Source: a virus
Taxonomy: Duplodnaviria; Heunggongvirae; Uroviricota; Caudoviricetes
DNA length: 38,733 nucleotides
IMG/VR virus record: IMGVR_UViG_2698536454_000017
Direction: 5' to 3' (one strand)
Shown here: piece by piece, positions 1 through 38,733 of the stretch
Layout: every line of letters starts with the position of its first letter
Position numbering within the stretch: position 1 is the first letter of the stretch
Notes under the pieces: generated by a model
What the model was told of the DNA's origin: nothing
The model's database searches: none
The model's input: only the letters and a program-made list of their open reading frames with translations
Made by a program: the position numbers and the translations under genes

Positions 1-336
1 TTCACGCTGCTCGTTGAGTTTTGATTTTGCTGCTTCAAGCTCAACGCGCAGCTTCCCTACCGTTAGCGCAATATCCTCGTTCTCCTGGTCGCGGCGTTTG
101 ATGTATTGCTGGTTTCTTTCCAGCTCATCCAGCAGCGCCCGAACTACATCAGCGGTTTTCTGGCACTGGTCAACAATGCTAACGTCACAACCAGTATCGA
201 AACCGTCCTCAGTTTCAAAGCGGAGCTCTACAGAGTCGCCGTCGATATCAGATGGTTCGAACCCGGCAATGTTTTCCAGAATGCCGATTATGCTTTCTGC
301 GCTATGACGTAATGCGCGTTTGTCGATGTTGCTCAT
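1..336 (-). CDS. hypothetical early-operon protein, partial (ATG at 336-334, open to window start; 112 codons visible, coiled-coil-like C-terminal part)
   Basis: Hand translation of minus strand from ATG 336..334 is open through position 1 (MSNIDKRALRHSAESIIG...); GGAGG SD upstream; ATGA overlap with stop of upstream gene. Confidence 0.5.
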   Translation of the reverse strand, partial: MSNIDKRALRHSAESIIGILENIAGFEPSDIDGDSVELRFETEDGFDTGCDVSIVDQCQKTADVVRALLDELERNQQYIKRRDQENEDIALTVGKLRVELEAAKSKLNEQRE

Positions 337-614
337 TGGGCGGCCTCCGGTATTTTTCTTGCGCTGAATTGAGGTACATGTTCCATTTCAACCGTGAATA
401 CACCTACGCTCTCACCGTCAATGAATAGCTCGATATCCAACGGCCAGTCAGATTCCAAGCCGTCATGATTGTCAAAATAATCAAGGGAGGCATCCTGAGA
501 CAAGCATTCCAATTCCCACTCAGAAATGAGCTCATCGATGTGTCGAGGATCGAGAAAAAACGCATCCTCAGGAAACGTGCCTGCATCTCTAACTACGTAC
601 TGGATTACGCTCAT
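333..614 (-). CDS. hypothetical phage protein (93 aa)
   Basis: ORF 333..656 trimmed to ATG 614..612 preceded by AGGAGG; ATGA overlap with upstream gene stop. Confidence 0.5.
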   Translation of the reverse strand: MSVIQYVVRDAGTFPEDAFFLDPRHIDELISEWELECLSQDASLDYFDNHDGLESDWPLDIELFIDGESVGVFTVEMEHVPQFSARKIPEAAQ

Positions 615-1054
615 TGGTTGCCTCCTTTGCGAAGCTGGGCAGCAATACTTACGCATATCTCTGCGCCTCTAATCAGCCCCGGAACGTTCTTGTTTGGCCC
701 AACTTCACCATCAACAAAATCAATCATCGCGTTACGAGCCATCTCCACACCCTGCGCCCGCACTTCAGCCAGGAAGGCGTCGGTGGCTGGGGTTCCCTCT
801 ACCACTAACCCTACTGGAGCTAGATATTCTTTCATCCCCGCATTCTCCACAGCCAGCGCCGCGCACTTGGCCTCAAGGTTATCAATCGTGATTCCAGCAG
901 AACGACACTCACGCAACGCTGTTTCTAGTTTTGATTCAAGTTCACCGAACTTACGCACCAGATATTCAGCGTTTGTTTCGTTAACCTTTAAATCACTTGG
1001 GATGCATTTACCTTTCAGAAATCCATCCATCTCAATTAGTGACATTTGTTTCAT
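611..1054 (-). CDS. hypothetical phage protein (147 aa)
   Basis: ORF 611..1072 (GTG in track) trimmed to ATG 1054..1052 with GGAG/GGGAAG upstream. Confidence 0.5.
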
Positions 1055-1120
1055 TTCTTCCCACTCCGCCACATCGCATTCAGATATTTGTTTTGATTCA
1101 CTGATGGAAAAGAATTTCTC

Positions 1121-1501
1121 TTAAGCAATTCCTCTCTCGATGGCATTGGCTTTACGCGTTGGCGAATAATCATTTCTGCCGGAAGAATGCCGGGATTGTA
1201 TGCAAGACCTCTCATGATTTACTCTCCACGAACTGGTCAATAGCCATGCTAGTGACACACCTAAAGTCTCGATATGCTGCTGAATATCCTGTAGCGTCTG
1301 CGCCTGAGATAACAGGATTTCACGGTTGCATAACTCTTTAACCAGATGCTCAAACTTGCTGTAATAACCGATACGGCTTAGTGTTTCTTTCCCTGCATTC
1401 TCGCCTTCTTTGATAATTCCTCTTTCGCTAAGAATCAGATCGTGTTTTGTTCCGGTAATAACGTATTTTCCGAGGTCGATGTTTAGCTTCATTGTTTTCA
1501 T
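1121..1501 (-). CDS. hypothetical phage protein (126 aa)
   Basis: ORF 1121..1651 trimmed to ATG 1501..1499 ([11 protein letters not shown]...) with GAGGAA SD 6 nt upstream; upstream gene stops at 1512. Confidence 0.45.
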
Positions 1502-1511
1502 TGTTAATTCC

Positions 1512-1805
1512 TCAGTCATTACTGATAGCGCCATAGCGTGAGCGGTAATTACGCAGGCGCGGGTCGATTTCAGGGAAGTGGGTATATGTGGCTTTGCGGA
1601 ATGGTCGGATTGATGTCTGGTAAATTCGCTCTCGTTCTTCTTTCTCTGCAAGCCATATGCAGTGGCGAAACTCCTTTTCCTCTTTCGTTTCCTGCGGTAG
1701 AGACATTATTCGATCGTAGTTTTTTCTGAATTTATCCAGCACCTCCGATACGGAATTGCCGGAACAGCGGCGCGGGTCATCCGCACCATACAGAGGCGCT
1801 GGCAT
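1512..1805 (-). CDS. hypothetical phage protein (97 aa); position and size compatible with an Abc2-like anti-RecBCD protein but not verified
   Basis: ATG at 1805..1803 with AAGGA SD; tightly packed in early-left operon downstream of erf. Confidence 0.45.
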   Translation of the reverse strand: MPAPLYGADDPRRCSGNSVSEVLDKFRKNYDRIMSLPQETKEEKEFRHCIWLAEKEERERIYQTSIRPFRKATYTHFPEIDPRLRNYRSRYGAISND

Positions 1806-1828
1806 AATGGAATCCTTATTTTGCTAAT

Positions 1829-2213
1829 CTAGAAGGGAATTGAATCGTCGTATTCAGGATGATTTTGATGATTGCTACTTTGCTGCTGTTGGCTGTTTCC
1901 TGAAGTTGCAAATCCAATCTTTGCATTCAGTAATTCAAGAGTGATTGATTGACCATTTTGCCCCTGATAAACATCAACCCTGATGTTTTCTCCGGTAATT
2001 TCCACAATGCCACCTTCAACAAGAACACTACGGTAGTAATCCGCTTGCGCTCCCGGCTTGGCAAATACAACGGCGCTGTAGTTTGTCCATTCTTTCTTTT
2101 TTTGTCTGGCGATCGTAATACTGAACGCCAGCACGGATGTTGAATCCGATATTTTCCCCGGCCTGAAACTCTCTTGCGGGCTTGTTTAGTCTTACAGTAA
2201 TCGAATGTGCCAT
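1829..2213 (-). pseudogene. SSB-like (lambda Ea10-type) single-strand DNA-binding protein gene split by a +1 frameshift in a 7-nt homopolymer
   Basis: N-terminal frame (ATG 2213..2211, MAHSITVRLNKPAREFQAGENIGF...) and C-terminal frame (ORF 1829..2134 ending ...PEYDDSIPF, an SSB-type acidic tip) both read through the T7 run at 2097-2103; removing one base joins them into one ORF of about 127 aa. Confidence 0.5.
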
Positions 2214-2818
2214 TAAGCAGCCGCTCCTTCTAATTCGTCTCGTCTGGTGTTGTAAACGTCCTGTGCTTTGTGCTGCTCCGGTGTGCCTTCGAGCATCTTC
2301 CACGCTTTGGCGAACGCCTGTTTAAGCTCTTCTACGGTGTTTTTCTGCAATGCTGCGTCAGTGAATGCTTTTAGAACCTGTTCAGGTGTAGGTGATGGTT
2401 TTGATTGCTTTGCTGCTGCGTTCTGCTGATGTTTATGCTCGTCGGTATCTGCATCTTTCGCATCATCAATGCCGAACAAACCATTGAGGCAATACTTGCG
2501 TGCATAAGAGCTTGTAGCTCCCGTAACTTGTGCAGAATCCATTCCTTTCTTGCTTTCTTCCTCTCGTGCAAGAGCGGTTGCCGTATGGCTGTTTTCGCCA
2601 TCGGTAATAGTTGCCGTGGCTTTCACGTAATACCGATCACCAATCAGCACAACTTCATCGCTGATTGATAAAAACAGGCCATTCAGTAACGGCTTAACGC
2701 CTTCAAGAATGTCTTCGCAGCTTCTGTATTTATATTTGCCGAATGAGTTGTACTGATTCTTTGGCGCGTTCAGATTCTCCTGAATAGCTGCCAGTCTTGC
2801 GTAAAATTCTTTGCTCAT
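2213..2818 (-). CDS. erf: Erf-family single-strand annealing recombinase
   Basis: N-terminus MSKEFYARLAAIQENLNAPKNQYNSFGKYKYRSCEDILEGVKPLL matches recalled P22 Erf; first ATG at 2818 (track start 2848 is TTG). Confidence 0.8.
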   Translation of the reverse strand: MSKEFYARLAAIQENLNAPKNQYNSFGKYKYRSCEDILEGVKPLLNGLFLSISDEVVLIGDRYYVKATATITDGENSHTATALAREEESKKGMDSAQVTGATSSYARKYCLNGLFGIDDAKDADTDEHKHQQNAAAKQSKPSPTPEQVLKAFTDAALQKNTVEELKQAFAKAWKMLEGTPEQHKAQDVYNTRRDELEGAAA

Positions 2819-2899
2819 ATGATTGTTCTCAGAATGGACATGGCCCAAGGAAATAACGCTGATTTAATACTTCGACTCGGGACAAATTAAGGCATACCC

Positions 2900-4200
2900 G
2901 CATTCCTTCGCGGTCGCCATTATGGCGATACCAGAGAGCTTTCTGCGTGTACATGCGTCTCTGTAACTTGCTCTCCTTCACTGTGGTTGCAAGTGACATG
3001 CATATCTCCTTCGTTACCGATTAATTCTTTCATCTGACGAATGAATTCTTTGTCTGACCAGTTATCTTTGACATCCTCCACGCCCTAAAGGGCGTGGATT
3101 CCTCCTTCGAGACGGCGATGTCCCGCCGCGAGAATGTTCTTTGCCGCGTTTACGTCGCGGTCGTGGAGTTCACCACATTCCACGCAGATCCATTCTCTTA
3201 TTCCAAGGCCTACCCTACCCTTCGGACTACTGCAGCTAATAGCTCCGCAGCACGAGCAAGTCTGGGTGGTGTACGCTTCATCTACGACCTCAAAAACCAC
3301 ACTCCGCGCAATCGCTTTATACTGAATCTGATTTTTTAGCTGACACCAGCCGGCGTCGTAGATACTTTTTGCCAAATTTGTTTTTGATAACTTTTTACTG
3401 CTTACGTCGCCTACAAAAATAGCGGCGTATTTATTAACCAGCGCCGTAGAAAACTTATGGTGTGCATCTTTACGGCGATTTTTGATTTTTGCGTGGATAG
3501 CTCTAACACGTTTTTTATTATGGGCACGTTGAGCAATTTTTAATTTGCCTTCTAATTCACGATACCAACGTTTAGCAGGAAGTTTTTCACCATCCGAAGT
3601 GGTGGCAATGTCTTTCAGACCAAGATCGATACCCACGTCGGCAGTGCCTTTAGTTGGTTCGCATTCGTATTCAACTGCAACATTGAAATACCAGCGACCG
3701 CGCGCATCTTCTGCAAAGTTACCAGCACGGAATTTAAAGCCATTTAATCCATAGCTATCCCACACTTTGAAATAGTGCCCGGCAAACTTGATGCAGCCGT
3801 TTACCCATTTCACTTGAGCACCTTTGAACGGAACCCAACCAAGACTACGCCCAGCACCGCCACTTTTACGCCAGCGCAGCTTACTGCGTTTAAACTGTTT
3901 ACGCGCTTTAGCGTGATGTTTTGAGATTTCCTGACAAGTAGCTGCTTGTATGTGGTATCCGCGCTCCTTTTGAATACCAGCAATGCGTTTATCTACGTCA
4001 AATTCAGTTAACCAAACTCTTTGTTTTGGTCCGTATTCGCTGACAGTGCTGTATTCAGTCGCAGTCATTTCATTGATAAAGTTAAAAACTTGGTTCACTT
4101 CAAAGGCCATCTGACGCAACAAGGCGGCGTGGCGGTCTTTGACGCGTACCTGCAATGTTTTAGTCTGAATAGCCATTTACTTGCTCCCCTTATTGGTAAA
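2900..4200 (-). mobile_element. IS200/IS605-family insertion element carrying tnpB only (IS1341-like); ends approximate
   Basis: Intact tnpB with no Y1 HUH transposase nearby; perfect hairpin at tnpB stop; located in intergenic position upstream of erf; exact left and right ends not determinable without comparison. Confidence 0.5.
3085..4176 (-). CDS. tnpB: TnpB (IS605 OrfB-family RuvC-like RNA-guided endonuclease), 363 aa
   Basis: Motifs GIDLGLKDIATTSDGEKL (RuvC-I), TTQTCSCCG...CVECG zinc finger, HDRDVNAAKNIL (RuvC-III); GGGGAG SD 7 nt before ATG 4176. Confidence 0.85.
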   Translation of the reverse strand: MAIQTKTLQVRVKDRHAALLRQMAFEVNQVFNFINEMTATEYSTVSEYGPKQRVWLTEFDVDKRIAGIQKERGYHIQAATCQEISKHHAKARKQFKRSKLRWRKSGGAGRSLGWVPFKGAQVKWVNGCIKFAGHYFKVWDSYGLNGFKFRAGNFAEDARGRWYFNVAVEYECEPTKGTADVGIDLGLKDIATTSDGEKLPAKRWYRELEGKLKIAQRAHNKKRVRAIHAKIKNRRKDAHHKFSTALVNKYAAIFVGDVSSKKLSKTNLAKSIYDAGWCQLKNQIQYKAIARSVVFEVVDEAYTTQTCSCCGAISCSSPKGRVGLGIREWICVECGELHDRDVNAAKNILAAGHRRLEGGIHAL

Positions 4201-4202
4201 AC

Positions 4203-4373
4203 TCATGGACGGCCTTGTTGTTTCAAAATATCCCAAAGCTTTTCGAGCAAGCTTTTCATTCTTGGTTGTTTAAAGTCTGCTCCGGTTAAAATATTTTTTC
4301 GTGAATGCTGTACCGATAAAATCGGGTTGAAAGGGCGAACCGATGCCGCCCCTGCAATAGCGAACTGTTGCAT
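4203..4373 (-). CDS. small hypothetical protein (56 aa) immediately upstream of tnpB
   Basis: ATG 4373..4371 preceded by GAAGGAG SD; below ORF-track size cutoff as trimmed. Confidence 0.3.
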   Translation of the reverse strand: MQQFAIAGAASVRPFNPILSVQHSRKNILTGADFKQPRMKSLLEKLWDILKQQGRP

Positions 4374-4400
4374 AGGATGCTCCTTCTGTTTGATTGCATA

Positions 4401-4463
4401 ACGAAAACGCCTCGAGTGAAGCGTTATTGGTATGCATATAAAAAGGCCCTCACACTGGAGGGC
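4401..4463 (-). terminator. two tandem hairpins followed by T-runs on the minus strand (tL-like terminators)
   Basis: Minus-strand reading: AACGC-N10-GCGTT then TTTCGTT (4406-4425), and GCCCTC-N6-GAGGGC then CTTTTTAT (4446-4463 plus T-run at 4436-4445). Confidence 0.4.
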
Positions 4464-4557
4464 AAAGAAGATTTCCAATAATCAGAACAAGTCGGCTCCT
4501 GTTTAGTTACGAGCGACATTGCTCACATAGCAGACTCGTAAATCTGCTATAGGCGCT

Positions 4558-4716
4558 TATTCGCATCGCATGACAACATCAAATTTTTCGAGATTACTTT
4601 GTCGCAACAATCCTTCTTCTACGCGGTCAGGTTTTCTATAATTATCAAATTCGAAATGTTTGATTACTTCTTTCGTTTCTCGCTCTATAACTTCAACAAT
4701 GTATTTCTTATTCATC
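4558..4716 (-). CDS. small hypothetical protein (52 aa)
   Basis: Hand translation MNKKYIVEVIERETKEVIKHFEFDNYRKPDRVEEGLLRQSNLEKFDVVMRCE, GGGGAAG upstream, stop TAA at 4560-4558. Confidence 0.3.
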
Positions 4717-4778
4717 ATTCTTCCCCAAGAGCTTTGCTAATTGCTGACTGTGCTTTCGATACTTCATCAGGATAATGG

Positions 4779-5171
4779 TCATTCCAGCTTTGCTTGTATG
4801 CCTTGTTTAGCATCGCTCAGTGGGATATCTCCTTCAGTTCTGACCATTCGCCTTAATACTTTCCTTAAGTCGATGTAAAGTTGAAGGTCTCCATTTGCTG
4901 CGGCATCAGCCATTTTTTGCCTGACAAGCAGTAATGTTTCATACGGCTCAATAAGAATATCGTCATGAGTAATTAGGTGAAGCGTTGCCGCATCAACTAT
5001 TCCTAGAGCTGCGCCAAGTATCAAAAATTCCCTGCTATTTTTGTCGCATGAGGAGATAAGCGTATTTAGCGCATACCTAATATTATTTATAGCTGTTGTT
5101 AATGCTGCAATTTCTTCTATGGCGTCTTCTTCAATGAGCTTTTTAAGCTCATATTTTTCTTCCTGACCCAT
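4779..5171 (-). CDS. hypothetical phage protein (130 aa) directly downstream of N
   Basis: ORF 4779..5255 trimmed to ATG 5171..5169 with GAGG SD; N stop at 5174. Confidence 0.5.
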   Translation of the reverse strand: MGQEEKYELKKLIEEDAIEEIAALTTAINNIRYALNTLISSCDKNSREFLILGAALGIVDAATLHLITHDDILIEPYETLLLVRQKMADAAANGDLQLYIDLRKVLRRMVRTEGDIPLSDAKQGIQAKLE

Positions 5172-5173
5172 AA

Positions 5174-5446
5174 TTACCTCGCCGTCAGTTGTTTTGATTT
5201 CCGGTAGCCTGCCGCGTAAATGGCTACGTTTGGCAGGCAAATACTTCCACTGCATTCATCTGCCTTCTTGCAGCGAAGGCTTCCGAGTGATGCTGCTTTG
5301 TCTGCTCTGACGCAACCAGAGAGCTTTAGCGCAATTTTTCGCGCCAGTCGCTGTTCTTGCATTGCCTGTTCACGTTGAGCCTGTCTGCGTGCTCTGCGGC
5401 GATTTCTGGCGTTATCGTCAGCCAGATATGTAATGACTACTGTCAT
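5174..5446 (-). CDS. N: N-like transcription antitermination protein (90 aa)
   Basis: N-terminal arginine-rich motif DNARNRRRARRQAQREQ typical of lambdoid N proteins; GGAGGT SD; nutL upstream and nutR after cro. Confidence 0.7.
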   Translation of the reverse strand: MTVVITYLADDNARNRRRARRQAQREQAMQEQRLARKIALKLSGCVRADKAASLGSLRCKKADECSGSICLPNVAIYAAGYRKSKQLTAR

Positions 5447-5889
5447 GTTGACCTCCGATGATTGACTTTGGTGATTGGATGGCCGGTGCTGAATTCCGGC
5501 TTACTGGTTAGAGCGCCCGCACTACCAGTGACGCTGTCTTGAGGCGCAGATTGGTTACTGCTTGCCATGAGCGCTGTTTATACATTGGTCGAGCATCAGC
5601 CTGCTCATTCATCCAATCCCAAAGCCAACTACTCTTTGACTCACACTCTCGCAGTGAGCGCGCTCATGCCCTTGAGTCTCTGCCGCTTCATCGCCGCTGA
5701 TAACCGGTGCGCGTCTGGCATTCGCGCTGCTTTACCGGAGCTACTTTTAATATATTGACCCTAACCCGATGCTAAGCAGGCTCGCTCAATGGCGACTCAG
5801 GGCAGCATCATTACTGCTGCATTTCCTTTCGGCTGCGGTCTAACCGCGTTAGTGCACCATTACGGCACCTCCTGTTTGGTTAAACTCAG

Positions 5890-5932
5890 TTCCCGCATTT
5901 CGGCGGGACAATCCCATCAATGTTAAAGAGCC
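5890..5932 (-). promoter_or_regulatory. nutL (boxA + boxB) on the leftward transcript
   Basis: Minus-strand GCTCTTTAACA (boxA) then 11 nt then TCCCGC-CGAAAT-GCGGGA hairpin, same loop and stem as the nutR boxB at 7585-7606. Confidence 0.55.
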
Positions 5933-5977
5933 TGCCAATCTGTTCCGTTTGGCTTCCAGCGTCCTGCTGATGGCTAA

Positions 5978-6006
5978 AGAATACTGTAGGTATTTTATTG
6001 TGTAAA
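5978..6006 (-). promoter_or_regulatory. PL-like promoter (minus strand -35 TTTACA, 17-bp spacer, -10 TATTCT)
   Basis: Hexamers read on minus strand; overlapped by operator sites at 5980-5994 and 6005-6019; about 40 nt upstream of nutL boxA. Confidence 0.5.
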
Positions 6007-6064
6007 TACCCAAGGTATTTATTTTTGATGAAATAATGATAAGCAAATGAATACAAAGGATATT
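5980..6064. promoter_or_regulatory. OL operator cluster: three 15-bp sites AATAC-N5-GTATT (third imperfect)
   Basis: 5980-5994 AATACtgtagGTATT; 6005-6019 AATACccaagGTATT; 6050-6064 AATACaaaggATATT. Confidence 0.5.
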
Positions 6065-6150
6065 TATTTTTTCGGTGTCTGCTTGTTCAGTGCTTTTTAT
6101 GCGGGATATGTGAAGTGGATCCCGATAGCTATTGCTGCCGGGATTATAGG

Positions 6151-6519
6151 TTAGTCAGCGAAGGTTAAGACGAGAATTACCTTAATGATATCTGCTACAA
6201 CAGACACGGCCATAGATAAACCAAAGACAATCCAAGCCATAGAGATGTCTTCACTACCATCGTATAGAGTTCCGTAATCACTGGTGTAAGGCGTAAATGT
6301 CGCGCCTTGATACAACAGGTATAAGCTTGAACCATAGAGGATAAATGCAGATATCCCTTGTATTGCTATGATCACTAGAATCATGAAACGAGCTGATCTA
6401 TGCGCCCAAGCCTGGCTTATTTTTTCTGATAGAGATTTCGCAATAAAAGCATGCGCTAAGCCGTAAATTGTCGAGATTGCCAACATCCCAAAAAAGCTTG
6501 CTATAGCGGTTCCAACCAT
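6151..6519 (-). CDS. small multi-pass membrane protein (122 aa) co-transcribed downstream of cI (rexB-like position)
   Basis: ATG 6519..6517 with AAGGGG SD, 18 bp after cI stop; three to four hydrophobic segments (e.g. FMILVIIAIQGISAFILYG, MAWIVFGLSMAVSVVADIIKVILVL). Confidence 0.6.
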   Translation of the reverse strand: MVGTAIASFFGMLAISTIYGLAHAFIAKSLSEKISQAWAHRSARFMILVIIAIQGISAFILYGSSLYLLYQGATFTPYTSDYGTLYDGSEDISMAWIVFGLSMAVSVVADIIKVILVLTFAD

Positions 6520-6536
6520 AATCGCCCCTTGCGTGA

Positions 6537-7253
6537 TCAAACCAGCCTTAGTTTTGTCTCAATTGCAACGCCTATAATCTTGCAGTTTCCATTGATTGGC
6601 ACGAGAGGCCATGCAGGATTAAGTCCCTTGAGGTATTTATTTCCGCCGTCGATTATCAGCTTCTTGAATGTTGCTTCGTTAGAGTCAGAAAGTTTTGCTA
6701 TGACCAAGCTGCCGTTGATCGCCTCCCTTCCGGTATCGAAAAGAACGAATGTTCCCTCTGGAATGCTTAACCCAACCGGTGCCGTCATTGAATCACCTTC
6801 CACTTTAAGCCAGAACGCATTACCTTGAATATGCGCGTCAGACTCAAGCCAAACATCTATGTCTTTAATGGTGTATGGTTCGCATGCTTCACACCACGAG
6901 CCAGCCTGGATACTGCTTAACACCGGATACCTCTTTCCTGCTCTGTATTCCCCTGCATACCTTACGTTGGCATCGCTCTTAAGGCTTTCTGCCTGTTCTG
7001 CAACCTTGGCAGCAATTGACTGGCTAAAATCAGCAATTGAGACTTGCAACAATCGTGCAAAACCAGATGCAACCTCAACGTTTAGCGCATTTCTGCCATT
7101 AAGATAATGCCCTACCGCTCCTTGGGTGATACCCAGTTCATCAGCGATTGAGTATTGGGTTATTCCCAATTCTTTCTTTTTTGACTCATACAAAGCCTTA
7201 AGCCGCTTAGCGTCTTCCAGCTGTTCTGTCGTCAGTGATTTTTTATTTTCCAT
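6537..7253 (-). CDS. cI: CI-type prophage repressor (HTH + S24/LexA-like autocleavage domain), 238 aa
   Basis: Strong resemblance to lambda CI (LTTEQLEDAKRLKALYESKKKELG..., FWLKVEGDSMTAP..., FKKLIIDGG); no SD before ATG 7253, consistent with a leaderless PRM transcript. Confidence 0.9.
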   Translation of the reverse strand: MENKKSLTTEQLEDAKRLKALYESKKKELGITQYSIADELGITQGAVGHYLNGRNALNVEVASGFARLLQVSIADFSQSIAAKVAEQAESLKSDANVRYAGEYRAGKRYPVLSSIQAGSWCEACEPYTIKDIDVWLESDAHIQGNAFWLKVEGDSMTAPVGLSIPEGTFVLFDTGREAINGSLVIAKLSDSNEATFKKLIIDGGNKYLKGLNPAWPLVPINGNCKIIGVAIETKLRLV

Positions 7254-7288
7254 AGCTTAATTCTAATAGCTAAGGTACTTAAACTAAA

Positions 7289-7328
7289 AATACCCTGAGT
7301 ATTGATTGCTTTGAATACCTGTAGTATT
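7289..7328. promoter_or_regulatory. OR operator sites (two clear 15-bp palindromes AATAC-N5-GTATT)
   Basis: 7289-7303 AATACcctgaGTATT; 7314-7328 AATACctgtaGTATT; same half-sites as OL. Confidence 0.5.
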
Positions 7329-7330
7329 CT
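7302..7330 (+). promoter_or_regulatory. PR-like promoter (-35 TTGATT 7302-7307, -10 TATTCT 7325-7330)
   Basis: 17-bp spacing; overlaps both OR sites; about 30 nt upstream of cro SD. Confidence 0.45.
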
Positions 7331-7359
7331 TTGTTCATGGTTAATAACGGAGAGTGCAT

Positions 7360-7554
7360 ATGATTCGAATGACACTTGCCGATTACGCCAAAATCCATGG
7401 ACAGGCTAAAGCAGCCAGTGACTTTGGTGTAATCCAGTGCGCTATCAGCAAGGCCATTCTGGCAGGCCGTAACATCATGGTTACGGTAAAGCCTGATGGC
7501 AGTGTGATTGGAGAGGAAGTTCGTCCTTTCCCAAGCAACAAGAAAAACAAATAG
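7360..7554 (+). CDS. cro: Cro repressor (64 aa)
   Basis: [24 protein letters not shown]...[10 protein letters not shown] resembles lambda Cro; GGAG SD 7 nt before ATG 7360 (track start 7354 is GTG). Confidence 0.8.
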
Positions 7555-7560
7555 TAACAC

Positions 7561-7606
7561 CGCTCTTTAACAGTCATGGTCCTCATTCCCGCCGAAATGC
7601 GGGAAT
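7561..7606 (+). promoter_or_regulatory. nutR (boxA CGCTCTTTAACA + boxB hairpin)
   Basis: boxA 7561-7572 matches recalled lambdoid boxA consensus; boxB ATTCCCGC-CGAAAT-GCGGGAAT at 7585-7606. Confidence 0.6.
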
Positions 7607-7662
7607 ACAACGCGCATAAGTTGATGCGCATAACTTCTTATTAGTTAAGGAAATACTTACAT

Positions 7663-7941
7663 ATGCAACTTACAAGTACTCGCAAGAAAGCGAATGCAAT
7701 TACAAGCAACATCCTGAATCGAATTGCTGTACGTGGCCAGCGAAAGGTTGCTGACGCGTTAGGAATTAATGAATCGCAAATTTCGCGATGGAAAGACAGC
7801 TTCATCCCAAAAATGGGAATGCTTCTGGCTGTTCTTGAATGGGGTGTTGAAGACGAGGAGTTGGCGGAACTGGCTAAGAAAGTAGCCAGAATGCTGACAA
7901 AAGAAAAAGCCCCGAAGAACGGCAAATTCTTCGAGGCCTGA
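7663..7941 (+). CDS. cII: CII transcriptional activator (92 aa)
   Basis: [29 protein letters not shown]...[10 protein letters not shown] closely resembles lambda CII; upstream TTAAGGAAATACTTACATATG matches recalled lambda cII ribosome-binding region. Confidence 0.85.
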
Positions 7942-7975
7942 TGTAGAAAGACTGGATCAATCCACAGGAGTAATT

Positions 7976-8122
7976 ATGACAAAACAACTCAGTCCTTACC
8001 AGGACAAAATTCACAAACACATACTACGTGATCGCTTCCTGTCCAGCTTCAAGCAGCCTGGTCGATTCCGGGCTGAGTTGGAAAAAGTGAAGCTGATGCA
8101 GAAGGAGAAAGGTCATGAGTAA
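7976..8122 (+). CDS. small hypothetical protein (48 aa) between cII and replication gene
   Basis: ATG 7976 with AGGAG SD; hand-translated open frame [15 protein letters not shown]...; stop overlaps start of the replication gene. Confidence 0.35.
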
Positions 8123-9014
8123 CATATCTAATCTAGCCGAAGCCAGAGAGGCCAGAAGGCTACAACAACCGCATCAAAGCAGCGGTAAGGGGTATGCCTT
8201 GCTGCACCGTAAAATTATGGATGTGCCGTTTTACAAGGACGCAGAAGCTGCGCATCTGTGGGTTCACTTAATCCTCAAAGCAAAGCATACGCCTGAGTAT
8301 GTAATGACTGACGCAGGAGAAATTCTGGTAGGCAGAGGGAAGCTACTTGGCGGTAGAAACTCTCTGGCGTTTGAAACAGGACTCAAACCAGATCGCGTTC
8401 AGTACCTGCTTAGAAAGTTCAAAAAACTCGGCATGATTGACTGGGTTTCACACGGTAAATTCTCAGTTTTCTCGGTAGAGAAATATGACGATTATCAGTC
8501 AAATTTTGTACCAGCAGATTACCAGCAAATTACCACCTCAAAGCCAGCAATACCAATGCCTGCAAGCAATACTGTACCAGCAGATTACCAGCAAATTACC
8601 ACAGATAAAGAATATAATAATATTATCTCTAATACTGACGTATTAGAGAGTACCGCAGCAGACAAAAAGTCTGACAAGAAAAAACCTTCCGTTAGCTGTC
8701 AGGATGTTGTCGATGCTTACCACGAAATCCTTCCTGAAGCGCCAAGAATCCGCGCACTGAATGACAAGCGTAAAAACCAGATCCGAACGTTCTGGCGCAA
8801 AGCCGGAGTGATAACCCGCCAGCTTGACGGGCATGGGTTCACGATGCAGGACTGGAGAAATTATTTGAGCTACGTAGGCGAAAATTGCCGATGGATGTTC
8901 GAAGAGCGCCCAAACCATCAACGCGGAACCGTCTGGCACAAAAAGGGATTTGATTTCCTGCTTAACGATAATACCTACCTGAAAGTTCGTGAGGGTGAAC
9001 ACGATGACCGATAA
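8115..9014 (+). CDS. replication initiator (lambda O / P22 gene 18 functional analogue), 299 aa
   Basis: Position between cII and helicase; GAAGGAG SD; internal iteron-like direct repeats as in lambda O/ori. Confidence 0.65.
8507..8650. repeat. candidate origin of replication: two 30-bp direct repeats (8507-8536, 8573-8602) followed by an AT-rich stretch
   Basis: Exact repeat TGTACCAGCAGATTACCAGCAAATTACCAC twice, 66 bp apart, each with internal ATTACCA sub-repeats; AT-rich 8603-8650. Confidence 0.45.
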
Positions 9015-10440
9015 TTTTTATGCGCCGCCCCATAGCATCGAGGCAGAGCAGGCGGTGATTGGTGGATTGCTTCTGGATGATGACAGCAGTGAGCGCGTCC
9101 AGAAAGTTCTGGCGATGCTGAAGCCTGATTCATTTTACAGCCGGCCACACAAAATCCTTTTCGAAGAAATAACCATAATGCACCGGGAGCAAAAGCCAGT
9201 AGATGGCCTGACGCTTTTCGATGAACTGGAGCGTAAATCGTTAACGGAGTCTGTTGGCGGTTTTGCTTATATCGCTGAGATCGCAAAGAACACGCCAAGC
9301 GCAGCAAACATCGTTGCCTATGCAATGCAGGTTCGTGAAACCGCAATGGAACGCTACGCCATCAACCGCATGACTGAAGCGACGGAATTGCTCTATTCCC
9401 GCAACGGAATGACTGCAACGCAGAAGTACGAAGCTATTCAGGCGATTTTCACGCAACTGACAGACCATGCAAAAACCGGATCGCGTCGCGGCCTTCGCTC
9501 ATTTGGTGAGGTCATGGAAGACTGGGTTAGCGACCTTGAGAAGCGATTTGACCCGTCAGGCGAACAACGAGGAATGAGCACAGGGATCCCATCGCTGGAC
9601 AGGATGCTGTCACCGAAAGGTCTGGTGAAAGGCTCTTTGTTTGTCATTGGCGCTCGCCCTAAGATGGGGAAAACGACGCTATACAGCCAGATGGCAATCA
9701 ACTGCGCAGTGCATGAGAAAAAGCCCGCTCTGATGTTCAGCCTTGAAATGCCAGGTGACCAGATACTGGAAAAACTGGTAGGGCAAAAGTCAGGTGTTAA
9801 CCCCAATATTTTTTACCTTCTGGCGACAAATGACGCTGATGACGGCTATCAGGGTGATTACGATGGTGACTTCAACAGGGCGATCGAAACAGCCAATCGC
9901 TTGAGTGAAATCGACCTGCTTTACATCGACGACACGCCGGGATTATCTCTGGCTCAAATCGTCAGCGAAAGCCGTCGAATCAAGCGAGAAAAAGGATGTG
10001 TTGGCATGATTCTGGTCGATTACCTGACACTAATGACCGCTGAGAAGGCCGATCGCAACGACCTTGCTTACGGCATGATCACCAAAGGACTGAAGAACCT
10101 TGCCAAAGAGCTTGATTGCGTTGTTGTGCTTCTGACACAGCTTAACCGCGCACTGGAAAGCCGAACCAATAAACGCCCATTACCAAGTGACTCACGAGAT
10201 ACAGGGCAGATTGAACAGGATTGCGATTATTGGGTGGGGATCCATCGTGAAGGCGCTTTTGATGACAGCGTTCCTCCTGGTGAAACCGAACTAATCCTTC
10301 GCCTCAATCGTCATGGCAATACCGGCACGGTGTATTGCATTCAGGCAAATGGCGCTATTTATGACACAGACCAACAGTCTGCTGAAATGCGCCGCCGTGA
10401 ACGCGAGGAACCGCAGTCCAAGAAGAAAGGAGGATTCTGA
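9004..10440 (+). CDS. DnaB-family replicative DNA helicase (P22 gene 12-like)
   Basis: Walker A GARPKMGKTT, DnaB-like N-terminus HSIEAEQAVIGGLL; ATG 9004 overlaps upstream stop. Confidence 0.85.
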   Translation: MTDNFYAPPHSIEAEQAVIGGLLLDDDSSERVQKVLAMLKPDSFYSRPHKILFEEITIMHREQKPVDGLTLFDELERKSLTESVGGFAYIAEIAKNTPSAANIVAYAMQVRETAMERYAINRMTEATELLYSRNGMTATQKYEAIQAIFTQLTDHAKTGSRRGLRSFGEVMEDWVSDLEKRFDPSGEQRGMSTGIPSLDRMLSPKGLVKGSLFVIGARPKMGKTTLYSQMAINCAVHEKKPALMFSLEMPGDQILEKLVGQKSGVNPNIFYLLATNDADDGYQGDYDGDFNRAIETANRLSEIDLLYIDDTPGLSLAQIVSESRRIKREKGCVGMILVDYLTLMTAEKADRNDLAYGMITKGLKNLAKELDCVVVLLTQLNRALESRTNKRPLPSDSRDTGQIEQDCDYWVGIHREGAFDDSVPPGETELILRLNRHGNTGTVYCIQANGAIYDTDQQSAEMRRREREEPQSKKKGGF

Positions 10441-10468
10441 TGACCATCTACATCACTGAGCTAATAAC

Positions 10469-10500
10469 AGGCCTGCTGGTAATCGCAGGCCTTTTTATTT
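10469..10500 (+). terminator. rho-independent terminator after helicase (tR2-like position)
   Basis: AGGCCTGC-N8-GCAGGCCT perfect 8-bp stem followed by TTTTTATTT. Confidence 0.6.
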
Positions 10501-10515
10501 GGGGGGGAGTAAATC

Positions 10516-10722
10516 GTGGCTGAGTTTATGCTCGTCGCATTCAAATGCGTTGGCGTTGGATGGATTCTTCTGACGTTTTTTATTGTTCTGAATAGCTACA
10601 TTCGTCTTGTGAATGACGGTAAAGACCCATGGTATACGTTGTTTGGCGCTGCATTTGTCTGGGTGATTATCGGTGTTATGCCTGTTGTCGTAGCAAAAAT
10701 GGCGTGGCGTTTTGTGAGTTGA
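10516..10722 (+). CDS. small membrane protein (68 aa, two hydrophobic segments)
   Basis: GTG start with GGGGGGGAG SD 6 nt upstream. Confidence 0.4.
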   Translation: MAEFMLVAFKCVGVGWILLTFFIVLNSYIRLVNDGKDPWYTLFGAAFVWVIIGVMPVVVAKMAWRFVS

Positions 10723-10739
10723 ACTGAGGGTAAGTATCG

Positions 10740-11069
10740 ATGGACGAATCAAGAAAGCAGTTTGAAGAATGGTTTAAAAACAAATATCACGTTTCAAGTG
10801 ACGTGATGAAGATTATGCACATCAAGGTCGAGATTGCATGGGAGGCATGGCAGGCATCGCGAGCAGCTATTGAACTGGATATCGACTGGCCCGAATCGAA
10901 TGACGACTTTTGGAAAGATGGTGAAGAAGGTGCTTATGCGATGGGTTATGAGGATGGGAGAGACAAAACGGTAATTGCAGTAATGAAAGCTATCAGATCC
11001 GCTGGAATTAAAGAGAAGAATTTCGATGAAGCAAATATACATGCTTCGCAACGAAGCAATCAGAAATAA
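10740..11069 (+). CDS. hypothetical nin-region protein (109 aa)
   Basis: ATG with GAGGG SD; acidic soluble protein. Confidence 0.45.
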   Translation: MDESRKQFEEWFKNKYHVSSDVMKIMHIKVEIAWEAWQASRAAIELDIDWPESNDDFWKDGEEGAYAMGYEDGRDKTVIAVMKAIRSAGIKEKNFDEANIHASQRSNQK

Positions 11070-11472
11070 CGCCATAGACGCAATACTCTCACTTCCCATC
11101 GACGACAAGTCACCCCACGAAGTCCACCTTAAAGAACCCAAACGCAGCAAAGCGCAGAATGACCGTATGTGGCCGATGCTGAACGATGTTTCGCGTCAGG
11201 TGCTATGGCATGGTCAACGGCTGGCACCGGAAGACTGGAAAGACCTGTTCACTGCCCTGTGGCTTAAGACCAAAAAACTGGAGCAACGAAGTGTTCCTGG
11301 TATCGACGGTGGCGTTGTCATGCTTGGCGTGCGTACCAGCAAAATGCGAAAGGCCAGCATGACTGAGCTTATCGAAATCATGTTCTGGTTCGGCTCAGAG
11401 CGCAACGTGCGGTGGAGTGATGACTCCCGGCGAGAGTATGAATGGTCACAACGAAAAGGGAAGGCTGCATGA
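11026..11472 (+). CDS. ninB: NinB (Orf-family recombination mediator)
   Basis: Resembles lambda NinB (LDQNRKLWA-like KAQNDRMWPMLNDVSRQV, WHG, SKMR motifs); start 11026 or 11041 uncertain. Confidence 0.65.
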   Translation: MKQIYMLRNEAIRNNAIDAILSLPIDDKSPHEVHLKEPKRSKAQNDRMWPMLNDVSRQVLWHGQRLAPEDWKDLFTALWLKTKKLEQRSVPGIDGGVVMLGVRTSKMRKASMTELIEIMFWFGSERNVRWSDDSRREYEWSQRKGKAA

Positions 11473-11996
11473 CTATCAAATCAAATACGCCGGCACACGA
11501 CAAGGACTGCTGGCAAACGCCGCTTTGGCTTTTTGATGCACTGGATATTGAGTTTGGATTCTGGCTGGATTCGGCAGCGAGCGACAAAAATGCTCTGTGT
11601 GCTCACTGGCTAACTGAGGCCGACGACGCGCTCAATTCTGAGTGGGTAAGCCACGGTGCAATCTGGAATAACCCACCGTACAGCAATATCAGGCCGTGGG
11701 TGGAAAAAGCTGCTGAGCAGTGCATACAACAGCGACAGACGGTAGTTATGCTTGTGCCAGAGGATATGTCAGTCGGATGGTTCAGCAAGGCTCTGGAGAG
11801 TGTCGACGAAGTTCGCATCATCACTGATGGACGGATTAATTTTATCGAACCATCGACGGGGCTGGAGAAGAAGGGAAACAGCAAAGGCTCAATGCTGCTG
11901 ATTTGGCGACCGTTCATCAGTCCTCGACGGATGTTTACTACCGTATCCAAAGCGGCATTGATGGCGATCGGGCAGGGCGTCAGGAGGGCGGCATGA
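11469..11996 (+). CDS. orphan DNA N6-adenine methyltransferase (phage Dam-type)
   Basis: NPPYS catalytic motif (DPPY-class), phage Dam-like N-terminus [13 protein letters not shown]; no restriction endonuclease partner adjacent. Confidence 0.7.
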
Positions 11997-12169
11997 GGCG
12001 ACAGCGACGAAGTATCACCGACATAATCTGCGAAAACTGCAAATACCTTCCAACGAAACGCTCCAGAAATAAATCCAAGCCAATCCCAAAAGAATCTGAC
12101 GTAAAAACCTTCAACTACACGGCTCACCTGTGGGATATCCGGTGGCTAAGACATCGTGCGAGGAAATGA
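11993..12169 (+). CDS. small basic protein (58 aa) with CxxC
   Basis: ATG 11993 with AGGAGG SD; ATGA overlap with methyltransferase stop. Confidence 0.35.
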
Positions 12170-12171
12170 CA

Positions 12172-12573
12172 ATGCTTTTAATTCAACCTGGATTTGGACT
12201 TAGCATCAAAAAAGGCCACATGTTTGGCGAGAAAGAGTCACAACGAAAAATGGTGTCTATCCGGTTGCCATTTATCAGTATTTATTGGCTAAACAGGGAG
12301 GCAACAAATTATTGGTATACATGCGCCAGAGCAGCATTTAACGACCCTGACTGGTTTGTGGAAAACCACCACGCAGTTCGTCAGGCAAAGAGAAAGGCCA
12401 ACATGACATACATGAAGGCGTATCGAAAAGCATGGAAAGAACACCGCGATCGATACCAGCAAGATATGGAAAAGCTTGAATCAGAAAACATGGAATTAAG
12501 ACGAAAGCTTGGTGAAGCAAAACGAGACATTGATGCTTACAAGCGACTTTTTAATGGTGAAAGCCATGCTTAG
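12172..12573 (+). CDS. hypothetical nin-region protein (133 aa; start uncertain)
   Basis: ORF 12130..12573 trimmed to ATG 12172 after AGGAA; C-terminal coiled-coil-like segment. Confidence 0.4.
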   Translation: MLLIQPGFGLSIKKGHMFGEKESQRKMVSIRLPFISIYWLNREATNYWYTCARAAFNDPDWFVENHHAVRQAKRKANMTYMKAYRKAWKEHRDRYQQDMEKLESENMELRRKLGEAKRDIDAYKRLFNGESHA

Positions 12574-12742
12574 TCCATCCCAATCTCTTCAATACCAGAA
12601 AGAAAGCGTCGAGCGGGCTTTAACGTGCGCTAACTGCGGTCAGAAGCTGCATGTGCTGGAAGTTCACGTGTGTGAGCACTGCTGCGCAGAGCTGATGAGC
12701 GATCCGAATAGCTCAATGTACGAGGAAGAAGACGATGAATGA
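12566..12742 (+). CDS. NinF-like small zinc-binding protein (58 aa)
   Basis: CANCGQ...HVCEHCCAEL cysteine pattern like lambda NinF; ATG 12566 overlaps upstream stop. Confidence 0.4.
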   Translation: MLSPSQSLQYQKESVERALTCANCGQKLHVLEVHVCEHCCAELMSDPNSSMYEEEDDE

Positions 12743-13457
12743 GTTAATAAATGGCAATGCCATCAAAATGACAAGCATTGAAATCGCTGAGTTGGTGGGT
12801 AAGCGTCATGACAATGTGAAACGTACCATCGAAACGCTGGCTAAAAATGGTGTTATCCGGCTTCCTCAAATTGAGGTTTCCGAAAGAATCAATAACTTAG
12901 GGTTCAATGTTCAGTACGAGCATTACGTCTTCGAGGGCGAACAAGGTAAGCGAGACAGTATTGTCGTTGTTGCCCAGTTGTCGCCAGAGTTCACCGCTCG
13001 CCTTGTTGACCGCTGGCGAGAGCTTGAAGAAGCTGCGGTTAATATCCCCAAAACGCTACCGGAAGCGTTGCGCCTTGCTGCCGATCTTGCTGAGCAGAAA
13101 ATGCAACTGGAAAACCAGCTCGCAATTGCCGCACCTAAAGTTGAGTTTGCCGATCGCGTTGGCGAGGCCAGTGGAATTTTGATTGGAAACTTTGCAAAGG
13201 TTGTTGGAATTGGTCCAAACAAACTGTTTGCGTGGATGCGCGATCACAAAATCCTTATTGCTTCAGGTTCCCGGCGCAATGTGCCAATGCAGGAATATAT
13301 GGAGCGCGGCTATTTCACAGTGAAAGAAACAGCGGTCAACACAAATCACGGAATACAGATATCGTTCACCACAAAAATCACCGGGCGTGGTCAACAGTGG
13401 CTGACCAGAAAGCTGCTCGATAACGGAATGCTGAAAGTAACAGGGGAGGCTGCTTAA
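12735..13457 (+). CDS. Rha-family regulator / antirepressor-like protein
   Basis: N-terminal Rha-like motif NGNAIKMTSIEIAELVGKRHDNVKR and C-terminal Ant/KilAC-like region. Confidence 0.6.
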   Translation: MNELINGNAIKMTSIEIAELVGKRHDNVKRTIETLAKNGVIRLPQIEVSERINNLGFNVQYEHYVFEGEQGKRDSIVVVAQLSPEFTARLVDRWRELEEAAVNIPKTLPEALRLAADLAEQKMQLENQLAIAAPKVEFADRVGEASGILIGNFAKVVGIGPNKLFAWMRDHKILIASGSRRNVPMQEYMERGYFTVKETAVNTNHGIQISFTTKITGRGQQWLTRKLLDNGMLKVTGEAA

Positions 13458-13494
13458 TGGCCAATCTACGCAAAGAAGCACGCGGAGGAAGACG

Positions 13495-14004
13495 ATGGAT
13501 GATGTAAAAGAAAAAGATATCCCCGGGTTTGAGGGTATATATAAAGTAACTGAGAATGGAGACATCATTTCATGCCGTAAATCAAAAAAATTATCTCATG
13601 GTATTAAACCAGGAGGATATGCATTTGTCGGTCTATATCCAGGTGGCGGGAAAAGACCATCATATAAAATGGTTCACAGAATTGTTGCAGAAGTATTTGT
13701 TGATAACCCAGATGGAAAGCCGGAAGTTAATCACAAGGATGGAAATAAACTTAATAATAAAGTTGAAAATCTTGAGTGGGTAACGCGAACAGAAAATGCG
13801 AAACATGGATTTGATTCCGGGTTGCTTGTTCATGGTTTTAATCATCACTTCTGCAAACTAACGCCAGAACAAGTGAAATCAATATATAAATCAAAAGGCA
13901 AATACAGAGATATAGCCAAAGAATTTGGTGTTTGTGCGCAGACAGTGTGCAACATAAAAAACAAATCAGCGTACCGACGTTTTTTGGAGGGGATTGATGT
14001 TTAG
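13495..14004 (+). CDS. free-standing HNH homing endonuclease (NUMOD4-like N-terminus)
   Basis: GFEGIYKVTENGDI (NUMOD4-like), VNHKDGNKLNNKVENLEWVTRTENAKH (HNH); markedly AT-rich relative to flanks. Confidence 0.75.
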   Translation: MDDVKEKDIPGFEGIYKVTENGDIISCRKSKKLSHGIKPGGYAFVGLYPGGGKRPSYKMVHRIVAEVFVDNPDGKPEVNHKDGNKLNNKVENLEWVTRTENAKHGFDSGLLVHGFNHHFCKLTPEQVKSIYKSKGKYRDIAKEFGVCAQTVCNIKNKSAYRRFLEGIDV

Positions 14005-14272
14005 AAGCAAAAAATGGCTTCAGGCAGTCAGGGATATTGAATTTTGCGTTCTTTGCGGAAGATACGGAGTTCAGGCCGCTCACAGAAATGAAGGGAAGGG
14101 GGTTGGGATTAAAGTAGATGATTGCCTTACTGCTGCGCTATGTGTTGATTGTCATTCAAGAATTGATAATGGAAGAGATATGAGCAGGGAAGAGCGAAGG
14201 GCTGAAATGGATCGGGCCATTGTGCTTACCCTTAAAAAATTGGTTAACAATGGGAGGGTGTTTGTCCAATGA
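13997..14272 (+). CDS. small Cys/His-rich phage protein (DUF1364-like)
   Basis: CVLCG...AAHRNEG...CVDCHSRIDNG pattern; ATG 13997 overlaps HNH stop. Confidence 0.45.
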   Translation: MFRSKKWLQAVRDIEFCVLCGRYGVQAAHRNEGKGVGIKVDDCLTAALCVDCHSRIDNGRDMSREERRAEMDRAIVLTLKKLVNNGRVFVQ

Positions 14273-14631
14273 ACGAATATCAGTTTGTGCTTCCGTACCC
14301 ACCGTCGGTGAATACCTACTGGCGAAGACGGGGAAGCCAATACTACATCAGCGATAAAGGCCAGAAATACCGAAAAGACGTTCAGCAAATCATCCGCCAA
14401 CTTAAGTTAGACATTTTCACCAAATCACGACTCCGCATCAAAGTCATCGCAGACGTTCCAGACTCCCGCCGCCGCGACCTCGACAACATCCTGAAAGGTT
14501 TACTCGACTCCCTTATCCACGCCGGATTTGCGGAAGACGACGAGCAATTCGATGACATTCGCGTAATTCGTGGTGTGAAAGTACCAGGCGGACGGCTTGG
14601 AATAAAAATCACCGAACTGGAGAACGTATGA
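14269..14631 (+). CDS. rusA: RusA Holliday-junction resolvase
   Basis: 120 aa, strong resemblance to E. coli RusA (LPYPPSVNTYWRRRG, DVPDSRRRDLDN, GGRLGIKITE). Confidence 0.85.
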   Translation: MNEYQFVLPYPPSVNTYWRRRGSQYYISDKGQKYRKDVQQIIRQLKLDIFTKSRLRIKVIADVPDSRRRDLDNILKGLLDSLIHAGFAEDDEQFDDIRVIRGVKVPGGRLGIKITELENV

Positions 14632-14816
14632 ACGCCACAATTCAAACGATACCAGAGCTTCTTATCCAGACACGAAGCAATCAGACCGAAGTGGCGAGGA
14701 TGCTTTCCTGCGCAAGAGGAACAGTGCTCAAGTACAACCGAGACAGAAAAGGCGAGCGTCACGTAATAGTTAACGGCGTCCTGATGGTCAAACAGGGCAA
14801 GAGGGGAAGACGATGA
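14628..14816 (+). CDS. ninH: NinH-like protein
   Basis: TIPELLIQTRSNQTEVARMLSCARGTVLKY resembles lambda NinH. Confidence 0.6.
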   Translation: MNATIQTIPELLIQTRSNQTEVARMLSCARGTVLKYNRDRKGERHVIVNGVLMVKQGKRGRR

Positions 14817-15301
14817 GCATAAGAGAACTAAACCTCACCAAAGAACAGCACGATTGGCTGAATGGCTGGCTTGAACTGTGGGGCGCATGGGTTTATTCAG
14901 GTCGTCTGGAAAAGCGCATGAGCAGCGTAATAGCGAAGTTCATGGAGAGCGTAGAGCCGGGAAGAGTTATGACAAGGCCAATGTGTAATGATGATGATGG
15001 AATGTTGATTTCTCAGGTCGTCGATTCCGTCATGTGCATTGACAAGAAAGCCTTTGGCATCCTCCTCAGCTACTACGCTCATGGATCTTCCAAGCATGCC
15101 ATTGCATCTTACTATCATCGTGTCGCAAGACCTCGCAAGATGTTATGCCGGGGCGGCGGGCGTATTCAAAAACCATCGCTCGCAACCTGTCGCCGGGAAG
15201 TTGACGAAATCCTCAATGCTTCGTTGTTTATGATTTACCCAGTTCTGGATAGTGCGTTTAAAAACCGGAAACGTGTAGAGAAAATTAAACATGTAGCATA
15301 G
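14813..15301 (+). CDS. Q: late-gene antiterminator Q (phage 21/82-type, 162 aa)
   Basis: Position last in the nin operon directly upstream of the late/lysis region; size and context match the small Q class; sequence identity not verified. Confidence 0.55.
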   Translation: MSIRELNLTKEQHDWLNGWLELWGAWVYSGRLEKRMSSVIAKFMESVEPGRVMTRPMCNDDDGMLISQVVDSVMCIDKKAFGILLSYYAHGSSKHAIASYYHRVARPRKMLCRGGGRIQKPSLATCRREVDEILNASLFMIYPVLDSAFKNRKRVEKIKHVA

Positions 15302-15347
15302 AACGTGTTGACATCATTGAGCAAATGAGCAACACTATTCGCATAAG

Positions 15348-15389
15348 CTGCCGTTAGTGACTCTTAAGTTGCAACGGTGGCTTTTTTTA
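15348..15389 (+). terminator. hairpin plus T7 run downstream of Q (tR-prime-like terminator)
   Basis: CTGCCGTT...AACGGTGG stem then CTTTTTTT (15381-15388); consensus -35 TTGACA at 15308-15313 upstream but no convincing -10. Confidence 0.35.
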
Positions 15390-15392
15390 TTT

Positions 15393-15467
15393 GGGTCAGT
15401 CGTATAAAGGTCATTACGGAATGCTGTTAACCTTCTTATCGTGGTTCGAGTCCACGCTGTCCCGCCA
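15393..15467 (+). tRNA. tRNA-Asn-like (anticodon GUU), divergent
   Basis: Hand-folded cloverleaf: T-arm CGTGG-TTCGAGT-CCACG, anticodon loop CTGTTAA, 3-prime CCA encoded; one mismatch each in acceptor and anticodon stems, so possibly a pseudo-tRNA. Confidence 0.45.
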
Positions 15468-15472
15468 AACAT

Positions 15473-15548
15473 GCTGGTTTAGCTCCAATGGTAGAGCAGT
15501 CGCCTTGTAAGCGAATGGGTAGCGGTTCAAGTCCGTTAACCAGCACCA
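15473..15548 (+). tRNA. tRNA-Thr (anticodon UGU)
   Basis: Hand-folded: acceptor GCTGGTT/AACCAGC, D-arm GCTC-CAATGGTA-GAGC, anticodon loop CTTGTAA, T-arm AGCGG-TTCAAGT-CCGTT, CCA encoded. Confidence 0.6.
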
Positions 15549-15792
15549 TAACTGAGCCGTAGCCACTGGCTATCCTGAATTCATCAGTGATAGTTACGCT
15601 GCGGCCTTCTACACATGACCTTCGTGAAAGCGGGTGGCATGAGGTTGCGCTAACAACCTCCTGCCGTTTTGCCCGTGCATATCGGTCACGAACAAATCTG
15701 ATTACTAAACACAGTAGCCTGGATTTGTTCTATCAGTAATCGACCTTATTCCTAATTAAATAGAGCAAATCCCCTCAATGAAGGGGTAGAGC

Positions 15793-15996
15793 ATGTACCG
15801 TATGGACAAAATCAGAGAATGGTTCAGTTACAGCTTCGGAGGACTGACTGCGATGGGTGGCATTCTCTCCCTGAATGACTGGGCTGTCATCATTGGTATT
15901 CTTTGTACTGTCGGCACATTTGGCATCAACTGGTACTACAAGCGCAAAGAGCGCGAGGACAGATTGAATGGCAATGTCACCGGCACTACGAAATAG
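15793..15996 (+). CDS. class II holin (pinholin-like, 67 aa, two TM segments)
   Basis: Hydrophobic segments and charged C-terminus; AAGGGG SD; immediately precedes a SAR endolysin as in phage 21. Confidence 0.65.
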
Positions 15997-16471
15997 CGTA
16001 ATAGCGGCGATAAGTGGCGGGGCTATTGCTATAGCATCTGTGTTAATCACTGGCCCAAGTGGTAACGATGGTCTGGAAGGTGTCAGCTACATACCATACA
16101 AAGATATTGTTGGTGTATGGACTGTATGTCACGGACACACCGGAAAAGACATCATGCTCGGTAAAACGTATACCGAAGCAGAATGCAAAGCCCTCCTGAA
16201 TAAAGACCTTGCCACGGTCGCCAGACAAATTAACCCGTACATCAAAGTCGATATACCGGAAACAACGCGCGGCGCTCTTTATTCGTTCGTCTATAACGTG
16301 GGCGCAGGCAATTTCAGAACATCGACGCTTCTTCGCAAAATCAACCAGGGCGATATCAAGGGCGCATGTGACCAGCTACGTCGCTGGACATACGCTGGCG
16401 GTAAGCAATGGAAAGGGCTGATGACTCGCCGTGAGATTGAGCGTGAAGTCTGTTTGTGGGGGCAGCAATGA
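15968..16471 (+). CDS. SAR endolysin (T4-lysozyme-like muramidase with N-terminal signal-anchor-release domain)
   Basis: N-terminal SAR segment [17 protein letters not shown] followed by lysozyme motifs ([23 protein letters not shown]); matches recalled phage 21 R. Confidence 0.8.
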
Positions 16472-16905
16472 GCAGAGTAACTGCGATTATCTCCGCTCTG
16501 GTTATCTGCATCATCGTCTGCCTGTCATGGGCTGTTAATCATTACCGTGATAACGCAATCGCCTACAAAGAGCAGCGCGATAAGGCCGCATCCACAATTG
16601 CTGACATGCAGAAGCGTCAACGTGATGTAGCAGAACTCGACGCCAGATACACAAAGGAGCTTGCTGATGCTAACGCGACTATCGAAAGCCTCCGTGCTGA
16701 TGTTTCTGCTGGTCGTAAGCGCCTGCAAGTCGCCGCCACCTGTGCAAAGTCAACGACCGGAGCCAGCAGCATGGGCGATGGAGAAAGCCCAAGACTTACA
16801 GCAGATGCTGAACTCAATTATTACCGTCTCAGAAGTGGAATCGACAGGATAACCGCGCAGGTTAACTACCTGCAGGAGTACATCAGGACTCAGTGCCTGA
16901 AATAA
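16468..16905 (+). CDS. Rz: i-spanin (Rz)
   Basis: N-terminal TM then coiled coil; ATG 16468 with GGGGG SD, ATGA overlap with endolysin stop. Confidence 0.7.
16667..16852 (+). CDS. Rz1: o-spanin (Rz1) embedded in +1 frame of Rz
   Basis: Lipobox LVVSAC followed by proline-rich segment; AAAGGAGC SD before ATG 16667. Confidence 0.6.
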
Positions 16906-16937
16906 TTTTTTTGCAAATCACAAAGTCCATTTAATGA

Positions 16938-16960
16938 GCCTCGCGATGCGGGGCTTTTTA
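16938..16960 (+). terminator. rho-independent terminator after lysis cassette
   Basis: GCCTCGC-GAT-GCGGGGC stem followed by TTTTTA. Confidence 0.5.
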
Positions 16961-16983
16961 TTCCCAACTCTATAGGTAATTTT

Positions 16984-17463
16984 ATGACCCAGCATATTGG
17001 CGTAAAACTGATTAACGCCTTTCCGATGACGAGACAGGCATATAACGATTTTCGTGGCTGGCAGCTTCCTGCCGGAGAAAACGGCGAGGACGAAGGCTAT
17101 CTGGTTGAATATCTGGATGGCGGGAAACCTAACACCGATCGCTTTGATGGCTACGTTAGCTGGAGTCCAAAAGAAGTATTCGAAAAGGCTTATCGTCCGG
17201 TATCAGGACTAAGTTTCGGCCTTGCCATGGAAGCGTTAAAACAGGGCAAAAGTTTGCAGCGGGCAGGATGGAATGGGAAAGACCAGTTTGTTTATCTCGT
17301 GAAAGGGGAAAAATTAGCGTCTGCGTTGGGTTATGGCTTTGGCGAATATGTTGGCGAGCCAACTTTCAATGACACGCTTGTATTGAAAAACTCACAGAAC
17401 CGCCTTGCTACATGGGTTCCATCCATTGGCGACCTGATGGCTGAAGACTGGCAAATCATTTAA
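16984..17463 (+). CDS. two-domain protein with C-terminal DUF2829-like (Tad2-like) domain
   Basis: C-terminal half LAMEALKQGKSLQRAGWNGKDQFVYLV ... DLMAEDWQII matches recalled DUF2829 signature; N-terminal 75 aa unassigned. Confidence 0.5.
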   Translation: MTQHIGVKLINAFPMTRQAYNDFRGWQLPAGENGEDEGYLVEYLDGGKPNTDRFDGYVSWSPKEVFEKAYRPVSGLSFGLAMEALKQGKSLQRAGWNGKDQFVYLVKGEKLASALGYGFGEYVGEPTFNDTLVLKNSQNRLATWVPSIGDLMAEDWQII

Positions 17464-17764
17464 CCATGTAGGCATTACAAAGCCTATCTACTGGTGGGCT
17501 TGATAATGAAACCGGATTTATTCTGGGTAACCAGTTACGGCAGTACAGCGAAACAACCCAAGCCAGAAAGTGGGGAAATAACACTGGCAGCCACTGAAAG
17601 ATGAACCTCCAGCCTTATGGCAAAAAAGATTCTTTGTGGTGGCGGACTGATGGAAAGACATCGGTTATTGCAGAGGCCATTCAATGAGTGGTCTCGACAA
17701 TGGCTTATACCCTACACGGGATAACTTAACTGATATCCCTTTTAACGGATAAACGGAGCCAACA

Positions 17765-18007
17765 ATGGCAGAGATTATTCCCATGACTGAAGAACAGAAA
17801 TTCCAGTTAGAGATTTACAAGCTGGTCATGAACCAGAACGCAGCCGCAGAGGAAGCATTTCAGTTCATTGGCACTGACGAACTGAAGCTTGAGCTATTCA
17901 AAATTCACTTCCAGTCAGGCGGCGCTAATTCAGATATCACGACCCGCACTATCGAAGCGGTGCGTAAATCGAAGGAAGCGTTAGACCTGTTCACCACCGG
18001 AGCATGA
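17765..18007 (+). CDS. hypothetical protein (80 aa)
   Basis: ATG with GGAG SD 8 nt upstream. Confidence 0.4.
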   Translation: MAEIIPMTEEQKFQLEIYKLVMNQNAAAEEAFQFIGTDELKLELFKIHFQSGGANSDITTRTIEAVRKSKEALDLFTTGA

Positions 18008-18205
18008 TGTGAGCCGCGTAATCAATTTGGGTAAGGAGAAGAAATTCCCAATTACTCAAGAGCTATACGAGAGGCTGGAAAGCGTCATCCATGATTACGA
18101 TGGTGAAATCAGTTTATGCGAGGCGATTGGCGCACTCGAATTGCTGAAGCAGTCACTGATTGAAAGCGCGAAAGAGTCATCAGCCTGAAATAACAAATAA
18201 GTGAG

Positions 18206-18700
18206 ATGAATATGGCGGCACCAAAGGGCAACCGATTTTGGGAGGCCCGCAGTAGTCATGGGCGAAACCCGAAATTCGAATCGCCTGAGGCGCTGTGGGC
18301 TGCTTGTTGTGAATACTTCGAGTGGGCTGATGATAACCCGCTATGGGAGGGTAAGGTATTTTCATATCAGGGAGAAATAATTAAGGCTAATGTCCCTAAG
18401 ATGCGAGCCATGACTATTTCAGGATTGTGCACCTTCCTTGATATCACCAGGCAAACATGGGGAACCTTCCGGTCAATGGAAGGTTTTTCTGACGTCACAT
18501 CACGAGCGGAAGACATCATCTACGACCAGAAATTCTCTGGAGCAGCCGCTGACCTTCTCAACGCTAACATCATCGCCCGTGATTTGGGCCTCAAAGAGCA
18601 GTCGCAAGTTGAAGACGTGACACCTGATAAGGGAGATCGCGATAAGCGACGCTCTCGTATCAAGGAGCTATTCAACCGTGGAACTGGACGCGATTCTTGA
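18206..18700 (+). CDS. terminase small subunit (P22 gp3-like)
   Basis: N-terminus [22 protein letters not shown] matches recalled P22 gp3; upstream of large terminase. Confidence 0.7.
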
Positions 18701-20174
18701 TAACCTGAGCGACGAAGAGCAAATCGAGTTGCTCGAGCTACTCGAAGAAGAAGAGAACTACCGGAACACACACCTGCTATATGAATTTACGCCATACAGC
18801 AAACAGCGTGAGTTCATCGACGCCGGACATGACTATCCAGAGCGATGTTTTATGGCTGGTAACCAGCTTGGTAAGTCATTTACTGGTGCTGCTGAAGTCG
18901 CGTTTCACCTTACTGGGCGTTATCCGGGAACAAAAGGCTATCCGGCTGATGGTAAATATGGCGGGGAGTGGAAAGGTAAGCGTTTCTATGAGCCTGTTGT
19001 CTTCTGGATTGGTGGAGAGACAAACGAGACTGTAACCAAAACGACTCAACGCATCCTGTGCGGTCGTATCGAAGAGAATGATGAGCCTGGCTACGGTTCC
19101 ATACCGAAAGAAGACATCATTAGCTGGAAGAAGTCTCCTTTCTTTCCGAACCTTGTTGATCATCTTCTGGTTAAGCATCACACGGCTGATGGCGTTGAAG
19201 ATGGCATTTCAATCTGCTACTTCAAACCATACTCGCAAGGCCGTGCTCGCTGGCAGGGTGACACAATCCACGGCGTGTGGTTTGACGAAGAACCACCATA
19301 CAGCATTTATGGCGAAGGGCTTACCCGTACCAACAAATACGGGCAATTCTCAATTCTGACGTTTACCCCGCTGATGGGGATGTCTGACGTTGTTACCAAG
19401 TTCCTGAAGAATCCCAGCAAGTCGCAGAAAGTGGTCAACATGACCATCTACGACGCTGAGCACTACACCGACGAGCAGAAAGAGCAAATCATCGCATCCT
19501 ATCCCGAGCATGAGAGAGAGGCGCGTGCTCGCGGTATTCCTACGATGGGTAGTGGTCGAATCTTCCAGATACCGGAAGAGACGATTAAGTGTCAGCCGTT
19601 CGAGTGTCCTGATCACTTCTACGTCATCAATGCAATGGACTTCGGATGGGATCACCCACAGGCACATATCCAGCTTTGGTGGGATAAAGACGAGGACGTG
19701 ATTTATCTTTCTCGCGTCTGGAAGGCCAAACAGAAGAAGGCGACAGAGGCATGGAGTGCTGTTAAAGCATGGAGCAAAAACACCCCTACGGCTTGGCCTC
19801 ATGACGGGCATCAGCACGAAAAGGGAGGCGGCGCTCAGCTCAAGGAACAATACGCCGAAGCTGGGTTCGACATGTTGCCAGATCATGCAACATGGCCTGA
19901 TGGAGGTAATGCGGTCGAACCCGGGATAGCAGAGATACGCGACATGATGCTCGACGGTCGTTTCAAGGTATTTAACACCTGCGAGCCATTCTTTGAAGAG
20001 TTTCGTCTGTATCACCGCGATGAGAACGGGAAGATCGTCAAGCTAAATGACGACATCCTTTCTGCTGTTCGCTATGGCTACATGATGAGGCGTTTTGCAA
20101 TACAGATGCGAGACATCAAAGATCCTAAAGAGATTGATTACTCAAGCTACAACATACCTTGCGGAGTTGGATGA
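18678..20174 (+). CDS. terminase large subunit (P22 gp2-like), 498 aa
   Basis: Walker A GNQLGKS, nuclease-domain acidic residues, size and position; GTG start. Confidence 0.9.
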
Positions 20175-22375
20175 TGGCTGATGATAGAAAGATGACTGAC
20201 TGGCATCGCAAGGTGCTGTGCAACTTTGATAATGCCTGGTCAGCAACGCAGGATATGCGAGAGCAGATTATTGAGGCTCAACGTTTCGTCCGGGTGTCCG
20301 GCGCACAGTGGGAAGGCAGCACAAACGCTGGTTACTCATTTGATGAAGGCAGGTTTGAGCATTACCCGCGCTTTGAACTGAATAAGATTGCCCGTGAATG
20401 TGATCGCATCATTGGCGAGTATCGACAGAATCGCATCAGCGTTAAATTCAGGCCGAAGGACGATAAGGCATCGGAAGCGTTAGCCGAAAAGATGAACGGC
20501 AAATTCCGCGCTGACTATCAGGAAACATCCGGTGGTGAAGCGTGTGATAACGCATTTGATGATGCTGTAACGGGCGGATTCGGTTGTTTCCGCATGTGTG
20601 CCGATTACGAAGATGAAATGGATCCGAGTAACGAGCAGCGACGCATCAGCCTTCTTCCTGTTTACGACCCAGCGACATGCGTCTTCTTCGATCAGGACAG
20701 CAAGCAATATGACCGCTCTGATGCTATGTGGGCTGTGGAAATGTTCTCCATGACGCCTAAAGCGTTCGAGGCTGAGTACCCTGACTCCATCGCGGCAAGT
20801 CTTTCTCGTGATGACACTGGTACTCAGTATGACTGGTCAACGCCTGATGCCATCTATGTTGGACGCTACTACGAAGTTCGCATAGAGAAGGTGAAGCTCA
20901 CGGCGTGGCGCAATCCTGTCAGCGGAGAAACGGCAATCTATGATGAAGAGCAAATCAAAGATATTGTCGACGAGCTAACCGATGGCGCATTCGAACTGAT
21001 TGGTGAGCGAACTGTGAAGAAACGCCGCATTTATTGCGGCCTTCTGTCTGGCGCTGAATGGCTGGAAGAACCGAAGCGTATTCCGGGCGAACATATTCCA
21101 CTCATCCCGGTATATGGGCGTCGCTCATTTGTTGATAATCAGGAGCGAATCGAAGGCCACGCAGCAAAAGCGATGGATGCACAGCGTCTTGAGAACCTGA
21201 TGGTTTCCATGATTGCAGATAACGCTACTCAGGCTGGCGGTGATGGCATTCCTGTAGTTGATGTTGACATGATTCCTGGTCCTCTCGCCACTCATTGGGC
21301 GGAGCGCAACAAAAAGCGCCCGGCGTTCCTGCCGATGGTCAGTCTGAAAAACAAAAACGGCGATATTACTGCGCAGGCTCAGGTAAGTAGTTATACACCT
21401 CCGACACAAATGCCTCCTGCTCTTGCTGGGCTATTGCAGTACACCGGAACGGCTATTCAGCAAATTACAGGTGCGTCGCAGATTGAGAACATGCCGAGCA
21501 ACGTCGCCACCGATACCGTTGATAGCATCTTTAACCGGATGGATACGCAGTCCTATATCTACATGGACAACATGGCTAAATCCATGCGTCGCGCTGGCGT
21601 CGTGTGGCTTTCTATGGCACGTGAGGTCTATGGCAGTGATACGCCGATGCGTATCGTTAATGAGGACGGCAGCGATGACGTGGCGCTGATGACTGGTGAA
21701 GTGGTTGACCGTCAGACAGGCCAGGTTATCGCTCTTAATGACCTTTCGCAGGGCAACTATGAAGTGACTGTCGATGTCGGTCAGTCGTTCGCTACTCGCC
21801 GTGATGCAACGGTTAAGTCGTTACTTTCCATGCTGGCACTTATCCCACCAGGAACGCCGAAGCACGACCTTGTATCGTCGATGATTCTCGACAATATGGA
21901 CGGCGAAGGGATGGACGACCTTAAAGAATACAACCGCAATCAGTTGCTTCTGTCTGGCGTTATCAAGCCGAGAACGCCTGAAGAACAGCAGATGGTTGAA
22001 CAGGCGAAACAACAACAGGCCAGTCAGCCAGATCCGGCTATGGTTGCAGCGCAAGGTCAGCTTCTTGCTGGTCAGGCTGAATTGCAGAAAGCGCAGAACG
22101 AACAGGCAGCCATTCAGGTTAAAGCATTCCAGGCACAGACTGATGCTCAGGTTGCAGCGGCAAATGTTGTGAAAATACTCGCATCTGCCGATAGTCAGCA
22201 GAAATCTGATATCCGCGAGGCTCTGAAACTGCTCGGACAGTTCCAGCAACAGCAAGGAGATAATGCCCGTGCTGATGCAGAGCTTGTCCTGAAAAGTCAG
22301 GCACAGGGCCATGCGCAGCGCATGGACATCAGCAGCATCCTGCAAAAATCAACTCAGCAACAACCACAGCAGTAA
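20171..22375 (+). CDS. portal protein (P22 gp1-like with long C-terminal helical barrel)
   Basis: About 735 aa; conserved core (PGEHIPLIPVYG) and Q/A-rich C-terminus like P22 portal; ATG 20171 overlaps terminase stop. Confidence 0.9.
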   Translation: MMADDRKMTDWHRKVLCNFDNAWSATQDMREQIIEAQRFVRVSGAQWEGSTNAGYSFDEGRFEHYPRFELNKIARECDRIIGEYRQNRISVKFRPKDDKASEALAEKMNGKFRADYQETSGGEACDNAFDDAVTGGFGCFRMCADYEDEMDPSNEQRRISLLPVYDPATCVFFDQDSKQYDRSDAMWAVEMFSMTPKAFEAEYPDSIAASLSRDDTGTQYDWSTPDAIYVGRYYEVRIEKVKLTAWRNPVSGETAIYDEEQIKDIVDELTDGAFELIGERTVKKRRIYCGLLSGAEWLEEPKRIPGEHIPLIPVYGRRSFVDNQERIEGHAAKAMDAQRLENLMVSMIADNATQAGGDGIPVVDVDMIPGPLATHWAERNKKRPAFLPMVSLKNKNGDITAQAQVSSYTPPTQMPPALAGLLQYTGTAIQQITGASQIENMPSNVATDTVDSIFNRMDTQSYIYMDNMAKSMRRAGVVWLSMAREVYGSDTPMRIVNEDGSDDVALMTGEVVDRQTGQVIALNDLSQGNYEVTVDVGQSFATRRDATVKSLLSMLALIPPGTPKHDLVSSMILDNMDGEGMDDLKEYNRNQLLLSGVIKPRTPEEQQMVEQAKQQQASQPDPAMVAAQGQLLAGQAELQKAQNEQAAIQVKAFQAQTDAQVAAANVVKILASADSQQKSDIREALKLLGQFQQQQGDNARADAELVLKSQAQGHAQRMDISSILQKSTQQQPQQ

Positions 22376-22465
22376 TTAACCCATAACGTGCAATGGCTGT
22401 CTTTATGAGGCCTGGCACCCTATTGCCTTCCGATGGGCTGAACATCGAGTAAACAGGGGTAACAA

Positions 22466-23359
22466 ATGGACCAGATGGCAGAAAACACACCAGAAGTTGA
22501 AATCGAAACCGACGCGTCAGAGCAGATTCCTGATGATGTCGAACTGGCTGAAGAAGTCGAAACAGAAGATGGCAGTGAGTCCTCCGGCAATGATACAGAG
22601 GAAGCTACTGAAACTGATGACGACGAATCAGAGCAGGAATTCTACTTTGGTGACGAAAAGCTGGATTCGCCAACCAGCGAAGATGGCGCAGAGCATGGAC
22701 TGGTAAAACACCTGCGCAAGACGATTAAAGAGAAAGACCGCGAACTGAAAGAGCTGATGCGTCAGTCTCAGAAACCCGTCGAGCAGCAGCCGGTAATCAC
22801 TCAACCACCGCGAATGCCAAAACTGGATGATGAGGACATCGGTTTCGATGAAGAAATCTACCAGCAACGCATGGCTAAGTGGGCGGAGGACAACGGCAAA
22901 TACCAGCAACAGGAGATGGCTCGCAAGCAGAAGGAGCAGGAGCTTCAGGCTGCCTATCAAGAGCGATTATCCAAATATCAGCAACGTGTTAAGGCTCTCA
23001 AGGTTCCTGGCTATCAGGAAGCTGAACAGGCCGTACTCGAGGAAATCCCCATCGAGACACAAAACGCGATCCTGTTTGAGTCAGAGAAGCCGGAAATCGT
23101 TGTTCTGGCACTCGGTCGCAACGCTGAACTGCGCAAGCAACTGGCAGAAGCTACCAACCCCGTAGCAATTGGTCGTCTGCTGGAACGTATCGAATCGAAG
23201 GCCAGAATCATGCCAAAAGCAAAAACCACGGCAGCCACAACCCCGACAGTTAAGGGGAGCAACGGCGCAGTAATCAATAACCTCGACAAACTGAAAGCCA
23301 GGGCGCTGGAAACTGGTGACTGGACGCCGTATTTCGCCGCTAAAAAGGCAAAAAAATAA
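22466..23359 (+). CDS. scaffolding protein (P22 gp8-like)
   Basis: 297 aa acidic, helical/coiled-coil protein between portal and coat. Confidence 0.75.
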   Translation: MDQMAENTPEVEIETDASEQIPDDVELAEEVETEDGSESSGNDTEEATETDDDESEQEFYFGDEKLDSPTSEDGAEHGLVKHLRKTIKEKDRELKELMRQSQKPVEQQPVITQPPRMPKLDDEDIGFDEEIYQQRMAKWAEDNGKYQQQEMARKQKEQELQAAYQERLSKYQQRVKALKVPGYQEAEQAVLEEIPIETQNAILFESEKPEIVVLALGRNAELRKQLAEATNPVAIGRLLERIESKARIMPKAKTTAATTPTVKGSNGAVINNLDKLKARALETGDWTPYFAAKKAKK

Positions 23360-23377
23360 CCTATCGGAGCATTAAGC

Positions 23378-24631
23378 ATGGCTAACCAATTAGCAAAAGA
23401 CCTTGAAATCATGTTCGAAAACTACGTTGAAGGCTTTGAGGCCGCCTGCGTAGTTTCCCGTAACGCTAAAAAATTCCGTCCCGGTGATACAGCAATGCAG
23501 CGAGCAGGTGATGTTCTGTATCGTCCGCAGCATTACCACATGAACATTGAGGAAGGCCTCGACCTCAGCAGCAAAACGCCAACAGCACTGGTTCAGCGTC
23601 TTGTTCCTTCAGTGTTCAAGGAGCCGAAAAACATTCTGTACACTCTGGATGCGCGTGAAATGCGTGACCCTGAGCATAAAACTGAAGCTGGTCGCGCCGC
23701 AGGTATGCGCCTTGCTGCACAGATTGACTCTGACCTGATTTCCATGGTCACGCAGCGTGCTACTAACGTGATCACAATGGCTGACTCAAGCACTGGTTCA
23801 CAGGGCCGTGATTTGTGGAACTGTGCGGCAGGTATTGATGCCACCATGACGGCGATTGGTGTACCACAGGGTATCAACCGCCGCTCTTTCTGGAACCCCT
23901 TCAACTACAAAGACCTTGCTGGCGAGCTTGGTCACCGAGCCTACGCTCAGGGCGCAACCCTGACAGCATACGAAAAAGCGCAAATCCCTCCGGTTGCTTC
24001 CTTTGATAGCTACAAGACCGATATTTCTGGTCGATTACCGAAAGGAAGCACTGAATCCTTGACAGTATCAGGCCAACCTGAACACAAGGTTGAAGCGAAA
24101 GATTCAAATGGTATGCCAGTTGATAACCGACAGGGGACTATTACGGTATCTGCATCTGGCTTGCAGGTTGGTGATGCGTTCACCATTGCCGGTGTGAATT
24201 CCGTACACCAGATCACAAAAGATACCACCGGTCAACCGCAGGTATTCCGTGTTCTGGCTGTTAGCGGAACTACCGTAACAATTTCTCCAAAGATTCTCCC
24301 TGTTGAAAATACTGATGTTGCGAGTCGTCCATATGCAAACGTCGATGCCAAACCGGCAGAATCAGCAGCAATCACCATTCTCAACAAGAACGCAGCACCT
24401 GCTAACCTGTTCTGGGCTGATGGTTCTGTTGAGCTGATGTACGGCAAACTGGCGTTCCCGACTGGTCAGGGTCCACAGGTAATGACAGCAACCACCGAGC
24501 AGGGCGCTACGCTGATCATGTCTTACGCCTTCGACCACATCAAAGGCGTAACCACTGCTCGTTTCACCACTCTGTACGGTTGCTCTGTACTTGTTCCTGA
24601 ATATACGGGCATCGTTATTGCCGGGCAGTAA
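23378..24631 (+). CDS. major coat protein (P22 gp5-like)
   Basis: 417 aa; position and FWADGSVEL-type segments like P22 coat. Confidence 0.85.
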   Translation: MANQLAKDLEIMFENYVEGFEAACVVSRNAKKFRPGDTAMQRAGDVLYRPQHYHMNIEEGLDLSSKTPTALVQRLVPSVFKEPKNILYTLDAREMRDPEHKTEAGRAAGMRLAAQIDSDLISMVTQRATNVITMADSSTGSQGRDLWNCAAGIDATMTAIGVPQGINRRSFWNPFNYKDLAGELGHRAYAQGATLTAYEKAQIPPVASFDSYKTDISGRLPKGSTESLTVSGQPEHKVEAKDSNGMPVDNRQGTITVSASGLQVGDAFTIAGVNSVHQITKDTTGQPQVFRVLAVSGTTVTISPKILPVENTDVASRPYANVDAKPAESAAITILNKNAAPANLFWADGSVELMYGKLAFPTGQGPQVMTATTEQGATLIMSYAFDHIKGVTTARFTTLYGCSVLVPEYTGIVIAGQ

Positions 24632-24637
24632 TTTTGG

Positions 24638-24659
24638 TGGGGCTTCGGCCCCATTTTTA
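24638..24659 (+). terminator. rho-independent terminator after coat gene
   Basis: TGGGGC-TTCG-GCCCCA then TTTTTAT. Confidence 0.5.
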
Positions 24660-24672
24660 TTGGGAGAAGACA

Positions 24673-24861
24673 ATGGCACGAACAATGCTCTATAAACCTG
24701 GCAACATGATCACCTGTGGTCAGTTTGCTGTCGATTACATCATTGTTGATGACGAAGAAGTTAAATCTCACCTGAAAAAAGGCTGGGTAAAAACTCCTGA
24801 AGAAACCGCAACGAAGCAAAAAGTGGCTAAGGCGGAAGAAGATGGCGAAAACGAAGGGTGA
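24673..24861 (+). CDS. small hypothetical protein (62 aa)
   Basis: ATG 24673 with GGGAG SD 6 nt upstream. Confidence 0.4.
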   Translation: MARTMLYKPGNMITCGQFAVDYIIVDDEEVKSHLKKGWVKTPEETATKQKVAKAEEDGENEG

Positions 24862-25303
24862 TCTCGTTCTTAAGGCTTTACGAAAAGCCGGGCTGTATTC
24901 CAATGCCACGTTGACAGATGCCGACCCTCAGGCAATTGAAGATGCCATTAATGACCTCGAAGACATGATGGCAGCATGGCAGGCGAAAGGTATCGAGCTT
25001 GGATATCAGTTTGCGGATACAGAAAACGGCATCATGCCGTTACCTGACGATGATTCAGGTATCCCTGCATGGGCAAATGATGGCGTCGCTTTGAAGCTCG
25101 CTGTGCAAGTGTGCATGGATAACGTCATTCAGCCGTCAGACGCTCTCCTTACCGCTGCTGACAGTGCATATCAGACAATCTGCATCGCTTTAACCAAAAT
25201 ACCACCACTTGAGCGGCGAAATGACATGCCTCGCGGTAGTGGTAACAAAAGCGCGTTTACGTGGAATCGGTTTTACATCGAGAAAGATGATCCGAGTACG
25301 TGA
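24842..25303 (+). CDS. head-completion / tail accessory protein (P22 gp4-like)
   Basis: Synteny after coat; size 153 aa. Confidence 0.6.
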   Translation: MAKTKGDLVLKALRKAGLYSNATLTDADPQAIEDAINDLEDMMAAWQAKGIELGYQFADTENGIMPLPDDDSGIPAWANDGVALKLAVQVCMDNVIQPSDALLTAADSAYQTICIALTKIPPLERRNDMPRGSGNKSAFTWNRFYIEKDDPST

Positions 25304-25312
25304 GGTGAATAA

Positions 25313-26731
25313 ATGCCGATTCAGCAACTTCCGCTCATGAAAGGTGTCGGCAAAGACTTCCGAAATGCCGACTATATCGACTATCTGCCAGTGAATATGC
25401 TGGCTACACCCAAAGAAATCCTGAACAGCAGCGGATATCTTCGCTCATTCCCGGGCATTGCCAAACGTTCTGATGTGAACGGTATATCGCGCGGCGTCGA
25501 GTACAACATGGCGCAGAGTGCTGTTTATCGCGTGTGTGGTGGCAAGCTGTATAAGGGCGAAAGTGAAGTCGGTGATGTTGCCGGAAGTGGTCGTGTATCA
25601 ATGGCGCATGGTCGGACATCTCAGGCGGTAGGCGTTAATGGTCAACTGGTCGAGTATCGCTATGATGGCACGGTTAAAACCGTCTCAAACTGGCCTGCAG
25701 ACAGCGGATTTACGCAGTATGAGTTAGGTTCAGTCCGCGACATTACACGCTTACGTGGGCGTTATGCGTGGTCAAAAGACGGTACTGATTCATGGTTTAT
25801 CACTGACCTTGAAGACGAATCGCATCCTGACCGTTACAGCGCACAATATCGCGCAGAATCGCAGCCGGACGGCATCATCGGTATCGGGACATGGCGAGAC
25901 TTCATCGTCTGCTTTGGTTCATCGACGATTGAGTATTTTTCCCTGACTGGTGCAACCACCGTTGGTGCTGCTTTGTATGTCGCCCAGCCATCGCTGATGG
26001 TGCAGAAAGGCATTGCCGGAACTTACTGCAAAACGCCGTTTGCTGATTCCTATGCGTTTATCAGCAATCCGGCAACGGGTGCGCCGTCTGTATACATCAT
26101 CGGATCAGGTCAGGTATCACCAATCGCCAGCGCGAGCATTGAGAAAATCCTCCGCTCCTACACTGCTGATGAACTGGCTGATGGTGTGATGGAATCGCTG
26201 CGATTTGATGCTCATGAGTTGCTGATTATCCACCTTCCGCGCCATGTTCTCGTGTACGACGCATCTTCAAGCGCCAATGGTCCGCAATGGTGTGTACTGA
26301 AAACAGGTCTGTATGACGATGTGTACCGCGCTATCGACTTCATTTACGAAGGCAATCAGATAACGTGCGGCGATAAGCTGGAATCTGTTACCGGCAAATT
26401 GCAGTTCGATATCAGCAGCCAGTATGGGCTACAGCAAGAACACCTGTTGTTTACACCACTCTTCAAAGCTGAGAACGCCAGATGTTTTGATCTGGAAGTT
26501 GAATCATCGACTGGTGTCGCTCAGTACGCTGACCGCCTGTTCCTCTCTGCAACCACTGACGGCATCAACTGGGGACGTGAGCAGATGATTGAGCAGAATG
26601 AACCGTTCGTTTACGACAAGCGCGTTTTGTGGAAGCGTGTCGGGCGAATCAGGAAAAATGTCGGCTTCAAATTGCGCGTTATCACGAAGTCACCTGTCAC
26701 TCTGTCTGGCTGCCAGATAAGGATTGAGTAA
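25313..26731 (+). CDS. tail accessory protein (P22 gp10-like), 472 aa
   Basis: Synteny and identical length to recalled P22 gp10. Confidence 0.7.
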
Positions 26732-27579
26732 TGGCGGATTCATCACTGAATGATCCTGTCGCGGTTCAGGCTGCGCGCCTTGATGCTTCAATTTTGCCAC
26801 GCAATATATTCAGCCAGTCTTACCTGCTGTATGTCATAAATCAGGGTGCTGATGTTGGCGCAATTGCCGGGAAGGCAAATCAGGCTGGTCAGGGCGCTTA
26901 TGACGCGCAGGTAAGGAACGATGAGCAGGATGTGATTCTCGCTGACCATGAGCAGCGAATTTCTGCTGCGGAAGCAACGCTTGTTAATCATGAGGAGCGA
27001 ATCAGCCAGGCAGAATCAACTCTTCAGGAACATGAAACACGAATCACTAAGAATGAAAGCGATATTGCGTCGCTTGATACCAGAGTTCAGTCGCTGGAAT
27101 CGCAGGTTTCAGACCATGAAACGCGCATTGATGCTCTGGAGTATGCAACCACACGCAAGAAGTCAGAGGTTGTTTACTCTGGCGTATCTGTAACCATCCC
27201 GACAGCGCCGACCAACCTTGTTAGCCTGCTGAAAACGCTCACGCCGTCATCCGGCACGTTGGCACCATTCTTCGACACCGTTAACAACAAGATGGTTGTG
27301 TTCAACGAGAACAAAACCTTGTTCTTCAAGCTGTCGATCGTCGGGACGTGGCCCAGCGGAACCGCCAACAGGTCAATGCAACTAACATTTTCCGGCTCTG
27401 TTCCTGACACACTGGTAAGCAGTCGCAACTCGGCGACAACGACCGATAACATCCTGTTAGCTACGTTCTTCAGCGTGGATAAAGACGGATTTCTTGCCAC
27501 AAATGGCAGTACGTTAACCATTCAGTCGAATGGTGCGGCGTTTACTGCCACAACCATCAAGATAATCGCGGAGCAGTGA
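26731..27579 (+). CDS. tail needle (P22 gp26-like) with extended C-terminal knob
   Basis: N-terminus [68 protein letters not shown] matches recalled gp26; heptad-repeat coiled coil; 282 aa versus 233 in P22. Confidence 0.8.
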
Positions 27580-28034
27580 TGATTCAGTTCAAACCAACGC
27601 GAAACATCGACCTGATAGAAGCCGTGGGAAATCACCCCGACATTATCGCCGGGAGCAACAACGGTGATGGATACGACTACAAGCCTGAATGCCGTTACTT
27701 CGAGGTGAACGTGCACGGGCAGTTCGGCGGCATTGTTTACTATCAGGAGATTCAGCCTTTGACCTTTGATTGCCACGCCATGTACCTGCCAGAGGTTCGT
27801 GGATTCAGCAAGGAAATCGGGCTGGCGTTCTGGCGATACATTCTGACTAACACCACCGTTCAGTGCGTCACATCGTTCGCTGCGCGCAAATTCCGCCACG
27901 GTCAGATGTACTGCGCAATGATTGGCCTTAAGCGTGTAGGAACCATCAAGAAATACTTCAAAGGCGTGGATGACGTGACGTTTTACAGCGCAACACGCGA
28001 AGAACTAATCGACTTCCTGAATCACGGGAGATAG
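27579..28034 (+). CDS. P22 gp14-like assembly/ejection-associated protein
   Basis: Synteny (needle, 14, 7, 20, 16); ATG 27579 overlapping needle stop. Confidence 0.5.
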   Translation: MIQFKPTRNIDLIEAVGNHPDIIAGSNNGDGYDYKPECRYFEVNVHGQFGGIVYYQEIQPLTFDCHAMYLPEVRGFSKEIGLAFWRYILTNTTVQCVTSFAARKFRHGQMYCAMIGLKRVGTIKKYFKGVDDVTFYSATREELIDFLNHGR

Positions 28035-28036
28035 CC

Positions 28037-28729
28037 ATGTTATATGCATTTAAGCTGGGCAGAAAACTGCGCGGCGAGGAACCTTGGTGCCCTGAAAAAG
28101 GCGGGAAAGGTGGCTCCGATAAAAGCGCAAAGTATGCAGCAGAAGCTCAGAAGTATGCCGCAGACCTGCAAAATCAGCAGTTCAACACCATCATGAACAA
28201 CCTGAAGCTGTTTACTCCTCTGGCTGATAAGTATGTCGGCAGCCTCGAGAACTTATCGTCTCTGGAAGGGCAAGGTCAGGCACTTAACCAGTATTACAAC
28301 TCTCAGCAGTACAAAGATCTTGCTGGTCAGGCTCGCTATCAGAGTCTGGCGGCAGCGGAAGCAACAGGTGGATTGGGTTCCACTGCAACCGGTAATCAGT
28401 TAGCAACAATCGCACCAACGCTTGGTCAGCAATGGCTATCTGGTCAGATGAACAACTACCAGAATCTGGCAAATATTGGTCTTGGCGCACTGCAAGGTCA
28501 GGCAAACGCCGGGCAGACATATGCCAACAACATGAGTCAGATTTCGCAGCAAAGTGCGGCTCTTGCAGCGGCAAATGCCAACAGACCATCAGCAATGCAA
28601 TCTGCTATTGGCGGAGGTGCGTCTGGTGCTATTGCTGGGGCTGGACTTGCGAAATTAATTGGTTCATCAACTCCGTGGGGTGCTGGTATCGGTGCTGGTA
28701 TCGGTCTGCTTGGTTCACTGCTTTATTAA
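28037..28729 (+). CDS. ejection protein (P22 gp7-like)
   Basis: Synteny; 230 aa; Q/A/G-rich with C-terminal glycine-zipper membrane segment. Confidence 0.6.
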   Translation: MLYAFKLGRKLRGEEPWCPEKGGKGGSDKSAKYAAEAQKYAADLQNQQFNTIMNNLKLFTPLADKYVGSLENLSSLEGQGQALNQYYNSQQYKDLAGQARYQSLAAAEATGGLGSTATGNQLATIAPTLGQQWLSGQMNNYQNLANIGLGALQGQANAGQTYANNMSQISQQSAALAAANANRPSAMQSAIGGGASGAIAGAGLAKLIGSSTPWGAGIGAGIGLLGSLLY

Positions 28730-28739
28730 GGGGTAATCA

Positions 28740-30155
28740 ATGGCTACGTGGCAACAGGGTATTAATTCTGGTGGTTTTCTGGCTGGCATCGGTACGCAAA
28801 ATGAGAATGCGCCAAAGGCAAGCGACATTAACGCAACGCTTGGTCTGATCCGCGAAAACAATGAACTGGCTCGCTCAGGTGCAAATAACGTTGGTCTGAC
28901 CGCGTTACGTGGTCTGGCTGGAGTTGCTGATATTTACAATCAGGAACAGCAACAGAAAGCGATTAGTGCGTTCAATAAGGTTCACGCTGATGCATGGGCT
29001 TCTGGTGATCCATCGGGACTATTTAAGTTTGCCAAGGAAAATCCAGCGTTTGTTGCGCAGGCACAACAGGCGTTTTCCGGTCTTAATGAGCAGCAACGCA
29101 ACGATATGGGCGATTTAGCCATGAGGGCTAACGTCGCTCTTTCTCAGGGACCGGAAGCCTACAGTAAATTCATTACTGACAACAAGGACAGGTTAAATCG
29201 CGTTGGTGCTAATGCTGACTGGATGATTCAGACAGGTATCCAGAATCCAGAGCAGCTATCACACATGCTGACTACTATGTCTCTCGGTGCTCTTGGACCA
29301 GAAAAGGCGTTTGCTGTTCAGGATAAGATGGCTGGTCGTGAAATTGACCGAGGCAGGCTGGCAGAGACAATCCGCAGCAATCAGGCTGGCGAGGCACTTC
29401 AGGCGAGAGGGCAAAACCTTTCCTATCAGTCAGCAATGACTGGGCACAATATCGCAGCACAACGCTTGGCTCTGGATCAGCAAGAGTTCGGGTTTAAGAT
29501 GCAGCAAGCGCAGGAAAAGGCTCAGCAGTTGATTAGCGAAGCACCTAAGCTGTCAGTAAATATGGAAAAAGGCATCGAGACGGCTGTAAACAATGCCACA
29601 GCATCATCAAACTCAGCCAATTCCATGAGTGCGCTTGCTCAACAGTTCAGAGCAGAAAAACCAACGACAGGTTTGTTCGGTAACGCACAGAACATGTTCG
29701 CAAAACTTACCGGAAGCGATACGACATTGCGTGATTTGCGCATTCGCCAAAATGCCCTTGTTAACAGTCAGGTTCTTAAATTCCTACCTCCCGGCCCAGC
29801 AACGGATAAAGACGTTGAGATCGTTCGACAGGGTGCGCCAACTGACATGGATAACCCTGAGACGGTCGCAAGATGGCTTGATGCAATGGCAAACCTTGAG
29901 CGACGAAACGCGCAGTTTAATGAGTTTAAAGCCGAGTGGATGAGCGCGAATGGCAACCCTGGACAATCGCGTAATGGCGGTCAGATATTGGGGTTGGATG
30001 TTAAAAAAGGTGAATCATTGGGGAGTGCCGTTAAGCGGTATATGTCAATGAATACTGACGCAGCGCCAGCACAAGATTCGACACCTTCAGGAGAACCACG
30101 GAATCAGGTTGGATCATATACATCAAAATCAGGCATTCAATTTACGGTGGAATGA
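28740..30155 (+). CDS. ejection protein (P22 gp20-like), 471 aa
   Basis: Synteny and identical length to recalled P22 gp20. Confidence 0.65.
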
Positions 30156-32158
30156 TGAAAGTAACTGCAAACGGTAAGACATTTACCTTTCCTGATGGTA
30201 CGAGCACCGAAGATATTGGCACCGCCATTGATGAGTATTTTGCTGGTCAGTCAGCACCAACACAACAAGGTGTTCAGCAATCGCCAGCAGACAACTCACT
30301 TGCATCAGGATATGCACAGCTTGCCACTCAGCAGAAGGAAGGACTAGATCGCTCTGCTGAGCAAGGGGCTGTTTTAGGTGCTGCAATGCGCGATGCCGTT
30401 ACCGGTGAAAGCCGAATGACACCAGAAATGGAGAGACTGCAAAATGTTGGGTCTGCTCCAGAGCTTAATAGCTTAAGCACTGATGCGCTGCGTGCTGGAT
30501 TGGGGCAGCTATTTGGTTCCGACGCTTCACAGGAGAAAATACTGCAAAGTATTGGCGGGAAAATCCGGAAGGATGAGAAGGGAAATTCCATAGTCACCCT
30601 TCCTTCAGGGGAATATGCACTTAACAAGCCTGGTTTGTCACCGCAGGATATAACGTCATTCTTGGCAAATGCTCTTGCATTCACTCCAGCAGGTAGAGCT
30701 GCGTCTGTTGTAGGTGCAACACTAAAATCAGGCGCTACTGATTTAGCTTTACAGGGGGCCACTAAGATCGCTGGCGGTGAGAATGTTAATCCAGTTCAAA
30801 CTGCAATTTCTGCTGGTCTTGGTGGGGTACTGAAGGGTGTAGAAAACACCGCAAGCGCAGTGTCTCGTTCTGCTATGGGTAATATTGCTCCTGAAAAACA
30901 AGCTCAGATTGACTTTGCCAAGCAGAACAACTTGCCACTGATGACAACAGATCTTGTGGAACCGGGAACAAATATTGGTAAGCAAGCACGAGCTATGGCT
31001 GAGCGAATCCCAATAGCCGGAACAGGTGGGATAAGAAATGCACAGCAAAAGGCCAGGGAAGATTTAGTTAGAACATTTAGCGATAATGTTGGTGGAATAT
31101 CTGACGCACAACTTTACCAATCAGCTACTCGTGGTCAGCAGCAATTTATTCAGGCTGCTGGCAAGCGGTACGACAGGATCATCAGTTTGATGGGGGATAC
31201 TCCTGTTGACATCACTGGAACAGTGAAAGCAATTGATGAGCAGATTTCCAAGTTAACTCGCCCAGGAGTATCGCAAGACCGCTCAGCTGTTTCTGTCCTT
31301 CAACAGTTTAGAAATGACATCACCAGCGGTCCAAATAACCTGCAATTAGCTAGAGAAAACCGTACAAACTTACGTAAGCGATTTATGGCAGCACCTGACG
31401 AGGTCGATAGAGATACGCTGGAGAAAGCTGCGCAGTCTGTTTATAACGCATACACAACAGACATGAAAAAAGCGGTTGGCGCAAAACTAGGTGCGAAGGA
31501 AGCGCAAAACATGTCGCGTGTTGATCGTTCTTGGGCAAAGTTCAACGACATGATGAGCAATACACGTGTCCAAAAAGCTATTCAGAGTGGTAAAACAACG
31601 CCAGAAGATGTCACTAAACTAGTATTTAGCCAAAGCCCAGCGGAAAGGGCGCAACTTTATCGATTGCTTGATGATAGTGGGCGTCAAAATGCTAGAGCAG
31701 CACTTGTTCAGCGTGCAATGGATAAGGCGACAAGCGATTCAGGAAAGCTTAGCGTTGAGAAGTTTATTAATGAAATGAAAAGGAATCGGAAGCAGGCTGA
31801 GACGTTCTTCAGAGGAGAGCATGGGAAACAGCTTGATGGGATAATGAAATATCTTGATTCCACTAGACAGGCAGCTACTGCTGCCGCAAGCCCACTAACA
31901 GGGCAAATGGTAGCTGGTCCAGCAGCGCTGATAACAGCTCTTGCGTCTGTTACAAATCCAATGTTTGCAAAAGTTGCGGCAGTTGGAGCTGGTATCGGTA
32001 TGGCTGGCAGGGGCTATGAGTCACGCGCGATGAGGAACGCATTACTAAAGTTAGCAAACACACCAAAAGGAAGTACTGCTTATGATAGAGCGATCAGACG
32101 GGTATCTGAAACTCTTACACCTCTAATTCAGGCTTCAAGTGAGAAAGCCCAGCAGTAA
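30152..32158 (+). CDS. ejection protein (P22 gp16-like), 668 aa
   Basis: Synteny; large A/G/Q-rich protein preceding tailspike region. Confidence 0.65.
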
Positions 32159-32166
32159 AAAGTTGG

Positions 32167-32487
32167 TTAGCGGTTGATGGTTGCTTTTTTCGGGTCATAC
32201 CATCTCGGCCATTCTTTCAGGAATGGGAATGAGTCGGGTGCGTGGTTCTTTTTGTACGATTTAAGCAGCCTTAACCGCTCAATCGCACACTCATAAACCT
32301 CTTGTTGCCCTGTAGTCATCTCGGTCCATGAAAGGTGATCCATTGATAAGACAACGTTTTCAGCTTCTTTTATGAGGGCGTTTTTATTTCTCACCGCAGC
32401 AGCATGGCTGACAGAGCAATCCTGCCATATTCTTAAAAGCCAAATAGCTAAGCAGATGAAAAAAATGGTAGATAGCGATATATACAC
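32167..32487 (-). CDS. small membrane-anchored protein (about 106 aa; start uncertain)
   Basis: GTG 32487..32485 with AAGGAGG SD 5 nt upstream; N-terminal TM helix YISLSTIFFICLAIWLL; longer ORF-track version would overlap the divergent gene. Confidence 0.4.
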   Translation of the reverse strand: MYISLSTIFFICLAIWLLRIWQDCSVSHAAAVRNKNALIKEAENVVLSMDHLSWTEMTTGQQEVYECAIERLRLLKSYKKNHAPDSFPFLKEWPRWYDPKKATINR

Positions 32488-32517
32488 ACCAACCTCCTTA
32501 GTTTTGAGCAGGATACC

Positions 32518-32883
32518 ATGAAAAAAGTTAACATTGGAAACGTACCAAAGATGCTCGTTCCGCTCTTTGAGAGCGGTACAATTGTGTTTTGTAGAGACTT
32601 TCCAGAATGGCAACGCCTGCATCAAAAACTTGGCGTTGACGTGCATGACTCTGACGCCAACGGAGCGTCTCATACAATGAGTAGCGAGAATGGTGTTTTG
32701 CATGTGATAGGCGTGTTCAATGGCAAACTATCTACTATTGCCCATGAGTGCGCTCACATGGCATTCGATATCTGCTCAAGGGTAGGTGTTGATGTTGAAC
32801 CAGGAAGAGCCAACGAGACTTACTGCTACTTAATGAGCAGGCTTGTTGAGTTCTGCGAGCGACATATCAAAAAGCCGGAGTGA
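32518..32883 (+). CDS. small HExxH-motif protein (putative Zn-metallopeptidase-like, 121 aa)
   Basis: STIAHECAHMAFD motif with downstream Glu (EPGRANETY); ATG 32518. Confidence 0.5.
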   Translation: MKKVNIGNVPKMLVPLFESGTIVFCRDFPEWQRLHQKLGVDVHDSDANGASHTMSSENGVLHVIGVFNGKLSTIAHECAHMAFDICSRVGVDVEPGRANETYCYLMSRLVEFCERHIKKPE

Positions 32884-32896
32884 ACCGGCTTGATTA

Positions 32897-33076
32897 TTAC
32901 TTTTTGCTGTCTGGAGTTCGCTTATCCAATACCCAGCCATGACCTGGCTTTGTTGTTGGTGGAAGCCTTTCGTTGTCCTTGACGGTGGCAAAATTGTCTT
33001 TCTTACCGCCGCGCGGGCCAACTTCTTGGTATATTCCGCCGTTTTTTCCTGTGTTTTCACCTGGTTTTTTCGCCAT
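32897..33076 (-). CDS. small Lys/Gly-rich hydrophilic protein (59 aa)
   Basis: ATG 33076..33074 with GAGGT SD 5 nt upstream; MAKKPGENTGKNGGIYQEVGPRGGKKDNFATVKDNERL... Confidence 0.4.
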   Translation of the reverse strand: MAKKPGENTGKNGGIYQEVGPRGGKKDNFATVKDNERLPPTTKPGHGWVLDKRTPDSKK

Positions 33077-33237
33077 GATATACCTCAACACACACCCGTT
33101 ATTGGGCGATTAAATATTGATCTCATTTTATAAGTAGTCAATATGGTCTTGGTAATGTCAAAAATTAACCAATCGTCATCTGGGGTATCCATAAAAACCC
33201 TTCAGTACATAACTACTGACAGATAACCAACGCAACG

Positions 33238-33261
33238 ACCCAGGTTCGGCTGGGTTTTTTT
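33238..33261 (+). terminator. rho-independent terminator upstream of tailspike
   Basis: ACCCAG-GTTCGG-CTGGGT followed by T7. Confidence 0.5.
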
Positions 33262-33319
33262 ATGCCCAAAATTCACCGTAGCCATGCTGCGGCCATTCCT
33301 TGTATCTGGAGCAAATCAA

Positions 33320-35563
33320 ATGACAGATTCAATAAATGCCAATGTTGTAGTGAGTATGCCTTCGCAACTCTTCACTATGGCTCGTTCTTTTAAAGCTGTA
33401 GCCAATGGCAAAATTTATATCGGTAAAATTGACACTGACCCGGTAAATCCTGAAAACCAGATTCAGGTTTATGTGGAGAACGAAGACGGTTCTCACGTTC
33501 CTGTTTCGCAACCAATCATCATTAACGCTGCTGGTTATCCGGTATATAACGGACAGATTGCCAAATTCGTAACTGAGCAAGGCCATTCTATGGCTGTTTA
33601 TGATGCGTATGGTGCACAGCAGTTCAAATTCCCAAATGTGCTGAAGTATGACCCTGACCAACTCAGGCAAGATCTTGCATCTCAAGGAGGTGTTAATCTG
33701 GTAAACGGAGCTATCTCACAGGAAGATCTTGTTTTGCAGTCGATCACAAAAATTCCAAGTTATGATAATTCTAACGTAGTCCAGGCATGGCGCGATAGTG
33801 TTGCGACCTACGGGTATGTTTACTTCTCTAATCATTCAAAAAATCAGATGGTGTACACCGTACCGTCTACAGCTGCTAACGCTTCTTTCCTTGCGAACAG
33901 TAAAGTAATCATTGATAAAAATGTCACCCTGAGATTCGACAGTGATCTGTACTCACTGTTTAAATCGTTGCAGTACGAGGGGGAGGGTACGTTTGAATTT
34001 ACGCACCTGAACTTTAAAGCAACCGGTGGAGAAGTGGATTACCTGGCTAAGCAGGCCATCCTCAACCGAAACCCTATTCGCATGAAGCGAGTGGAATGGT
34101 CAGATTGTAAAGTTTATTCCATAAATGGTGACACGTTCTTCTATGAAGGTGAAGTCACCATATCCTCAGATAGCGCAGCTATCTTCCCCTTAACTACTAA
34201 CCGTACAACAGGCCTGTTCGCACCAATAGATATTGGAGAGCATATTTCTGCACATATTCGCATGGAATCTCAGGCCGCCTCAGAAGTTGGGATTGTTCTG
34301 CGATGCTCTGGTGGTTGGATGATGTTCTATGGGGCACCAGGTGCTACACAGTGGTCTTATAGACAGAAACCAATTGGTGGTCCAGTAGCAGAAGGAACCC
34401 CATTCCCGCTGCCAGGAGGTTTACTGTCGTACGCCCCGGGCAAAGCAACCGTTGGCGTATCACTGCAAGGTAAAAACTGGGCGCAGATAACGATGAATGG
34501 CGTTGGGATACGTTTGCCCTTTGATACTGGTGATGTAGGGGATGTATACGAAGTTGGGTTTGTTGCACTGACCCCGGCATCTGGAGGTGCTGCGCGTGTA
34601 ACTGGATTATGCAGCTACACCTCTGATAATGGCGTGCACGGTAAGCCTCCACTTAATATCCTTATCCACGGGGATAGTACAGCTGAGGATTTCATTTCCG
34701 CGTTCAGCTCGTACATTCCGCAATTAATGGATGGAGCGAACGGCCACCGTTCATATAGCATTGTAAACAAGGCAGTTGCCGGACAGACAATGAGGCAACA
34801 GTTAGATCTCCTGAAGGCTCAGGGGCCGGGTGATGCTTACATCGTTATTATGGTTGCCGGAACTAACGAAGGGCAGGCAAACCAAAACGGCGATTATATG
34901 GCGTCACTGATAGATGAGTTTGTCTTATATTGCAATGGCCTTGGTCGTATCCCTGTTTGGGTTGAGCCGTGGATGTGGTATAGCCAGTCATTTATTGGCG
35001 GTGCTGGTCAACCATCAGCAAATTACGATGGTGTTGCGGAGTTGCGCGAGGCTGGTAAACGCCAGATGATGAAATATGGCAATAACGTCATTTGTGTAAC
35101 AACAACTCACCAGCTCCCGGCCCCATATCCAGAGTATTTCAACACGCAATACGACCCACTTCTGCGTGATGACATTCACCAAAGCCAGTTAGGGTATCGT
35201 CTGTATGCGGAAATTATCTGCTCTGCCATTATCGACTGGTGGTCGCGTGTTGATTACACGCCAAGAGCAGCTGTTCAATGGTGGGCTGGAACAAACGTAA
35301 CAGTACAGGCACCGTCAAGTTTAACTGCCAATTCAATTAATATTAAACTGGCAGCCACTTCATTTGCGAATGGCAATACTGTTCTAACGCTTCCGAGGTG
35401 GTGCAGACCAAAAGTAACCAAAAATGTCCCTGTACCGTTCACTGCTGATGGCGTTTCATTTGGCATGGCAATGGCCACCATTAATGCTTCAACAGGACAA
35501 ATATCGATTGAAGGGTCCACAACTACATCTCCAACGTTCTACATAGATGCGACATGGGCGTGA
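33320..35563 (+). CDS. tailspike: P22-type head-binding N-terminal domain fused to an SGNH/GDSL esterase receptor domain
   Basis: N-terminus [60 protein letters not shown] matches recalled P22 gp9 residues 1-120; SGNH blocks [19 protein letters not shown]. Confidence 0.85.
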
Positions 35564-35665
35564 TCGTTAAAAATATGCCATAGATATAATCAATTACAGC
35601 CAACCATATATGGTTAAAATGTGTATGATAAACTCTCCAACTAAGGAGGTTATTATGCACAATAG

Positions 35666-36082
35666 ATGGTGGTCACTATGGCAACCACGCTGACAACGGA
35701 GTCACTTAATCAGGGGCTTAGCCTTGGTGCGCTGGCTTCCGTTGTTGCCGGGGTTCCTCCTGAAGTAGCGTTAGGTGCTCTTGCTGGCGCGGTAATTTTT
35801 GTTACCTCGGCAGTTGAGTACCCAATAAAACGGCGGCTGCTCCTGGCTATTCTCAGCTTCCTCTGCGGAGTTCTCTTCTACAAAGCGACAGCATCAATTC
35901 TCATCGGTGTTGCCAGCCTTATACCAACGATCACGCAGGATTCTTTTGAGAAGGGCATTGTGTTTTCTGCCGGTGCTTTCGTATCAGCAATCGTTGCTGT
36001 CCGCATTGGTATCTGGCTGTATCACAGCTCTGAAAATCCGCGCGACCTTATCCCGGGGAGAAAAGACGATGGCCAGTCCTGA
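35666..36082 (+). CDS. holin-like membrane protein (138 aa, 3-4 TM segments)
   Basis: Hydrophobic helices; first gene of a holin/endolysin/spanin cluster; start 35666 or 35678. Confidence 0.5.
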   Translation: MVVTMATTLTTESLNQGLSLGALASVVAGVPPEVALGALAGAVIFVTSAVEYPIKRRLLLAILSFLCGVLFYKATASILIGVASLIPTITQDSFEKGIVFSAGAFVSAIVAVRIGIWLYHSSENPRDLIPGRKDDGQS

Positions 36083-36362
36083 GCTACTTCTCATCCTGAA
36101 CGCCGCAATCTGCGGCGGAATTGCAATCAGAGTCCTGCTGTTCCGTCGTGGAGGGTCACGCCATCGCTGGTGGGGCGGGTGGCTGGCTTACCTTCTTATT
36201 GTCTCTGCTGCCAGCGTGCCTATTCGTACTTTTTACGGGCATTACATATGCGCAGATTGGTCAGAAATCATCATCAAAGCCGTGTTCCTGGCAGCCCTTA
36301 TCAAGACAAAAGGGAACGTGGTGCAAATTTTCAAGATAACGAGGTCTCAGCATGGACATTAA
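36069..36362 (+). CDS. second small membrane protein (97 aa; holin/antiholin-like)
   Basis: ATG 36069 with GGGGAG SD; 2-3 TM segments; overlaps neighbours by a few codons. Confidence 0.45.
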
Positions 36363-36981
36363 ACAATTCCAGCGAGCTGCAGGTATTAGCGAGGCGCTGG
36401 CCGCTCGCTGGTTCTCGCATATAACTTCTGCGATGAAAGAGTTTGGTATCAGCAAAGCAGAAGATCAGGCAATGTTTATTGCTCAAGTCGGGCATGAGTC
36501 TGGTGGCTTCACCAGGTTGCAGGAGAATTTCAACTACAGCGTCACAGGACTGGCTAACTTTGTTCGGGCAGGACGTCTCACTCAGGGACAGGCCAACGCA
36601 CTGGGTCGCCGTGCTGGTGAACCACCATTGCCACTCGAGCGCCAGCGCGCGATCGCAAATCTGGTGTACAGCAAACGCATGGGTAACAATGCCCCAGGCG
36701 ATGGCTGGAATTACCGTGGGCGCGGACTTATCCAGATTACCGGTTTGAATAACTATCGTGACTGCGGAAACGGCCTGAAAGTGGACCTGCTGGAGAATCC
36801 TGAACTGCTGGCGCAGGACGAATATGCGGCCCGCAGCGCGGCTTGGTTCTTCGCCACAAAAGGCTGCATGAAGTACACCGGCGACATGGTGCGCGTCACG
36901 CAGATCATCAATGGCGGGCAGAACGGCATCGACGACCGGCGTGCGCGTTACATCACTGCCAGTAAGGTGCTGGCGGTATGA
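36352..36981 (+). CDS. GH19 (chitinase class I-like) endolysin
   Basis: [12 protein letters not shown] and [13 protein letters not shown] motifs characteristic of GH19 phage endolysins. Confidence 0.8.
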
Positions 36982-37466
36982 TCTGGGCATTCGTGAAAGC
37001 GTACTGGAAACCGTTGCTTATCGTGGTGATGCTTGCTGCTTTGGTTGCTGGATGCCGTATCGCCTGGGTGAATCATGGTGAAACTCAGTACGCCGCAGGA
37101 TACGCGCAGGCACAGTCAGACCAGAAACAGGCTGATGATAAGGCCAGGTCACAACGTGATCAGGAGAAGACACAAATTGAACATGAAGCACAATCTCGTA
37201 TCGATGTGGCGCGCGTTGATGCTGAGCATGCTAATACCGCTGCTGACGGCCTGCGCGCCGAGCTTGACAAAACCAAGCGACTCGCCGAACACTATACCGG
37301 ATCTTTCCCCGCTGGCACGCCAGCCAGCAAGGTCATCGGTGTGCTCGCCGACATGCTTGAAGAAAGCAACCGAGCTTACATCGCAGCAGCAGAAGAGGCT
37401 GAGCGATATCGGTCTGCAGGACTCACATGCGAGCGACAGTATGACTCCCTGAAAACGGGGTACTGA
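36978..37466 (+). CDS. i-spanin (Rz-like)
   Basis: N-terminal TM ([13 protein letters not shown]) then coiled coil; ATGA overlap with endolysin. Confidence 0.6.
37183..37452 (+). CDS. o-spanin (Rz1-like) embedded in Rz-like gene
   Basis: Signal peptide with lipobox LLTAC followed by Pro-rich segment, in alternate frame wholly inside 36978-37466; start codon uncertain. Confidence 0.5.
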   Translation: MKHNLVSMWRALMLSMLIPLLTACAPSLTKPSDSPNTIPDLSPLARQPARSSVCSPTCLKKATELTSQQQKRLSDIGLQDSHASDSMTP

Positions 37467-37594
37467 TTTCCGGTGACGGTATATAAAACGGTACGGTGAA
37501 AATCAGGATTCAGAAAGTTGTTATCAGTCAATTGGTTATGCATGTCGTAAATAATTGAGTGGGAATGATTTTAATCCCTGCACTATGAATGAAC

Positions 37595-37624
37595 AAAACC
37601 CTCTGTTACTACAGAGGGTTTTTT
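37595..37624. terminator. bidirectional rho-independent terminator between convergent genes
   Basis: AAAA-CCCTCTGT-TACT-ACAGAGGG-TTTTTT. Confidence 0.6.
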
Positions 37625-37662
37625 ATCTTCAAGAATCATAGGCTTGAAGTTACTAACATCGA

Positions 37663-38202
37663 TTAATTAAACCAGCTGTCCGATTTGTTCTCTTCTGCTT
37701 TGCCCACGCTTTTCATCAGATCGCGACCGCCTTCAGTCATATTTCTGTTGGCGTCAGCTTCAGATTGCACCACATCGGTTTGCGCAGCTTTGTGCTTCAG
37801 TTCCTGATCGATAAATTCGTTTTCTCGCTTAACGCGGGCTTCTTCTTTTGCCAGCGCCAGTTTTTGTTTCTGAATCTCTAAGCTGCGTAGCTCATCTTCA
37901 TAACTTTGATCGCGTTTTTTGTCCGCAGAGGCTTCGGCGTCCAGTTTATCCTGACGAGCTTTCTTATTTGCCGCTGCCGTTGCCGCTCTTTTGTTAGCGG
38001 CGGCCTGGGCATTTGCGCGACGTTGCTTCTCTTGCTGGATTTCCCTGTTGCGCTCCGCGACCCATTCGTCATGCTGCCTTTGCTCTTCATTTTTACCTTG
38101 CTGTTCAGCTTCTGCTACAGCAGAGAGTTGATCCTGCAATGATGAGGCGATAGCCGGATAGCTTAAGGAGGCCAAGATGGCGCAAAGAAAAACTTTCTTC
38201 AT
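37663..38202 (-). CDS. secreted coiled-coil protein (179 aa, signal peptide)
   Basis: Signal peptide MKKVFLCAILASLSYPAIA; K/E/Q/A-rich helical body; AGGAGG SD. Confidence 0.5.
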   Translation of the reverse strand: MKKVFLCAILASLSYPAIASSLQDQLSAVAEAEQQGKNEEQRQHDEWVAERNREIQQEKQRRANAQAAANKRAATAAANKKARQDKLDAEASADKKRDQSYEDELRSLEIQKQKLALAKEEARVKRENEFIDQELKHKAAQTDVVQSEADANRNMTEGGRDLMKSVGKAEENKSDSWFN

Positions 38203-38217
38203 GACTCCTCCTGATTA

Positions 38218-38733
38218 TTAGCTCTTTTCAGGACATTTAGTATTTGGCTGAATACGCGTTTCGTTATACGTTGTGGTAATAACAACGGCTAAACCTGTCG
38301 TAAACTGGCACTCTTTACCCACCTGGGTAGAGGTATACACTTTGGTGCCTTCCTTATATGTTAAAGAAACACCTTCCACTAAGGTTTTATCATTCACCAT
38401 AGAACCCACTGCCGCGCCTACAGCTCCGCCGCCAACTGCCCCTGCCGTCGTTCCGGAATTGCTGCCAGAACCGACGTTGTGGCCGATAACACCGCCAGCG
38501 ACTGCGCCAATAAGCGCGCCGAAGGCTTGTGCGTTCCGTTTATTTTGGGAGTTGTCTACGGCAACTTTTGCGGGAAGAATGGAAATAATATTAACGGTTT
38601 TAGTTTCTTGTTTGGTATTCAGTTGATCGGTTTGATAAACATCGGCGGCATGATCGTCAGCATTTGACTGGCATCCTGCCAGAGTGAATGACGCTAACAT
38701 TGCCACAGGCAGAAGACATTTTTTAAATTTCAT
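38218..38733 (-). CDS. lipoprotein with glycine-zipper segment (171 aa); start codon is the last 3 nt of the window
   Basis: Lipobox FTLAGC; GALIGAVAGGVIGHNVGSG glycine-zipper-like stretch. Confidence 0.55.
   Translation of the reverse strand: MKFKKCLLPVAMLASFTLAGCQSNADDHAADVYQTDQLNTKQETKTVNIISILPAKVAVDNSQNKRNAQAFGALIGAVAGGVIGHNVGSGSNSGTTAGAVGGGAVGAAVGSMVNDKTLVEGVSLTYKEGTKVYTSTQVGKECQFTTGLAVVITTTYNETRIQPNTKCPEKS

Follow-up and report, generated by a model that had tools for sequence, protein, structure and literature searches.

Probable inactivation of a predicted phage SSB gene by a recurrent single-base insertion in the erf-abc2 recombination module of a P22-like prophage

HK97 gp40 was listed as 'SSB-1b', a single-strand DNA binding protein (SSB) so classed from its predicted structure, in a 2025 survey of lambdoid recombination modules, which found no SSB gene in 177 of the 246 Enterobacteriales lambdoid phages with such modules (PMC12315714). 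The function of the recombination-module SSBs discussed there was predicted and not studied experimentally (PMC12315714). In phage HK620, the SSB HkaK belongs to a different family (DUF669, not homologous to bacterial SSB) and needs its C-terminal hexapeptide NDYPPF to stimulate the annealing protein Sak4, while E. coli SSB ends in DDDIPF (PMC5928155). Frameshifts in short homopolymers have precedents of their own, among them the G7 run of the herpesvirus thymidine kinase gene, a 'savior indel' case with leaky correction (PMC5009743).

We analysed a 38 733-nucleotide stretch of tailed-phage DNA (IMG/VR virus record IMGVR_UViG_2698536454_000017; hereafter the window), which carries a gene of the HK97 gp40/HK633 gp036/WP_000951325.1 family in the same erf-abc2 slot and with the same TAATG coupling. 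The ...YDDSIPF tail present in most family members is read in the 3' frame of the window. Unlike the family, however, the window has a run of seven adenines (A7) instead of six (A6), and its frame is broken after residue 39. The features of the locus are as follows.

2213-2818, minus strand: erf, encoding an Erf-family single-strand annealing protein of 201 aa (Pfam PF04404 ERF, E = 2.5e-44)
2028-2213, minus strand: 5' fragment of the SSB-like gene, 61 codons (from sequence reading and translation)
2097-2103, minus strand: A7 homopolymer (T7 on the plus strand), one base more than the intact A6 (from alignment)
1829-2096, minus strand: 3' part of the SSB-like gene in the +1 frame, E41 to F127 plus stop (from translation, homologs and model)
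1512-1805, minus strand: abc2, encoding anti-RecBCD protein 2 (Pfam PF11043, E = 6e-64)

At the TAATG junction, the erf stop codon TAA (2215-2213) overlaps the ATG of the SSB-like gene (2213-2211); in relatives, erf is annotated with 606 nt and the same end junction. Frame 0 from this ATG comprises 61 codons up to the stop TAG at 2030-2028, and its translation reads MAHSITVRLNKPAREFQAGENIGFNIRAGVQYYDRQTKK, then ERMDKLQRRCICQAGSASGLLP. The product of the 5' fragment therefore consists of 39 native residues (MAHS...RQTKK) followed by 22 out-of-frame residues. In the +1 frame, an open stretch extends from 2134 as far as the stop at 1831-1829; it reads ...KKKEWTNYSAVVFAKPGAQADYYRSVLVEGG...PEYDDSIPF and contains most of the OB fold, a disordered Q/N-rich linker and the acidic tip YDDSIPF. 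In-silico removal of one A from the A7 run fuses both frames into a 127-aa protein, referred to below as the repaired protein. As it stands, the window copy is not one continuous open reading frame (ORF) of family length, and the 3' part is untranslated unless the frame is corrected. The gene order erf, SSB-like gene, abc2 is constant wherever the retrieved sequence covers these genes (that of one locus, L137, stops short of abc2). The remainder of the window codes for a P22-like virion module, which comprises terminase, scaffold, coat, a portal of 738 aa and a tailspike of 759 aa. Between positions 1 and 12213, the window is 100% identical to the E. coli draft contig CYCS01000008.1 (GCA_001283365.1; contig positions 3-12215). 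It therefore begins where a contig ends, and the prophage may lack its left arm, on the integrase side, in this record.

Surveys of relatives indicate that the intact state of the gene is A6. Over its full length (100%), the repaired protein shares 97-98% identity with an intact 127-aa protein that is common among lambdoid and P22-like phages (E = 1e-76), and 98% with a cluster of homologs represented by P0001; at the nucleotide level, the identity of the gene to the HK97 gp40/HK633 gp036 family is about 96-98%. These joint matches of the two halves show that the ORFs are not paired by chance and bear out the preliminary description, which had read the two overlapping minus-strand frames as a single SSB-like gene. 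It had also placed the break at the T7 run 2097-2103, and the sole local alignment gap indeed sits inside this run. A megablast search with window positions 1700-2400 matched 206 phage and 1068 E. coli records, the full-length matches being nearly all one base shorter than the window query. When the window is aligned with HK633, HK97, phage HF4s and a prophage of E. coli, the run is A5 in HF4s, A6 in the other three and A7 in the window. The records of HK633, HK97 and the E. coli prophages show a single CDS of 384-390 nt here, flanked by erf and abc2. Of the 126 relatives obtained in the first searches by sequence, 125 carry A6 and one, a phage, carries A5; all 120 loci retrieved from IMG/VR with a variable-gap pattern have A6. 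This comparison of run length in related phages, proposed in the preliminary description, leaves the window with one extra base. The exact intact product is encoded on at least 1000 contigs and falls in a cluster of 1653 member sequences. More than 1600 cluster members and every diverse homolog examined have a continuous single ORF of about 125-134 aa or longer; homologs thus read through the site, and the idea that they might naturally end here, which the preliminary description had named as a way to be wrong, is not upheld.

The product of the intact gene is predicted to be an SSB-type OB-fold protein. First, the repaired protein matches PHROG 44, 'single strand DNA binding protein', with E = 1.8e-28, although a Pfam search returned no family at E <= 1, SSB (PF00436) included, and the best sequence match in the PDB (SSB 7d8j) is weak at E = 0.04. 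At E <= 1e-3 there are 320 homologs, from E. coli, Salmonella, Citrobacter, Klebsiella, Cronobacter, Serratia, Rahnella and other enterobacteria. Second, an AlphaFold2 model was built with 31 homologs for the intact homolog P0001 rather than for the broken copy of the window; it has a pLDDT of 84.9 and shows a beta-barrel and one helix, with a disordered segment at residues 107-120 (pLDDT < 50). Foldseek gave 47 PDB matches to this model at E <= 1e-3, every one of them PriB or an SSB of bacteria or mitochondria, with TM-scores of 0.37-0.56, 8-19% identity and E-values of 3e-5 to 1e-3. Lastly, most of the 31 aligned homologs end in a C-terminal tip of the form DD[S/A/D]IPF or DDxPPF. The PHROG 44 match, the predicted fold resembling solved SSBs and the acidic ...DDSIPF tip agree with the SSB-like identity first proposed from the letters alone.

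Compared with E. coli SSB, the predicted OB fold matches solved SSB/PriB structures, and a disordered linker and an acidic tip ending in IPF are common to both proteins. E. coli SSB has about 178 aa, whereas the repaired protein is much shorter (127 aa) and has no Pfam SSB match. The HK620 SSB gene occupies the corresponding slot of its module, beside the gene for an annealing protein and upstream of abc2, but its product is of a different family and is partnered with Sak4 rather than Erf (PMC5928155). Its NDYPPF peptide offers a functional analogy for the DDSIPF tip with Erf here, by which the tip probably recruits the annealing protein, provided that the analogy extends from Sak4 to Erf.

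To judge from its distribution in sequence records, A7 is most likely a real, inherited mutation. The alternative, that the true prophage carries A6 and that the extra base is a homopolymer miscall in a draft assembly, seems to us unlikely. In its favour, homopolymers are classic error sites, and A7 is missing from every high-quality collection scanned: the exact A7 pattern is absent from IMG/VR, species-representative genomes and JGI metagenomes, and a 71-nt run-centred query found no exact A7 among 578 complete-genome E. coli and 46 phage records. The corresponding A5 pattern is absent from IMG/VR, and the A5 version of the 71-nt query matches exactly in 2 complete E. coli genomes. Moreover, A6 is present in L052, the nearest relative, a prophage so similar that 11.7 kb of it differ from the window by 4 mismatches and 4 indels. 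The scanned public DNA collections do not contain the A7 allele; it was exact protein look-ups that revealed it elsewhere. The 61-aa product has been deposited under CTU99882.1 with the name 'bacteriophage HK97 gp40 [Escherichia coli]', and the 101-aa downstream ORF of the A7 allele is likewise found in a large protein collection. These two exact products are encoded on 12 (61-aa) and 7 (101-aa) contigs, and all 16 fetched loci encoding them have A7 at the DNA level. The contigs come from different samples, prophage contexts (next to dsdA, sbcB or torS) and immunity regions, and some of them were seen in 3 to 7 samples each. In Salmonella, too, there is an allele with A7 in its DNA; its downstream ORF of 101 aa is encoded on 24 contigs.

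Such a spread over many contigs and samples argues against a miscall, and so does the sequence surrounding the run. We compared 600 nt of erf and 260 nt of the SSB-like gene across the A7 loci, which fall into at least 10 sequence backgrounds. Mismatches to the nearest A6 locus and to the nearest other A7 background were as follows.

L137: 0 to the nearest A6, 17 to the nearest other A7 background
L131: 1 to the nearest A6, 17 to the nearest other A7 background
L134: 5 to the nearest A6, 33 to the nearest other A7 background
L138: 5 to the nearest A6, 22 to the nearest other A7 background
Window group: 1 to the nearest A6, 10 to the nearest other A7 background

Several A7 loci are far closer to A6 than to other A7 loci, which indicates that the insertion arose repeatedly. 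A single-origin A7 lineage spread by recombination was rejected, with A6 loci lying 0-5 mismatches away and other A7 backgrounds 10-33.

Two further observations weigh against an error in the window itself. L140, a contig assembled separately from run ERR137829 (possibly the window's own read set), matches the window at 100% identity over 4342 nt, a stretch that covers both A7 and a second nearby frameshift described below. Furthermore, alignment with four relatives over 23.5 of the 38.7 kb revealed no other uncompensated homopolymer indel in the aligned conserved genes, so that the assembly does not look generally error-prone. Besides the run, the isolated single-base indels in these 23.5 kb apparently spare the conserved genes, and the remaining indels form pairs that compensate each other in diverged stretches; a generally error-ridden assembly was rejected on these grounds. 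Of the three options offered in the preliminary description, namely an assembly or sequencing error, an inactivating mutation and slippage-prone expression, the second is thus favoured by the recurrence of A7, and the first is disfavoured; against programmed slippage speaks the lack of conservation of the run in distant homologs.

L052 has private single-A insertions relative to the window, at 1152 (in 1 of 128 aligned loci) and 10506 (in 1 of 29); both seem to be errors in, or mutations private to, L052 rather than the window.

The purine-rich stretch ACAAAAAAGAAAGAA appears from the alleles on record to be an indel hot spot, a term that here denotes recurrence within the stretch. The other disrupted alleles are as follows.

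A5: 32 contigs for one exact product in a 44-member cluster; phage HF4s; 2 complete genomes
A4: two 60-aa products
A10: one contig
GAAA duplication: product ARQKRKKEW...
+1 insertion in the adjacent AAA run: product ...QTKKKRMDKL...

Other kinds of disruption are common too: in further prophages, the SSB-like gene is broken elsewhere, by truncations, fusions and later frameshifts. The A5 copy of phage HF4s (MT833387.1, locus 488-883) is annotated as a 94-aa 'ssb protein' and a 36-aa 'putative phage protein'. The reference copy of HK97 gp40 (AF069529.1, locus ~860-875; alignment columns 385-405) has an extra C near its 3' end, GATTCCAATCCCATTCTGA. By reading, this C gives the end ...YDDSNPILI instead of ...YDDSIPF, and its removal restores DSIPF followed by the stop; the loss of the conserved tip in this copy is either a real mutation or an old sequencing error.

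Among distant homologs, the site is encoded without the run, other lysine or glutamine codons taking its place: AAG AAG CAG AAG in Serratia, TCC AAG AAA AAG in Raoultella and TCG AAG CAG AAG in Rahnella. The protein nevertheless reads through, with K38, K40, E41 and W42 nearly invariant across homologs.

A different possibility is that A7 still supplies useful SSB of full length, with RNA polymerase slipping (loss of one A) or ribosomes shifting by +1/-2 on AAA AAA G, or that the run is a phase-variable tract. We consider this distinctly improbable. Restoration of the frame in the A7 allele requires a +1 or -2 shift, or the loss of one A from the mRNA. Indels of both directions do recur at the tract, and AAAAAAA is depleted in E. 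coli genes, for which transcriptional slippage and high indel rates are possible reasons (PMC4066793). There are also precedents for a 'savior indel plus low-level compensatory frameshifting' (PMC5009743), and a modest hairpin (z = -2.2) begins 7 nt past the run. The AAA AAA G sequence would let tRNA-Lys re-pair in the +1 frame. On the other hand, the tract is short, efficient bacterial RNA-polymerase slippage being described at runs of 9 (PMC5009743). The shift favoured on A_AAA_AAA is -1, which by reading enters the wrong frame; -1 ribosomal frameshifting as a rescue was rejected, as it leads into an unrelated ...LLNY frame. Reading also revealed no Shine-Dalgarno-like element upstream of the run to act as a stimulator and no slow or stop codon after it, the next zero-frame codon being the common GAA. 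The hairpin is weak, and its z of -2.2 lies in the range often given by coding sequence, which makes it a doubtful stimulator.

The distribution of run lengths is equally at odds with a maintained site. Out-of-frame alleles are rare (no A7 and 2 A5 in about 578 complete-genome records), and every A7 allele is nearest to A6, leaving no A7 clade maintained by selection. In place of a conserved shift site with a two-frame architecture, we find single-frame A6 relatives, distant homologs without the run, which argues against programmed slippage, and scattered A7 alleles. Similarly, a phase-variable contingency locus is not what a tract of 6-7 nt with infrequent on/off variants suggests. The 'savior indel' cases do share with the window a single-base indel in a run of 6-7 bases, for which low-level correction is conceivable; unlike them, however, the A7 allele is rare and scattered among A6 relatives, and shows no sign of indel selection or functional leakiness. 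A conserved recoding site and a phase-variable tract are both hard to reconcile with these observations. Low-level frame correction on A7 is physically plausible, with no sign that it is used.

The intact A6 allele (for example that of L001) has its own potential shift site. Its codons ACA AAA AAG contain, in the zero frame, the dnaX-type -1 slippery heptamer A_AAA_AAG (window 2094-2105), with the hairpin at 2058-2089 starting 7 nt downstream, and a -1 shift on it would give the same 61-aa peptide as the A7 allele. The heptamer is probably incidental, as it is not conserved in distant homologs. That the tract is a functional switch or recoding site, with A6 making the 61-aa peptide by a -1 shift or A7 and A5 leaking useful SSB, appears very unlikely to us; if it were true, the phage or lysogen could tune SSB dosage.

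Least credible of all are two genuine separate small genes, a short N-terminal ORF and an overlapping C-terminal ORF, a reading that follows the separate annotation of the pieces by gene callers in several assemblies but is already refuted by the homolog alignment, in which the more than 1600 cluster members and all diverse homologs examined are single continuous ORFs through the site, and is opposed by the model, in which one OB fold extends across the junction (strands E21-34 and E39-51). We also rejected the idea that the 101-aa ORF is translated on its own from GTG 2134: by reading this codon has no visible ribosome-binding site, and the product would be the OB fold minus its first strands.

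Two other features of the early region were observed in the course of this analysis. One is a second lineage-specific frameshift at window 1121-1501 (minus strand), with an indel at ~1250-1251, 850 nt from A7, where the window has GCTAGTG and 32 of 34 relatives have GCTAAGTG; it does not lie in a long homopolymer. The 96-aa gene affected, downstream of abc2 and with a weak Pfam DUF5405 match in relatives, becomes in the window a 126-aa product with a 42-aa out-of-frame tail, and the change is common to the window, L135 and L140 only. The other is a 363-aa IS200/IS605-type OrfB/TnpB ORF at 3085-4176 (minus strand), close upstream of erf in the early-left operon, identified by Pfam OrfB_IS605 and Cas12f1-like_TNB matches in the identical locus L135. 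Of the A7 loci that were fetched, those of the window's lineage (L135, L140) are the only ones to show this ORF; L052 (IMG/VR) aligns continuously across the region and so probably carries it too. Both features are consistent with a decay of accessory early genes in a resident prophage.

Taking the evidence together, we regard the following as the most likely explanation and hold it with considerable confidence: a known gene, predicted to encode a phage SSB, has lost its function through an ordinary but real frameshift at a spot where indels recur. An inactivating mutation is favoured because homologs read through the site, the run is not conserved and A7 is found in many independent assemblies. 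We postulate that an insertion by replication slippage turned A6 (codons ACA AAA AAG) into A7. Translation would then leave the frame after Lys39 and stop 22 codons on, giving a 61-aa remnant that presumably amounts to a loss of function. The intact protein would coat single-stranded DNA, its tip recruiting Erf and/or host proteins in phage recombination. Several kinds of out-of-frame allele arise repeatedly and persist in lysogens, the probable reason being that the gene is dispensable in the prophage state and that host SSB suffices for many related phages; the 177 of 246 phages that have no SSB gene make such dispensability plausible.

The window copy is best described as a putative pseudogene of the HK97-gp40 ('SSB-1b') family in the recombination module of a lambdoid/P22-like prophage, its loss of function being deduced from the reading frames. 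For annotation, this means that the ORFs at 1829-2213 represent one frameshifted HK97-gp40-type pseudogene and not two hypothetical proteins. Current understanding of recoding and of phage recombination is unchanged by these results. The recurrent breakage of the gene in E. coli and Salmonella prophages suggests that the phage SSB is dispensable in lysogens, and the out-of-frame alleles provide natural knock-outs for asking whether SSB-1b assists Erf-mediated recombination.

What the first reader, a model, noticed from the sequence alone, without database searches (positions are those of the whole stretch)
2900..4200. Apparently intact tnpB-only IS200/IS605 element inserted in the early-left operon just upstream of erf
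The 363-aa ORF has all three RuvC segments and the C-terminal zinc finger, so it looks catalytically intact, yet no Y1 (HUH) transposase is present within 1 kb. A perfect 8-bp hairpin (CCACGCCC-TAAA-GGGCGTGG, 3078-3097) overlaps the stop codon, where a TnpB guide-RNA (omegaRNA) scaffold would lie. The element sits between the PL-proximal genes and erf, so expression of the recombination genes may depend on read-through of the insertion.
Basis: partly seen in the sequence, partly recalled or inferred. Interest (0 to 1): 0.65.

Follow-up and report, generated by a model that had tools for sequence, protein, structure and literature searches.

The report
Transposase-less TnpB guide-RNA cassette in phage
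A 1.1-kb remnant of an IS605-type jumping gene sits in the early operon of this P22-like phage with no transposase and no left end, only an RNA-guided nuclease gene and its guide RNA, and it is found almost unchanged at the same spot in many different lambdoid phages, which suggests it spreads by cutting element-free phage copies and being copied in during repair.

Summary
A 1128-bp insertion lies at window 3068-4195 on the minus strand, defined base-for-base against empty sites in HK542 and many prophages. It carries one gene, a 363-aa TnpB. The hairpin over its stop codon is the terminal stem of a conserved, strongly covarying structure: the omegaRNA scaffold and right end.

Three corrections apply:
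- The canonical RuvC-II glutamate is a glycine (G256). An invariant alternative glutamate (E300) replaces it, as in the published "rearranged" TnpB2 class.
- The element is not an intact IS. It starts 19 nt before the ATG, has no left-end hairpin, and the window has no tnpA. Its left edge falls inside the tnpA-tnpB spacer of an autonomous relative.
- It splits a small ORF at codon 4, directly after TTAC, and ends in TCAA.

The same element (0-1 differences; 5 in one genome) occupies this one site in at least 15 loci. These have mosaic backbones, Erf or Rad52 neighbours, and flank alleles up to 14% apart. The 16 nt after the right end match 78 of 80 empty sites read.

Best reading, at 0.55 confidence: PL-transcribed TnpB-omegaRNA cuts empty alleles, and recombination copies the cassette in, without a transposase. 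This is inferred, not shown.

The parts
3068..4195 (-). The inserted element, 1128 bp. It is absent from empty sites and has no target-site duplication.
   Evidence: BLAST and base-level comparison with HK542 (L001) and the E2348/69 prophage (L003). The same junctions occur in 12 loci.
3085..4176 (-). tnpB coding sequence, 363 aa plus a TAG stop. Key residues: RuvC-I D184 (3625-3627), G256 at the canonical RuvC-II position (3409-3411), alternative E300 (3277-3279), RuvC-III D341 (3154-3156), and zinc-finger C307/C310/C331/C334.
4177..4195 (-). All that remains left of tnpB: the 19-nt leader CAATAAGGGGAGCAAGTAA with a Shine-Dalgarno-like AAGGGGAG. There is no left-end hairpin and no promoter of its own.
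4196..4199 (-). TTAC in the phage flank, directly 5' of the element. This is the target/transposon-adjacent motif (TAM). LE-bearing relatives abut TGAC, TCAC or TTAC.
3068..3156 (-). Conserved structured 3' region, interpreted as omegaRNA scaffold plus right end. It has a long-range helix GACGU (3152-3156) with AUGUC (3070-3074), stem A (3112-3129), stem B (3102-3111) and a terminal hairpin. The scaffold may start further upstream.
   Evidence: 63-sequence alignment A2: 25 pairs, 97.3% paired, 13 pairs with compensatory changes, 0 of 500 shuffles as good, slid controls 44-52% paired. Sub-threshold Rfam hits to HgcC and sot0042.
3077..3098 (-). Terminal hairpin TCCACGCCC-TTTA-GGGCGTGGA, with the tnpB stop codon in the loop. 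It corresponds to the right-end subterminal hairpin and is followed by the 10-nt tail AGGATGTCAA.
3068..3071 (-). TCAA, the last four bases of the element (transposon-encoded motif at the right-end cleavage site).
   Evidence: (the GTCAA terminus is nearly invariant in 63 relatives)
3052..3067 (-). AGATAACTGGTCAGAC, the 16 nt of phage DNA directly 3' of the right end. If the omegaRNA reads through, this is its guide. It is identical to the sequence that follows TTAC in empty sites.
   Evidence: 78 of 80 empty sites match 16 of 16; no other TAM-plus-target in the window
2920..3081 (-). Body of the interrupted small ORF (PHROG 2123, HK542_031 homologue). It is in frame with a GTG at 3079-3081 inside the hairpin, 3 nt after the tnpB stop. 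Restart there is possible but untested.
4196..4206 (-). Orphaned start of that ORF (ATGAGTTTTAC: ATG, two full codons and the first two bases of codon 4). It overlaps the stop of the upstream PHROG 550 gene (4203-4373).
2213..2848 (-). erf (ERF-superfamily single-strand annealing recombinase), downstream in the same operon. In other carriers of the element a Rad52-type recombinase takes this place.

Best explanation
What it is (shown): the element is a 5'-truncated, non-autonomous descendant of an IS605-type insertion sequence. It keeps only a ribosome-binding site, an intact tnpB of the rearranged-RuvC ('TnpB2') type, the omegaRNA scaffold that overlaps the 3' end of tnpB, and the right end. 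It sits directly after a TTAC in a small ORF of the early-left operon.

How it most likely works (inferred):
- The element has no promoter of its own. It is transcribed from PL, with N antitermination, on infection or induction, alongside the phage recombination genes.
- TnpB processes the transcript into an omegaRNA whose guide is the 16 nt of phage DNA next to the right end.
- The complex cuts any co-resident lambdoid genome, whether co-infecting phage or resident prophage, that has the uninterrupted TTAC-plus-target site.
- The element's own copy is spared, because there the target is preceded by TCAA rather than TTAC.
- The break is repaired by homologous recombination with the element-bearing genome as template, which copies the cassette into the empty site.
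- The element would then persist and spread as an RNA-guided homing cassette, needing neither TnpA nor a left end.

Its origin is also inferred: a TnpA-mediated insertion at TTAC, followed by loss of the left end and tnpA. The loss may have started from the TnpA nick, or gone through AC/TAC microhomology with the spacer.
For: - Ends: they are exact, there is no duplication, the flank is TTAC and the terminus is TCAA.
- Right end and omegaRNA: the structure covaries strongly across 63 relatives.
- Protein: D184, E300, D341 and the zinc finger are invariant. The E-to-G change with an alternative Glu 44 residues downstream fits the published rearranged class. One member of that class, TvTnpB with TAM NTGAC, and Fanzors cut DNA (PMC10691335; PMC10530073). 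The model has a full-length TnpB fold. dN/dS is 0.06-0.12 against phage-borne relatives.
- No route for a transposase: no left-end hairpin and no tnpA in the window. The autonomous relative is absent from 5,426 complete E. coli genomes.
- One site, many backbones: the same element occurs at the same junctions in the window plus 14 other loci: E. coli A2 (L002), L004-L013 and three IMG/VR contigs (L020-L022). Different cro, cI and N genes, ral or DUF2528 upstream, and Erf or Rad52 downstream.
- Homogeneity: the element shows 0-1 differences among the 11 loci compared base by base other than A2, which has 5. The flanks have 9-10 haplotypes, several identical to different empty-site haplotypes. 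Two right-flank allele classes differ at 30-34 of 230 positions, about 14%.
- Targets are plentiful: at least 120 IMG/VR contigs and 988 E. coli genomes carry the site or its flanks. Of 80 empty sites read, 78 match the guide 16 of 16.
- No other location: an exact 30-nt right-end search found only the three known IMG/VR copies.
- Recurrent tnpA loss: the closest relatives (82-91% identity) are all tnpA-less, co-oriented with phage genes and in unrelated phages, with left ends truncated to different degrees.
- Precedent: TnpA-independent TnpB drive has been shown for plasmids (PMC11870625). A 2026 review lists it as theoretically possible for co-infecting phages (PMC13565253).
Against: - No cleavage, omegaRNA or conversion was observed here.
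- Lambdoid phages recombine so freely that a single insertion could reach many backbones without any drive. The comparative data do not separate break-stimulated recombination from ordinary recombination.
- The element is rare: 1 of 988 site-bearing complete E. coli genomes, and 3 filled sites against at least 120 empty sites in IMG/VR. That is not what a very efficient drive would give, unless it is recent or costly.
- IS608 TnpB, which also has a TTAC motif, was inactive in an E. coli assay (PMC10055086).
- Activity of the rearranged class rests on one archaeal TnpB and on Fanzors.
- The E. coli A2 copy carries three amino-acid changes, one at an invariant Gly (G113C). Some copies may be decaying.
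- The low dN/dS may reflect past selection while the lineage still lived in autonomous elements.
Confidence: 0.55

Rival explanations
1. Passive relic. An IS605-type element inserted once at TTAC, lost its left end and tnpA, and is now immobile cargo. It reaches different phages only through the ordinary mosaic recombination of lambdoid genomes and vertical descent. On this reading TnpB and the omegaRNA are not currently doing anything.
For: - Deletion derivatives of this family are common in phages.
- The insertion lies in a short conserved block between mosaic junctions, where recombination would shuffle it anyway.
- The element is rare.
- The A2 copy has three non-synonymous changes, including one at an invariant Gly.
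Against: - The ORF is intact in every copy read.
- All catalytic and zinc residues and the omegaRNA pairs are preserved.
- dN/dS is 0.06-0.08 between two independently truncated, tnpA-less lineages.
- An inert 1.1-kb insert that splits an ORF in a headful-packaged phage would be expected to be lost or to decay, not to appear unchanged on at least 9 flank haplotypes.
- tnpA loss with tnpB and right-end retention recurs in several phage lineages.
Confidence: 0.3
2. Phage weapon. The cassette is kept because it benefits its carrier. TnpB-omegaRNA destroys competing lambdoid phages, or breaks resident prophages, that carry the uninterrupted site. Copying of the element is a by-product.
For: - It shares the same anatomy as the best explanation.
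- The target is present in about 18% of complete E. coli genomes and in many viral contigs.
- It is expressed from the early operon.
- Competitor killing by phage homing endonucleases is documented (review PMC13565253).
Against: - No direct evidence exists.
- Rarity argues against a strong advantage.
- This explanation cannot be separated from homing by sequence alone.
Confidence: 0.08
3. Ordinary IS1341-type non-autonomous IS that is still moved by a TnpA supplied in trans by an autonomous relative.
For: - An autonomous relative (tnpA plus tnpB, 75% TnpB identity) with the same right end lives in E. coli lambdoid prophages at three or more sites.
- The element's TTAC flank and TCAA terminus are those a TnpA would use.
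Against: - There is no left-end hairpin or guide motif. The left region folds no better than shuffles.
- The left edge lies inside the tnpA-tnpB spacer of relatives.
- The element is found at one site only.
- There is no tnpA in the window, and the autonomous relative is absent from 5,426 complete E. coli genomes.
Confidence: 0.04
4. Domesticated, nuclease-dead TnpB acting as an RNA-guided repressor (TldR-like) of a phage or host gene.
For: The canonical RuvC-II glutamate is missing. The element sits in a prophage, as the flagellin-linked TldRs do.
Against: - The loss is the compensated E-to-G plus alternative-Glu arrangement. E300, D184 and D341 are invariant.
- The guide region equals the element's own insertion site, not a promoter.
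- No other match exists in the window.
Confidence: 0.02

Closest known systems
IS608 / IS605 group of the IS200/IS605 family (H. pylori IS608 is the model)
   Same: - It inserts 3' of TTAC without duplication (TTAC for IS608: PMC13565253).
- The right end has a subterminal hairpin, then 10 nt ending in TCAA, with GAAT 5' of the hairpin. These three IS608 right-end details are recalled from the IS608 literature and were not checked here.
- tnpB lies at the right end with an overlapping guide RNA.
   Different: There is no tnpA, no left-end hairpin and no left-end guide motif. The TnpB is of the rearranged RuvC-II type, whereas IS608 TnpB belongs to the typical clade. The element occupies a single site.
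Autonomous tnpA+tnpB element of E. coli lambdoid prophages (TnpB P0016; loci L029-L034; ISfinder name not determined)
   Same: TnpB is 75% identical. The right end is almost the same (GAAT-hairpin-AGGATGTCAA). The target motif is T-N-A-C. It is phage-borne and its tnpB is co-oriented with phage operons.
   Different: It has a divergent 135-aa Y1 TnpA, a full left end (16 nt plus a hairpin like that of the right end) and a spacer with a promoter-like TTGA..-17-TATAT. It is found at several different sites.
ISDra2 TnpB-omegaRNA (OMEGA RNA-guided nuclease)
   Same: It has the same fold (8H1J, E 3e-16) and domain order. The omegaRNA overlaps the 3' end of the gene and the right end. The guide is the flanking DNA and the TAM is the insertion motif.
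   Different: Sequence identity is about 20%. The RuvC-II Glu is replaced by Gly, with an alternative Glu 44 residues downstream. The motif is TTAC/TNAC rather than TTGAT.
Rearranged-catalytic-site TnpBs ('TnpB2'/RIIr clades; TvTnpB; Fanzors)
   Same: It shows the E-to-G substitution in RuvC-II and a conserved alternative Glu about 45 residues downstream. The TvTnpB TAM, NTGAC, resembles TNAC.
   Different: Clade membership was judged from motifs only, with no phylogeny. Activity of this bacterial or phage branch is untested.
TnpB gene drive of IS605 elements in multicopy plasmids (Mears et al. 2025) and 'transposon non-restorative homing' (2026 review)
   Same: Both propose TnpA-independent spread of an insertion through a population of homologous replicons, by cleavage of element-free copies.
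   Different: The plasmid work used complete IS elements on plasmids in the laboratory. Here the evidence concerns a natural element that has lost the transposition machinery, sits in temperate phages, and is supported only by comparative genomics.
Free-standing and intron-borne homing endonuclease genes of phages (e.g. T4 Seg, Mob, I-TevI)
   Same: One conserved site, presence/absence polymorphism among related phages, an identical insert on diverged flanks, and expression during infection.
   Different: Target recognition would be by a guide RNA that automatically records the insertion site, not by protein-DNA contacts. The element descends from a transposon.
Rfam HgcC (RF00062) and sot0042 (RF02656), archaeal RNAs at tnpB 3' ends
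   Same: The best and only Rfam matches cover the terminal hairpin and tail (3056-3178, minus strand).
   Different: Scores are 26.9 and 17 bits against gathering thresholds of 50 and 88, so it is not a member. Rfam has no model for this clade's omegaRNA.

Membership tests
IS200/IS605 family insertion sequence (tnpB-only, IS1341-type) | Encodes a TnpB (OrfB_IS605 plus zinc-ribbon/TNB domains) | tested here: met
   Pfam PF01385 and PF07282. NCBIfam guided_TnpB, 209 bits.
IS200/IS605 family insertion sequence (tnpB-only, IS1341-type) | Right end with a subterminal hairpin and a conserved cleavage motif at the terminus | tested here: met
   Hairpin at 3077-3098, followed by AGGATGTCAA ending at the empty-site boundary. 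The terminus is conserved in 63 relatives.
IS200/IS605 family insertion sequence (tnpB-only, IS1341-type) | Left end with a subterminal hairpin resembling that of the right end | tested here: not met
   Only 19 nt lie between the boundary and the ATG. The left 110-150 nt fold no better than shuffles (z +0.42 and -0.13). LE-bearing relatives have 16 nt plus CCCCGTCC..GGGCGGGG, which is absent here.
IS200/IS605 family insertion sequence (tnpB-only, IS1341-type) | Insertion 3' of a specific tetra- or pentanucleotide, with no inverted repeats and no target duplication | tested here: met
   Empty site ...TTTTAC|AGATAAC... against filled ...TTTTAC|element|AGATAAC.... Relatives abut TGAC, TCAC or TTAC.
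IS200/IS605 family insertion sequence (tnpB-only, IS1341-type) | A cognate Y1 (HUH) TnpA available in cis or in trans | tested here: not met
   There is none in the window. The autonomous relative is absent from 5,426 complete E. coli genomes, though it occurs in other assemblies.
TnpB/OMEGA RNA-guided nuclease | RuvC catalytic triad | tested here: met
   The canonical D-E-D is not present, since E278 of ISDra2 aligns with G256. The rearranged triad D184/E300/D341 is invariant and fits the published class. That E300 lies in the active site follows from those papers and was not measured here.
TnpB/OMEGA RNA-guided nuclease | Structured omegaRNA overlapping the 3' end of tnpB and the right end | tested here: met
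   Covariation analysis: 13 pairs with compensatory changes, 198 cells, 0 of 500 shuffles as good. The existence of the RNA itself was not tested.
TnpB/OMEGA RNA-guided nuclease | The guide equals the DNA flanking the right end, and the target in the element-free allele is preceded by the TAM | tested here: met
TnpB/OMEGA RNA-guided nuclease | RNA-guided, TAM-dependent DNA cleavage | not testable with these tools
   Needs a plasmid-interference or in vitro assay.
Homing (gene-drive) element | Presence/absence polymorphism at one homologous site across related genomes | tested here: met
   15 filled loci with identical junctions. At least 120 empty sites in IMG/VR and 987 E. coli genomes matching only the flanks.
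Homing (gene-drive) element | The insert is more uniform than its flanks, and sits on several pre-existing flank haplotypes | tested here: met
   The element shows 0-1 differences among the 11 non-A2 loci compared (A2 has 5). The flanks have 9-10 haplotypes, some identical to different empty alleles. This is also compatible with ordinary recombination.
Homing (gene-drive) element | Nuclease-dependent conversion of empty alleles | not testable with these tools
   Needs phage crosses with catalytic mutants.
TldR-type nuclease-dead TnpB regulators | Loss of catalytic residues without compensation, and a guide directed at a promoter | tested here: not met
Rfam HgcC (RF00062) | Score at or above the gathering threshold | tested here: not met
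   26.9 bits against 50

The most novel reading that the evidence does not exclude
This may be a naturally occurring RNA-guided gene drive of temperate phages. It is a TnpB-omegaRNA cassette that has shed both its transposase and its left end. It would propagate only by cutting the uninterrupted allele of one conserved early-operon site in co-resident lambdoid phages and prophages, and being copied in by recombination. It sits next to the phage recombinase genes and is co-expressed with them. Repeated, independent loss of tnpA in phage-borne relatives would then mark phages as a niche where TnpB alone suffices for spread.
Probability: 0.45. Interest if true: 0.8.

Novelty: new variant of a known kind. 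Interest (0 to 1): 0.6.

Why it matters
TnpB is the ancestor of Cas12. What it does for its transposon is a recent and still narrow finding: retention after excision, and drive in plasmids. A cassette that can no longer transpose, yet appears unchanged at one site in many different phages, would be natural evidence that the nuclease and its guide RNA can sustain and spread an element on their own.

It would also place an RNA-guided homing system in the classic lambda/P22 early-left operon. That system is easy to test: crosses, induction in lysogens with empty-site prophages, and point mutants. The guide, the TAM (TTAC) and the target are all defined here.

There are two practical points. Annotating this gene as a 'transposase' is misleading. 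And such cassettes may bias recombination and marker inheritance around the recombination genes of lambdoid phages.

Tried and rejected
- Left-end hairpin. I folded 110 and 150 nt from the left boundary and searched for inverted repeats. Nothing exceeded chance. A 14-nt imperfect inverted repeat joins 4112-4125 (inside tnpB) with 4212-4225 (phage flank). It was not pursued and is probably chance.
- tnpA elsewhere in the window. tblastn with the relative's TnpA gave nothing. A second right end or a TAM-plus-target match within 3 mismatches was also not found.
- Rfam. There were only two sub-threshold hits, and no curated omegaRNA family applies.
- Other insertion sites of this element. An exact 30-nt right-end search found 0 in JGI metagenomes and only the 3 known IMG/VR contigs.
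- The element in the INPHARED phage collection: none found.
- TAM logo from the 80 genome loci. The left-end motif search recovered only 5 usable left ends, two of them outside that set, so TNAC rests on 6 sites in total.
- Separating homing from ordinary recombination by flank haplotypes. The pattern fits both, so this was not decisive.
- Explaining the left junction. It is consistent with a TnpA nick at TTAC followed by a deletion, or with AC/TAC microhomology to the spacer (..TAGAC|CAAT or ..TGTAC|CAAT in relatives). This remains unresolved.
- TSS or RNA-intermediate idea for the left boundary. Rejected, because the boundary lies about 15 nt downstream of where the relatives' promoter-like site would start transcription.
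- TldR-like regulator and 'conserved phage gene' readings. Both rejected.
Full report
**1. The observation**

The minus strand of 3085-4176 holds a 363-aa ORF.
- It matches Pfam OrfB_IS605 and Cas12f1-like_TNB and NCBIfam 'RNA-guided endonuclease TnpB family' (209 bits).
- An AlphaFold model (mean pLDDT 77.8) matches ISDra2 TnpB, ISFba1 TnpB, Cas12f and Fanzor2 over its whole length.

The right-end region folds far better than shuffled sequence (z -4.8). No Y1 transposase is encoded anywhere in the window. erf lies at 2213-2848 on the same strand. The window is a mosaic P22-like phage; its best match, E212, covers 60% of the query at 97% identity.

**2. It is an insertion, and its ends are exact**

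No phage in the INPHARED collection has the gene, but 92 phage records match the flanks. Of 5,426 complete E. coli genomes, 988 match the flanks and only one carries the insert: strain A2, 99.4% identical, at the same place.

Alignment with HK542 and the E2348/69 prophage gives the following, in tnpB sense:
- Empty site: ...CATGAGTTTTAC|AGATAACTG...
- Filled site: ...CATGAGTTTTAC|CAATAAGGGGAGCAAGTAA-ATG...GGGCGTGGAGGATGTCAA|AGATAACTG...

The element is therefore 3068-4195 (1128 bp), with no duplication. It abuts TTAC and ends in TCAA.

TTAC is the IS608 target (PMC13565253). The TCAA terminus, the 10-nt distance from the hairpin and the GAAT 5' of the hairpin match what I recall of the IS608 right end. 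That is my own knowledge and was not checked here.

The insertion falls in codon 4 of a small ORF annotated in HK542 (HK542_031; PHROG 2123). This is just after the overlapping stop of the upstream PHROG 550 gene. A GTG inside the hairpin, 3 nt after the tnpB stop, is in frame with the rest of that ORF. Whether it is used is unknown.

**3. The nuclease**

The alignment to ISDra2 TnpB places its RuvC-II Glu (E278) opposite G256. Across 19 family members down to 60% identity, several residues are invariant:
- G256
- D184 (GIDLG)
- E300 (V[D/N]E.Y[T/S]TQ.C)
- D341 (DRD.N)
- the four zinc-finger cysteines

This is the published 'rearranged' catalytic site: Glu to Gly, compensated by a Glu about 45 residues downstream. 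One archaeal TnpB of this type (TvTnpB, TAM NTGAC) and Fanzors are active nucleases (PMC10691335; PMC10530073).

**4. The guide RNA**

Rfam gives only sub-threshold hits, to HgcC (26.9 bits, E 0.002) and sot0042. Both are archaeal RNAs that, as I recall (not checked here), lie at tnpB 3' ends. The hits are centred on the hairpin.

I collected relatives from genomes and viral contigs and aligned the last 170 nt up to the right-end terminus for 63 of them. RNAalifold and an explicit pair count support four features:
- stem A, 3112-3129
- stem B, 3102-3111
- the terminal hairpin
- a long-range helix, GACGU (3152-3156, which contains the D341 codon) with AUGUC (3070-3074)

The counts are 97.3% of cells paired and 13 pairs with compensatory changes across 198 cells. 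No shuffle out of 500 reached these values, and slid controls paired in only 44-52% of cells. The tail AGGATGTCAA is nearly invariant.

By the logic of this family, the guide is the 16 nt after the right end, AGATAACTGGTCAGAC (3067-3052). The RNA itself was not observed.

**5. It is not a complete IS**

Only 19 nt, containing an RBS, precede the ATG. The left region has no hairpin (z +0.4 and -0.1).

A 75%-identical TnpB (P0016) belongs to a complete element in E. coli lambdoid prophages, which has:
- a divergent 135-aa Y1 TnpA (NCBIfam IS200/IS605 transposase)
- a left end T(N)AC|CGCTGAAGCCGCGAAG-CCCCGTCC..GGGCGGGG
- the same right end as the window element
- insertions at three or more different sites

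The window element's left edge corresponds to a point inside that element's tnpA-tnpB spacer (...ATATAGAC|C...).

The closer relatives (82-91% identity) are all tnpA-less, co-oriented with phage genes, and lie in unrelated phages. Their left ends are cut back to different degrees:
- L023 and L235 keep the left-end hairpin and an internally deleted tnpA.
- L014 and L236 keep only the spacer.
- L239 and the window keep little more than an RBS.

Left-end flanks in the family read TGAC, TCAC or TTAC.

The autonomous relative is absent from the 5,426 complete E. coli genomes. Mobilisation by TnpA is therefore unlikely on two counts: no left end, and no transposase at hand.

**6. Distribution**

TnpB cluster P0001 differs from the window protein by one residue (T40A). 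It is encoded on at least 22 contigs.
- All 10 contigs read, three IMG/VR contigs and E. coli A2 carry the element at the same junctions as the window.
- The backbones differ. Cro, cI and N types vary; ral, DUF2528, GP17 or Nmad5 lie upstream; Erf or Rad52/SSB lie downstream.
- Homology to the window ends 240-330 bp upstream and 240-1570 bp downstream.

The 1128 bp show 0-1 differences among the 11 non-A2 loci compared base by base, and 5 in A2. All variable positions are carried by a single locus. The adjacent 230 bp on either side show 9 and 10 haplotypes across all 15 loci.
- Several of these haplotypes are identical to different empty-site haplotypes.
- Two right-flank allele classes differ at 30-34 of 230 positions, about 14%, and both carry the same element.

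In 78 of the 80 read, the 16 nt after TTAC equal the guide. An exact right-end search found the element nowhere else.

**7. Mechanism**

These points are shown:
- the anatomy of the element
- the intact coding and structural features
- the identity between the guide and the empty-site target, which is preceded there by TTAC
- the single-site, many-backbone distribution
- co-orientation with the PL operon, with no terminator-like site on that strand inside the element and no promoter-like site ahead of tnpB

These steps are inferred:
- Transcription comes from PL on infection or induction.
- TnpB and the omegaRNA assemble.
- The complex cleaves element-free alleles in co-resident lambdoid DNA. 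The occupied allele is spared because TCAA replaces the TAM.
- Recombinational repair copies the cassette into the empty site.

This is the 'non-restorative homing' that a 2026 review lists as theoretical for co-infecting phages. It has been shown experimentally for plasmids (PMC11870625). My searches found no paper that describes it in lambdoid phages.

Purifying selection on tnpB between tnpA-less phage lineages (dN/dS 0.06-0.08) fits a maintained function.

**8. Why confidence is moderate**

- Ordinary recombination among lambdoid phages could place a single recent insertion on many backbones, and the haplotype data cannot exclude this.
- The element is rare.
- IS608 TnpB was inactive in one assay.
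- The A2 copy has three amino-acid changes, one at an invariant glycine.

I put active homing at about 0.55 and a passive relic at about 0.3. The remainder is split between a mainly competitive 'weapon' role, trans-mobilisation and a regulator role.

**9. Verdict**

The family is known (IS200/IS605, TnpB/OMEGA). The particular state is a new variant worth an experiment: no transposase, no left end, a rearranged nuclease, one site in many phages, and a guide that matches the empty allele.

Noticed in passing
L005 (GCA_013771725.1), directly after the right end; corresponds to window 3052-3067: One carrier lacks exactly the 16 nt AGATAACTGGTCAGAC next to the right end, so the right end is followed by GAAGAATTC... 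That is the whole presumed guide/target segment. This copy would be retargeted or disarmed, and its left flank is also the most divergent.
   Followed up: partly
L014 3917-5124; Salmonella phage LPSTLL (L242); empty sites in Bas80 (L241) and AB4P2 (L243): A 91%-identical tnpB-only relative sits just upstream of the endolysin genes of Segzyvirus-like phages. It lacks a left end but keeps the spacer with a promoter-like TTGACG-17-TATATG. It is flanked by a 10-bp direct repeat, AGAATTAATC, that is single-copy in empty sites. IS200/IS605 elements do not make target duplications, and no TNAC motif precedes the site. How it was inserted is unexplained.
   Followed up: partly
L029-L034 (E. coli assemblies and Logan contigs): A complete tnpA-plus-tnpB relative occupies at least three different sites in lambdoid prophages: after the dnaB-like gene, between N and cIII, and in another phage type. 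Its tnpB always has the same orientation as the phage operon. It is absent from the 5,426 complete E. coli genomes.
   Followed up: partly
L235, L236, L237, L239: The closest relatives (82-88% identity) lie in unrelated phages: contigs of about 140 kb with DNA polymerase A or T4-type RNA ligase, and a phiTE-like capsid region. All lack tnpA. L236's left boundary also seems to follow a TTAC (CTTAC|GTTAACCAC), but no empty site was available to confirm it.
   Followed up: partly
window 3152-3156 with 3070-3074: The long-range helix of the conserved RNA structure pairs the right-end tail with GACGU, which contains the codon of the catalytic Asp D341 (GAC, 3154-3156). The same bases therefore serve the DRDxN motif and the RNA fold.
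   Followed up: yes
window 2829-2999 and 2920-3081, minus strand: Two small ORFs overlap by 80 nt in different frames. Both give strong PHROG hits labelled 'recombinase' (PHROG 1723 and 2123). RefSeq annotation of related prophages calls neither. At most one is likely to be a real gene.
   Followed up: no
L002 (E. coli A2 prophage copy of the element): This copy differs from the others by four extra substitutions. Three change amino acids (A66V, G113C, V322A), and G113 is invariant in the family. This may be a decaying copy.
   Followed up: partly
window 4406-4425 and 4446-4463, minus strand: Two terminator-like hairpins with T-runs lie upstream of the PHROG 550 gene, between the N-proximal genes and the element. 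Transcription reaching tnpB presumably needs antitermination.
   Followed up: no
window 5174-5446, minus strand: A 90-aa ORF has an arginine-rich stretch (NARNRRRARRQAQREQ), typical of lambdoid N antiterminators. A promoter-like site at 6006-5978 (minus strand) is a candidate PL.
   Followed up: no
window 4112-4125 and 4212-4225: A 14-nt imperfect inverted repeat (86% complementary) links the 5' coding region of tnpB with the phage flank just upstream of the insertion. It may be chance.
   Followed up: no

Follow-up and report, generated by a model that had tools for sequence, protein, structure and literature searches.

An HK620-type immunity region

The closest described relative of the locus that we analyzed is the immunity region of phage HK620. 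Its GenBank record (AF335538; Clark, Inwood, Cloutier, and Dhillon, J Mol Biol 2001) annotates OL1-3, OR1-3, pL, pR, nutL, and nutR in this region, and it contains no PRM feature. The other natural reference is phage lambda, which has the same gene order and whose cI and Cro are full-length homologs of the proteins considered here. The DNA that we examined is a stretch of 38,733 nucleotides from a virus of the Caudoviricetes (IMG/VR record IMGVR_UViG_2698536454_000017). We will call this whole stretch the window, and all coordinates refer to it.

From 5889 to 8200, the window aligns to HK620 without gaps and at 98.6% identity. OL, PL, OR, PR, nutL, nutR, and cro are 100% identical between the two phages, and their cI proteins differ at one residue (A66T), which lies outside the helix-turn-helix. 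Judging by these alignments, the window carries the HK620 immunity type, with the same repressor, Cro, and operators. The phages do differ in the PL leader, which is 418 bp from nutL to N in the window (5472-5888) versus 80 bp in HK620, and the rest of the window's phage is a different mosaic. The OL1, OL2, OR1-3, pL, and pR features of the HK620 record fall exactly on the palindromes and hexamers that we describe below. The record's OL3 (6026-6042) and its terminator tIMM (6039-6069) lack support here.

A first-pass annotation of the window had proposed a distinct immunity specificity. The operator does differ from that of lambda, but the specificity is not novel: the regulatory DNA is identical to that of HK620, which was already annotated in the 2001 record, so this is not a discovery. 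The immunity region is already known and is an ordinary lambda-like switch, and as a textbook case it would carry little weight as a finding. What it offers is a cleanup of the annotation, in which OR3 and PRM are recognized and the annotated OL3 and tIMM are treated as doubtful. In the searchable literature, we found nothing relevant on experiments with the HK620 repressor, its operators, or the palindrome itself, and no binding, footprint, or 5'-end data for the region.

The comparative data that follow strongly support the function of the region. We are confident that it is the primary immunity region of a P22-like (Lederbergvirus) temperate phage of E. coli, with the HK620 immunity type and a lambda-type CI/Cro bistable switch.

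The two regulators are lambda-like, as first proposed. The cI repressor (238 amino acids; 6537-7253, minus strand) matches HTH_3 and Peptidase_S24 in Pfam, and it is predicted to comprise a lambda-repressor-type HTH domain at the N-terminus and a self-cleaving S24 domain at the C-terminus. It aligns to full-length lambda repressor (3bdn; E = 2.9e-52), with 43% identity over the full length. Ala117-Gly118, Ser155, and Lys197 align to Ala111-Gly112, Ser149, and Lys192 of lambda repressor; by this alignment, cI keeps both the Ala-Gly site for cleavage and the Ser/Lys dyad. The cro gene (7360-7554, plus strand) has a Shine-Dalgarno sequence (GGAGAG) upstream and encodes a protein of 64 amino acids that matches Cro in Pfam (PF09048; E = 3.6e-26) and is 63% identical to lambda Cro. 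Among solved structures, the best matches to cI and Cro are lambda repressor and lambda Cro.

Palindromes flanking cI

Exact copies of AATACNNNNNGTATT are found at four places in the whole 38.7-kb window: 5980-5994, 6005-6019, 7289-7303, and 7314-7328. By chance, 0.04 exact matches to AATAC-N5-GTATT would be expected, and none of 100 shuffled sequences reached four. The exact palindromes are grouped as two pairs, in both of the intergenic regions that flank cI. Allowing up to one mismatch adds a single site (AATACAAAGGATATT at 6050-6064; about 1.0 expected per window), and there are no further matches at this threshold elsewhere in the window. The motif search thus recovers all five palindromes that had been reported around cI, four of them exact and one with one mismatch. 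The first-pass annotation assigned three of these to OL and two to OR. The count for OR was wrong, as it missed a third and weaker site, OR3 (7264-7280), and the third site at OL is uncertain.

Could these palindromes have arisen by chance, or from the composition of AT-rich promoter DNA, with no role in binding the repressor? The intergenic regions are indeed AT-rich, and palindromes with two mismatches are about as common as expected by chance (21 versus 14.7 expected across the window). Because that class is not enriched, OR3 rests on its position and on homology, and not on motif statistics. However, there are four exact copies where 0.04 would be expected, the positions and half-sites are conserved in many genera while the spacers are free to vary, and a nearly invariant recognition helix co-occurs with the half-sites. 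Between the exact count, the conservation in relatives, and the search with operator pairs (see below), we consider a chance origin to be effectively refuted.

In our working model, cI and Cro each bind as dimers to 17-bp operators, in which the half-site nAATACC(t/c) is repeated symmetrically around a central base pair, and the two proteins would share the same operators.

Conservation in close relatives and in E. coli

A motif search of related phage genomes had been suggested as a check on the palindromes, and it showed that the half-sites are kept at OR1-3 and OL1-2. Palindromes at all five of these places are present in viral contigs whose cI is 76-87% identical to the window's and in Serratia phage OS31 (67%). 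The operators in these relatives are spaced by 23-25 bp, while the central 5 bp and the DNA between operators diverge. We also aligned nine lineages, with 74% identity overall, and found the invariant positions to be strongly concentrated at the half-sites and at the T-A-..-A-T of the PRM -10.

Serratia phage vB_SspS_OS31 (MT843276) and Enterobacterales prophages share with the window the half-sites, the layout of OR1-3 and OL1-2, the PRM TAGAAT, the cI helix QGAVGHYLNG, and the Cro helix QCAISKA. Their cI proteins are 60-87% identical to the window's, their backbones and hosts differ, and their operators are unannotated in the sequence records.

The same region is present in 146 of 5,426 complete E. 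coli genomes. We compared 20 OL haplotypes and 13 OR haplotypes of the HK620 immunity type. There were no polymorphisms in the consensus half-site bases or in the promoter hexamers, and there were several in the spacers.

OR, PR, and PRM

cI and cro diverge around a tripartite OR, in which OR3, OR2, and OR1 occupy 7264-7329 and are spaced by 24 and 25 bp. OR1 (7313-7329; core AATACCTGTAGTATT, 7314-7328) and OR2 (7288-7304; core AATACCCTGAGTATT, 7289-7303) are exact palindromes and correspond to OR1 and OR2 of HK620. The half-sites of OR1 are invariant in the nine-lineage alignment. OR3 (7264-7280; core AATAGCTAAGGTACT, 7265-7279) is 24 bp from OR2, has two mismatches, and corresponds to OR3 of HK620. 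Its equivalent in the relatives is a site with one mismatch at the same place.

Reading the sequence directly, we identified the early rightward promoter PR at 7302-7337 (plus strand), which corresponds to pR of HK620. It has a -35 hexamer of TTGATT (7302-7307), a 17-bp spacer, a -10 hexamer of TATTCT (7325-7330), and a predicted start at A7337. PR scores 8/12, which is under the cutoff of our sigma-70 scan (9/12); PRM is under it too, so the scan speaks neither for nor against these two promoters. OR1 is centered at -16 of PR and overlaps the -10. OR2 overlaps the -35 of PR, with its center at -41 of that promoter and at -43 of PRM. OR3 is centered at -65 of PR and at -19 of PRM, over the PRM -10. 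With this third site, the arrangement is properly lambda-like: lambda's OR3 is also centered at -19 of PRM, and its OR2 is at -42, versus -43 in the window. Our analysis of these distances places OR2 at an activation position for PRM.

The core of PRM (7253-7265, minus strand) comprises a -10 hexamer of TAGAAT (7265-7260), six nucleotides (TAAGCT), and the ATG of cI (7253-7251). There is no purine run that resembles a Shine-Dalgarno sequence in the 16 nucleotides upstream of this ATG. Both the missing Shine-Dalgarno sequence and the TAGAAT six bases before the ATG had been noticed previously, and both can be read in the sequence. The predicted PRM start, as placed from this geometry, is the A of the ATG (7253).

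The mRNA from lambda's PRM begins at the AUG, and the corresponding sequence in lambda, TAGATT-TAACGT-ATG, has the same geometry of -10, six nucleotides, and ATG. This geometry is also maintained over evolution. In 8 of 8 diverged lineages, a TAnnAT hexamer (TAGAAT, TACAAT, TACTAT, or TAATAT) lies 6-7 nucleotides before a cI ATG that lacks a Shine-Dalgarno sequence, while the surrounding bases change. At the N-terminus, the alignment to lambda cI begins at residue 3-4, which makes this ATG the homologous start. The proposal of a leaderless PRM transcript agrees with all of this, as well as with the placement of OR2 at -43. We think that the most likely start of PRM transcription is the A of the cI AUG, which would give a leaderless mRNA that continues into the downstream gene hkaS.

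Alternatively, PRM could lie elsewhere, or cI could be expressed mainly from a message with a leader, in which case the TAGAAT would be incidental. The predicted -35 (TTTAGT) is poor, and PRM is not called by a generic promoter scan (it scores 8/12, below the threshold). Also, leadered transcripts from pRE (7647-7686, an annotation transferred from HK620) certainly encode cI as well during establishment. However, a weak -35 is expected of a promoter that depends on an activator, and so is a score below the threshold, although the latter is still only a consensus argument. Given the match to lambda, the conserved hexamer, and the homologous start codon, we consider this alternative to be unlikely.

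OL, PL, and the third OL site

OL1 (5979-5995; core AATACTGTAGGTATT, 5980-5994) and OL2 (6004-6020; core AATACCCAAGGTATT, 6005-6019) are exact palindromes and correspond to OL1 and OL2 of HK620. The early leftward promoter PL (5971-6006, minus strand) was the only match when we scanned 5400-7750 for sigma-70 promoters with the cutoff of 9/12, and it coincides with pL of HK620. It has a -35 hexamer of TTTACA (6006-6001), a 17-bp spacer, a -10 hexamer of TATTCT (5983-5978), and a predicted start at A5971. The first 13 transcribed bases (ATCAGCAGGACGC) are identical to those of lambda's PL. PL and PR do share their TATTCT, as the first-pass annotation reported.

OL1 is centered at -16 of PL and overlaps the -10, while OL2 is centered at -41 and overlaps the -35. 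OL2 is 25 bp from OL1 in all of the relatives. The half-sites of OL1 are conserved in the relatives and its spacer varies; similarly, its polymorphisms within the population are in the spacer only. At both of the predicted promoters, the first operator (OL1 or OR1) contains the TATT of the TATTCT and the second operator (OL2 or OR2) overlaps the TTTACA or the TTGATT. This is the lambda arrangement that had been claimed for the palindromes, with O1 covering the -10 and O2 the -35.

There are two candidates for a third site at OL. The first, which the first-pass annotation proposed, is at 6049-6065 (core AATACAAAGGATATT, 6050-6064). With one mismatch to the palindrome, this site is 45 bp away from OL2 and has its center at -86 of PL. 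If it is correct, then OL would be tripartite, with two exact sites and a candidate 45 bp away on an A-tract that is shared with lambda. The second candidate is the OL3 of the HK620 record, which maps to 6026-6042 (TGATGAAATAATGATAA). By direct reading, just 5 of its 10 half-site positions agree with the consensus. The relatives L065 and L066 and phage OS31 do not conserve it, and it contains three polymorphic positions, one of which varies in 9 of the 20 haplotypes. In contrast, 6044-6072 has no polymorphism among the 20 OL haplotypes. From these comparisons, the annotated OL3 is probably not a repressor site. The site at 6050-6064 fits the consensus and the population data better, and its status is uncertain.

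Specifically, OL might have only two functional repressor sites, with 6050-6064 being either a chance match or a conserved A/T-rich element of PL, for example a UP-like region or a region for an architectural protein; or the true OL3 might be at 6026-6042, where the authors of the HK620 record placed it. The PL-distal half of the candidate (AATAT in the sense of PL; 6060-6064 on the plus strand) overlaps a tract, AAAATAAAT, that lambda and the window both have at exactly -99 relative to the PL start, despite their different operator specificities. Lambda is reported to have a "distant UP element" (cited as Giladi et al. 1998). Furthermore, the 45 bp to OL2 is unlike the 24-25 bp between all of the other sites. 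L065, L066, and OS31 also have a site at 45 bp, but it is degenerate, with two mismatches in each; in other relatives, the third site is 30 bp away (the L077 type) or is reduced to a half-site (the L068 type). On the other hand, 6050-6064 is the sole one-mismatch match in 38.7 kb and it lies 45 bp from OL2. Also, the other half of the site has the consensus GTATT across four lineages, and the positions that deviate from it differ from lineage to lineage. The stretch from 6044 to 6072 lacks polymorphism, as noted above. As for the annotated OL3, its poor match, its lack of conservation, and its polymorphism argue against it. Overall, we give the possibility that 6050-6064 is not a repressor site a little less than an even chance.

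We looked by eye for the IHF consensus (WATCAANNNNTTR) between the candidate third site and OL2 and found no convincing match. The best IHF-like sequence, TATCATTATTTCA, has two mismatches and lies within the annotated OL3.

A model for the switch

In a lysogen, cI at OR1 and OR2 and at OL1 and OL2 would shut off PR and PL. Each O1 would cover the -10, whose TATTCT takes its TATT from the half-site GTATT, and each O2 would cover the -35. The cI bound at OR2 (-43 of PRM) would also activate PRM, and weak binding to OR3, over the PRM -10, would lead to negative autoregulation. Upon DNA damage, RecA-stimulated self-cleavage at Ala117-Gly118 would remove cI. Cro would then occupy the operators and turn PRM off. 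OL and OR, which may interact by looping, are about 1.3 kb apart, versus about 2.4 kb in lambda.

Operator specificity compared to lambda

Like those of lambda, the operators span 17 bp around a central base pair. The first-pass annotation was correct that their sequence is different: the half-site is nAATACC in the window and TATCACC in lambda. A2, A5, C6, and C7 are shared, while positions 1, 3, and 4 differ. With four of the seven defined half-site positions kept, the HK620 type is a close natural neighbor of the lambda specificity. The recognition helix of cI is QGAVGHYLNG, versus QSGVGALFNG in lambda, and that of Cro is QCAISK, versus QSAINK.

In the published recognition code for Cro, the contacts are Gln H1 to A+2, Ala H3 to A+5, and Lys H6 to C+6 (PMC6649833). 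Applied to the helix QCAISK, this code predicts A2, A5, and C6, which agrees with nAATACC in lambda's 17-bp frame. The changes from the lambda operator appear to match the changes in the recognition helices of both cI and Cro. For cI, we take the residue-to-base assignments to be those of the lambda co-crystal contacts. Since the differences between the recognition helices correspond to those between the half-sites, the HK620 type should be useful for studying the evolution of both repressor-operator specificity and heteroimmunity.

Distribution of the operator type

We also searched for pairs of operators at the DNA level, using one genome per species and no protein information, and obtained 72 loci. 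In 18 species of Enterobacterales, the operator pair adjoins a homolog of cI, either in the interval from cI to cro or on the far side of cI, at OL. The cI helix in these species is QGAVGHY(L/I)NG (three of them carry one substitution), and the Cro helix is Q(C/T)A(I/V)SKA. We predict that prophages of many Enterobacterales form cross-immunity groups.

Another related system is Salmonella phage epsilon34, whose putative operators, WTACRAWWTGTAT, have the same core (ATAC-N5-GTAT) at the annotated OL1, OL2, OR1, and OR2 (Villafane et al. 2008, PMC2629481). The recognition helix of the epsilon34 repressor, TKGAVSHWLNGRR, is of the same GAV.H(W/Y) type. There are differences as well. The outer bases of the epsilon34 operators, which are themselves predictions only, are less conserved (GTATC, GTATA). 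Its Cro is of the P22/HTH_3 type and does not belong to the lambda Cro fold family, and the N-terminal domain is distantly related.

Arrays of the same palindrome that resemble OR and OL also flank cI-like genes with a (Q/P)GA.GH(Y/W) helix in Pasteurellaceae, Pseudomonas, Erwinia, and Piscirickettsiaceae. The same paired arrays are found in Sphingomonadales, and we did not detect a cI homolog at those loci. As far as can be judged from these sequences, the (Q/P)GA.GH(Y/W) helix and the AATAC half-site may form a specificity class that extends well beyond E. coli. If so, phages of very different hosts would share one operator language.

We propose, tentatively, both that such a class exists beyond E. 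coli and that the third OL site of the HK620 type is misplaced in the reference annotation and is really at -86 of PL, on the A-tract shared with lambda. This combination is possible rather than probable. A repressor bound at -86 would not be at an adjacent cooperative site, which is where the candidate departs from lambda, whose third OL site adjoins OL2; instead, it would serve as a distal anchor for a loop or would block stimulation of the promoter from upstream.

Other features of the region

Downstream of cI, where lambda has rexAB, the window encodes a small hydrophobic protein (6151-6519, minus strand), which we identified from the list of open reading frames and which is annotated in HK620 as hkaS. 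It matches phrog_6534 and had no hits in a search of Pfam. hkaS is presumably co-transcribed with cI. Our scan of the minus strand found no intrinsic terminator at tIMM or downstream of hkaS. The annotated tIMM, which covers the candidate OL site, folds into a hairpin without a U-run (z = -1.65); as neither the fold nor the scan supports it, we rejected this terminator. OS31 lacks hkaS and has a clear intrinsic terminator after cI instead.

A scan of 4500-8500 against Rfam, with E values of up to 1, gave nothing meaningful, just a spurious match to a eukaryotic scaRNA. The nut sites are those annotated in HK620. nutL (5891-5932, minus strand) contains boxA (GCTCTTTAA) and a boxB hairpin, and nutR (7561-7606, plus strand) contains boxA (CGCTCTTTA) and boxB (TCCCGCCGAAATGCGGGA). 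The boxB of nutL is repeated in nutR.

The immunity region is of the HK620 type

Positions 5889-8200 align without gaps to coliphage HK620 (AF335538; 98.6% identity). There are no differences in the operators, the promoters, the nut sites, or cro, and cI differs by a single residue (A66T). Judging from its sequence, the region belongs to the HK620 immunity type and would operate a lambda-like switch. When we searched phage records, we also found the region in HK630, mEpX2, HK140, two Stx2c phages, and others, and it is carried by 146 of 5,426 complete E. coli genomes at 95% identity or above. Outside this region, the window has the mosaic make-up of a P22-like phage (Lederbergvirus).

The features annotated in the HK620 record map to the window as pL (5971-6006), OL1 (5979-5995), OL2 (6004-6020), OL3 (6026-6042), tIMM (6039-6069), OR3 (7264-7280), OR2 (7288-7304), pR (7302-7337), and OR1 (7313-7329). 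The record also annotates nutL, nutR, and pRE, and it has no feature for PRM (the promoter of cI). Because the record carries these operators and promoters, the architecture described in the first-pass annotation has been public since 2001: the finding is real, was for the most part read correctly, and was already known. Our additions are small. We recognize OR3 and PRM, we question the annotated OL3 and tIMM, and we describe the breadth of this class of operators and recognition helices.

The genes of the region are cI (6537-7253, minus strand), with HTH_3 and Peptidase_S24 domains; cro (7360-7554, plus strand), encoding a lambda-family Cro; and ORFs for CII (7663-7941, plus strand) and the N protein (5174-5446, minus strand). 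As the first-pass annotation proposed, the proteins are lambda-like. The cI protein aligns to the lambda repressor (3bdn) over its full length (E = 2.9e-52, 43% identity) and keeps the Ala-Gly cleavage site and the Ser/Lys dyad, and Cro is 63% identical to lambda Cro. nutL and nutR have the same 19-bp boxB hairpin, TCCCGCCGAAATGCGGGA, at 5890-5908 and 7587-7605. The two copies are inverted relative to each other, as a single N specificity would predict.

Operators and early promoters

Across the 38,733-bp window, AATACNNNNNGTATT has four exact copies, which start at 5980, 6005, 7289, and 7314. About 0.04 would be expected by chance, and none of 100 shuffles reached four. Allowing one mismatch adds only 6050-6064. 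Allowing two mismatches gives 21 matches in the window versus 14.7 expected, which is not above chance; one of these matches is 7265-7279, which lies 24 bp away from the exact copy starting at 7289. The first-pass annotation had reported three palindromes at OL and two at OR. Those five sites are present, but OR has three sites, and the third (7265-7279) had been omitted.

PL and PR share a TATTCT -10 hexamer, as previously noted: at 5983-5978 (minus strand) for PL, with TTTACA 17 bp upstream, and at 7325-7330 (plus strand) for PR, with TTGATT 17 bp upstream. PL was the sole match of our promoter scan. With predicted +1 positions of 5971 for PL and 7337 for PR, the initial PL transcript, ATCAGCAGGACGC, is the same as lambda's, and the centres of O1 and O2 are at -16 and -41 in both promoters.

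Conservation of the operators

Several comparisons support an operator role for the palindromes. We retrieved 80 viral contigs with cI, of which 64 have nearly identical cI (99.6-100%) and 16 have cI that is 76-87% identical. In the 16 diverged contigs, the palindromes keep their places and are spaced 23-25 bp apart; their central 5 bp and the inter-operator DNA vary freely. Serratia phage vB_SspS_OS31, whose cI is 67% identical, has the same pattern. (A palindrome search of related phages was one of the checks suggested in the first-pass annotation.) In an alignment of OR from nine lineages (74% identical overall), the invariant columns are strongly concentrated in the half-sites and in the T-A-..-A-T of the PRM -10. 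Within the HK620 immunity type, we compared 20 haplotypes of OL and 13 of OR: several variants lie in the operator spacers, and none in consensus half-site bases or promoter hexamers.

We also scanned one genome per species for operator pairs, without using protein information, and obtained 72 loci. In 18 species of Enterobacterales, the pair adjoins a cI homologue, either between cI and cro or past cI at OL. These include representatives of Pectobacterium, Pantoea, Tatumella, Lonsdalea, Kluyvera, Photorhabdus, Providencia, Enterobacter, Lelliottia, Siccibacter, Phytobacter, and Scandinavium. The N-terminal domains of their cI proteins are 61-74% identical to the window's. Despite this divergence, their recognition helix is QGAVGHY(L/I)NG, with one substitution in three species. 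The Cro helix at the Enterobacterales loci is Q(C/T)A(I/V)SKA.

Arrays of 2-3 AATAC-N5-GTATT sites with 23-33 bp spacing also occur in Pasteurellaceae, Pseudomonas, and Piscirickettsiaceae (loci L087, L091, L095, L113, L124, L127, L128, L140, L141, L144, L148, and L153). At most of these 12 loci, the arrays flank cI-like genes in OR/OL fashion. The cI-like N-terminal domains are just 35-52% identical to the window's, and the recognition helix is T(Q/P)(G/A)(A/T).GH(W/Y). No cI homologue was detected in L091 or L144. Two loci from Sphingomonadales MAGs (L096 and L149) have two operator-pair clusters about 1-1.2 kb apart, as though around a repressor gene; tblastn found no cI or Cro homologue in either (E < 1e-3).

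Operator specificity

The "evolutionary code" for Cro links Gln at H1 to A+2, Ala at H3 to A+5, and Lys at H6 to C+6 (PMC6649833). Since the helix in the window is QCAISK, the code predicts A2, A5, and C6. The odd length of the palindrome fixes lambda's 17-bp frame for the numbering, and in this frame the half-site reads n1-A2-A3-T4-A5-C6-C7, so all three predictions hold. Compared to the lambda half-site (TATCACC), A2, A5, C6, and C7 are common and positions 1, 3, and 4 are changed. The helices are changed relative to lambda at Ser45, Gly46, and Ala49 of cI and at Ser28 and Asn31 of Cro. In the lambda co-crystal structures, these residues presumably face base pairs 3-4, and the helix changes would match the changes at those base pairs. 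Salmonella phage epsilon34 has a proposed operator core of the same kind, ATAC-N5-GTAT, and a repressor helix of the same type (Villafane et al. 2008, PMC2629481).

A possible third left operator

Of all sites in the window, only 6050-6064 agrees with the consensus at 9 of 10 positions. Degenerate sites are likewise offset by 45 bp from OL2 in OS31 and in two further lineages (L065 and L066), and 6044-6072 is free of polymorphism among the OL haplotypes. The GenBank assignment of OL3 to 6026-6042 appears doubtful: that sequence matches 5 of 10 consensus positions, is not conserved, and has three polymorphic positions.

The PL-distal half of the 6050-6064 site (6060-6064, plus strand) is provided by AAAATAAAT (6062-6072, about -101 to -91 of PL), whose distance from the PL start is exactly the same, -99, in the window and in the lambda record (L083). 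The operators between AAAATAAAT and the PL start differ between lambda and the window. Because AAAATAAAT is at -99 in lambda as well, part of the conservation of 6050-6064 is unrelated to the window's operator specificity. It is possible that AAAATAAAT serves as a conserved upstream element of the promoter; for lambda PL, a "distant UP element" was reportedly described by Giladi et al. (1998). In yet other lineages, either a third site is 30 bp away from OL2 or only a half-site is present. From these comparisons, it is close to a toss-up whether 6050-6064 would be a weak repressor site.

The annotation of tIMM (6039-6069) as a terminator is unsupported: neither a scan nor folding of the minus strand found a GC-rich hairpin with a U-run there. 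The candidate OL3 itself accounts for the weak palindrome in this stretch.

The predicted promoter of cI

On the minus strand, TAGAAT (7265-7260) is followed by TAAGCT and then by the ATG of cI at 7253, and we found no Shine-Dalgarno-like run upstream of this ATG. This agrees with the first-pass annotation, which had suggested a leaderless cI. All of the lineages that we examined have a TAnnAT hexamer (TAGAAT, TACAAT, TACTAT, or TAATAT) 6-7 nt before a cI ATG that lacks a Shine-Dalgarno sequence; in lambda, it is TAGATT, 6 nt before the ATG. With PRM +1 at 7253, the centres of OR3 and OR2 are at -19 and -43, versus -19 and -42 as counted from the lambda record. The predicted -35 (TTTAGT) is poor, which is expected because the promoter would need cI at OR2. 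Asp38, which we take to be part of the activation patch of lambda cI, is kept in the aligned helix 2. We infer that the PRM transcript is very probably leaderless.

Other features

In the OS31 record (MT843276; locus L082), the deposited cI begins 16 codons before the homologous ATG, with the extra codons at 1753-1800 and that ATG at 1801. These codons span OR2 and OR3. The deposited start was probably mis-called.

An hkaS-like ORF (6151-6540, minus strand; 122-129 amino acids) lies directly after cI, which is the position of rexAB in lambda. It looks hydrophobic by eye, it matches a PHROG without an assigned function, and a Pfam search found no domain. It may be an exclusion or defence gene that is expressed from the prophage. 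OS31 lacks this ORF and has a clean terminator in its place.

Between nutL and N, the leader of PL (5472-5888) spans 418 bp in the window versus 80 bp in HK620. Two Stx2c-converting phages have this non-coding segment with 100% identity, and Hafnia phage yong1, mEp213, IME10, and Gally share parts of it. None of the phage records that carry the segment or its parts annotate it, and it has no match in Rfam. Its minus-strand RNA folds better than shuffled sequences (z = -3.2). Within it, at 5802-5830 on the plus strand, which is opposite to PL transcription, a terminator-like hairpin (GCAGCATCATTACTGCTGC) is followed by a T-rich tail.

What the first reader, a model, noticed from the sequence alone, without database searches (positions are those of the whole stretch)
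6151..6519. Small multi-pass membrane protein co-transcribed with cI (rexB-like position): candidate superinfection-exclusion or abortive-infection factor
The gene starts 18 bp after the cI stop on the same strand with its own strong SD and encodes a 122-aa protein with three to four TM helices. In lambda the same position holds rexA/rexB, and lysogen-expressed exclusion genes typically sit there. It has no recognisable partner and I do not recognise the family.
Basis: inference. Interest (0 to 1): 0.6.

Follow-up and report, generated by a model that had tools for sequence, protein, structure and literature searches.

The report
Small membrane protein behind phage repressor
This is a real, conserved gene (hkaS of coliphage HK620) for a small three-helix inner-membrane protein that always sits just after one type of prophage repressor gene. 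It has no detectable relatives of known function, so a role in excluding other phages is plausible but untested.

Summary
On the minus strand at 6151..6519, an ATG with an AAGGGG ribosome-binding site lies 17 nt after the cI stop. It opens a 122-aa ORF with three transmembrane helices, predicted N-terminus out and C-terminus in. The gene is hkaS of phage HK620, annotated "unknown" in 2001 and filed as PHROG 6534 (unknown function).

It is a true orphan. Pfam, NCBIfam and PADLOC gave nothing above threshold. An exhaustive HMMER search of 1.84 billion representatives found only the family itself, plus one 44-aa sequence matching its first 33 positions. Fold searches gave nothing specific. Profile comparison shows no relation to lambda RexB or P22 SieA.

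In every context I read (9 metagenome or genome contigs and 79 viral contigs) it directly follows an HK620-type cI. In 16 phage records and 146 E. coli genomes the two genes occur in equal numbers. It lies inside the immunity cassette (OR-cI-hkaS-hairpin-OL/pL), while the flanking genes vary.

It is under purifying selection (omega about 0.12), yet its protein sequence changes 4-5 times faster than cI. The periplasmic loop varies most. The cytoplasmic loop and the C-terminal end of TM3 vary least.

The best reading, an inference, is a lysogen-expressed inner-membrane factor that blocks genome entry of heteroimmune phages. A stand-alone abortive-infection effector or a non-defence role cannot be excluded. 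No experiment or paper addresses it. Interest is moderate to low.

The parts
6151..6519 (-). hkaS: 122-aa protein with three transmembrane helices (the finding)
   Evidence: ORF and translation. 97.5-99% identical to HK620 hkaS and its homologues. phrog_6534. AF2 model pLDDT 92. dN/dS 0.12.
6525..6530 (-). Shine-Dalgarno AAGGGG, 5 nt before the hkaS ATG, inside the 17-nt cI-hkaS spacer (6520-6536)
   Evidence: Read from the sequence. AAGGA lies at the equivalent place in the Salmonella, Hafnia and L007 lineages.
6537..7253 (-). cI repressor (238 aa, HTH_3 plus Peptidase_S24), HK620 immunity type
   Evidence: Pfam. 99.6-100% identical to cI of HK620, mEpX2, HK630 and others. HK620 annotation.
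7261..7266 (-). Candidate pRM -10 hexamer TAGAAT; transcription would start at or next to the cI ATG (leaderless, as in lambda)
   Evidence: Read from the sequence. Inference by analogy with lambda pRM. The simple promoter scan did not report it.
7264..7329 (.). OR3, OR2 and OR1 operators (7264-7280, 7288-7304, 7313-7329)
   Evidence: Transferred from the HK620 annotation by coordinate offset. Operator palindromes are visible.
6119..6144 (-). Stem-loop 7 nt after the hkaS stop; likely 3'-end or terminator element of the cI-hkaS transcript (no U-tract)
   Evidence: Folds at -13.7 kcal/mol, z -2.1. A hairpin of different sequence occupies the same position in the Salmonella, L007 and Hafnia lineages.
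6049..6065 (-). Operator-like 17-mer AAATATCCTTTGTATTC, the site nearest hkaS (probably the true OL3)
   Evidence: Conserved at this position in all four lineages. HK620 annotates this stretch as tIMM and places OL3 at the equivalent of 6026-6042.
5978..6020 (-). OL1 (5979-5995), OL2 (6004-6020) and pL (TTTACA-17-TATTCT, 6006..5978)
   Evidence: Promoter scan. HK620 annotation.

Best explanation
hkaS encodes a small inner-membrane protein made in the lysogen as the second gene of the repressor transcript (pRM or pRE, then cI, then hkaS, then a hairpin). Its topology is N-terminus periplasmic, TM1, a positively charged cytoplasmic loop, TM2, an acidic aromatic-rich periplasmic loop, TM3, C-terminus cytoplasmic. 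Its most likely job is superinfection exclusion at the cytoplasmic membrane. In this reading it interferes with the channel or host component through which heteroimmune phages deliver DNA. It would add a membrane-level barrier to the repressor's homo-immunity, as P22 SieA and T4 Imm do, but with an unrelated protein.

Shown: the gene, its membrane character, its operon position, its strict linkage to one cI lineage, purifying selection, and its orphan status.

Inferred: expression in lysogens, the topology, and the whole functional assignment.
For: Architecture. There is a 17-nt gap after cI with a conserved SD, no terminator-like site between the genes, and pL beyond. A position-conserved, sequence-divergent hairpin follows the stop.

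Linkage. The gene follows an HK620-type cI in 9 of 9 contigs from four diverged lineages. In 79 of the 80 viral contigs a cI match lies 17-19 nt from hkaS; the 80th starts at hkaS. The 16 phage records with hkaS are the same 16 whose cI is at least 99% identical. In E. coli both genes match 146 genomes and 147 places; the genome lists were not cross-checked.

Membrane protein. Three hydrophobic helices are seen. Loop 28-44 holds K28, K33, R41 and R44. Loop 74-92 holds only acidic residues.

Selection. omega is 0.12. dN is 0.33-0.44 against 0.07-0.09 for cI. The periplasmic loop is the most variable segment, at 30-50% identity between distant lineages. This fits a surface that meets changing phage proteins.

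Slot. The same slot carries known exclusion or abortive-infection genes in other lambdoid phages: rexAB in lambda, and bstA in BTP1, where the cI-N interval is described as a hotspot (PMC8585504).

Precedent. Single small inner-membrane proteins that act alone are the usual form of injection blockers, for example P22 SieA (PMC10883804; review PMC11436027). There is no enzymatic domain and no partner gene.
Against: No experiment and no paper addresses the gene. It has no similarity to any known exclusion protein. hhalign probability is 0.3% against SieA and 0.7% against RexB. PADLOC gave no hit.

The best-conserved parts are the cytoplasmic loop and the cytoplasmic end of TM3, including the invariant D110 and K113. 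These are not the periplasmic face, where an incoming phage's ejection proteins would first be met.

The fast evolution and variable loop could simply reflect weak constraint on a small membrane protein.

The linkage to cI can be explained by physical trapping between cI and OL. The same cassette rides in podoviruses, siphoviruses and Stx phages, so the phage types it would act against cannot be guessed.
Confidence: 0.4

Rival explanations
1. Stand-alone abortive-infection effector. HkaS oligomerises into an ion-conducting pore that is triggered by infection and collapses membrane potential. This would be RexB-like in effect but without a RexA-type sensor.
For: It occupies the same operon slot as rexB. 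Polar or charged residues inside the helices are invariant (Q54, S65, Y67, Y70, S106, D110, K113), as expected for a pore lining or an oligomer interface. The conserved face is cytoplasmic, where a trigger from a replicating phage could be sensed.
Against: hhalign probability against RexB is 0.7%. HkaS has 3 predicted helices, whereas hydropathy suggests about 4 or more hydrophobic segments in RexB. There is no sensor partner. Known membrane abortive-infection effectors nearly always depend on a separate sensor (established knowledge). Constitutive expression of a pore-former from the strongest lysogenic promoter would be risky for the host.
Confidence: 0.2
2. A non-defence function. HkaS could be a lysogenic-conversion or lysogeny-tuning membrane factor. 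It might act on a conserved host inner-membrane component, for example a protease such as FtsH/HflKC that controls CII, or a transporter. It might also be an orphan immunity protein against a pore-forming colicin or microcin.
For: The most conserved surface is cytoplasmic (9 of 17 loop residues and 9 of the last 13 residues are invariant). That suggests a conserved partner rather than a fast-evolving phage target. The gene would also be transcribed from pRE during establishment of lysogeny (architecture). Size and the 3-TM layout resemble E1-type colicin immunity proteins (from memory, not tested by structure). Cargo in this slot in related phages is not always defence-like. Phage 434 carries a 134-aa protein with a hydrophobic N-terminus that looks like a signal sequence, and Erwinia phage 49 carries a soluble 200-aa protein.
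Against: No Pfam, NCBIfam or PHROG match to any such family at E up to 1-10. No bacteriocin gene is nearby. Nothing points to a specific host partner.
Confidence: 0.25
3. A passenger with little or no current function, kept only because it is trapped between cI and OL inside the immunity cassette.
For: The cro-cI-hkaS-OL block moves as one unit while the flanks vary. In 80 viral contigs the window-type N is present in 33, the window-type O in 5 and the 250-bp insert in 8. The family is tiny and confined to one cI lineage. A related cI (Serratia phage OS31) has no annotated gene immediately after it.
Against: omega is 0.12, with synonymous sites saturated between lineages while length, SD and 43 invariant residues are retained. 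All 146 E. coli genomes have a match covering at least 80% of the gene. Three frameshifted variants do exist among the 12 clusters in the metagenomic collection.
Confidence: 0.1

Closest known systems
Lambda RexB (with RexA), the immunity-operon abortive-infection system
   Same: Identical genomic position: downstream of cI on the same strand, before OL/pL and N. It is also a small polytopic inner-membrane protein and presumably shares the repressor's promoters.
   Different: No sequence relation (hhalign probability 0.7%). HkaS is 122 aa with 3 TM helices, whereas RexB is 144 aa with more hydrophobic segments. There is no RexA-like partner gene.
P22 SieA (inner-membrane superinfection-exclusion protein that blocks DNA delivery)
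   Same: A single small polytopic inner-membrane protein expressed from a P22-like prophage and acting alone (PMC10883804). This is the functional model I favour.
   Different: No sequence relation (hhalign probability 0.3%). SieA is 164 aa and is encoded in the immI region next to gene 16 with its own promoter, not in the cI operon.
BstA of Salmonella prophage BTP1 and other cargo of the cI-N hotspot
   Same: Same slot, directly downstream of cI in a P22-like prophage. BstA is highly expressed in lysogens and followed by a terminator hairpin (PMC8585504).
   Different: BstA is not described as a membrane protein; it localises to sites of phage DNA replication and has a self-immunity element (aba). 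HkaS is a membrane protein and gave no PADLOC match.
HK620 hkaS / PHROG 6534 (the family itself)
   Same: 97.5% protein identity to HK620 HkaS. Full-length match to phrog_6534 (E 2.9e-79).
   Different: Nothing. This is the same gene, annotated 'unknown' since 2001.

Membership tests
HkaS / phrog_6534 (orphan family of unknown function) | Full-length sequence match to the family profile and to HK620 HkaS | tested here: met
   phrog_6534 E 2.9e-79 over residues 1-122 of 122. tblastn identity 97.5-99.2% to hkaS of HK620, HK630, mEpX2 and HK140.
HkaS / phrog_6534 (orphan family of unknown function) | Position immediately downstream of an HK620-type cI | tested here: met
   17-nt gap in the window. 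17-20 nt gaps in L003-L011. 17-19 nt gaps in 79 of 79 viral contigs with upstream sequence.
RexB (lambda Rex system) | Sequence homology to RexB | tested here: not met
   hhalign of the HkaS profile against lambda RexB: probability 0.7%, 20 aligned columns. No RexB-related Pfam or PHROG hit at E up to 1.
RexB (lambda Rex system) | Adjacent rexA-like sensor gene | tested here: not met
   Nothing lies between cI and hkaS. After hkaS come only a hairpin, OL/pL and N in all loci.
RexB (lambda Rex system) | Location in the immunity operon downstream of cI | tested here: met
RexB (lambda Rex system) | Infection-triggered loss of membrane potential | not testable with these tools
   Needs infection assays with a membrane-potential dye.
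SieA-type inner-membrane exclusion proteins | Sequence homology to a SieA type | tested here: not met
   hhalign against P22 SieA: probability 0.3%. Only the P22 type was tested. The paper describes three SieA types less than 30% identical to each other.
SieA-type inner-membrane exclusion proteins | Small polytopic inner-membrane protein expressed from the prophage, sufficient alone | tested here: inconclusive
   Membrane character is met. Expression is inferred from operon structure. Sufficiency is untested.
SieA-type inner-membrane exclusion proteins | Blocks DNA delivery of superinfecting phage; escape mutations map to ejection proteins | not testable with these tools
   Needs plating-efficiency, DNA-entry and escape-mutant experiments.
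Known anti-phage defence systems (PADLOC-DB v2) | Match to any defence protein model | tested here: not met
   0 families at E up to 10.
Class I holins (3 TM, N-out/C-in) | Holin family match and a charged cytoplasmic C-terminal tail | tested here: not met
   No holin Pfam or PHROG hit. The protein ends one residue after TM3 (…LVLTFAD) with no tail. It lies in the immunity operon, not in a lysis cassette.
Pore-forming colicin or microcin immunity proteins | Family match or an adjacent bacteriocin gene | tested here: not met
   No Pfam or NCBIfam hit. No toxin gene in the neighbourhood.
Moron (independent transcription unit) | Own promoter and terminator | tested here: inconclusive
   No promoter-like site on the minus strand between cI and hkaS. 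A hairpin follows the gene. It looks like an operon passenger rather than a classical moron.

The most novel reading that the evidence does not exclude
HkaS is a self-sufficient, previously unrecognised type of membrane defence protein. It would be a three-helix protein with an invariant intramembrane Asp110/Lys113 pair and a conserved cytoplasmic face. It would either sense infection and open an ion path on its own (a RexB-like outcome with no sensor subunit), or disable a conserved host inner-membrane component that many phages need for DNA entry. Either way it would define a new single-gene exclusion family hard-wired to a repressor lineage.
Probability: 0.15. Interest if true: 0.6.

Novelty: new member of a known kind. 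Interest (0 to 1): 0.35.

Why it matters
The interval between cI and N is transcribed from the most active prophage promoter and has already yielded RexAB and BstA. HkaS is carried by about 2.7% of complete E. coli genomes (146 of 5426), including Stx-converting phages. It also occurs in Salmonella, Enterobacter and Hafnia prophages. Its function has remained unknown since 2001.

If it excludes phages, it would be a new sequence family of single-gene membrane barriers. That would bear on phage-therapy host range and on competition among prophages, Stx phages included. Because it is a single gene of 369 bp, the test is cheap.

If it has no anti-phage role, that would be a useful counter-example to the habit of assuming that whatever sits after cI is a defence gene.

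Tried and rejected
Family and homology searches:
- Pfam gave only sub-threshold hydrophobic matches: Cation_ATPase_C at 19.2 bits against a cut-off of 27.3, and TssN at 13.3 against 30.3. I rejected both as compositional.
- NCBIfam and PADLOC gave nothing.
- The word-indexed search of 5.8 billion proteins gave 12 clusters, all the same family.
- The exhaustive profile HMMER search over 1.84 billion representatives gave only the family representative and one 44-aa sequence matching positions 1-33.

Fold searches:
- Foldseek against PDB and BFVD gave no hit with E at or below 0.001.
- AFDB50 was unavailable.

Other collections:
- The scan of GTDB species-representative genomes found no relative.
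- IMG/VR returned 80 loci, all at least 98% identical, so they added no diversity.

Literature:
- 'hkaS' alone returns fungal herbarium codes.
- 'HK620' with 'hkaS' returned 0 papers.
- Papers on HK620, mEpX2 and superinfection exclusion do not mention the gene.
- 'repressor protection protein', the label on phage 434's gene in this slot, returned 0 papers.

Rejected readings:
- Cleavable signal peptide: the A-H-A motif at residues 22-24 is absent in the other lineages, and it is followed by a positively charged segment.
- The 35-aa hydrophobic plus-strand ORF (6047..6154) as a partner or toxin: it starts inside an operator-like site, covers the hairpin, and is interrupted or absent in the Hafnia and Salmonella loci.
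- The 250-bp insert as a multi-copy mobile element or structured RNA: see Noticed in passing.

Full report
WHAT IS THERE

The finding lies on the minus strand. The cI gene (6537..7253; HTH_3 plus Peptidase_S24) ends with TGA at 6537-6539. After 17 nt that contain AAGGGG (6525-6530), an ATG at 6519 opens a 122-codon ORF ending with TAA at 6151-6153. The ORF listing extends the ORF to a TTG at 6540. The ATG with its Shine-Dalgarno is the start shared by all diverged homologues, each of which has AAGGA 7-8 nt upstream.

Hydropathy shows three hydrophobic stretches, at about residues 1-27, 42-70 and 91-122. An AlphaFold2 model built on the family alignment has mean pLDDT 92.3. It shows helices 2-29, 41-73 and 89-121, a short helix 31-38 and a small beta-hairpin at 78-86.

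All four Lys/Arg residues outside the helices lie in loop 28-44 (K28, K33, R41, R44). Loop 74-92 carries only acidic residues (D81, D87, E90, D91). By the positive-inside rule, the N-terminus and the second loop are periplasmic, and the first loop and the C-terminus are cytoplasmic. This topology is an inference. So the protein has three helices, not four.

IDENTITY

The 2-kb region is 99% identical to the immunity regions of HK620, HK630, HK140, mEpX2, HF4s, vB_EcoP-611R6 and two Stx2c phages. In the HK620 record the gene is hkaS, product 'unknown'. It lies between cI and an annotated tIMM, OL and pL. It matches PHROG 6534 (unknown function) end to end.

Every name given to it by any source is 'hypothetical protein'. 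I found no paper that mentions it.

AN ORPHAN FAMILY

- Pfam, NCBIfam and PADLOC gave no hit above threshold.
- A search of 5.8 billion clustered proteins found 12 clusters, from E. coli, Salmonella, Enterobacter, Hafnia and unassigned metagenome reads, down to 52% identity.
- An exhaustive profile search of 1.84 billion 50%-identity representatives found only the family's own representative and one 44-aa sequence matching its first 33 positions.
- Direct profile comparison with lambda RexB and P22 SieA gave probabilities of 0.7% and 0.3%.

IS IT A REAL GENE?

ORF length alone is not evidence here. The comparative signal is. All lineages keep exactly 122 residues without indels, with 43 invariant positions. 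Between the window and the Hafnia-type copy, dN is 0.094, dS is 0.78 and omega is 0.12. Between the more distant lineages, synonymous sites are saturated (pS about 0.8) while the protein is still 52-61% identical.

All 146 complete E. coli genomes that carry the gene (of 5426) have a match covering at least 80% of it.

CONTEXT AND LINKAGE

In nine contigs from four diverged lineages, the gene directly follows a 238-240-aa HTH_3/Peptidase_S24 repressor and precedes N. One of these repressors was called at 210 aa and two at 254 aa. These repressors are 81-95% identical to the window's cI, and the operators are of the same type. So the family is confined to one cI lineage.

- In the phage collection, the 16 records with a cI at least 99% identical are the same 16 records that have hkaS.
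- In complete E. coli genomes, both genes match 146 genomes and 147 places. The two genome lists were not cross-checked.
- In 80 viral contigs, the cro-cI-hkaS-OL/nutL block is constant. The window-type N is present in 33, the window-type O in 5 and cII in 70.

hkaS is therefore an internal part of the immunity cassette. That also means the linkage needs no functional explanation, because anything between cI and OL travels with the immunity specificity.

More distant cI relatives (51-71% identity) lack hkaS and carry different things in the slot:
- nothing annotated in Serratia phage OS31;
- a soluble 200-aa protein in Erwinia phage 49;
- a 134-aa protein with a hydrophobic N-terminus that looks like a signal sequence in phage 434 and phage Huey;
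- rexA and rexB in lambda.

TRANSCRIPTION (INFERRED)

No terminator-like site lies between cI and hkaS. The only promoter-like site on that strand in 5400-7450 is pL, downstream of hkaS. Upstream of cI, a TAGAAT at 7261-7266 sits next to OR3 and OR2. It would start a leaderless cI message, as at lambda pRM.

Seven nucleotides after the hkaS stop is a stem-loop (6119-6144, -13.7 kcal/mol). The Salmonella, L007 and Hafnia lineages each have a hairpin of different sequence at the same place (z down to -5.0). None is followed by a U-tract. I read it as the 3'-end or termination element of the immunity transcript, perhaps helped by repressor bound at the operator-like site 6049-6065.

PATTERN OF EVOLUTION

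HkaS changes 4-5 times faster than cI at the protein level (dN 0.33-0.44 against 0.07-0.09). Even within E. coli, hkaS is at least 99% identical to the window in only 21 of 146 genomes, against 144 of 146 for cI.

Between distant lineages the periplasmic loop (74-93) is the least conserved segment (30-50% identity). The cytoplasmic loop (28-44) is the most conserved (59-82%). The last 13 residues, which include the intramembrane D110 and K113, are 9 of 13 invariant.

HOW IT MOST LIKELY WORKS

The gene has no enzymatic domain and no partner. It encodes a small polytopic inner-membrane protein. It sits in the operon that is most strongly expressed in a lysogen. That slot is described in the literature as a hotspot holding rexAB and bstA (PMC8585504).

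Stand-alone small inner-membrane proteins of prophages that have been characterised mostly block genome entry. Examples are P22 SieA (PMC10883804) and T4 Imm (review PMC11436027).

I therefore favour superinfection exclusion by interference with DNA passage across the cytoplasmic membrane (confidence 0.4). The variable periplasmic loop would be the face exposed to incoming phage proteins.

Three points weigh against this:
- the best-conserved face is cytoplasmic;
- there is no similarity to any known exclusion protein;
- there are no data.

The rivals are:
- a stand-alone RexB-like depolarising effector (0.2), supported by invariant polar residues within the helices but lacking any sensor;
- a non-defence membrane role such as tuning lysogeny or bacteriocin immunity (0.25);
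- a near-neutral passenger (0.1), which the purifying selection argues against.

COMPARISON WITH THE KNOWN

HkaS resembles RexB in position only. Sequence homology and the RexA partner were both tested and not met, so it is not a RexB family member. It resembles SieA in kind (a small, solitary inner-membrane protein of a P22-like prophage), but not in sequence or location. It is a member of the hkaS/PHROG 6534 family, which has no assigned function.

VERDICT

The 'unrecognised family' is a catalogued gene, more than twenty years old, with no assigned function. The functional proposal remains an untested and reasonable guess. If it is confirmed, hkaS would be a new sequence family within a known kind of prophage defence. 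Interest is 0.35.

Noticed in passing
window 5639..5888: There is a 250-bp insertion relative to HK620 and vB_EcoP-611R6, placed on the pL transcript directly after the nutL boxB hairpin and before N. It is shared with two Stx2c phages and found in 54 of 5426 E. coli genomes, at most two copies per genome, in two sequence variants (at least 95% and about 88% identical to the window). In at least one of those genomes it lies next to hkaS. It has no Rfam match and no unusual folding energy (z -1.1). Its nature is unknown.
   Followed up: partly
window 6047..6154 (+): A 35-aa hydrophobic ORF (MNTKDIYFFGVCLFSAFYAGYVKWIPIAIAAGIIG) converges on hkaS and overlaps its stop codon. Its ATG lies inside an operator-like site and it spans the post-hkaS hairpin. 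It is not conserved in the Hafnia or Salmonella loci and has no family hit. It is probably spurious.
   Followed up: yes
window 6049..6065 versus 6026..6042: The 17-mer AAATATCCTTTGTATTC at 6049-6065 fits the OL1/OL2 operator pattern and is conserved in position in all four lineages. The HK620 record annotates that stretch as terminator tIMM and places OL3 at the equivalent of 6026-6042. The deposited OL3 and tIMM annotation may be misplaced.
   Followed up: partly
window 3085..4176 (-): A 363-aa TnpB-like ORF (OrfB_IS605 plus Cas12f1-like TNB domain) sits in the pL-operon side of the phage. This looks like an IS200/IS605-family insertion. No TnpA-like ORF was seen nearby. Element ends and any omega-RNA were not examined.
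   Followed up: partly
window 15393..15464 and 15473..15545 (+): Two adjacent tRNA genes were detected by Rfam (45.9 and 61.5 bits). Their anticodons were not determined.
   Followed up: no
hkaS versus cI across E. coli genomes (window 6151..7253): Within E. coli, hkaS is noticeably more diverse than the adjacent cI. It is at least 99% identical to the window in 21 of 146 genomes, against 144 of 146 for cI. Recurrent small substitutions include F10L, I51M and S93T/M94V.
   Followed up: partly
L016 2109-2513 (phage 434) and L017 2109-2513 (phage Huey): The gene in the same slot after the 434-type cI encodes a 134-aa protein with a hydrophobic N-terminus that looks like a signal sequence. It is annotated 'repressor protection protein' in one record and 'PagP' in another. 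No paper uses the first name. These annotations look unreliable.
   Followed up: partly

Follow-up and report, generated by a model that had tools for sequence, protein, structure and literature searches.

The iterons of the bacteriophage lambda origin are 18 bp in length, have hyphenated dyad symmetry, and are bound by two O molecules each (PMC6022878), and lambda-type Shiga toxin (Stx) phages carry either four or six of them (PMC7466680). Phage replication drives Shiga toxin production, and detailed work on Stx phage origins used this lambda-type O protein and origin. The HK022-type initiator is a second, unrelated type, encoded in a module that is very common and was found on thousands of E. 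coli prophage contigs, including those of the Stx phages VT2-Sakai, Stx1, and Stx2-86. In phage L, six 11-bp repeats were described in 2021 as the likely origin (PMC8022706), and the phage L record (MW013503) contains a putative rep_origin. The Sf6 record (AF547987) contains a rep_origin annotated as a [quoted passage not shown] and the VT2-Sakai record (AP000422) contains two misc_binding features, “ori iteron 1” and “ori iteron 2,” with “O protein” as the bound moiety, which correspond exactly to positions 8507 to 8536 and 8573 to 8602 of the DNA analyzed here. The origin reading is therefore not new: it is already in public annotation for VT2-Sakai, Sf6, and phage L, in each case as a prediction. 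No binding, unwinding, or replication assay for an HK022-type origin was found in the searchable literature, with the HK022, HK620, and Sf6 genome papers lying outside this search.

The window (the whole 38,733-nt stretch of DNA that was analyzed, IMG/VR record IMGVR_UViG_2698536454_000017) contained a lambdoid early-right operon of the classical type around the repeats, based on open reading frames (ORFs), Pfam and NCBIfam matches, and comparison with annotated records. The following genes were located:

6537 to 7253, minus strand: cI-like repressor
7354 to 7554: cro
7663 to 7941: cII
7976 to 8122, plus strand: orf48 (Pfam DUF2740), kept directly upstream of O in the replication module
8115 to 9014, plus strand: O-like replication initiator gene, 299 amino acids (aa)
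9004 to 10440, plus strand: phage DnaB-family replicative helicase gene (P/gp12-like; Pfam DnaB and DnaB_C), overlapping the end of O

The gene order orf48 (DUF2740), O, DnaB-family helicase was that of the HK022/phage L-type module. The helicase start at 9004 was taken from the AP000422 annotation, and the gene matched TIGR03600 (phage_DnaB) in NCBIfam with 581 bits; its product would be the partner of the C-terminal domain of O. The end of orf48 overlapped the O start by 8 nt, and orf48 preceded the O-like genes of both initiator families. The corresponding PHROG (1913) carries the label “tail protein,” which has been copied into several RefSeq records and looks wrong because of the position of the gene.

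Other features were observed in this region. A strong terminator-like hairpin (14-bp stem plus T tail) was present on the minus strand at 7907 to 7939, within the 3′ end of cII, with a conserved motif, ACTGGATCAAT, downstream of it (7950 to 7985); the hairpin and motif are consistent with an antisense RNA of the oop type known from lambda and P22. An Rfam scan of positions 7300 to 9300 (E values up to 1) returned no match at the origin, and its sole subthreshold match, to ctRNA_p42d (18.8 bits), overlapped the oop-like terminator. An antisense ORF within O (8643 to 9002, minus strand, 119 aa), listed as hypothetical protein “ORF b66” in AP005153, is probably a spurious call.

The 299-aa gene was 99.9% identical to the mEp235 gene for “DNA replication protein O” and 98 to 99.7% identical to the O genes of HK022, VT2-Sakai, Stx2-converting phage 86, and CP-1639. 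Amino acid identity was 98% with HK022 O and 66% with the proteins of phages L (gp18) and Sf6 (gp43). The initiator was assigned to PHROG 345 (“replication initiation O-like”; E = 5.6e-88). Searches of Pfam and NCBIfam returned no family for it, only a subthreshold match to DUF7376 and no match to Phage_rep_O or a Rep family; BLASTP detected no similarity to lambda O (E = 4.7), and a profile search of PDB sequences detected no solved structure. An AlphaFold2 model, built from a 40-sequence alignment obtained through a divergent-homolog search, was of moderate quality overall (mean pLDDT, 69.6; pTM, 0.39). The model contained a predicted winged-helix N domain (approximately aa 26 to 128; pLDDT, 78 to 93), with matches to winged-helix folds that were generic, and a predicted helical C domain (aa 192 to 299; pLDDT, 73 to 91). 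The linker between them (aa 130 to 191; pLDDT, approximately 30) was predicted to be disordered and coincided exactly with the stretch of the gene that holds the putative origin.

A preliminary description of this locus had proposed a candidate origin from two exact 30-bp repeats 66 bp apart, each containing ATTACCA sub-repeats and followed by an AT-rich stretch, all within the initiator coding sequence, and each of these features was recovered. The 30-nt sequence TGTACCAGCAGATTACCAGCAAATTACCAC was found without mismatch at 8507 to 8536 and 8573 to 8602 (start to start, 66 bp), with two ATTACCA sub-repeats per copy, and both copies lay within ORF 8115 to 9014, where they encode one duplicated 10-residue peptide. 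This was the longest exact direct repeat of the 38.7-kb window (the runner-up was 16 nt), with a chance expectation for repeats of at least 30 nt of approximately 7e-10. The 13-mer CCAGCARATTACC occurred exactly four times, always at the repeat site, and the observed match total was not reached by any shuffle of the window. The alignments indicate that the functional repeat unit is not 30 bp but 11 bp, with an invariant CCA core, and that six such units form two triplets, the 30-mer being one well-preserved triplet. The elements of the locus were as follows:

8508 to 8540, plus strand: iteron triplet A, with 11-bp units GTACCAGCAGA, TTACCAGCAAA, and TTACCACCTCA and CCA cores at 8511, 8522, and 8533
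8541 to 8573, plus strand: spacer of 33 bp between the triplets, kept in length and free to diverge in sequence
8574 to 8606, plus strand: iteron triplet B, with units GTACCAGCAGA, TTACCAGCAAA, and TTACCACAGAT, 66 bp (6 × 11) downstream of triplet A
8603 to 8625: AT-rich tract AGATAAAGAATATAATAATATTA, 9% GC over 23 bp
8626 to 8635 and 8640 to 8649: perfect palindrome TCTCTAATAC-tgac-GTATTAGAGA, with 10-bp arms and a 4-nt center, absent from the preliminary description

All six units are in helical phase, since the triplet starts are 66 bp apart. The 11-bp units had no internal dyad symmetry or self-complementarity, and the iteron region showed no excess single-strand structure (z = +1.07). The 40-nt segment starting at 8605 tied for the lowest GC content of the whole window (17.5% versus 47.9% overall), and GC content this low was found in 0.03% of 40-nt segments. 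The AT-rich tract at 8603 to 8625 would serve as the DNA-unwinding element.

The preliminary description had made its reading depend on conservation of the repeats as DNA, and they were conserved in every homolog examined. A first comparison covered six diverged homologs with 43 to 98% amino acid identity (HK022, phage L, Sf6, the Klebsiella phages Chronis and ST101-KPC2phi6.1, and the Cronobacter phage ENT47670). In each of them, three 11-bp units were followed, 66 bp downstream from start to start, by three more, at a corresponding position in the gene and ahead of an AT-rich tract and a palindrome. After a further 113 loci from bacterial genomes and IMG/VR were added, 120 of 123 sequences had a KYD[DE][YF]Q motif followed by two triplets with a 33-bp spacer between them, an AT-rich tract, and a palindrome, and an equivalent of the AT-rich tract was present in every homolog examined. 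CCA occurred at the six in-phase offsets in 100% of 31 spacer-diverse sequences and at no other offset in more than 35%. A search for degenerate in-phase units found CCA at spacer offset 63 in only 35% of the diverse sequences, and the spacer is therefore no conserved part of the array.

Among 47 unique window-type sequences, triplets A and B had a mean pairwise diversity at codon position 3 of 0.058 and 0.008, respectively, whereas the values for the spacer and the N-domain coding sequence were 0.197 and 0.204, such that iteron synonymous sites were 4 to 25 times less variable than the spacer and neighboring codons. Pairs of all types with 75 to 90% N-domain identity had 95% nucleotide identity in the iterons versus 57% in the spacer, a contrast that is not explicable by linkage, since the two alternate within 100 bp. 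As 11 is not a multiple of 3, the unit is translated in three frames per triplet (VPAD, YQQ, and ITT), and a peptide repeat therefore cannot account for the 11-bp period; residues P133, Q137, P155, and Q159, invariant in the protein alignment, correspond to the CCA core in two frames. Selection, as read from these alignments, acts on the repeat DNA rather than on the peptide.

The 66-bp unit of triplet plus spacer was naturally polymorphic, with one, two, three, or four copies. Two copies were present in the great majority of sequences, including clusters seen on at least 1,000 contigs. Three copies were found in two loci (L091 and L094) and in 26 protein clusters of 321 aa (P0002 to P0027), and four copies were found in a 343-aa cluster (P0001), with exact tandem DNA copies in L124 (positions 3395 to 3620). 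One prophage (L098; gene length, 831 nt) had a single copy, and thus two triplets may not be strictly required, or this prophage may be defective.

Iteron sequences fell into the classes kTACCAGC (window and HK022), TGTCCAACG (L and Sf6), TGTCCAGCC (Chronis), GTGCCAACA (KPC2phi6.1), AATCCAA (Ewingella and Biostraticola prophages), and, further, TTACCAACA, and every class was paired with a single N-domain cluster. Iteron distance was correlated with N-domain distance at a rho of 0.85, versus 0.37 for the C domain and 0.35 for the helicase (Mantel test, P = 0.001 each). The N-domain correlation is partly expected as a product of physical linkage, the iterons abutting the N-domain coding sequence, and more weight is placed on the synonymous-site and spacer contrasts because adjacency alone gives part of it. 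Mixed cores within one triplet (GTGCCAACAGA, TTACCAACAAA, and GTGCCAACGCA) were observed in Yersinia and Rouxiella prophages (L017, L019, L021, L022, and L035); the three bases 5′ of CCA therefore appear to be loosely specified, with CCA[AG]C as the main determinant.

The C domain of Sf6 was 100% identical to that of the window, with a different N domain and different iterons (TGTCCAACG), and locus L110 had the same iterons as the window with an N domain of 82% and a C domain of 50% identity. DNA identity between the window and Sf6 rose from approximately 50 to 60% to 97 to 100% at approximately 8620, and identity to L110 and L011 dropped at approximately 8611 to 8641. These breakpoints mark the module as a mosaic whose parts meet at the AT-rich tract/palindrome. 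The VT2-Sakai sequence was approximately 50% identical to the window across cI, cro, and cII and 100% identical rightward from approximately 7950 to 7990; in the records compared, the iterons do not track the immunity region. A mosaic joint between immunity region and replication module was thus observed at approximately 7950 to 7990.

Several records had unexpected host labels. An enterobacterial-type O gene with Sf6-type iterons was found on a 799-kb contig labeled Chryseobacterium sp. 18061, and a second such gene was found on a 501-nt contig labeled Catenulispora yoronensis (together, the L016/L039 pair). MW057783, named Campylobacter phage CJLB-4, carries the lambda O gene with 100% identity. 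All three records are probably mislabeled or contaminated.

Conservation as DNA, low synonymous variation, covariation with the initiator N domain, and a lambda-like order of elements thus support the candidate origin within the initiator gene. On this comparative evidence, the repeats very probably constitute the functional origin of the HK022/mEp235/VT2-Sakai-type lambdoid module, bound by the N-terminal domain of O. Beyond the assignment itself, a mechanism may be proposed by analogy with lambda. Each 11-bp unit would be bound by one winged-helix N-terminal domain of O, and, as the units are without dyad symmetry, successive domains would be placed head to tail. An O-some-like nucleoprotein complex would form on one face of the DNA and destabilize the adjoining AT-rich tract (8603 to 8625), and the DnaB-type helicase that the phage itself encodes just downstream would be recruited to the opened strands by the C-terminal domain of O. 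The palindrome would act as DNA; it might, for example, extrude as a hairpin or form a fork-like junction at the bubble edge. The phased 11-bp triplets would imply a head-to-tail monomer array, unlike the dimer-per-iteron O-some of lambda.

The palindrome was conserved in structure. All 120 of 120 loci had a perfect 9- to 10-bp stem and a 4-nt center at a fixed offset, with 18 distinct arm sequences and with TGAC (66 loci), TAAC (33), and TAAA (9) among the centers. When 26 distinct versions were aligned, 98.1% of cells were paired, two-sided changes were found at 10 of 10 pairs, and the 260 pair cells included 65 double Watson-Crick changes and one G-U pair; this covariation was unmatched by any shuffle or slid register. 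Single-stranded DNA folding was equal on both strands (−8.6 and −8.4 kcal/mol; z of approximately −4.5). The near absence of G-U pairs argues for a DNA palindrome or a both-strand structure rather than a one-strand RNA helix. Arm sequence went with the part of the mosaic that encodes the C domain (rho = 0.74), yet one and the same arm was shared by C domains with an identity of only 48%, so that conservation seems to concern structure and not sequence.

Palindromes were also observed right after the AT-rich tract in other O genes, in a survey covering six genes only of the lambda and P22/HK97 types (L123 and L125 to L129): GAGAATTC-tgrc-GAATCCTC in lambda, PhiR30_1, SEN34, and HK225, CCCCC-taaa-GGGGG in P22, and CCCCC-taac-GGGGG in HK97. 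The resemblance of their centers to TGAC, TAAC, and TAAA hints at a shared element that is independent of the initiator. It is possible, though we hold this only tentatively, that the structure-conserved palindrome (T-R-A-M center) is a third, initiator-independent element of lambdoid origins that places helicase loading or priming at the bubble edge through an extruded hairpin or cruciform. It might further belong to the transient structures sensed at phage origins by defense systems such as Lamassu. No mention of the covarying palindrome or of the polymorphism of one to four triplets was found in the annotations and papers accessible. The covarying palindrome may be the sole part of the locus that is undescribed and is the one lead possibly worth further work.

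A leftward intrinsic terminator, or an RNA hairpin regulating O translation or mRNA stability, would remove the palindrome from the origin altogether. A consensus scan did call a minus-strand terminator-like site with a 10-bp stem and the tail TAATATTATT, and a terminator on the minus strand is annotated there in the phage L record as well. This reading was rated lower because the stems are AT-rich (2 to 3 GC pairs), the tail has no clean U-run, and a promoter scan of positions 7900 to 9100 found no sigma-70-like site on either strand, which also means that there was no evidence of an internal promoter at the origin. The single G-U pair against 65 double Watson-Crick changes in 260 cells, the lack of an Rfam family match, and the palindrome at the same position in the lambda origin argue in the same direction, and a terminator or regulatory hairpin is considered unlikely.

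The palindrome and AT-rich tract could also persist mainly as a recombination “boundary sequence” between the N-domain/iteron and C-domain/helicase halves of the module. The mosaic joints at approximately 8610 to 8640 relative to Sf6, L110, and L011 are consistent with this, as are the joints marked in the lambda record at 39157 and 39165, at the border of AT-rich tract and palindrome, and the “boundary sequences” that the Sf6 record annotates elsewhere in the region. However, a joint needs shared sequence and not self-complementarity, and all 18 arm sequences were perfect palindromes at a fixed offset. As the main reason for conservation, a boundary role is quite improbable, and it would be compatible with origin function and thus no true alternative to it.

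For the repeats themselves, binding by a protein other than O (for example, CI, Cro, or CII, terminase at a pac site, or DnaA or another host factor) was considered, given that in-gene direct repeats are pac sites in some P22-like phages. The same iterons, however, lay beside unrelated cI, cro, and cII genes in VT2-Sakai, the module occurred across virion types (HK022, Stx phages, and P22-like phages), and iteron type went with the N domain of O (rho = 0.85) rather than with the helicase. DnaA boxes with at most one mismatch were at chance level in the window (38 versus 34.5 expected), with none near the iterons, and host DnaA involvement is therefore not indicated. Recognition by such a protein is very improbable. 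Least credible of all is a mere peptide duplication (a 22-codon tandem) tolerated in a flexible linker around functionless DNA, since, even with one duplicated 10-residue peptide, a predicted disordered linker, and a 66-bp unit that expands and contracts to one, three, or four copies in natural variants, it leaves unexplained the 11-bp period read in three frames per triplet, the 4- to 25-fold lower variability of iteron synonymous sites, the invariant P and Q residues at the CCA core in two frames, and the diverged homologs that keep the geometry and CCA with other peptides (CPTDVQRMSN and VPTECQQSAN).

For the favored reading of the repeats as the O-bound origin, the comparative data provide a precise testable map consisting of six CCA-core units, an unwinding tract, and a palindrome. 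The natural variants with one to four triplets and the several specificity classes of iteron and N domain provide swappable material.

Among known systems, the locus did not fit the iteron replicons of plasmids (RepA/Rep_3), which have iterons of 17 to 22 bp plus adjacent DnaA boxes; no Rep family was matched here, and the period was 11 bp. No small plasmid with the module as its replicon was found in PLSDB, where the sole match was one 50-kb phage-like record, a result that counts against the origin reading. The low-affinity DnaA boxes of E. coli oriC are short asymmetric sites 2 bp apart, with an 11-bp period and the same orientation, and such arrays permit a head-to-tail oligomer on one helix face beside the unwinding element. 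This likeness is an analogy only, as DnaA is an AAA+ protein and the initiator is a small winged-helix protein, and no DnaA box was present at the window locus.

The DnaD-like or replisome-organizer initiators of phages of Gram-positive bacteria, such as SPP1 G38P and the staphylococcal phage DnaD-like helicase loader, may be distantly related at the protein level. The N-terminal region of the initiator (aa 20 to 190, with matches reaching aa 230) matched PHROG families labeled DnaD-like helicase loader with E values of 5e-21 to 6e-8, and tblastn matched its N-terminal region to staphylococcal and lactobacillus phage proteins (approximately 26% identity over the N domain, with an unrelated C domain). 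SPP1 oriL likewise lies within the gene of its own organizer.

The lambda origin, like that of the window, is located in the initiator gene between the parts encoding the N and C domains, with iterons first, then an AT-rich tract, and then a palindrome whose center is 4 nt long. In NC_001416, four annotated 18-bp iterons at 39034 to 39118 are followed by an A-rich tract and then by GTCAGAGAATTC-tggc-GAATCCTCTGAC at 39162 to 39189 (positions 563 to 590 of L123), and the recombination joints marked in the lambda record at the AT-rich/palindrome border are equivalent to the mosaic joint of the window. The differences concern the repeat unit, the initiator, and the helicase. Lambda-type iterons are approximately 18 to 19 bp with dyad symmetry, whereas those of the window have a length of 11 bp, lack symmetry, and form two triplets in phase; the window initiator has neither a Phage_rep_O match nor BLASTP similarity to lambda O; and lambda P loads the host DnaB, whereas the window module encodes its own DnaB-type helicase. 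The lambda-like arrangement proposed in the preliminary description therefore held, in the comparison with NC_001416, for the order of elements and the site within the gene; the repeat unit, however, is 11 bp rather than 30 bp, lacks the dyad symmetry of lambda iterons, and lies in the gene of an initiator that is no sequence relative of lambda O. The variation in triplet copy number parallels the four versus six iterons of lambda-type Stx phages.

The closest systems were the predicted in-gene origins of HK022, VT2-Sakai, Sf6, HK620, and phage L. The six 11-bp repeats of phage L are split into two groups at mid-gene, as are those of the window at 8508 to 8540 and 8574 to 8606. The iteron core of L and Sf6 (TGTCCAACG) differs from the kTACCAGC of the window, a difference that matches their diverged N domains. 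In gene family, 30-mers, and orf48 and helicase neighbors, the window locus agreed with this group, with no essential difference.

Follow-up and report, generated by a model that had tools for sequence, protein, structure and literature searches.

The locus described here is a standard block of the mosaic lambdoid nin region, in which an orphan methyltransferase gene lies between ninB and ninE. The methyltransferase is of the ordinary small, adenine-specific kind found in Shiga-toxin and other lambda-like phages; it and NinE both belong to named, catalogued families, and the locus is already known. The explanation that we prefer, with a probability of roughly 0.8, is that the enzyme would serve as a solo GATC methyltransferase that tops up the work of the host Dam, NinE being an independent gene. 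The window, that is, the whole stretch of viral DNA analyzed (38,733 nucleotides, IMGVR_UViG_2698536454_000017), represents a mosaic P22-like/lambdoid E. coli phage that over long stretches is closest to phiv205-1, E212, CUS-3 and HK620.

The three genes follow one another closely on the plus strand. The ninB (orf) gene, encoding a recombination mediator, occupies positions 11026-11472, and its TGA (11470-11472) overlaps the ATG of the methyltransferase gene at 11469 as ATGA. The methyltransferase open reading frame (11469-11996, 175 aa) ends in a TGA (11994-11996) that overlaps the ATG of ninE at 11993 in the same manner, and ninE itself (11993-12169, 58 aa) closes with a third ATGA at 12166-12169. 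The first-pass annotation had described a methyltransferase bearing an NPPYS motif and joined by ATGA overlaps to NinB upstream and to a small ORF downstream; reading of the sequence bears out both overlaps as well as the motif, which is encoded by AAC CCA CCG TAC AGC at 11670-11684. A Shine-Dalgarno-like sequence, AAGGGAAGG, ends 4 nt before the methyltransferase start, a start codon that RefSeq annotators have also chosen, and a perfect AGGAGG (11982-11987) within the 3' end of the methyltransferase gene lies 5 nt before the start of ninE. Downstream are an ORF of phrog_1511 (12166-12573, plus strand; E = 1.2e-86 over residues 3-135) and then ninF (12566-12742, plus strand; PF05810, E = 1.8e-12). 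The phrog_1511 ORF likely starts at ATG 12172, which gives a protein of 133 aa whose C-terminal half resembles a coiled coil; it matched no family in Pfam or NCBIfam, and occurs in VT1-Sakai as well as Stx1 phages, whereas lambda and VT2-Sakai lack it. An antisense ORF (11603-12127, minus strand, 174 aa) is annotated as hypothetical in NC_004913 (Stx1_p134). We considered it and rejected it as probably not a gene: it matched no Pfam family, and in diverged orthologues the stretch without stops becomes shorter.

The three genes are real, with family matches far beyond chance. NinB matches PF05772 with E = 4e-48 (positions 1-131 of 131), NinE matches PF05322 with E = 1.2e-43 (147 bits against a cut-off of 25, positions 1-58 of 58), and the methyltransferase matches PF05869, 'Dam', with E = 6.4e-65 (218 bits against a curated cut-off of 28.1 bits, profile positions 1-167 of 169). 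The methyltransferase also matches, at full length (positions 1-165 of 165), the NCBIfam equivalog model TIGR01712, 'phage N-6-adenine-methyltransferase', with 266 bits where the cut-off is 97 bits. It falls within phrog_111, 'DNA methyltransferase', and is annotated likewise in related phages.

At the protein level the enzyme does not differ from two annotated relatives, being identical over 175 of 175 residues to orf32 of VT2-Sakai (NP_050531) and to the product of the phi24B 'dam' CDS (17559-18086). Since orf32 is the sole methyltransferase annotated in the whole VT2-Sakai record, this identity makes the protein almost certainly M.EcoVT2Dam, the enzyme cloned as 'VT-2 dam methyltransferase'. 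A 299-aa ORF near int of VT2-Sakai encodes a DUF551 protein and not an enzyme of the MT-A70 type. Forde et al. (PMC6602927) give GATC as the target of M.EcoVT2Dam, citing Radlinska and Bujnicki (2001). N6-adenine methylation at GATC may be carried over to the protein in the window from this literature on the VT2-Sakai enzyme, as the two are almost certainly the same protein. The order ninB, methylase, ninE and its ATGA overlaps are likewise shared with VT2-Sakai and phi24B. However, the surroundings differ: the block lies here in a P22-like/HK620-like mosaic phage and there in Stx phages, and an extra phrog_1511 ORF precedes ninF here. In phi24B (L163:424-660) and VT2-Sakai (L164:293-535), a Lar-like restriction-alleviation gene lies just upstream of ninB and overlaps its start, whereas in the window this position is held by an ORF of phrog_343 (10740-11069) that has no Pfam match.

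The methyltransferase carries the sequence features of the (D/N)PPY family. Its catalytic motif IV (N68-P-P-Y-S72) is invariant in 34 homologues and in the HP1 and T1-like enzymes, and it is preceded, at residues ~15-38 (11517-11582, plus strand), by a 'WQTP' segment that resembles motif X and an 'F-x-LD-x-AAS' segment that resembles motif I, with T17, P18, L33, D34 and A37 invariant. The order TP, LDxxA, NPPY would be that of the gamma class, as judged from the alignment and a structural model; the LDxxA segment is presumed to bind AdoMet, an assignment that derives from this motif order and concerns a part of the model (residues 33-41) where confidence is low. The same core is found in HP1 Dam (M.HinHP1Dam) and T1 Dam, which are the founding members of PF05869 and are also small orphan phage enzymes; both are reported to be GATC-specific (Piekarowicz & Bujnicki 1999; Schneider-Scherzer et al. 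1990; cited in PMC7556043). Identity to the HP1 enzyme is 36% and to the T1-like enzyme 33%, and the alignment keeps T17-P18, L33-D34-x-x-A37 and N68-P-P-Y-S72 as well as conserved central and C-terminal residues, although the T1-like enzyme has N-terminal and internal insertions relative to the enzyme described here. The HP1 gene lies in the early operon of a P2-like phage and the T1-like gene in a lytic phage, neither with nin genes.

The name 'Dam' refers to specificity and not to ancestry: the methyltransferase is not related to the E. coli or T4 Dam. Those alpha-class enzymes share with it the reported GATC target, the N6-adenine/AdoMet chemistry and the Rossmann methyltransferase fold. 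However, a Pfam scan gave no match of the methyltransferase to PF02086 (MethyltransfD12), the E. coli/T4 Dam family, and the separate DNA-recognition domain of that family is missing as well. A sequence search of the PDB detected no relative among solved chains. An AlphaFold2 model built on the 34 homologues (mean pLDDT 73, pTM 0.76), in which residues 1-5 and 33-41 are of low confidence, has a compact Rossmann-type core. Foldseek returned weak matches only, and the structure comparison scores of the model were 5.8 for E. coli Dam and 4.7 for T4 Dam. In these comparisons 123-138 of the 175 residues align with the catalytic domains of much larger methylases, which would leave no space for a target-recognition domain of its own. 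As modelled, the enzyme is a minimal catalytic core that most resembles M.TaqI and HsdM.

A scan that covered neighbouring and other large ORFs in the window found no restriction-endonuclease family, in agreement with the first-pass annotation, which had described the methyltransferase as having no cognate restriction enzyme. The neighbours are NinB, NinE, the phrog_1511 protein, NinF, a Rha/ANT antirepressor, a NUMOD4 and HNH_3 endonuclease, a YbcO-like protein and RusA, and with no cognate restriction endonuclease adjacent to it the methyltransferase is an orphan. The NUMOD4 and HNH_3 gene (13495-14004, plus strand) is free-standing and homing-endonuclease-like, and lies within the nin region between the Rha/ANT antirepressor gene and that of the YbcO-like/phrog_131 HNH protein. 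As it is missing from the VT2-Sakai and phi24B contexts in which the identical methylase is found, it probably entered as a mobile insertion.

Upstream of the nin genes, 29 nt past the stop codon of the P/DnaB-like helicase ORF (8989-10440), a strong hairpin resembling an intrinsic terminator occupies 10469-10492 on the plus strand, and with its T-run extends to 10502. It has an 8-bp stem with 6 GC pairs (arms AGGCCTGC...GCAGGCCT) followed by the tail TTTTATTTGG. The hairpin lies at the position of lambda tR2, and lambda biology suggests that it may act as a terminator. Its location upstream of the methyltransferase gene would place that gene in the delayed-early rightward operon, to be expressed only after N-type antitermination, in lytic growth or upon induction.

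Expressed at that time, the enzyme would top up GATC methylation on phage DNA, which replicates fast and is left incompletely methylated by the host Dam. In lambda and P22, the virion DNA is known to be under-methylated by the host Dam (PMC8022706). With its GATC sites fully methylated on leaving the cell, progeny DNA would be shielded from restriction enzymes that recognize GATC-containing sites but fail to cut them once the adenine is methylated, and it may also escape nicking by MutH. An anti-restriction role is plausible and in line with reviews, which discuss phage orphan methylases as a 'Trojan horse' (PMC12707154). The methyltransferase would act alone in this scheme, NinE being an independent and non-essential nin gene that is merely the next cassette, and the ATGA overlaps would follow from the tight packing and translational coupling usual among nin genes. 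The nin genes are non-essential, and the region is dispensable for plaque formation (PMC10695390).

Several points speak against this explanation. GATC is about two-fold under-represented, with 88 occurrences in the whole window against 151 (from composition) to 180 (from a Markov model) expected, so methylation is not the phage's only strategy; GATC depletion is a known trait of enterobacterial phages. E. coli hosts, moreover, already have Dam, and what would be gained from a second GATC methylase is not obvious. As a separate observation, CTAG is about three-fold under-represented in the whole window (13 vs. 39).

The main rival to protection from restriction is that the methyltransferase serves the prophage in a mainly epigenetic or regulatory capacity, acting through GATC methylation on the stability of lysogeny, the frequency of induction or the timing of gene expression. 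We consider this unlikely. In lysogen cultures the phi24B dam product was found by immunological means, and the study proposed that it supplements the host Dam in maintaining lysogeny (PMC3342100); the same paper cites a requirement for host Dam in stable 933W lysogeny, and according to reviews, regulation of the viral cycle may be the role of many orphan methylases of phages (PMC12707154). However, a gene behind a terminator in a delayed-early operon should be silent in a repressed prophage, and lysogen cultures always contain spontaneously induced cells. Dispensability of the nin region for plaque formation (PMC10695390) also counts against a regulatory role, and no GATC-controlled phage promoter was identified in this analysis.

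We also examined whether the methyltransferase and the small protein encoded next to it form a functional pair. The first-pass annotation had presented the latter as a small, basic, cysteine-containing protein that was uncharacterized. The protein is indeed basic (17 K+R vs. 5 D+E) and has one CxxC (Cys13 and Cys16), but it is not novel, as it belongs to the named family NinE (PF05322; phrog_288) and is 91% identical to lambda NinE. In addition to the full-length profile match, it retains all residues of the core that is invariant in an alignment of 24 members (R5, S7, P20-T21, S24-R25-N26-K27, P32 and E34-S35; PTKRSRNK...P.ES). The CxxC does not define the family: in the 24-member alignment both cysteines are replaced in many homologues by M/L-type residues (for example, IAMDNLIF for IICENCKY), and H45 and H54 are likewise replaced in many. 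A zinc-ribbon or other CxxC metal-binding protein was therefore rejected, there being only two cysteines rather than four conserved Cys/His ligands. The AlphaFold2 model of NinE consists of short helices at low confidence (pLDDT 67, pTM 0.25), and was excluded from the fold search.

NinE was first described in lambda and P22, where it belongs to the same family and occupies the same place before ninF; the gene upstream of ninE is ninD in those phages, whereas here it is the methyltransferase gene. The family forms 127 clusters at 90% identity. A profile search for distant relatives among 1.84 billion representatives returned 62 representative clusters, and none of these contained an informative domain partner; the larger NinE-domain proteins are fusions to adjoining genes (ANT, Lar and a baseplate fragment). 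Where a source is named, it is nearly always Escherichia, Salmonella or Enterobacter. Two NinE proteins 93-94% identical to that of E. coli (P0141 and P0171) are credited by NCBI to Mycoplasmopsis bovis and Listeria monocytogenes, and most likely derive from contaminated assemblies. NinE is dispensable, no function has been assigned to it (PMC10695390), and only one low-confidence two-hybrid match is on record (PMC3224144).

Among the closest 80 IMG/VR loci for each gene, the methylase gene is found upstream of ninE in 74 of 76 NinE loci and ninE downstream of the methylase gene in 78 of 80 methylase loci, but these loci are copies of one module that are 97-100% identical, and the sample is thus biased to near-identical copies. 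Farther afield the association dissolves. In phage records, the upstream neighbour of NinE may be NinD (lambda and P22-like Salmonella phages), NinC, NinB or the methylase, and diverged NinE genes of Salmonella and Enterobacter prophages lie in NinB-(NinD-like)-NinE-NinX-NinF arrays that lack a PF05869 gene. Methylase orthologues with 64-80% identity are followed by NinF-NinG-Q in Pectobacterium, by nothing related in Yersinia and by ORFs of unknown nature in Providencia; in these three genera, neither NinE nor NinB is a neighbour. HP1 and T1-like phages carry the methylase with no nin genes at all. The methylase family is present in 2030 phage records, including HP1 (orf13), HP2 ('dam') and T1-like phages ('Dam'), compared to 430 for NinE. 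Across the phylogenetic range of the family, then, the two do not co-occur as an obligate pair would.

These observations bear on the proposal that the methyltransferase and NinE constitute a two-subunit enzyme, in which the basic NinE would supply or modify nucleic-acid recognition, much as in the MT-A70/PNB-2 system. The methyltransferase has only 175 aa, most of them (123-138) alignable to the catalytic cores of larger methylases, and its coupling to ninE through an ATGA with a strong Shine-Dalgarno and the near-constant adjacency among the closest relatives would fit such an enzyme. A partner-dependent phage methylase also has a precedent (PMC10810198). Nevertheless, we regard the proposal as very improbable. 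The orthologues with 64-80% identity and the HP1 and T1-like enzymes manage without NinE, while NinE stands beside NinD, NinC or NinB in phages that have no methylase and is confined to the 62 representative clusters against the 2030 phage records with the methylase. The ATGA overlaps are real, but a functional pairing does not follow from them, as each gene is widespread without the other. That such overlaps are general in the nin region has long been known (Kroger & Hobom 1982 and Cheng et al. 1995, cited in PMC8022706), and because they are the rule there, the coupling is not specific to this pair. The reading of the first-pass annotation holds in broad terms, but makes too much of the coupling and of the cysteines.

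Proteins that join the methylase to NinE (P0002 and P0022) were considered as Rosetta-stone evidence and set aside because their sequences contain +1 frameshifts. Both genes are also fused to unrelated neighbours, the methylase to CII, RusA or NinB, and the frameshifts or deletions in their sequences, typical of decaying prophages, mark the database fusions as products of decay in cryptic prophages or as errors of assembly. Slightly less credible again is the more specific notion that NinE is a dedicated accessory subunit that tunes the target of the methylase, switches it between DNA and another substrate, or inhibits it until late infection. If this were true, it would be the first function for NinE, 40 years after it was named.

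The MT-A70/PNB-2 system does not explain the locus either. In that case, an MT-A70 methylase of a Stx prophage, annotated as a GATC enzyme, was found to prefer 16S rRNA when bound to a small partner (NAR 2023; PMC10810198). M.EcoPA8orf6770P and PNB-2 resemble the present pair in that a prophage-borne gene, annotated as encoding a GATC adenine methylase, is transcribed together with a small neighbouring gene. However, it is a different gene, an MT-A70 methylase with a DPPW motif, a locus near int, an upstream winged-helix partner and a 16S rRNA substrate, none of which is found here: the methyltransferase has no MT-A70 match in Pfam, its motif is NPPY, and its upstream gene is NinB. The MT-A70 case does serve as a caution against trusting specificities derived from over-expression assays (PMC10810198).

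The methyltransferase in the window is also intact. It retains all 45 columns that are invariant in the 34 aligned homologues, and comparison to the Pectobacterium, Yersinia and Providencia orthologues gave pN values of 0.14-0.25 against pS values of 0.77-0.87 (synonymous sites being saturated), which argues for strong purifying selection because pN is far below pS. An inactive relic or mis-annotated ORF, the former an outcome that the first-pass annotation had named as fatal to its reading, is therefore the least credible alternative of all: many truncated or fused methylase copies do exist in cryptic prophages and methylome surveys often find the methylases of prophages to be silent (PMC4659465), but this copy is full length, under selection, and identical to the cloned VT2-Sakai protein, which is reported to be an active GATC methylase (PMC6602927).

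The block is common. The methylase and NinE DNA block matches 421 phage records, and annotated copies with ~97% identity are found in Stx1 and Stx2 phages, VT1-Sakai, PA28, mEp213, ECP1 and many others. A 701-bp segment spanning both genes matches 2171 of 5426 complete E. coli genomes (~40%), with at least 80% of the segment covered in 1521 of the 2171, and PGAP labels it 'phage N-6-adenine-methyltransferase | NinE family protein'. The nin region of a Salmonella prophage carries a cytosine-C5 orphan methyltransferase (PF00145; L175:3892-4638) after RusA, together with a diverged NinE and no PF05869 gene, which suggests that orphan methylases have entered nin regions repeatedly.

Two further genes of the window were observed in the course of this analysis. 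An ORF of 363 aa in the early-left arm (3085-4176, minus strand), adjoining an ERF-family recombinase gene (2213-2848, minus strand), matches OrfB_IS605 (E = 1e-12) and a Cas12f1-like TNB domain (E = 3e-21); by these matches it is TnpB-like, a phage-borne gene for an RNA-guided nuclease of the IS200/IS605 type. An ORF of 159 aa (16984-17463, plus strand) with a Tad2-like Thoeris anti-defence domain (PF11195, E = 6e-22) directly follows the lysis genes for lysozyme (15968-16471) and Rz (16456-16905).

For annotation, the outcome is a routine one: a mosaic P22-like/lambdoid phage carries the common ninB-methylase-ninE block. A Dam-type activity can also be a liability to the phage that encodes it, as Dam activity triggers Retron-Sen2, a retron-based abortive infection system (bioRxiv 10.1101/2020.06.22.160242). 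Phage GATC methylases are of practical interest with regard to retron abortive infection, methylation-sensitive cloning and restriction barriers.

Follow-up and report, generated by a model that had tools for sequence, protein, structure and literature searches.

A free-standing I-HmuI-type HNH homing endonuclease gene and a linked nuclease gene in the place of hkbD in a lambdoid nin region

Much is known about the homing endonucleases of T-even, SPO1-like and lactococcal phages; their role in driving the mosaicism of temperate lambdoid phages has, to our knowledge, received hardly any attention. The locus described here raises the question of how an HNH endonuclease gene of conspicuously low GC content came to stand in the nin region of such a phage, and whether its own product may have brought it there. 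The window, by which we mean the whole stretch of 38,733 nt that was analysed (IMG/VR record IMGVR_UViG_2698536454_000017), comes from an HK620-like (Lederbergvirus-type) lambdoid phage of E. coli. An earlier sequence-only reading had described a free-standing, selfish endonuclease gene that was recently inserted among the nin genes. The genes around the locus are, in order, Dam, ninE, a 147-aa ORF, ninF, roi, HNH, a 91-aa gene, rusA, ninH and Q, and the features on which the argument turns are these:

11442-11996: Dam, a nin-region neighbour of the HNH gene
12572-12742, + strand: ninF, whose native 3' end (12728-12742, GAAGACGATGAATGA) overlaps the start of roi
12735-13457, + strand: roi/ant, Rha + KilAC antirepressor (Pfam ANT, 9.8e-33, and Phage_pRha)
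13457-13485, + strand: 29-nt 5' stub of hkbD (YbcO family), with contiguous homology to hkbD loci
13486-13502, + strand: copy of the ninF 3' end fused to the stub (15-nt repeat)
13495-14004, + strand: HNH endonuclease gene, ATG start, 169 aa
13997-14272, + strand: 91-aa Cys/His-rich gene ("D1364b"; phrog_131, 1.5e-30)
14269-14631, + strand: rusA, the right flank (Pfam RusA, 1.1e-16)
14628-14816: ninH, nin-region neighbour
14813-15301: Q, nin-region neighbour

The nin-region gene and its product

The neighbours ninE, ninF, roi, rusA, ninH and Q confirm the nin-region setting that the sequence-only reading had proposed. Between ninE and ninF lies the 147-aa ORF (12130-12573, + strand; phrog_1511, GC 0.43), which is of unknown function and is missing in HK620 and HK97, whose ninE and ninF are directly adjacent; at related loci the slot is empty or taken by NinX.

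The 169-aa ORF had been credited with a NUMOD4-like N-terminus and an HNH motif, and both domains are found above their Pfam gathering scores (NUMOD4, residues 7-48, E=1.1e-6; HNH_3, residues 58-102, E=2.8e-11), together with a weak helix-turn-helix-like Pfam signal at residues 139-157. A phmmer search of the PDB gave a single strong match, I-HmuI of Bacillus phage SPO1 (1U3E; E=9.3e-19, residues 6-121), and the protein also matches phrog_59 (E=1.9e-50). RefSeq already names the product a NUMOD4 motif-containing HNH endonuclease, PADLOC returns generic homing-endonuclease models only ("HEase", 8.5e-25), and NCBIfam has no model for either this protein or the 91-aa protein. Residues H80, N92 and N101 align with H75, N87 and N96 of I-HmuI, and these catalytic columns are invariant across 22 homologues. 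The I-HmuI metal ligand Asp74 is replaced by Asn79 in the HNH protein and in all 22 relatives, and because of this replacement its nuclease activity is an assumption throughout what follows.

An AlphaFold2 model derived from the 22 homologues (mean pLDDT 88.5) has helices at residues 124-132, 137-144, 148-155 and 161-166, and a Foldseek search of the PDB returned 1U3E as the sole significant match (E=1.3e-9, probability 1.0). With 165 aligned columns, this match indicates that the architecture is shared throughout; as modelled, the protein consists of NUMOD4/N-terminal strands, a beta-beta-alpha-metal core, a helical linker and a C-terminal helix-turn-helix domain. It therefore combines an HNH core containing the catalytic His and distal Asn with an N-terminal NUMOD4-type module and a C-terminal HTH, in keeping with the HNH_3/I-HmuI-like homing endonucleases, which form group 2 of the His-Me finger nucleases (PMC5714182). 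An Rfam search of 12500-15700 found no group I intron, so that the gene is free-standing: it lies between genes, outside any intron or intein, as an ORF of its own with its own translation signals. On its sequence and predicted fold, both homologous to those of I-HmuI, we identify it as a free-standing I-HmuI-type HNH homing endonuclease gene.

The likeness to I-HmuI extends to size (174 aa, against 169 aa here) and to the order of the parts, namely an N-terminal beta-strand DNA-binding region, an HNH core with catalytic His and distal Asn, a helical linker and a C-terminal HTH. In contrast to the free-standing gene of the window, I-HmuI is encoded within a group I intron; its target is a DNA polymerase gene, whereas the target here would lie in the nin region; and, besides the difference in the metal ligand (Asp74 there, Asn79 here), the two proteins are ~29-40% identical.

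The gene was also said to be AT-rich relative to its flanks, and its composition is indeed deviant (GC 0.367 versus 0.479 for the whole window, z=-3.3). Windows of 510 nt with a GC content as low make up 0.05% of the total, the global minimum (at 13505) falls within the gene, and its GC3 is 0.27, compared with 0.49-0.59 for roi, ninF, rusA and ninH. Among 24 window-type copies the variable sites comprise 16 synonymous and 5 non-synonymous ones, and between diverged lineages dN is 0.23-0.31 with dS saturated; judged by these substitution patterns, the gene is maintained by purifying selection.

HNH proteins serve other purposes in lambdoid phages as well, HK97 gp74 being one with a role in packaging. 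A packaging-associated function of the HK97 gp74 or GVE2-like kind, beside terminase and for DNA maturation, would thus have a parallel in this group of phages. The present gene, however, sits among the early-right nin genes, a long way from terminase, belongs to a different family (HNH_3 plus NUMOD4, I-HmuI-like) and is missing in almost all close relatives, whose packaging is normal. The packaging-type HNH class adjoins TerL (PMC12724721), and the position and sporadic distribution of the gene effectively refute such a role, to which we attach a negligible probability.

Elsewhere in the window, the early-left region contains a TnpB-type RNA-guided nuclease gene of the IS200/IS605 family (3085-4176, - strand, 363 aa), with Pfam matches to OrfB_IS605 (9.9e-13) and to a Cas12f1-like TNB domain (2.9e-21); a stretch of low GC comes after it (4387-5202). 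Another low-GC (<0.40) stretch (5915-6525) overlaps a 129-aa membrane-like ORF (6151-6540, - strand) that has no Pfam match and lies beside a cI-like repressor gene. Two tRNA genes, Asn(GTT) at 15393-15467 and Thr(TGT) at 15473-15548 (both + strand), are situated between Q and the lysis genes.

Replacement of hkbD and the left-hand junction

The sequence-only reading held that the gene was inserted in the nin region; instead, the HNH and 91-aa genes replace hkbD. In BLAST comparisons with HK620, HK97 and 80 more hkbD loci, homology extends up to 13485 and comes back at 14269, the first base of rusA. The left flank (12600-13485) is 98.6% identical to HK620, and the right flank (14269-14817) matches HK620 and HK97 at 97-98%. 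Between these breaks, 13486-14268, made up of the two genes and of low GC in both (0.435 for the 91-aa gene), has taken the place of the other 262 nt of hkbD, from which it follows that the HNH and 91-aa genes came jointly and replaced it. Simple insertion between resident genes was considered and rejected, since the 91-aa gene is 28% identical to HK620 hkbD and homology resumes only at rusA.

The overlap of 8 nt with the downstream Cys/His-rich gene, as originally described, is exact by the start and stop coordinates (HNH stop TAG at 14002-14004, ATG of the 91-aa gene at 13997). A GGAGGGG at 13986-13992, inside the HNH 3' end, lies upstream of that start, and translational coupling of the 91-aa gene to the HNH gene is likely from this layout. 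At 18.9 bits against a cut-off of 29.9, the 91-aa protein does not reach the gathering score of Pfam PF07102 (YbcO); its Pfam matches to DUF968 and YbcO are weak, and hhalign aligns it to the YbcO profile over the catalytic core only (probability 94.5%, E=7.7e-8). Members of the YbcO/DUF1364 family are His-Me finger nucleases akin to Ref of phage P1 (PMC5714182, PMC4999995), and on these similarities the 91-aa gene is best treated as encoding a small His-Me finger nuclease of a related but separate subfamily (phrog_131) beside YbcO/HkbD.

The left-hand junction retains more detail. The hkbD stub at 13457-13485 is identical at 29 of 29 positions to an extant intact hkbD allele (loci L101, L119 and L005), and opens an out-of-frame mini-ORF of 16 codons (13457-13507; MANLRKEARGGRRWMM and then a stop). 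Behind the stub follows a second copy of the end of ninF: the 15-nt sequence GAAGACGATGRATGA occurs in the window only at 12728-12742 and 13488-13502, where chance would yield an expectation of 0, and 17 of the 21 positions of 13478-13498 agree with the ninF end in an ungapped alignment. The HNH ribosome-binding region (GGAGG, 13484-13488, 6 nt 5' of the ATG) and the start codon both lie within this copy. The HNH-free phages HK620 and HK97 have the same ninF end as the window, and sequence identity marks 12728-12742 as the source copy of the fragment that precedes the HNH gene.

Homology to the ninF-HNH-91aa-rusA arrangement of E. coli 042 and Dewey begins at 13480. Because the ninF end is native to HNH-free phages, we infer a ninF-HNH donor for the cassette, whose junction with nt 29 of hkbD would have formed at microhomology. 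Such a donor would have been arranged ninF-HNH-D1364b-rusA, as in E. coli 042 and Dewey, and ~17-21 nt of the ninF 3' end would have been carried along. A haplotype matrix places the window-type and 042-type copies in two sister clades with no nesting and so fits either direction of change; that from 042 type to window type is favoured solely on account of the duplicated native ninF end in the window, and by the reverse route the loss of roi through deletion between the repeats would restore the 042 type. The window junction is a single case, 16 nt upstream of the canonical ybcO junction found in sister lineages, and as its position suggests it is a second event in the same short ybcO 5' region.

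Lambdoid nin regions are mosaic anyway, with exchange at gene borders, so that variable flanks alone are no proof of mobility driven by an endonuclease. The HNH and 91-aa pair could accordingly be an interchangeable nin module, moved by general or illegitimate recombination at gene borders, with the endonuclease uninvolved and maybe inactive on phage DNA. Consistent with this explanation, breakpoints are found at gene borders (the start of rusA at 14269, and the stub start and D1364b end when loci L010 and L011 are compared), adjacent nin slots vary too (orf147 or NinX; Dam or none; three Q types), and the Asp metal ligand has given way to Asn79. Against it, the left junctions lie within ybcO genes (at nt 29 in the window, at nt 45 in many lineages and at ~codon 48 in L043), the HNH ORF is under purifying selection, and its close structural relatives are proven homing enzymes. 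We consider ordinary mosaicism an unlikely account of the locus, and the distribution of the gene, which is sporadic and includes decayed copies in the way that is classic for homing endonuclease genes as they come and go, also argues for homing instead.

Distribution, decay and partner genes

Comparison with related phages, which the sequence-only reading had suggested as a check, shows that the HNH gene is polymorphic and that empty-site alleles are many (HK620, HK97 and HK022 among them). Only Dewey and Louie carry it among the 242 phage records that match the flanks, the HNH-free order roi-hkbD-rusA being found in HK620, HK633, CUS-3, Kapi1, N7, HK97, HK022, mEpX1/2 and others; at least 590 loci in IMG/VR have an intact ybcO/hkbD-type gene. 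Of 5426 complete E. coli genomes, 37 have the 91-aa gene, 33 of them together with a full-length HNH gene. Three E. coli genomes (RM8082, DETEC-S565 and NCTC9104) lack HNH and have the 91-aa gene (98.5% identical) directly 3' of a ninF-like gene. Presence and absence thus alternate at one locus, with roi-hkbD-rusA, the ninF'-D1364b-rusA of RM8082-type genomes and occupied loci all represented. EC.P3 and phiKp_30, examined as further alleles with D1364b and without HNH, were rejected, both having an ordinary hkbD of 96 aa. None of the empty-site phages found is isogenic, flank identity reaching ~98.5-99% at best, and a search of complete E. coli genomes for the empty site of the L010-type cassette matched only the ninF/NinX flank.

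Degenerate copies are found as well. In AH19B041 (L008), the one other E. coli genome among the 37, an in-frame deletion of 330 nt has left the NUMOD4 part of the HNH gene alone, and in L048 an IS element disrupts the gene after codon 47. The interruption lies at 3141-3412 of that locus, and the transposase ORF of the element starts MTKNTRFSPEVRQRAV. All 21 IMG/VR loci with a window-type 91-aa gene have HNH, one of them internally deleted (L056, on the same contig as L047, with apparently the same internal deletion as in AH19B041); where the 91-aa gene is 77-81% identical, HNH is missing in 18 of 20 IMG/VR loci. Sporadic spread together with decayed copies is, as read from these sequences, the pattern expected of a selfish endonuclease gene, and with its I-HmuI-type product, abundant empty sites and no intron nearby, the gene deserves the description of free-standing and selfish that it was first given. 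Few loci have the roi-stub-HNH arrangement (the window, QML220601, and IMG/VR loci L019 and L020), and it looks derived. In L020, rusA (3775-4062) matches residues 1-50 only and appears truncated or rearranged.

The closest relatives of the HNH protein, 53-75% identical, come from E. coli, Salmonella, Citrobacter, Klebsiella aerogenes, Superficieibacter and metagenomes, and a scan of GTDB species representatives added one further locus, in Superficieibacter. With the exception of L017, where a 56-aa ORF follows, the HNH gene is immediately 5' of, and overlaps, a small His-Me nuclease gene at all loci examined. Three kinds of downstream partner occur, namely the 91-aa type (62-81% identical), a full ybcO type (L042/L043) and a Ref-like RecA_dep_nuc (L040, L041, L094-L099). 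The outer neighbours vary, with ninF, unknown ORFs, a C5 methylase, DUF1367 or NinB upstream and RusA or Q downstream. As diverged relatives are built alike, the association of HNH with a nuclease gene must be old; a literature search found no description of an HNH/YbcO association.

The upstream side of these relatives is also distinctive. A YbcO N-terminal signature, M-A/S-N/D/K-L-R/T-K-x-A-R-G-R-E/D-C-Q-V, opens ~17 of the 25 closest homologues. In those that bear it, the stub corresponds to the first 45 nt of a ybcO/hkbD gene and the junction always comes directly after GAATGCCAGGTN, so that sister lineages have a common junction after codon 15 (...GAATGCCAGGT). In L043, where the junction is at ~codon 48 of ybcO, Pfam YbcO positions 2-49 (E=2.8e-15) are in frame with NUMOD4 and HNH_3, and a separate full-length ybcO is next. 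Over 800 nt the stub-HNH-91aa modules of L010 and L011 are nearly identical (~20 differences); the genes upstream of them are unrelated, and their rusA genes are ~50% divergent. The upstream flank of L011 has ~5 differences in 26 nt from one that lies next to an intact hkbD at a locus without HNH. The recurring design, as the sequences present it, is a ybcO 5' fragment, then HNH, then a complete small nuclease gene.

The same comparison bears on the claim that the gene was acquired recently. In every lineage the HNH body forms a local GC trough, even where HNH itself reaches 53-55% and the flanks 60-63% GC, so that low GC is a standing property of the family and gives no date for the acquisition. 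With 53-75% identical homologues likewise placed in several genera, the claim of recency is not upheld.

The 91-aa gene accompanies every window-type HNH copy, with sharp module boundaries, a pattern that co-conversion of the flanks with the endonuclease gene would produce and that ordinary module exchange could give as well. The association might alternatively represent a cooperating two-gene system that is kept for the benefit of the phage, either in recombination or replication restart with RusA or as a weapon against co-infecting phages and resident prophages. Strict adjacency and translational overlap of HNH and its partner in all lineages, long-term purifying selection on both genes and a neighbourhood of recombination genes (PMC5714182) would fit such a system. 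However, the 91-aa gene often stands without HNH (in 3 E. coli genomes and 18 loci of IMG/VR), some HNH copies carry a deletion or an IS insertion next to an intact 91-aa gene, the same HNH clade pairs with three nuclease families, and PADLOC recognises the protein by nothing other than generic "homing endonuclease" models. Cooperation between the two genes for the good of the phage is therefore quite improbable in our judgement.

Other HNH genes were observed in the same group of loci. A second, unrelated HNH gene (~168 aa) lies at 2299-3008 of L032, and also in L047 and L063, just 5' of the ninF-HNH cassette and flanked by two copies of ninF that are partial or duplicated; it has the same design of fragment, HNH and full target gene, with a different gene. 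Further HNH genes, ~33-40% identical, occur 3' of Q or elsewhere (L008, 3697-4209; L034 and L036, 5128-5637; N7, HZ41 and ST-35). HK620-like phages and prophages are thus repeatedly colonised by HNH endonuclease genes, at several sites.

Predicted homing at the 5' end of ybcO/hkbD

We put at roughly 70% the probability that the locus holds an active free-standing I-HmuI-type endonuclease, in a ~0.8-kb cassette with the 91-aa gene, which spreads by intronless homing at the 5' end of ybcO/hkbD, a reading that joins the sequence patterns above to analogy with characterised enzymes. Intronless homing, or localized marker exclusion, would spread the cassette among lambdoid genomes in the following way. 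The enzyme would introduce a nick or a cut into a lambdoid genome that lacks HNH, at the 5' end of a ybcO/hkbD-type gene or close to it, the primary lesion probably being, by analogy with I-HmuI, a single-strand nick that replication turns into a break. Repair of the break from an HNH-bearing genome would then copy the endonuclease gene and the linked nuclease gene, with the right-hand crossover in rusA and the left-hand crossover in the short ybcO 5' homology or, as in the window, at microhomology. The linked nuclease gene lacks the target sequence and so would escape cutting; in the alignment of the 91-aa protein with HK620 HkbD a gap falls exactly at RECQ, and sequence resembling the hkbD target is absent elsewhere in the window.

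It is the junction positions, and these alone, that point to a target at the ybcO/hkbD 5' end. In 80 hkbD loci, 93-99% identical throughout, nucleotide conservation at the hkbD 5' end is not clearly above that in the rest of the gene, and since the common ninF-HNH arrangement has no ybcO stub, a ybcO target for that sub-lineage depends on the one junction in the window.

Precedents for intronless homing and marker exclusion are provided by the Seg and Mob endonucleases of T4 (PMC2988022, PMC2790892). SegF, SegG, SegB and MobE are encoded between or beside genes, cleave a relative without the endonuclease close to that place, and the flanking allele is co-converted in the repair (PMC2988022, PMC2790892, PMC2330249), so that a linked neighbour travels along, as the 91-aa gene does with HNH. 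The Seg proteins differ in being GIY-YIG enzymes, and MobE is an HNH enzyme of another subgroup; their setting is T-even, whereas here it is a temperate lambdoid phage or prophage in which cleavage is presumed by analogy; and the co-transferred allele is near-identical in T4, whereas here it is a very divergent paralogue (28%) or belongs to another nuclease family.

The I-HmuI-like HNH endonucleases of lactococcal Skunavirus phages share the fold family, the sporadic number and location, the location-tied phylogenetic clusters and the frequent truncated copies, and marker exclusion has been experimentally observed for them (PMC12724721). The HNH gene has short DNA-level similarity to lactococcal genes. 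Hosts and insertion sites differ, and no ybcO-type stub has been described in Skunavirus. A parallel to the stub is gene 31 of the P22-like Salmonella phage epsilon34, where an eaE-like N-terminus of a resident gene is fused in frame to HNH (PMC2629481), which is the architecture of the ybcO-stub-HNH ORFs in sister lineages. In contrast, gene 31 lies in the early-left ea region and involves another target gene, and the stub of the window is out of frame, its HNH having a start codon of its own.

More tentatively, the HNH clade could be a cleave-and-replace element, which cuts the ybcO/hkbD of competitors after codon 15 and installs itself together with an equivalent nuclease gene without the cut sequence, the 45-nt stub serving as both translation start and left homology arm. 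The competitors may be lambdoid phages and prophages, the replacing nuclease genes may be D1364b, the Ref-like RecA-dependent nuclease and divergent ybcO, and the stub, an arm of recombineering length, may equip the element for the next round. We regard this extension as possible, and doubtful as yet.

The locus offers a testable case of homing, with a defined cassette, culturable donors (Dewey and Louie), abundant recipients (HK620, HK97 and HK022) and a predicted target of ~40 nt, and the association with the ybcO family is the part that is worth an experiment. Should the target prediction be false, what is left is routine annotation. Should it be true, the enzyme would have a new I-HmuI-type specificity, and part of the nin mosaic of lambdoid phages would be the product of endonuclease-driven gene replacement rather than of random recombination.

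Follow-up and report, generated by a model that had tools for sequence, protein, structure and literature searches.

Annotation of the window, the whole 38.7-kb stretch of DNA analysed here, with ARAGORN revealed exactly two tRNA genes, both on the + strand and separated by a spacer of 5 nt: a tRNA-Asn(GUU) gene at 15393-15467 and a tRNA-Thr(UGU) gene at 15473-15548, the latter corresponding to the tRNA named tRNA-Thr21 in phage 21. Both genes matched Rfam RF00005 over model positions 1-71 of 71, tRNA-Asn with 45.9 bits (E 8e-7) and tRNA-Thr with 61.5 bits (E 4e-11), where the gathering score of the family is 29 bits; no element besides these two passed the Rfam thresholds within the window. 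A preliminary description of this DNA had placed the two genes at these positions, and both predictors returned them above threshold with boundaries, anticodons and strand unchanged. Each gene encodes its own CCA end, preceded by G73 in tRNA-Asn and by A73 in tRNA-Thr, and the covariation described below is in agreement with both assignments.

Both anticodon loops comprise 7 nt with U33 (CUGUUAA in tRNA-Asn, CUUGUAA in tRNA-Thr), and the T-loop motif GTTCRANTC is found in both genes. The identity set recognised by E. coli AsnRS consists of G34, U35, U36 and the discriminator G73, all of which are present in the tRNA-Asn sequence as GUU at 34-36 and the G preceding the encoded CCA. For E. coli ThrRS the set is G1-C72, C2-G71, G35, and U36; tRNA-Thr contains G1-C72, C2-G71, and U34 G35 U36, and these are invariant in 19/19 variants. 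Three stems of the tRNA-Asn cloverleaf each contain one mismatch: U4.U69 (acceptor), U13.U22 (D), and U30.C40 (anticodon). The first and the last of these are the single mismatches that the preliminary description had noticed in the acceptor and anticodon stems, while the one in the D stem had not been listed. The divergence that it saw in tRNA-Asn is of two kinds: U4.U69 and U13.U22 are conserved family-wide, and U30.C40 alone results from a lineage-private G-to-T change. It had called tRNA-Thr canonical, which is not entirely so: a G27.A43 mismatch reduces the anticodon stem to 4 bp, there is no paired CNG motif, and C14 takes the place of the A found at position 14 in nearly all tRNAs.

Upstream of the pair, the + strand encodes a Q antiterminator of the phage 21 type (14813..15301), which is identical to phage 21 Q in 159/162 aa (98%) and matches PHROG 943 'anti-termination protein Q-like' with an E of 8e-90. 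We placed the regulatory elements that follow, likewise on the + strand, by coordinate transfer of the experimentally based annotation in the phage 21 record OL657228, to which every one of them is 100% identical. These are the pR' -35 element TTGACA (15308-15313), the Q-binding element (QBE) ATTGAGCA/AATGAGCA overlapping pR' (15316-15331), the pR' -10 element AACACT (15331-15336), the transcription start site A15343, the sigma-dependent pause element (15344-15350), and the terminator tR' (15345-15392). In prediction, tR' folds into a hairpin (-20.2 kcal/mol) with UUUUUUUAUUU behind it, and the last base of the U tract directly precedes G1 of tRNA-Asn; tR' is the Q-proximal terminator that had been proposed to lie just upstream of the tRNAs. 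With a Q21-family protein, a QBE, a pause element, and tR' all present, the region constitutes a late-control module of the phage 21 type.

Downstream of the pair, an untranslated lambda-like spacer (15550..15788, +) extends from the tRNA module to the holin gene and is 95.4% identical to lambda 44945-45181, the sequence directly upstream of S. The likeness to lambda begins one base past the CCA of tRNA-Thr and marks the right-hand mosaic joint of the tRNA module; at loci without tRNAs, the lambda-like spacer likewise appears directly after tR'. Protein-coding genes of the late operon begin with the lysis cassette (15793..16905, +), which comprises a class II holin (15793-15996), an endolysin (15968-16471), and an Rz-like spanin (16456-16905). 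All three are + strand ORFs with homologues annotated in BTP1 and Sf6, the holin and endolysin being assigned by PHROG as well, and the ORFs and PHROG matches confirm the claimed position of the tRNAs between Q and the lysis genes. Directly past the lysis genes lies the coding sequence of a Tad2-like anti-defence domain. The rest of the window represents a P22-like E. coli phage with E212 and CUS-3 as its nearest relatives, encoding P22-type Abc2 and Erf and no Gam. Taking identity and context together, we consider it practically certain that the locus holds two genuine tRNA genes in a known setting.

The Asn/Thr tRNA pair has been described and named before, in phage 21 and its relatives. Annotations of it exist for phage 21, Sf6 (where a note reads 'similar to phage 21'), BTP1, SPN9CC, SfI, vB_SosS_Oslo, and others, and the phage L genome paper explicitly discusses the tRNA island. 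A 511-bp region was matched by 176 phage records, the 156-bp pair was matched in 369 of the 5,426 complete E. coli genomes (~7%), and the tRNA-Asn core occurred in at least 120 IMG/VR contigs. Phage 21 (OL657228; PMC12445682) displays the same order and spacing of Q21, pR'/QBE/SDPE, tR', tRNA-Asn, and tRNA-Thr, with a tRNA-Thr that is 100% identical to that of the window and a tRNA-Asn identical in 74/75 positions, where phage 21 has G30 and the window U30. The two phages differ further downstream, where phage 21 carries the S21 pinholin cassette and the window the lambda-like spacer with a different holin, and in their backbones, lambda-like in phage 21 and P22-like (Abc2, Erf) in the window. 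Sf6, BTP1, SPN9CC, SfI, and vB_SosS_Oslo share with the window the two tRNAs and their location as well as the lambda-like spacer and class II holin that come next, at 97-98% identity across 457 bp, and unlike the window all of them have G30; in Sf6 and BTP1 the promoter/QBE segment has diverged and Q is 172 aa long. The pair forms a 'tRNA island', an optional part of the late-control module of the phage 21 type, which resides here in a P22-like E. coli phage.

Other phages that combine Asn(GUU) with Thr(UGU) genes are P1, Cyrano (108 kb), N4-like phages, and a lambdoid phage of Klebsiella. The genes of P1, Cyrano, and the N4-like phages share with the window the two anticodons, their order, and the close spacing, and their Thr genes are ~80-85% identical to that of the window, but they are located in genomic contexts other than a late leader. 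Their tRNA-Thr anticodon stems are fully paired, with CUG/CAG kept only by P1 and Cyrano, and tRNA-Asn of P1 retains the AriB site U36AAUCA41, unlike tRNA-Asn of the window. In Stx phages such as 933W, the tRNA genes ileZ-argN-argO lie downstream of Q/pR' and before the first late genes; these are other isoacceptors, reading the rare codons AUA, AGA, and AGG, and are classically considered a codon supply for stx and the late genes. Within the phage 21-type module itself the island is dispensable: no tRNA follows tR' in ~39 of 48 additional loci selected by their tR', damaged tRNA-Asn alleles exist in several lineages, and the second slot is variable, sometimes holding another tRNA such as Gly(UCC). 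One IMG/VR locus contains a chimeric gene composed of the 5' half of the phage tRNA-Thr and the 3' half of host thrU, followed by a glyT-like gene, and has therefore recombined with a host tRNA operon.

To evaluate covariation, we mapped the distinct sequence variants of the retrieved loci onto the cloverleaf and scored its pairs, using 500 shuffles and slid registers as controls. Both-sided changes were detected in 8/21 pairs of tRNA-Thr, with 95.5% of cells paired, and in 4/21 pairs of tRNA-Asn. Three of the latter come from the Klebsiella phage copy, and the fourth is a G.U/U.G exchange at 4:69, a position that is usually mismatched. None of the shuffles matched the observed covariation (0/500 for Asn and 0/500 for Thr) and the slid registers yielded 0-3, although the independent events are few because the sequences are closely related. 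Base pairing is preserved in all four stems by compensatory changes, a sign that selection acts on the RNA rather than the DNA. The diverged Klebsiella copy of tRNA-Asn retains both U4.U69 and U13.U22, so these mismatches are features of the family and not damage. Recent capture from the host was ruled out by sequence identity, which amounts to 48/78 between tRNA-Asn and asnT and to 55/78 between tRNA-Thr and thrU.

Late, Q-dependent expression of the pair is well founded, because Q is 98% identical and all the regulatory elements are 100% identical to those of phage 21, and on the strength of this identity we regard it as highly probable. The preliminary description had suggested that the tRNAs may be expressed mainly late, which fits an arrangement where pR', QBE, pause element, and tR' are base for base those of phage 21. 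RNA polymerase would start at pR' (A15343) and pause at the sigma-dependent pause element, and would terminate at tR' in cells lacking Q. Once Q is made and loaded at the QBE, the polymerase would pass tR' and produce one late RNA including tRNA-Asn, the 5-nt spacer, tRNA-Thr, the lambda-like spacer, and the lysis and virion genes. Both tRNAs would then be cut from this RNA by host tRNA-processing enzymes, and CCA addition would be unneeded since both genes encode CCA. A consensus scan of 14500-16500 detected no independent tRNA promoter between tR' and the tRNAs, a scan that also missed pR', with its non-consensus -10, and tR', with its long loop. Some expression of the tRNAs may also occur in lysogen cultures, as the two tRNA genes were set aside in the list of highly expressed prophage genes in the BTP1 transcriptome paper.

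The most interesting member of the pair, tRNA-Thr, is already characterised experimentally by way of the identical phage 21 tRNA (PMC12445682). P2 Old, which brings about the classical interference between P2 and lambda, kills by cleaving thrU, the one host tRNA that reads ACA, in its anticodon stem at a paired CNG motif, and phage tRNA-Thr(UGU) genes rescue the cells (PMC12445682, 2025). When expressed from a plasmid, tRNA-Thr21 was protective in cells making P2 Old and Gam, and its Site 1 displayed near-complete resistance in vitro, ascribed to the altered CNG motif plus the shortened anticodon stem; protection by the related tRNA-Thr6 required the UGU anticodon, and overexpression of host thrU, unlike the phage tRNAs, resulted in little or no protection (PMC12445682). 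Positions 28-30/40-42 read UCG/CGA in tRNA-Thr of the window and CUG/CAG in host thrU. The window gene thereby has the sequence features of a rescue tRNA, namely the UGU anticodon, an altered CNG motif, and a shortened stem, in addition to its identity with tRNA-Thr21. P22 Abc2, unlike lambda Gam, did not activate Old (PMC12445682), and since the window encodes Abc2 and not Gam, the phage may fail to trigger Old. Another nuclease, HepS of Gifsy-1, cuts tRNA-Thr(UGU) as a secondary target.

Comparison with the determinants of AriB cleavage disclosed changes in both tRNAs. AriB cuts host Lys(UUU), Thr(UGU), and Asn(GUU) tRNAs between positions 40 and 41, with U36-A-A-U39 in common, and in tRNA-Lys the substitution U39A abolishes cleavage while A41C lowers it (PMC12409363). 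Positions 36-41 are UAAGCG in tRNA-Thr of the window versus UAAUCA in host thrU, and UAACCU in tRNA-Asn versus UAAUCC in host asnT; the AriB determinants are thus changed to G39 and G41 in Thr and to C39 and U41 in Asn, where the host tRNAs have U39 with A41 or C41. The features shared by the phage Thr tRNAs with G39 do not count as independent evidence, because these tRNAs are related to one another. Moreover, when the E. coli cleavage site was restored in T5 tRNA-Lys, AriB cleavage was not regained (PMC12409363), and for this reason the sequence of the anticodon stem alone is no predictor of sensitivity or resistance to AriB. The prime target of PARIS is tRNA-Lys, host tRNA-Asn(GUU) being a secondary target; the T5 Lys, Thr, and Asn variants neutralise PARIS jointly, and all the tRNA combinations reported to rescue included T5 tRNA-Lys (PMC12409363). 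ARAGORN, with its two tRNAs, found no tRNA-Lys(UUU) in the window, and in the absence of a replacement for the prime target the pair alone is unlikely to defeat the PARIS system studied there.

The PARIS-neutralising tRNAs of T5 and those of the window have the same anticodons for two of the three, and in both sets U39 is missing and the anticodon stems are weakened. T5 tRNA-Asn is mismatched at 27:43 and 30:40, tRNA-Asn of the window at 30:40, and tRNA-Thr of the window at 27:43. In contrast, T5 has >20 tRNAs among promoters of their own, whereas the window has two tRNAs in a Q-controlled late leader and no tRNA-Lys. The stem and loop sequences of the two sets are also widely different.

One substitution in tRNA-Asn is private to the lineage of the window. 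At T15422 (15422..15422, +), in the 5' strand of the anticodon stem, U30 replaces the G that pairs with C40 in phage 21, Sf6, and BTP1. Among 50,697 phage records and 5,426 E. coli genomes, none matched the 156-bp pair identically, the best match being 99.4%. An exact 33-mer search of IMG/VR located the T form in 1 contig and the G form in at least 120, and the T-form 33-mer was absent from 185,579 representative genomes and from a metagenome collection. The other carrier of T differs from the window at 9 sites in 10.5 kb (99.91% identity). A sequencing error at T15422 was thus ruled out, as a second, non-identical contig shares the T, and these differences indicate that G30U is inherited in a small lineage. 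The substitution lowers the Rfam score by 9.4 bits, from 55.3 for the G30 allele of phage 21 to 45.9 for U30, and changes the predicted cloverleaf energy from -19.1 to -12.5 kcal/mol. The predicted pair probability of the anticodon stem drops from 0.68 to 0.00, and the isolated U30 anticodon stem-loop loses its folding in prediction.

Other rare damaging alleles of tRNA-Asn were present in the IMG/VR sample selected by its tR' sequence, which is unbiased for the tRNAs; the first sample had been drawn with a pattern spanning tRNA-Asn 17-49 and censored variation there. These alleles include U33A, a 1-nt stem deletion, an anticodon change, and three truncations. Stem-breaking variants amounted to 6/120 Asn genes and 2/111 Thr genes, a difference that is not significant (p = 0.28). 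Because other lineages also carry damaging Asn alleles, the occasional decay of a dispensable gene is the simplest reading, and G30U is most likely a mildly deleterious or neutral variant of one small lineage.

With respect to function, we propose that this known tRNA pair, expressed late in a Q-timed manner, combines ACA supply with nuclease-resistant replacement of host tRNAs, an account that we favour with some reserve. In this account, tRNA-Thr(UGU) would supply ACA decoding for the ACA-rich late genes and would survive the anticodon-stem nucleases that destroy host thrU. Likewise, tRNA-Asn(GUU) would probably replace host Asn against PARIS/AriB-like Toprim nucleases, as its lost U39 and changed base 41 suggest. 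Whether counter-defence is the main selective reason for the pair is a closer call, in which we lean only slightly towards it. This modest rating reflects the presence of Abc2, the missing tRNA-Lys, AriB recognition beyond the stem site, the post-Q timing, under which the tRNAs would arrive only after Q has been translated, the mostly tRNA-less loci, and the variable second slot.

Comparison of the late genes of the window with two 50-kb E. coli samples, treated in the same analysis, showed that ACA reaches 17.3 per 1000 codons versus 6.3 in the host samples. This 2.7-fold enrichment ranks 2/61, and fourth by absolute excess. The Asn codons are barely enriched, AAC 1.07x (rank 30) and AAT 1.46x (rank 14), neither of which is notable. 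TCA, AGA, AGG, GGA, CGA, and ATA are enriched as much as ACA or nearly so, and the island has no tRNA for any of them.

These values bear on the idea that the pair merely boosts the tRNA supply for late-gene codons and has no anti-nuclease role. The prominence of ACA in the late genes agrees with such plain supplementation, as does the single tRNA-Thr(UGU) gene of E. coli K-12 (PMC12445682), and the phage L paper proposed it for Asn, with AAC accounting for 24/25 Asn codons of the coat gene. Yet the slight enrichment of AAC and AAT and the lack of island tRNAs for the six other enriched codons are not what it predicts. It also leaves unexplained that both anticodon stems differ from the host exactly at the nuclease determinants, and that thrU overexpression was of little or no help against Old while the phage tRNAs were protective. 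We therefore judge supplementation on its own to be unlikely, though codon supply is compatible with counter-defence as a co-function of tRNA-Thr. Far less credible still is a role of the genes as DNA features, whether as targets for recombination or integration or as compensation in 'tRNA-dependent lysogeny'. Such lysogeny has reportedly been described for other phages, tRNA genes are common attachment sites, and the phage-host chimera demonstrates recombination with a host tRNA operon. Nevertheless, the compensatory changes in all four stems point to selection on RNA, the identical Thr tRNA works in vivo (PMC12445682), P22-like phages rebuild thrW on integration (phage L paper), and the position in a late leader, far from any integrase, is unlike that of an attachment site. 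On covariation and position, we rejected the integration-site and tRNA-dependent-lysogeny roles, which we hold to be exceedingly improbable.

A further alternative concerns tRNA-Asn alone, which could be functionally impaired by G30U and becoming a pseudogene, leaving tRNA-Thr as the only working member. The substitution takes a G-C pair out of a stem with A-U neighbours, the reduced Rfam score, weaker cloverleaf, and predicted loss of the stem are in line with impairment, only the window and one contig of 99.9% identity have U30, and clearly damaging Asn alleles (U33A, the 1-nt deletion, truncations) exist in other lineages. Against this, the U30 gene still lies well past threshold in ARAGORN and Rfam, and the allele is old enough for 9 other differences over 10.5 kb to separate its two carriers. 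In addition, T5 tRNA-Asn aids PARIS rescue despite two anticodon-stem mismatches, one of them at 30:40, and the thermodynamic predictions are blind to tertiary contacts and modifications. On balance we find impairment doubtful. The mismatch in T5 tRNA-Asn at the same 30:40 pair also makes the opposite reading possible, in which G30U is an escape variant. C40, left unpaired beside a 40|41 cut of the AriB type, would make tRNA-Asn a poorer substrate for Toprim nucleases, and the pair would be a Q-timed anti-nuclease module that is still evolving. This idea, which also mirrors the 'shortened stem' route to Old resistance, appears very improbable to us.

We thus return to the combined account, a known, Q-timed pair with ACA supply and nuclease-resistant replacement. 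The locus adds no new kind of element, annotation of the pair dating back to the sequences of phage 21 and Sf6, and the only new item here is the rare G30U allele of tRNA-Asn. This allele provides a natural variant with which to ask to what extent a replacement tRNA can do without pairing in its anticodon stem and remain functional. The island, present in many temperate enterobacterial phages, represents a natural test case for phage tRNAs as counter-defence.

A comparison of the IMG/VR loci selected on the Q-controlled late terminator tR' (set L139-L188) revealed that about 39 of the 48 carried no tRNA after an identical tR'. In these tRNA-less loci, the terminator was followed by a different segment of approximately 250-350 bp and then by the same lambda-like spacer that precedes the holin gene of the window (15550-15788); therefore, the tRNA island is an insert that a locus may carry or lack.

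The island is modular in its second slot. Gly(UCC) replaced Thr in at least seven loci, among them L011, L031, L074, L075, L083, and L091, while the second slot of phage L (L125) was annotated as 'Leu(UAA)' and received no ARAGORN call, and the island of a Klebsiella phage (L126) followed the order Asn-Phe-Thr-Arg. In comparison locus L100, we found a chimeric tRNA-Thr gene (1359-1434) that combines a phage 5' half (positions 1-26) with the 3' half of the host tRNA-Thr(UGU) gene, thrU; its anticodon arm, located within the thrU-derived half, is of the host type. Downstream of this gene lies a glyT-like tRNA-Gly(UCC). The chimera followed by the glyT-like tRNA shows that the phage island recombined with the host thrU operon.

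Several tRNA-Asn alleles from the tR'-selected loci were classed as damaged or altered: U33A in L148, loss of 1 nt from the 3' strand of the anticodon stem in L156, an anticodon change from GUU to GAU with two other changes in L147, C39U with UAAU restored in L184, and three copies each ending after about 24 nt (L143, L152, and L162). The tRNA-Thr of the window carries C14 (15486), whereas those of P1, Cyrano, and the N4-like relatives carry A14, which is near-universal in tRNAs; seven loci have U14. An exact copy of the enterobacterial phage tRNA-Thr also appeared on a contig of 3.9 kb (L137, JAJXBQ010000272.1) that had been assigned, probably by mis-binning, to a Segatella copri MAG.

The tRNA-Asn of phage P1 (L132, 1425-1500) retains U36AAUCA41, which is identical to the site that AriB cleaves in host tRNA-Lys and tRNA-Thr. 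P1 tRNA-Asn would be predicted to be PARIS-sensitive, in contrast to the other phage Asn tRNAs compared.

Elsewhere in the window, the nin region encodes, within 11442-14004, a Dam-family N6-adenine methyltransferase (11442-11996), a Rha/ANT antirepressor-like protein (12735-13457), and an HNH/NUMOD4 endonuclease (13495-14004). Immediately 3' of the Rz spanin gene, beside the lysis cassette, is an ORF on the plus strand (16984-17463) whose product contains a domain resembling Tad2 (Thoeris anti-defence 2; PF11195, E 6e-22), making it a possible anti-defence gene. The early-left region holds, near erf and abc2, a TnpB-type ORF of 363 aa from the IS200/IS605 family (3085-4176, minus strand) with Pfam OrfB_IS605 and Cas12f1-like TNB domains. 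The anti-RecBCD gene abc2 itself (1512-1805, minus strand) matched PHROG 656 (E 3e-55). Its presence is relevant because the anticodon-stem nuclease P2 Old was activated by lambda Gam but not by P22 Abc2 (PMC12445682).
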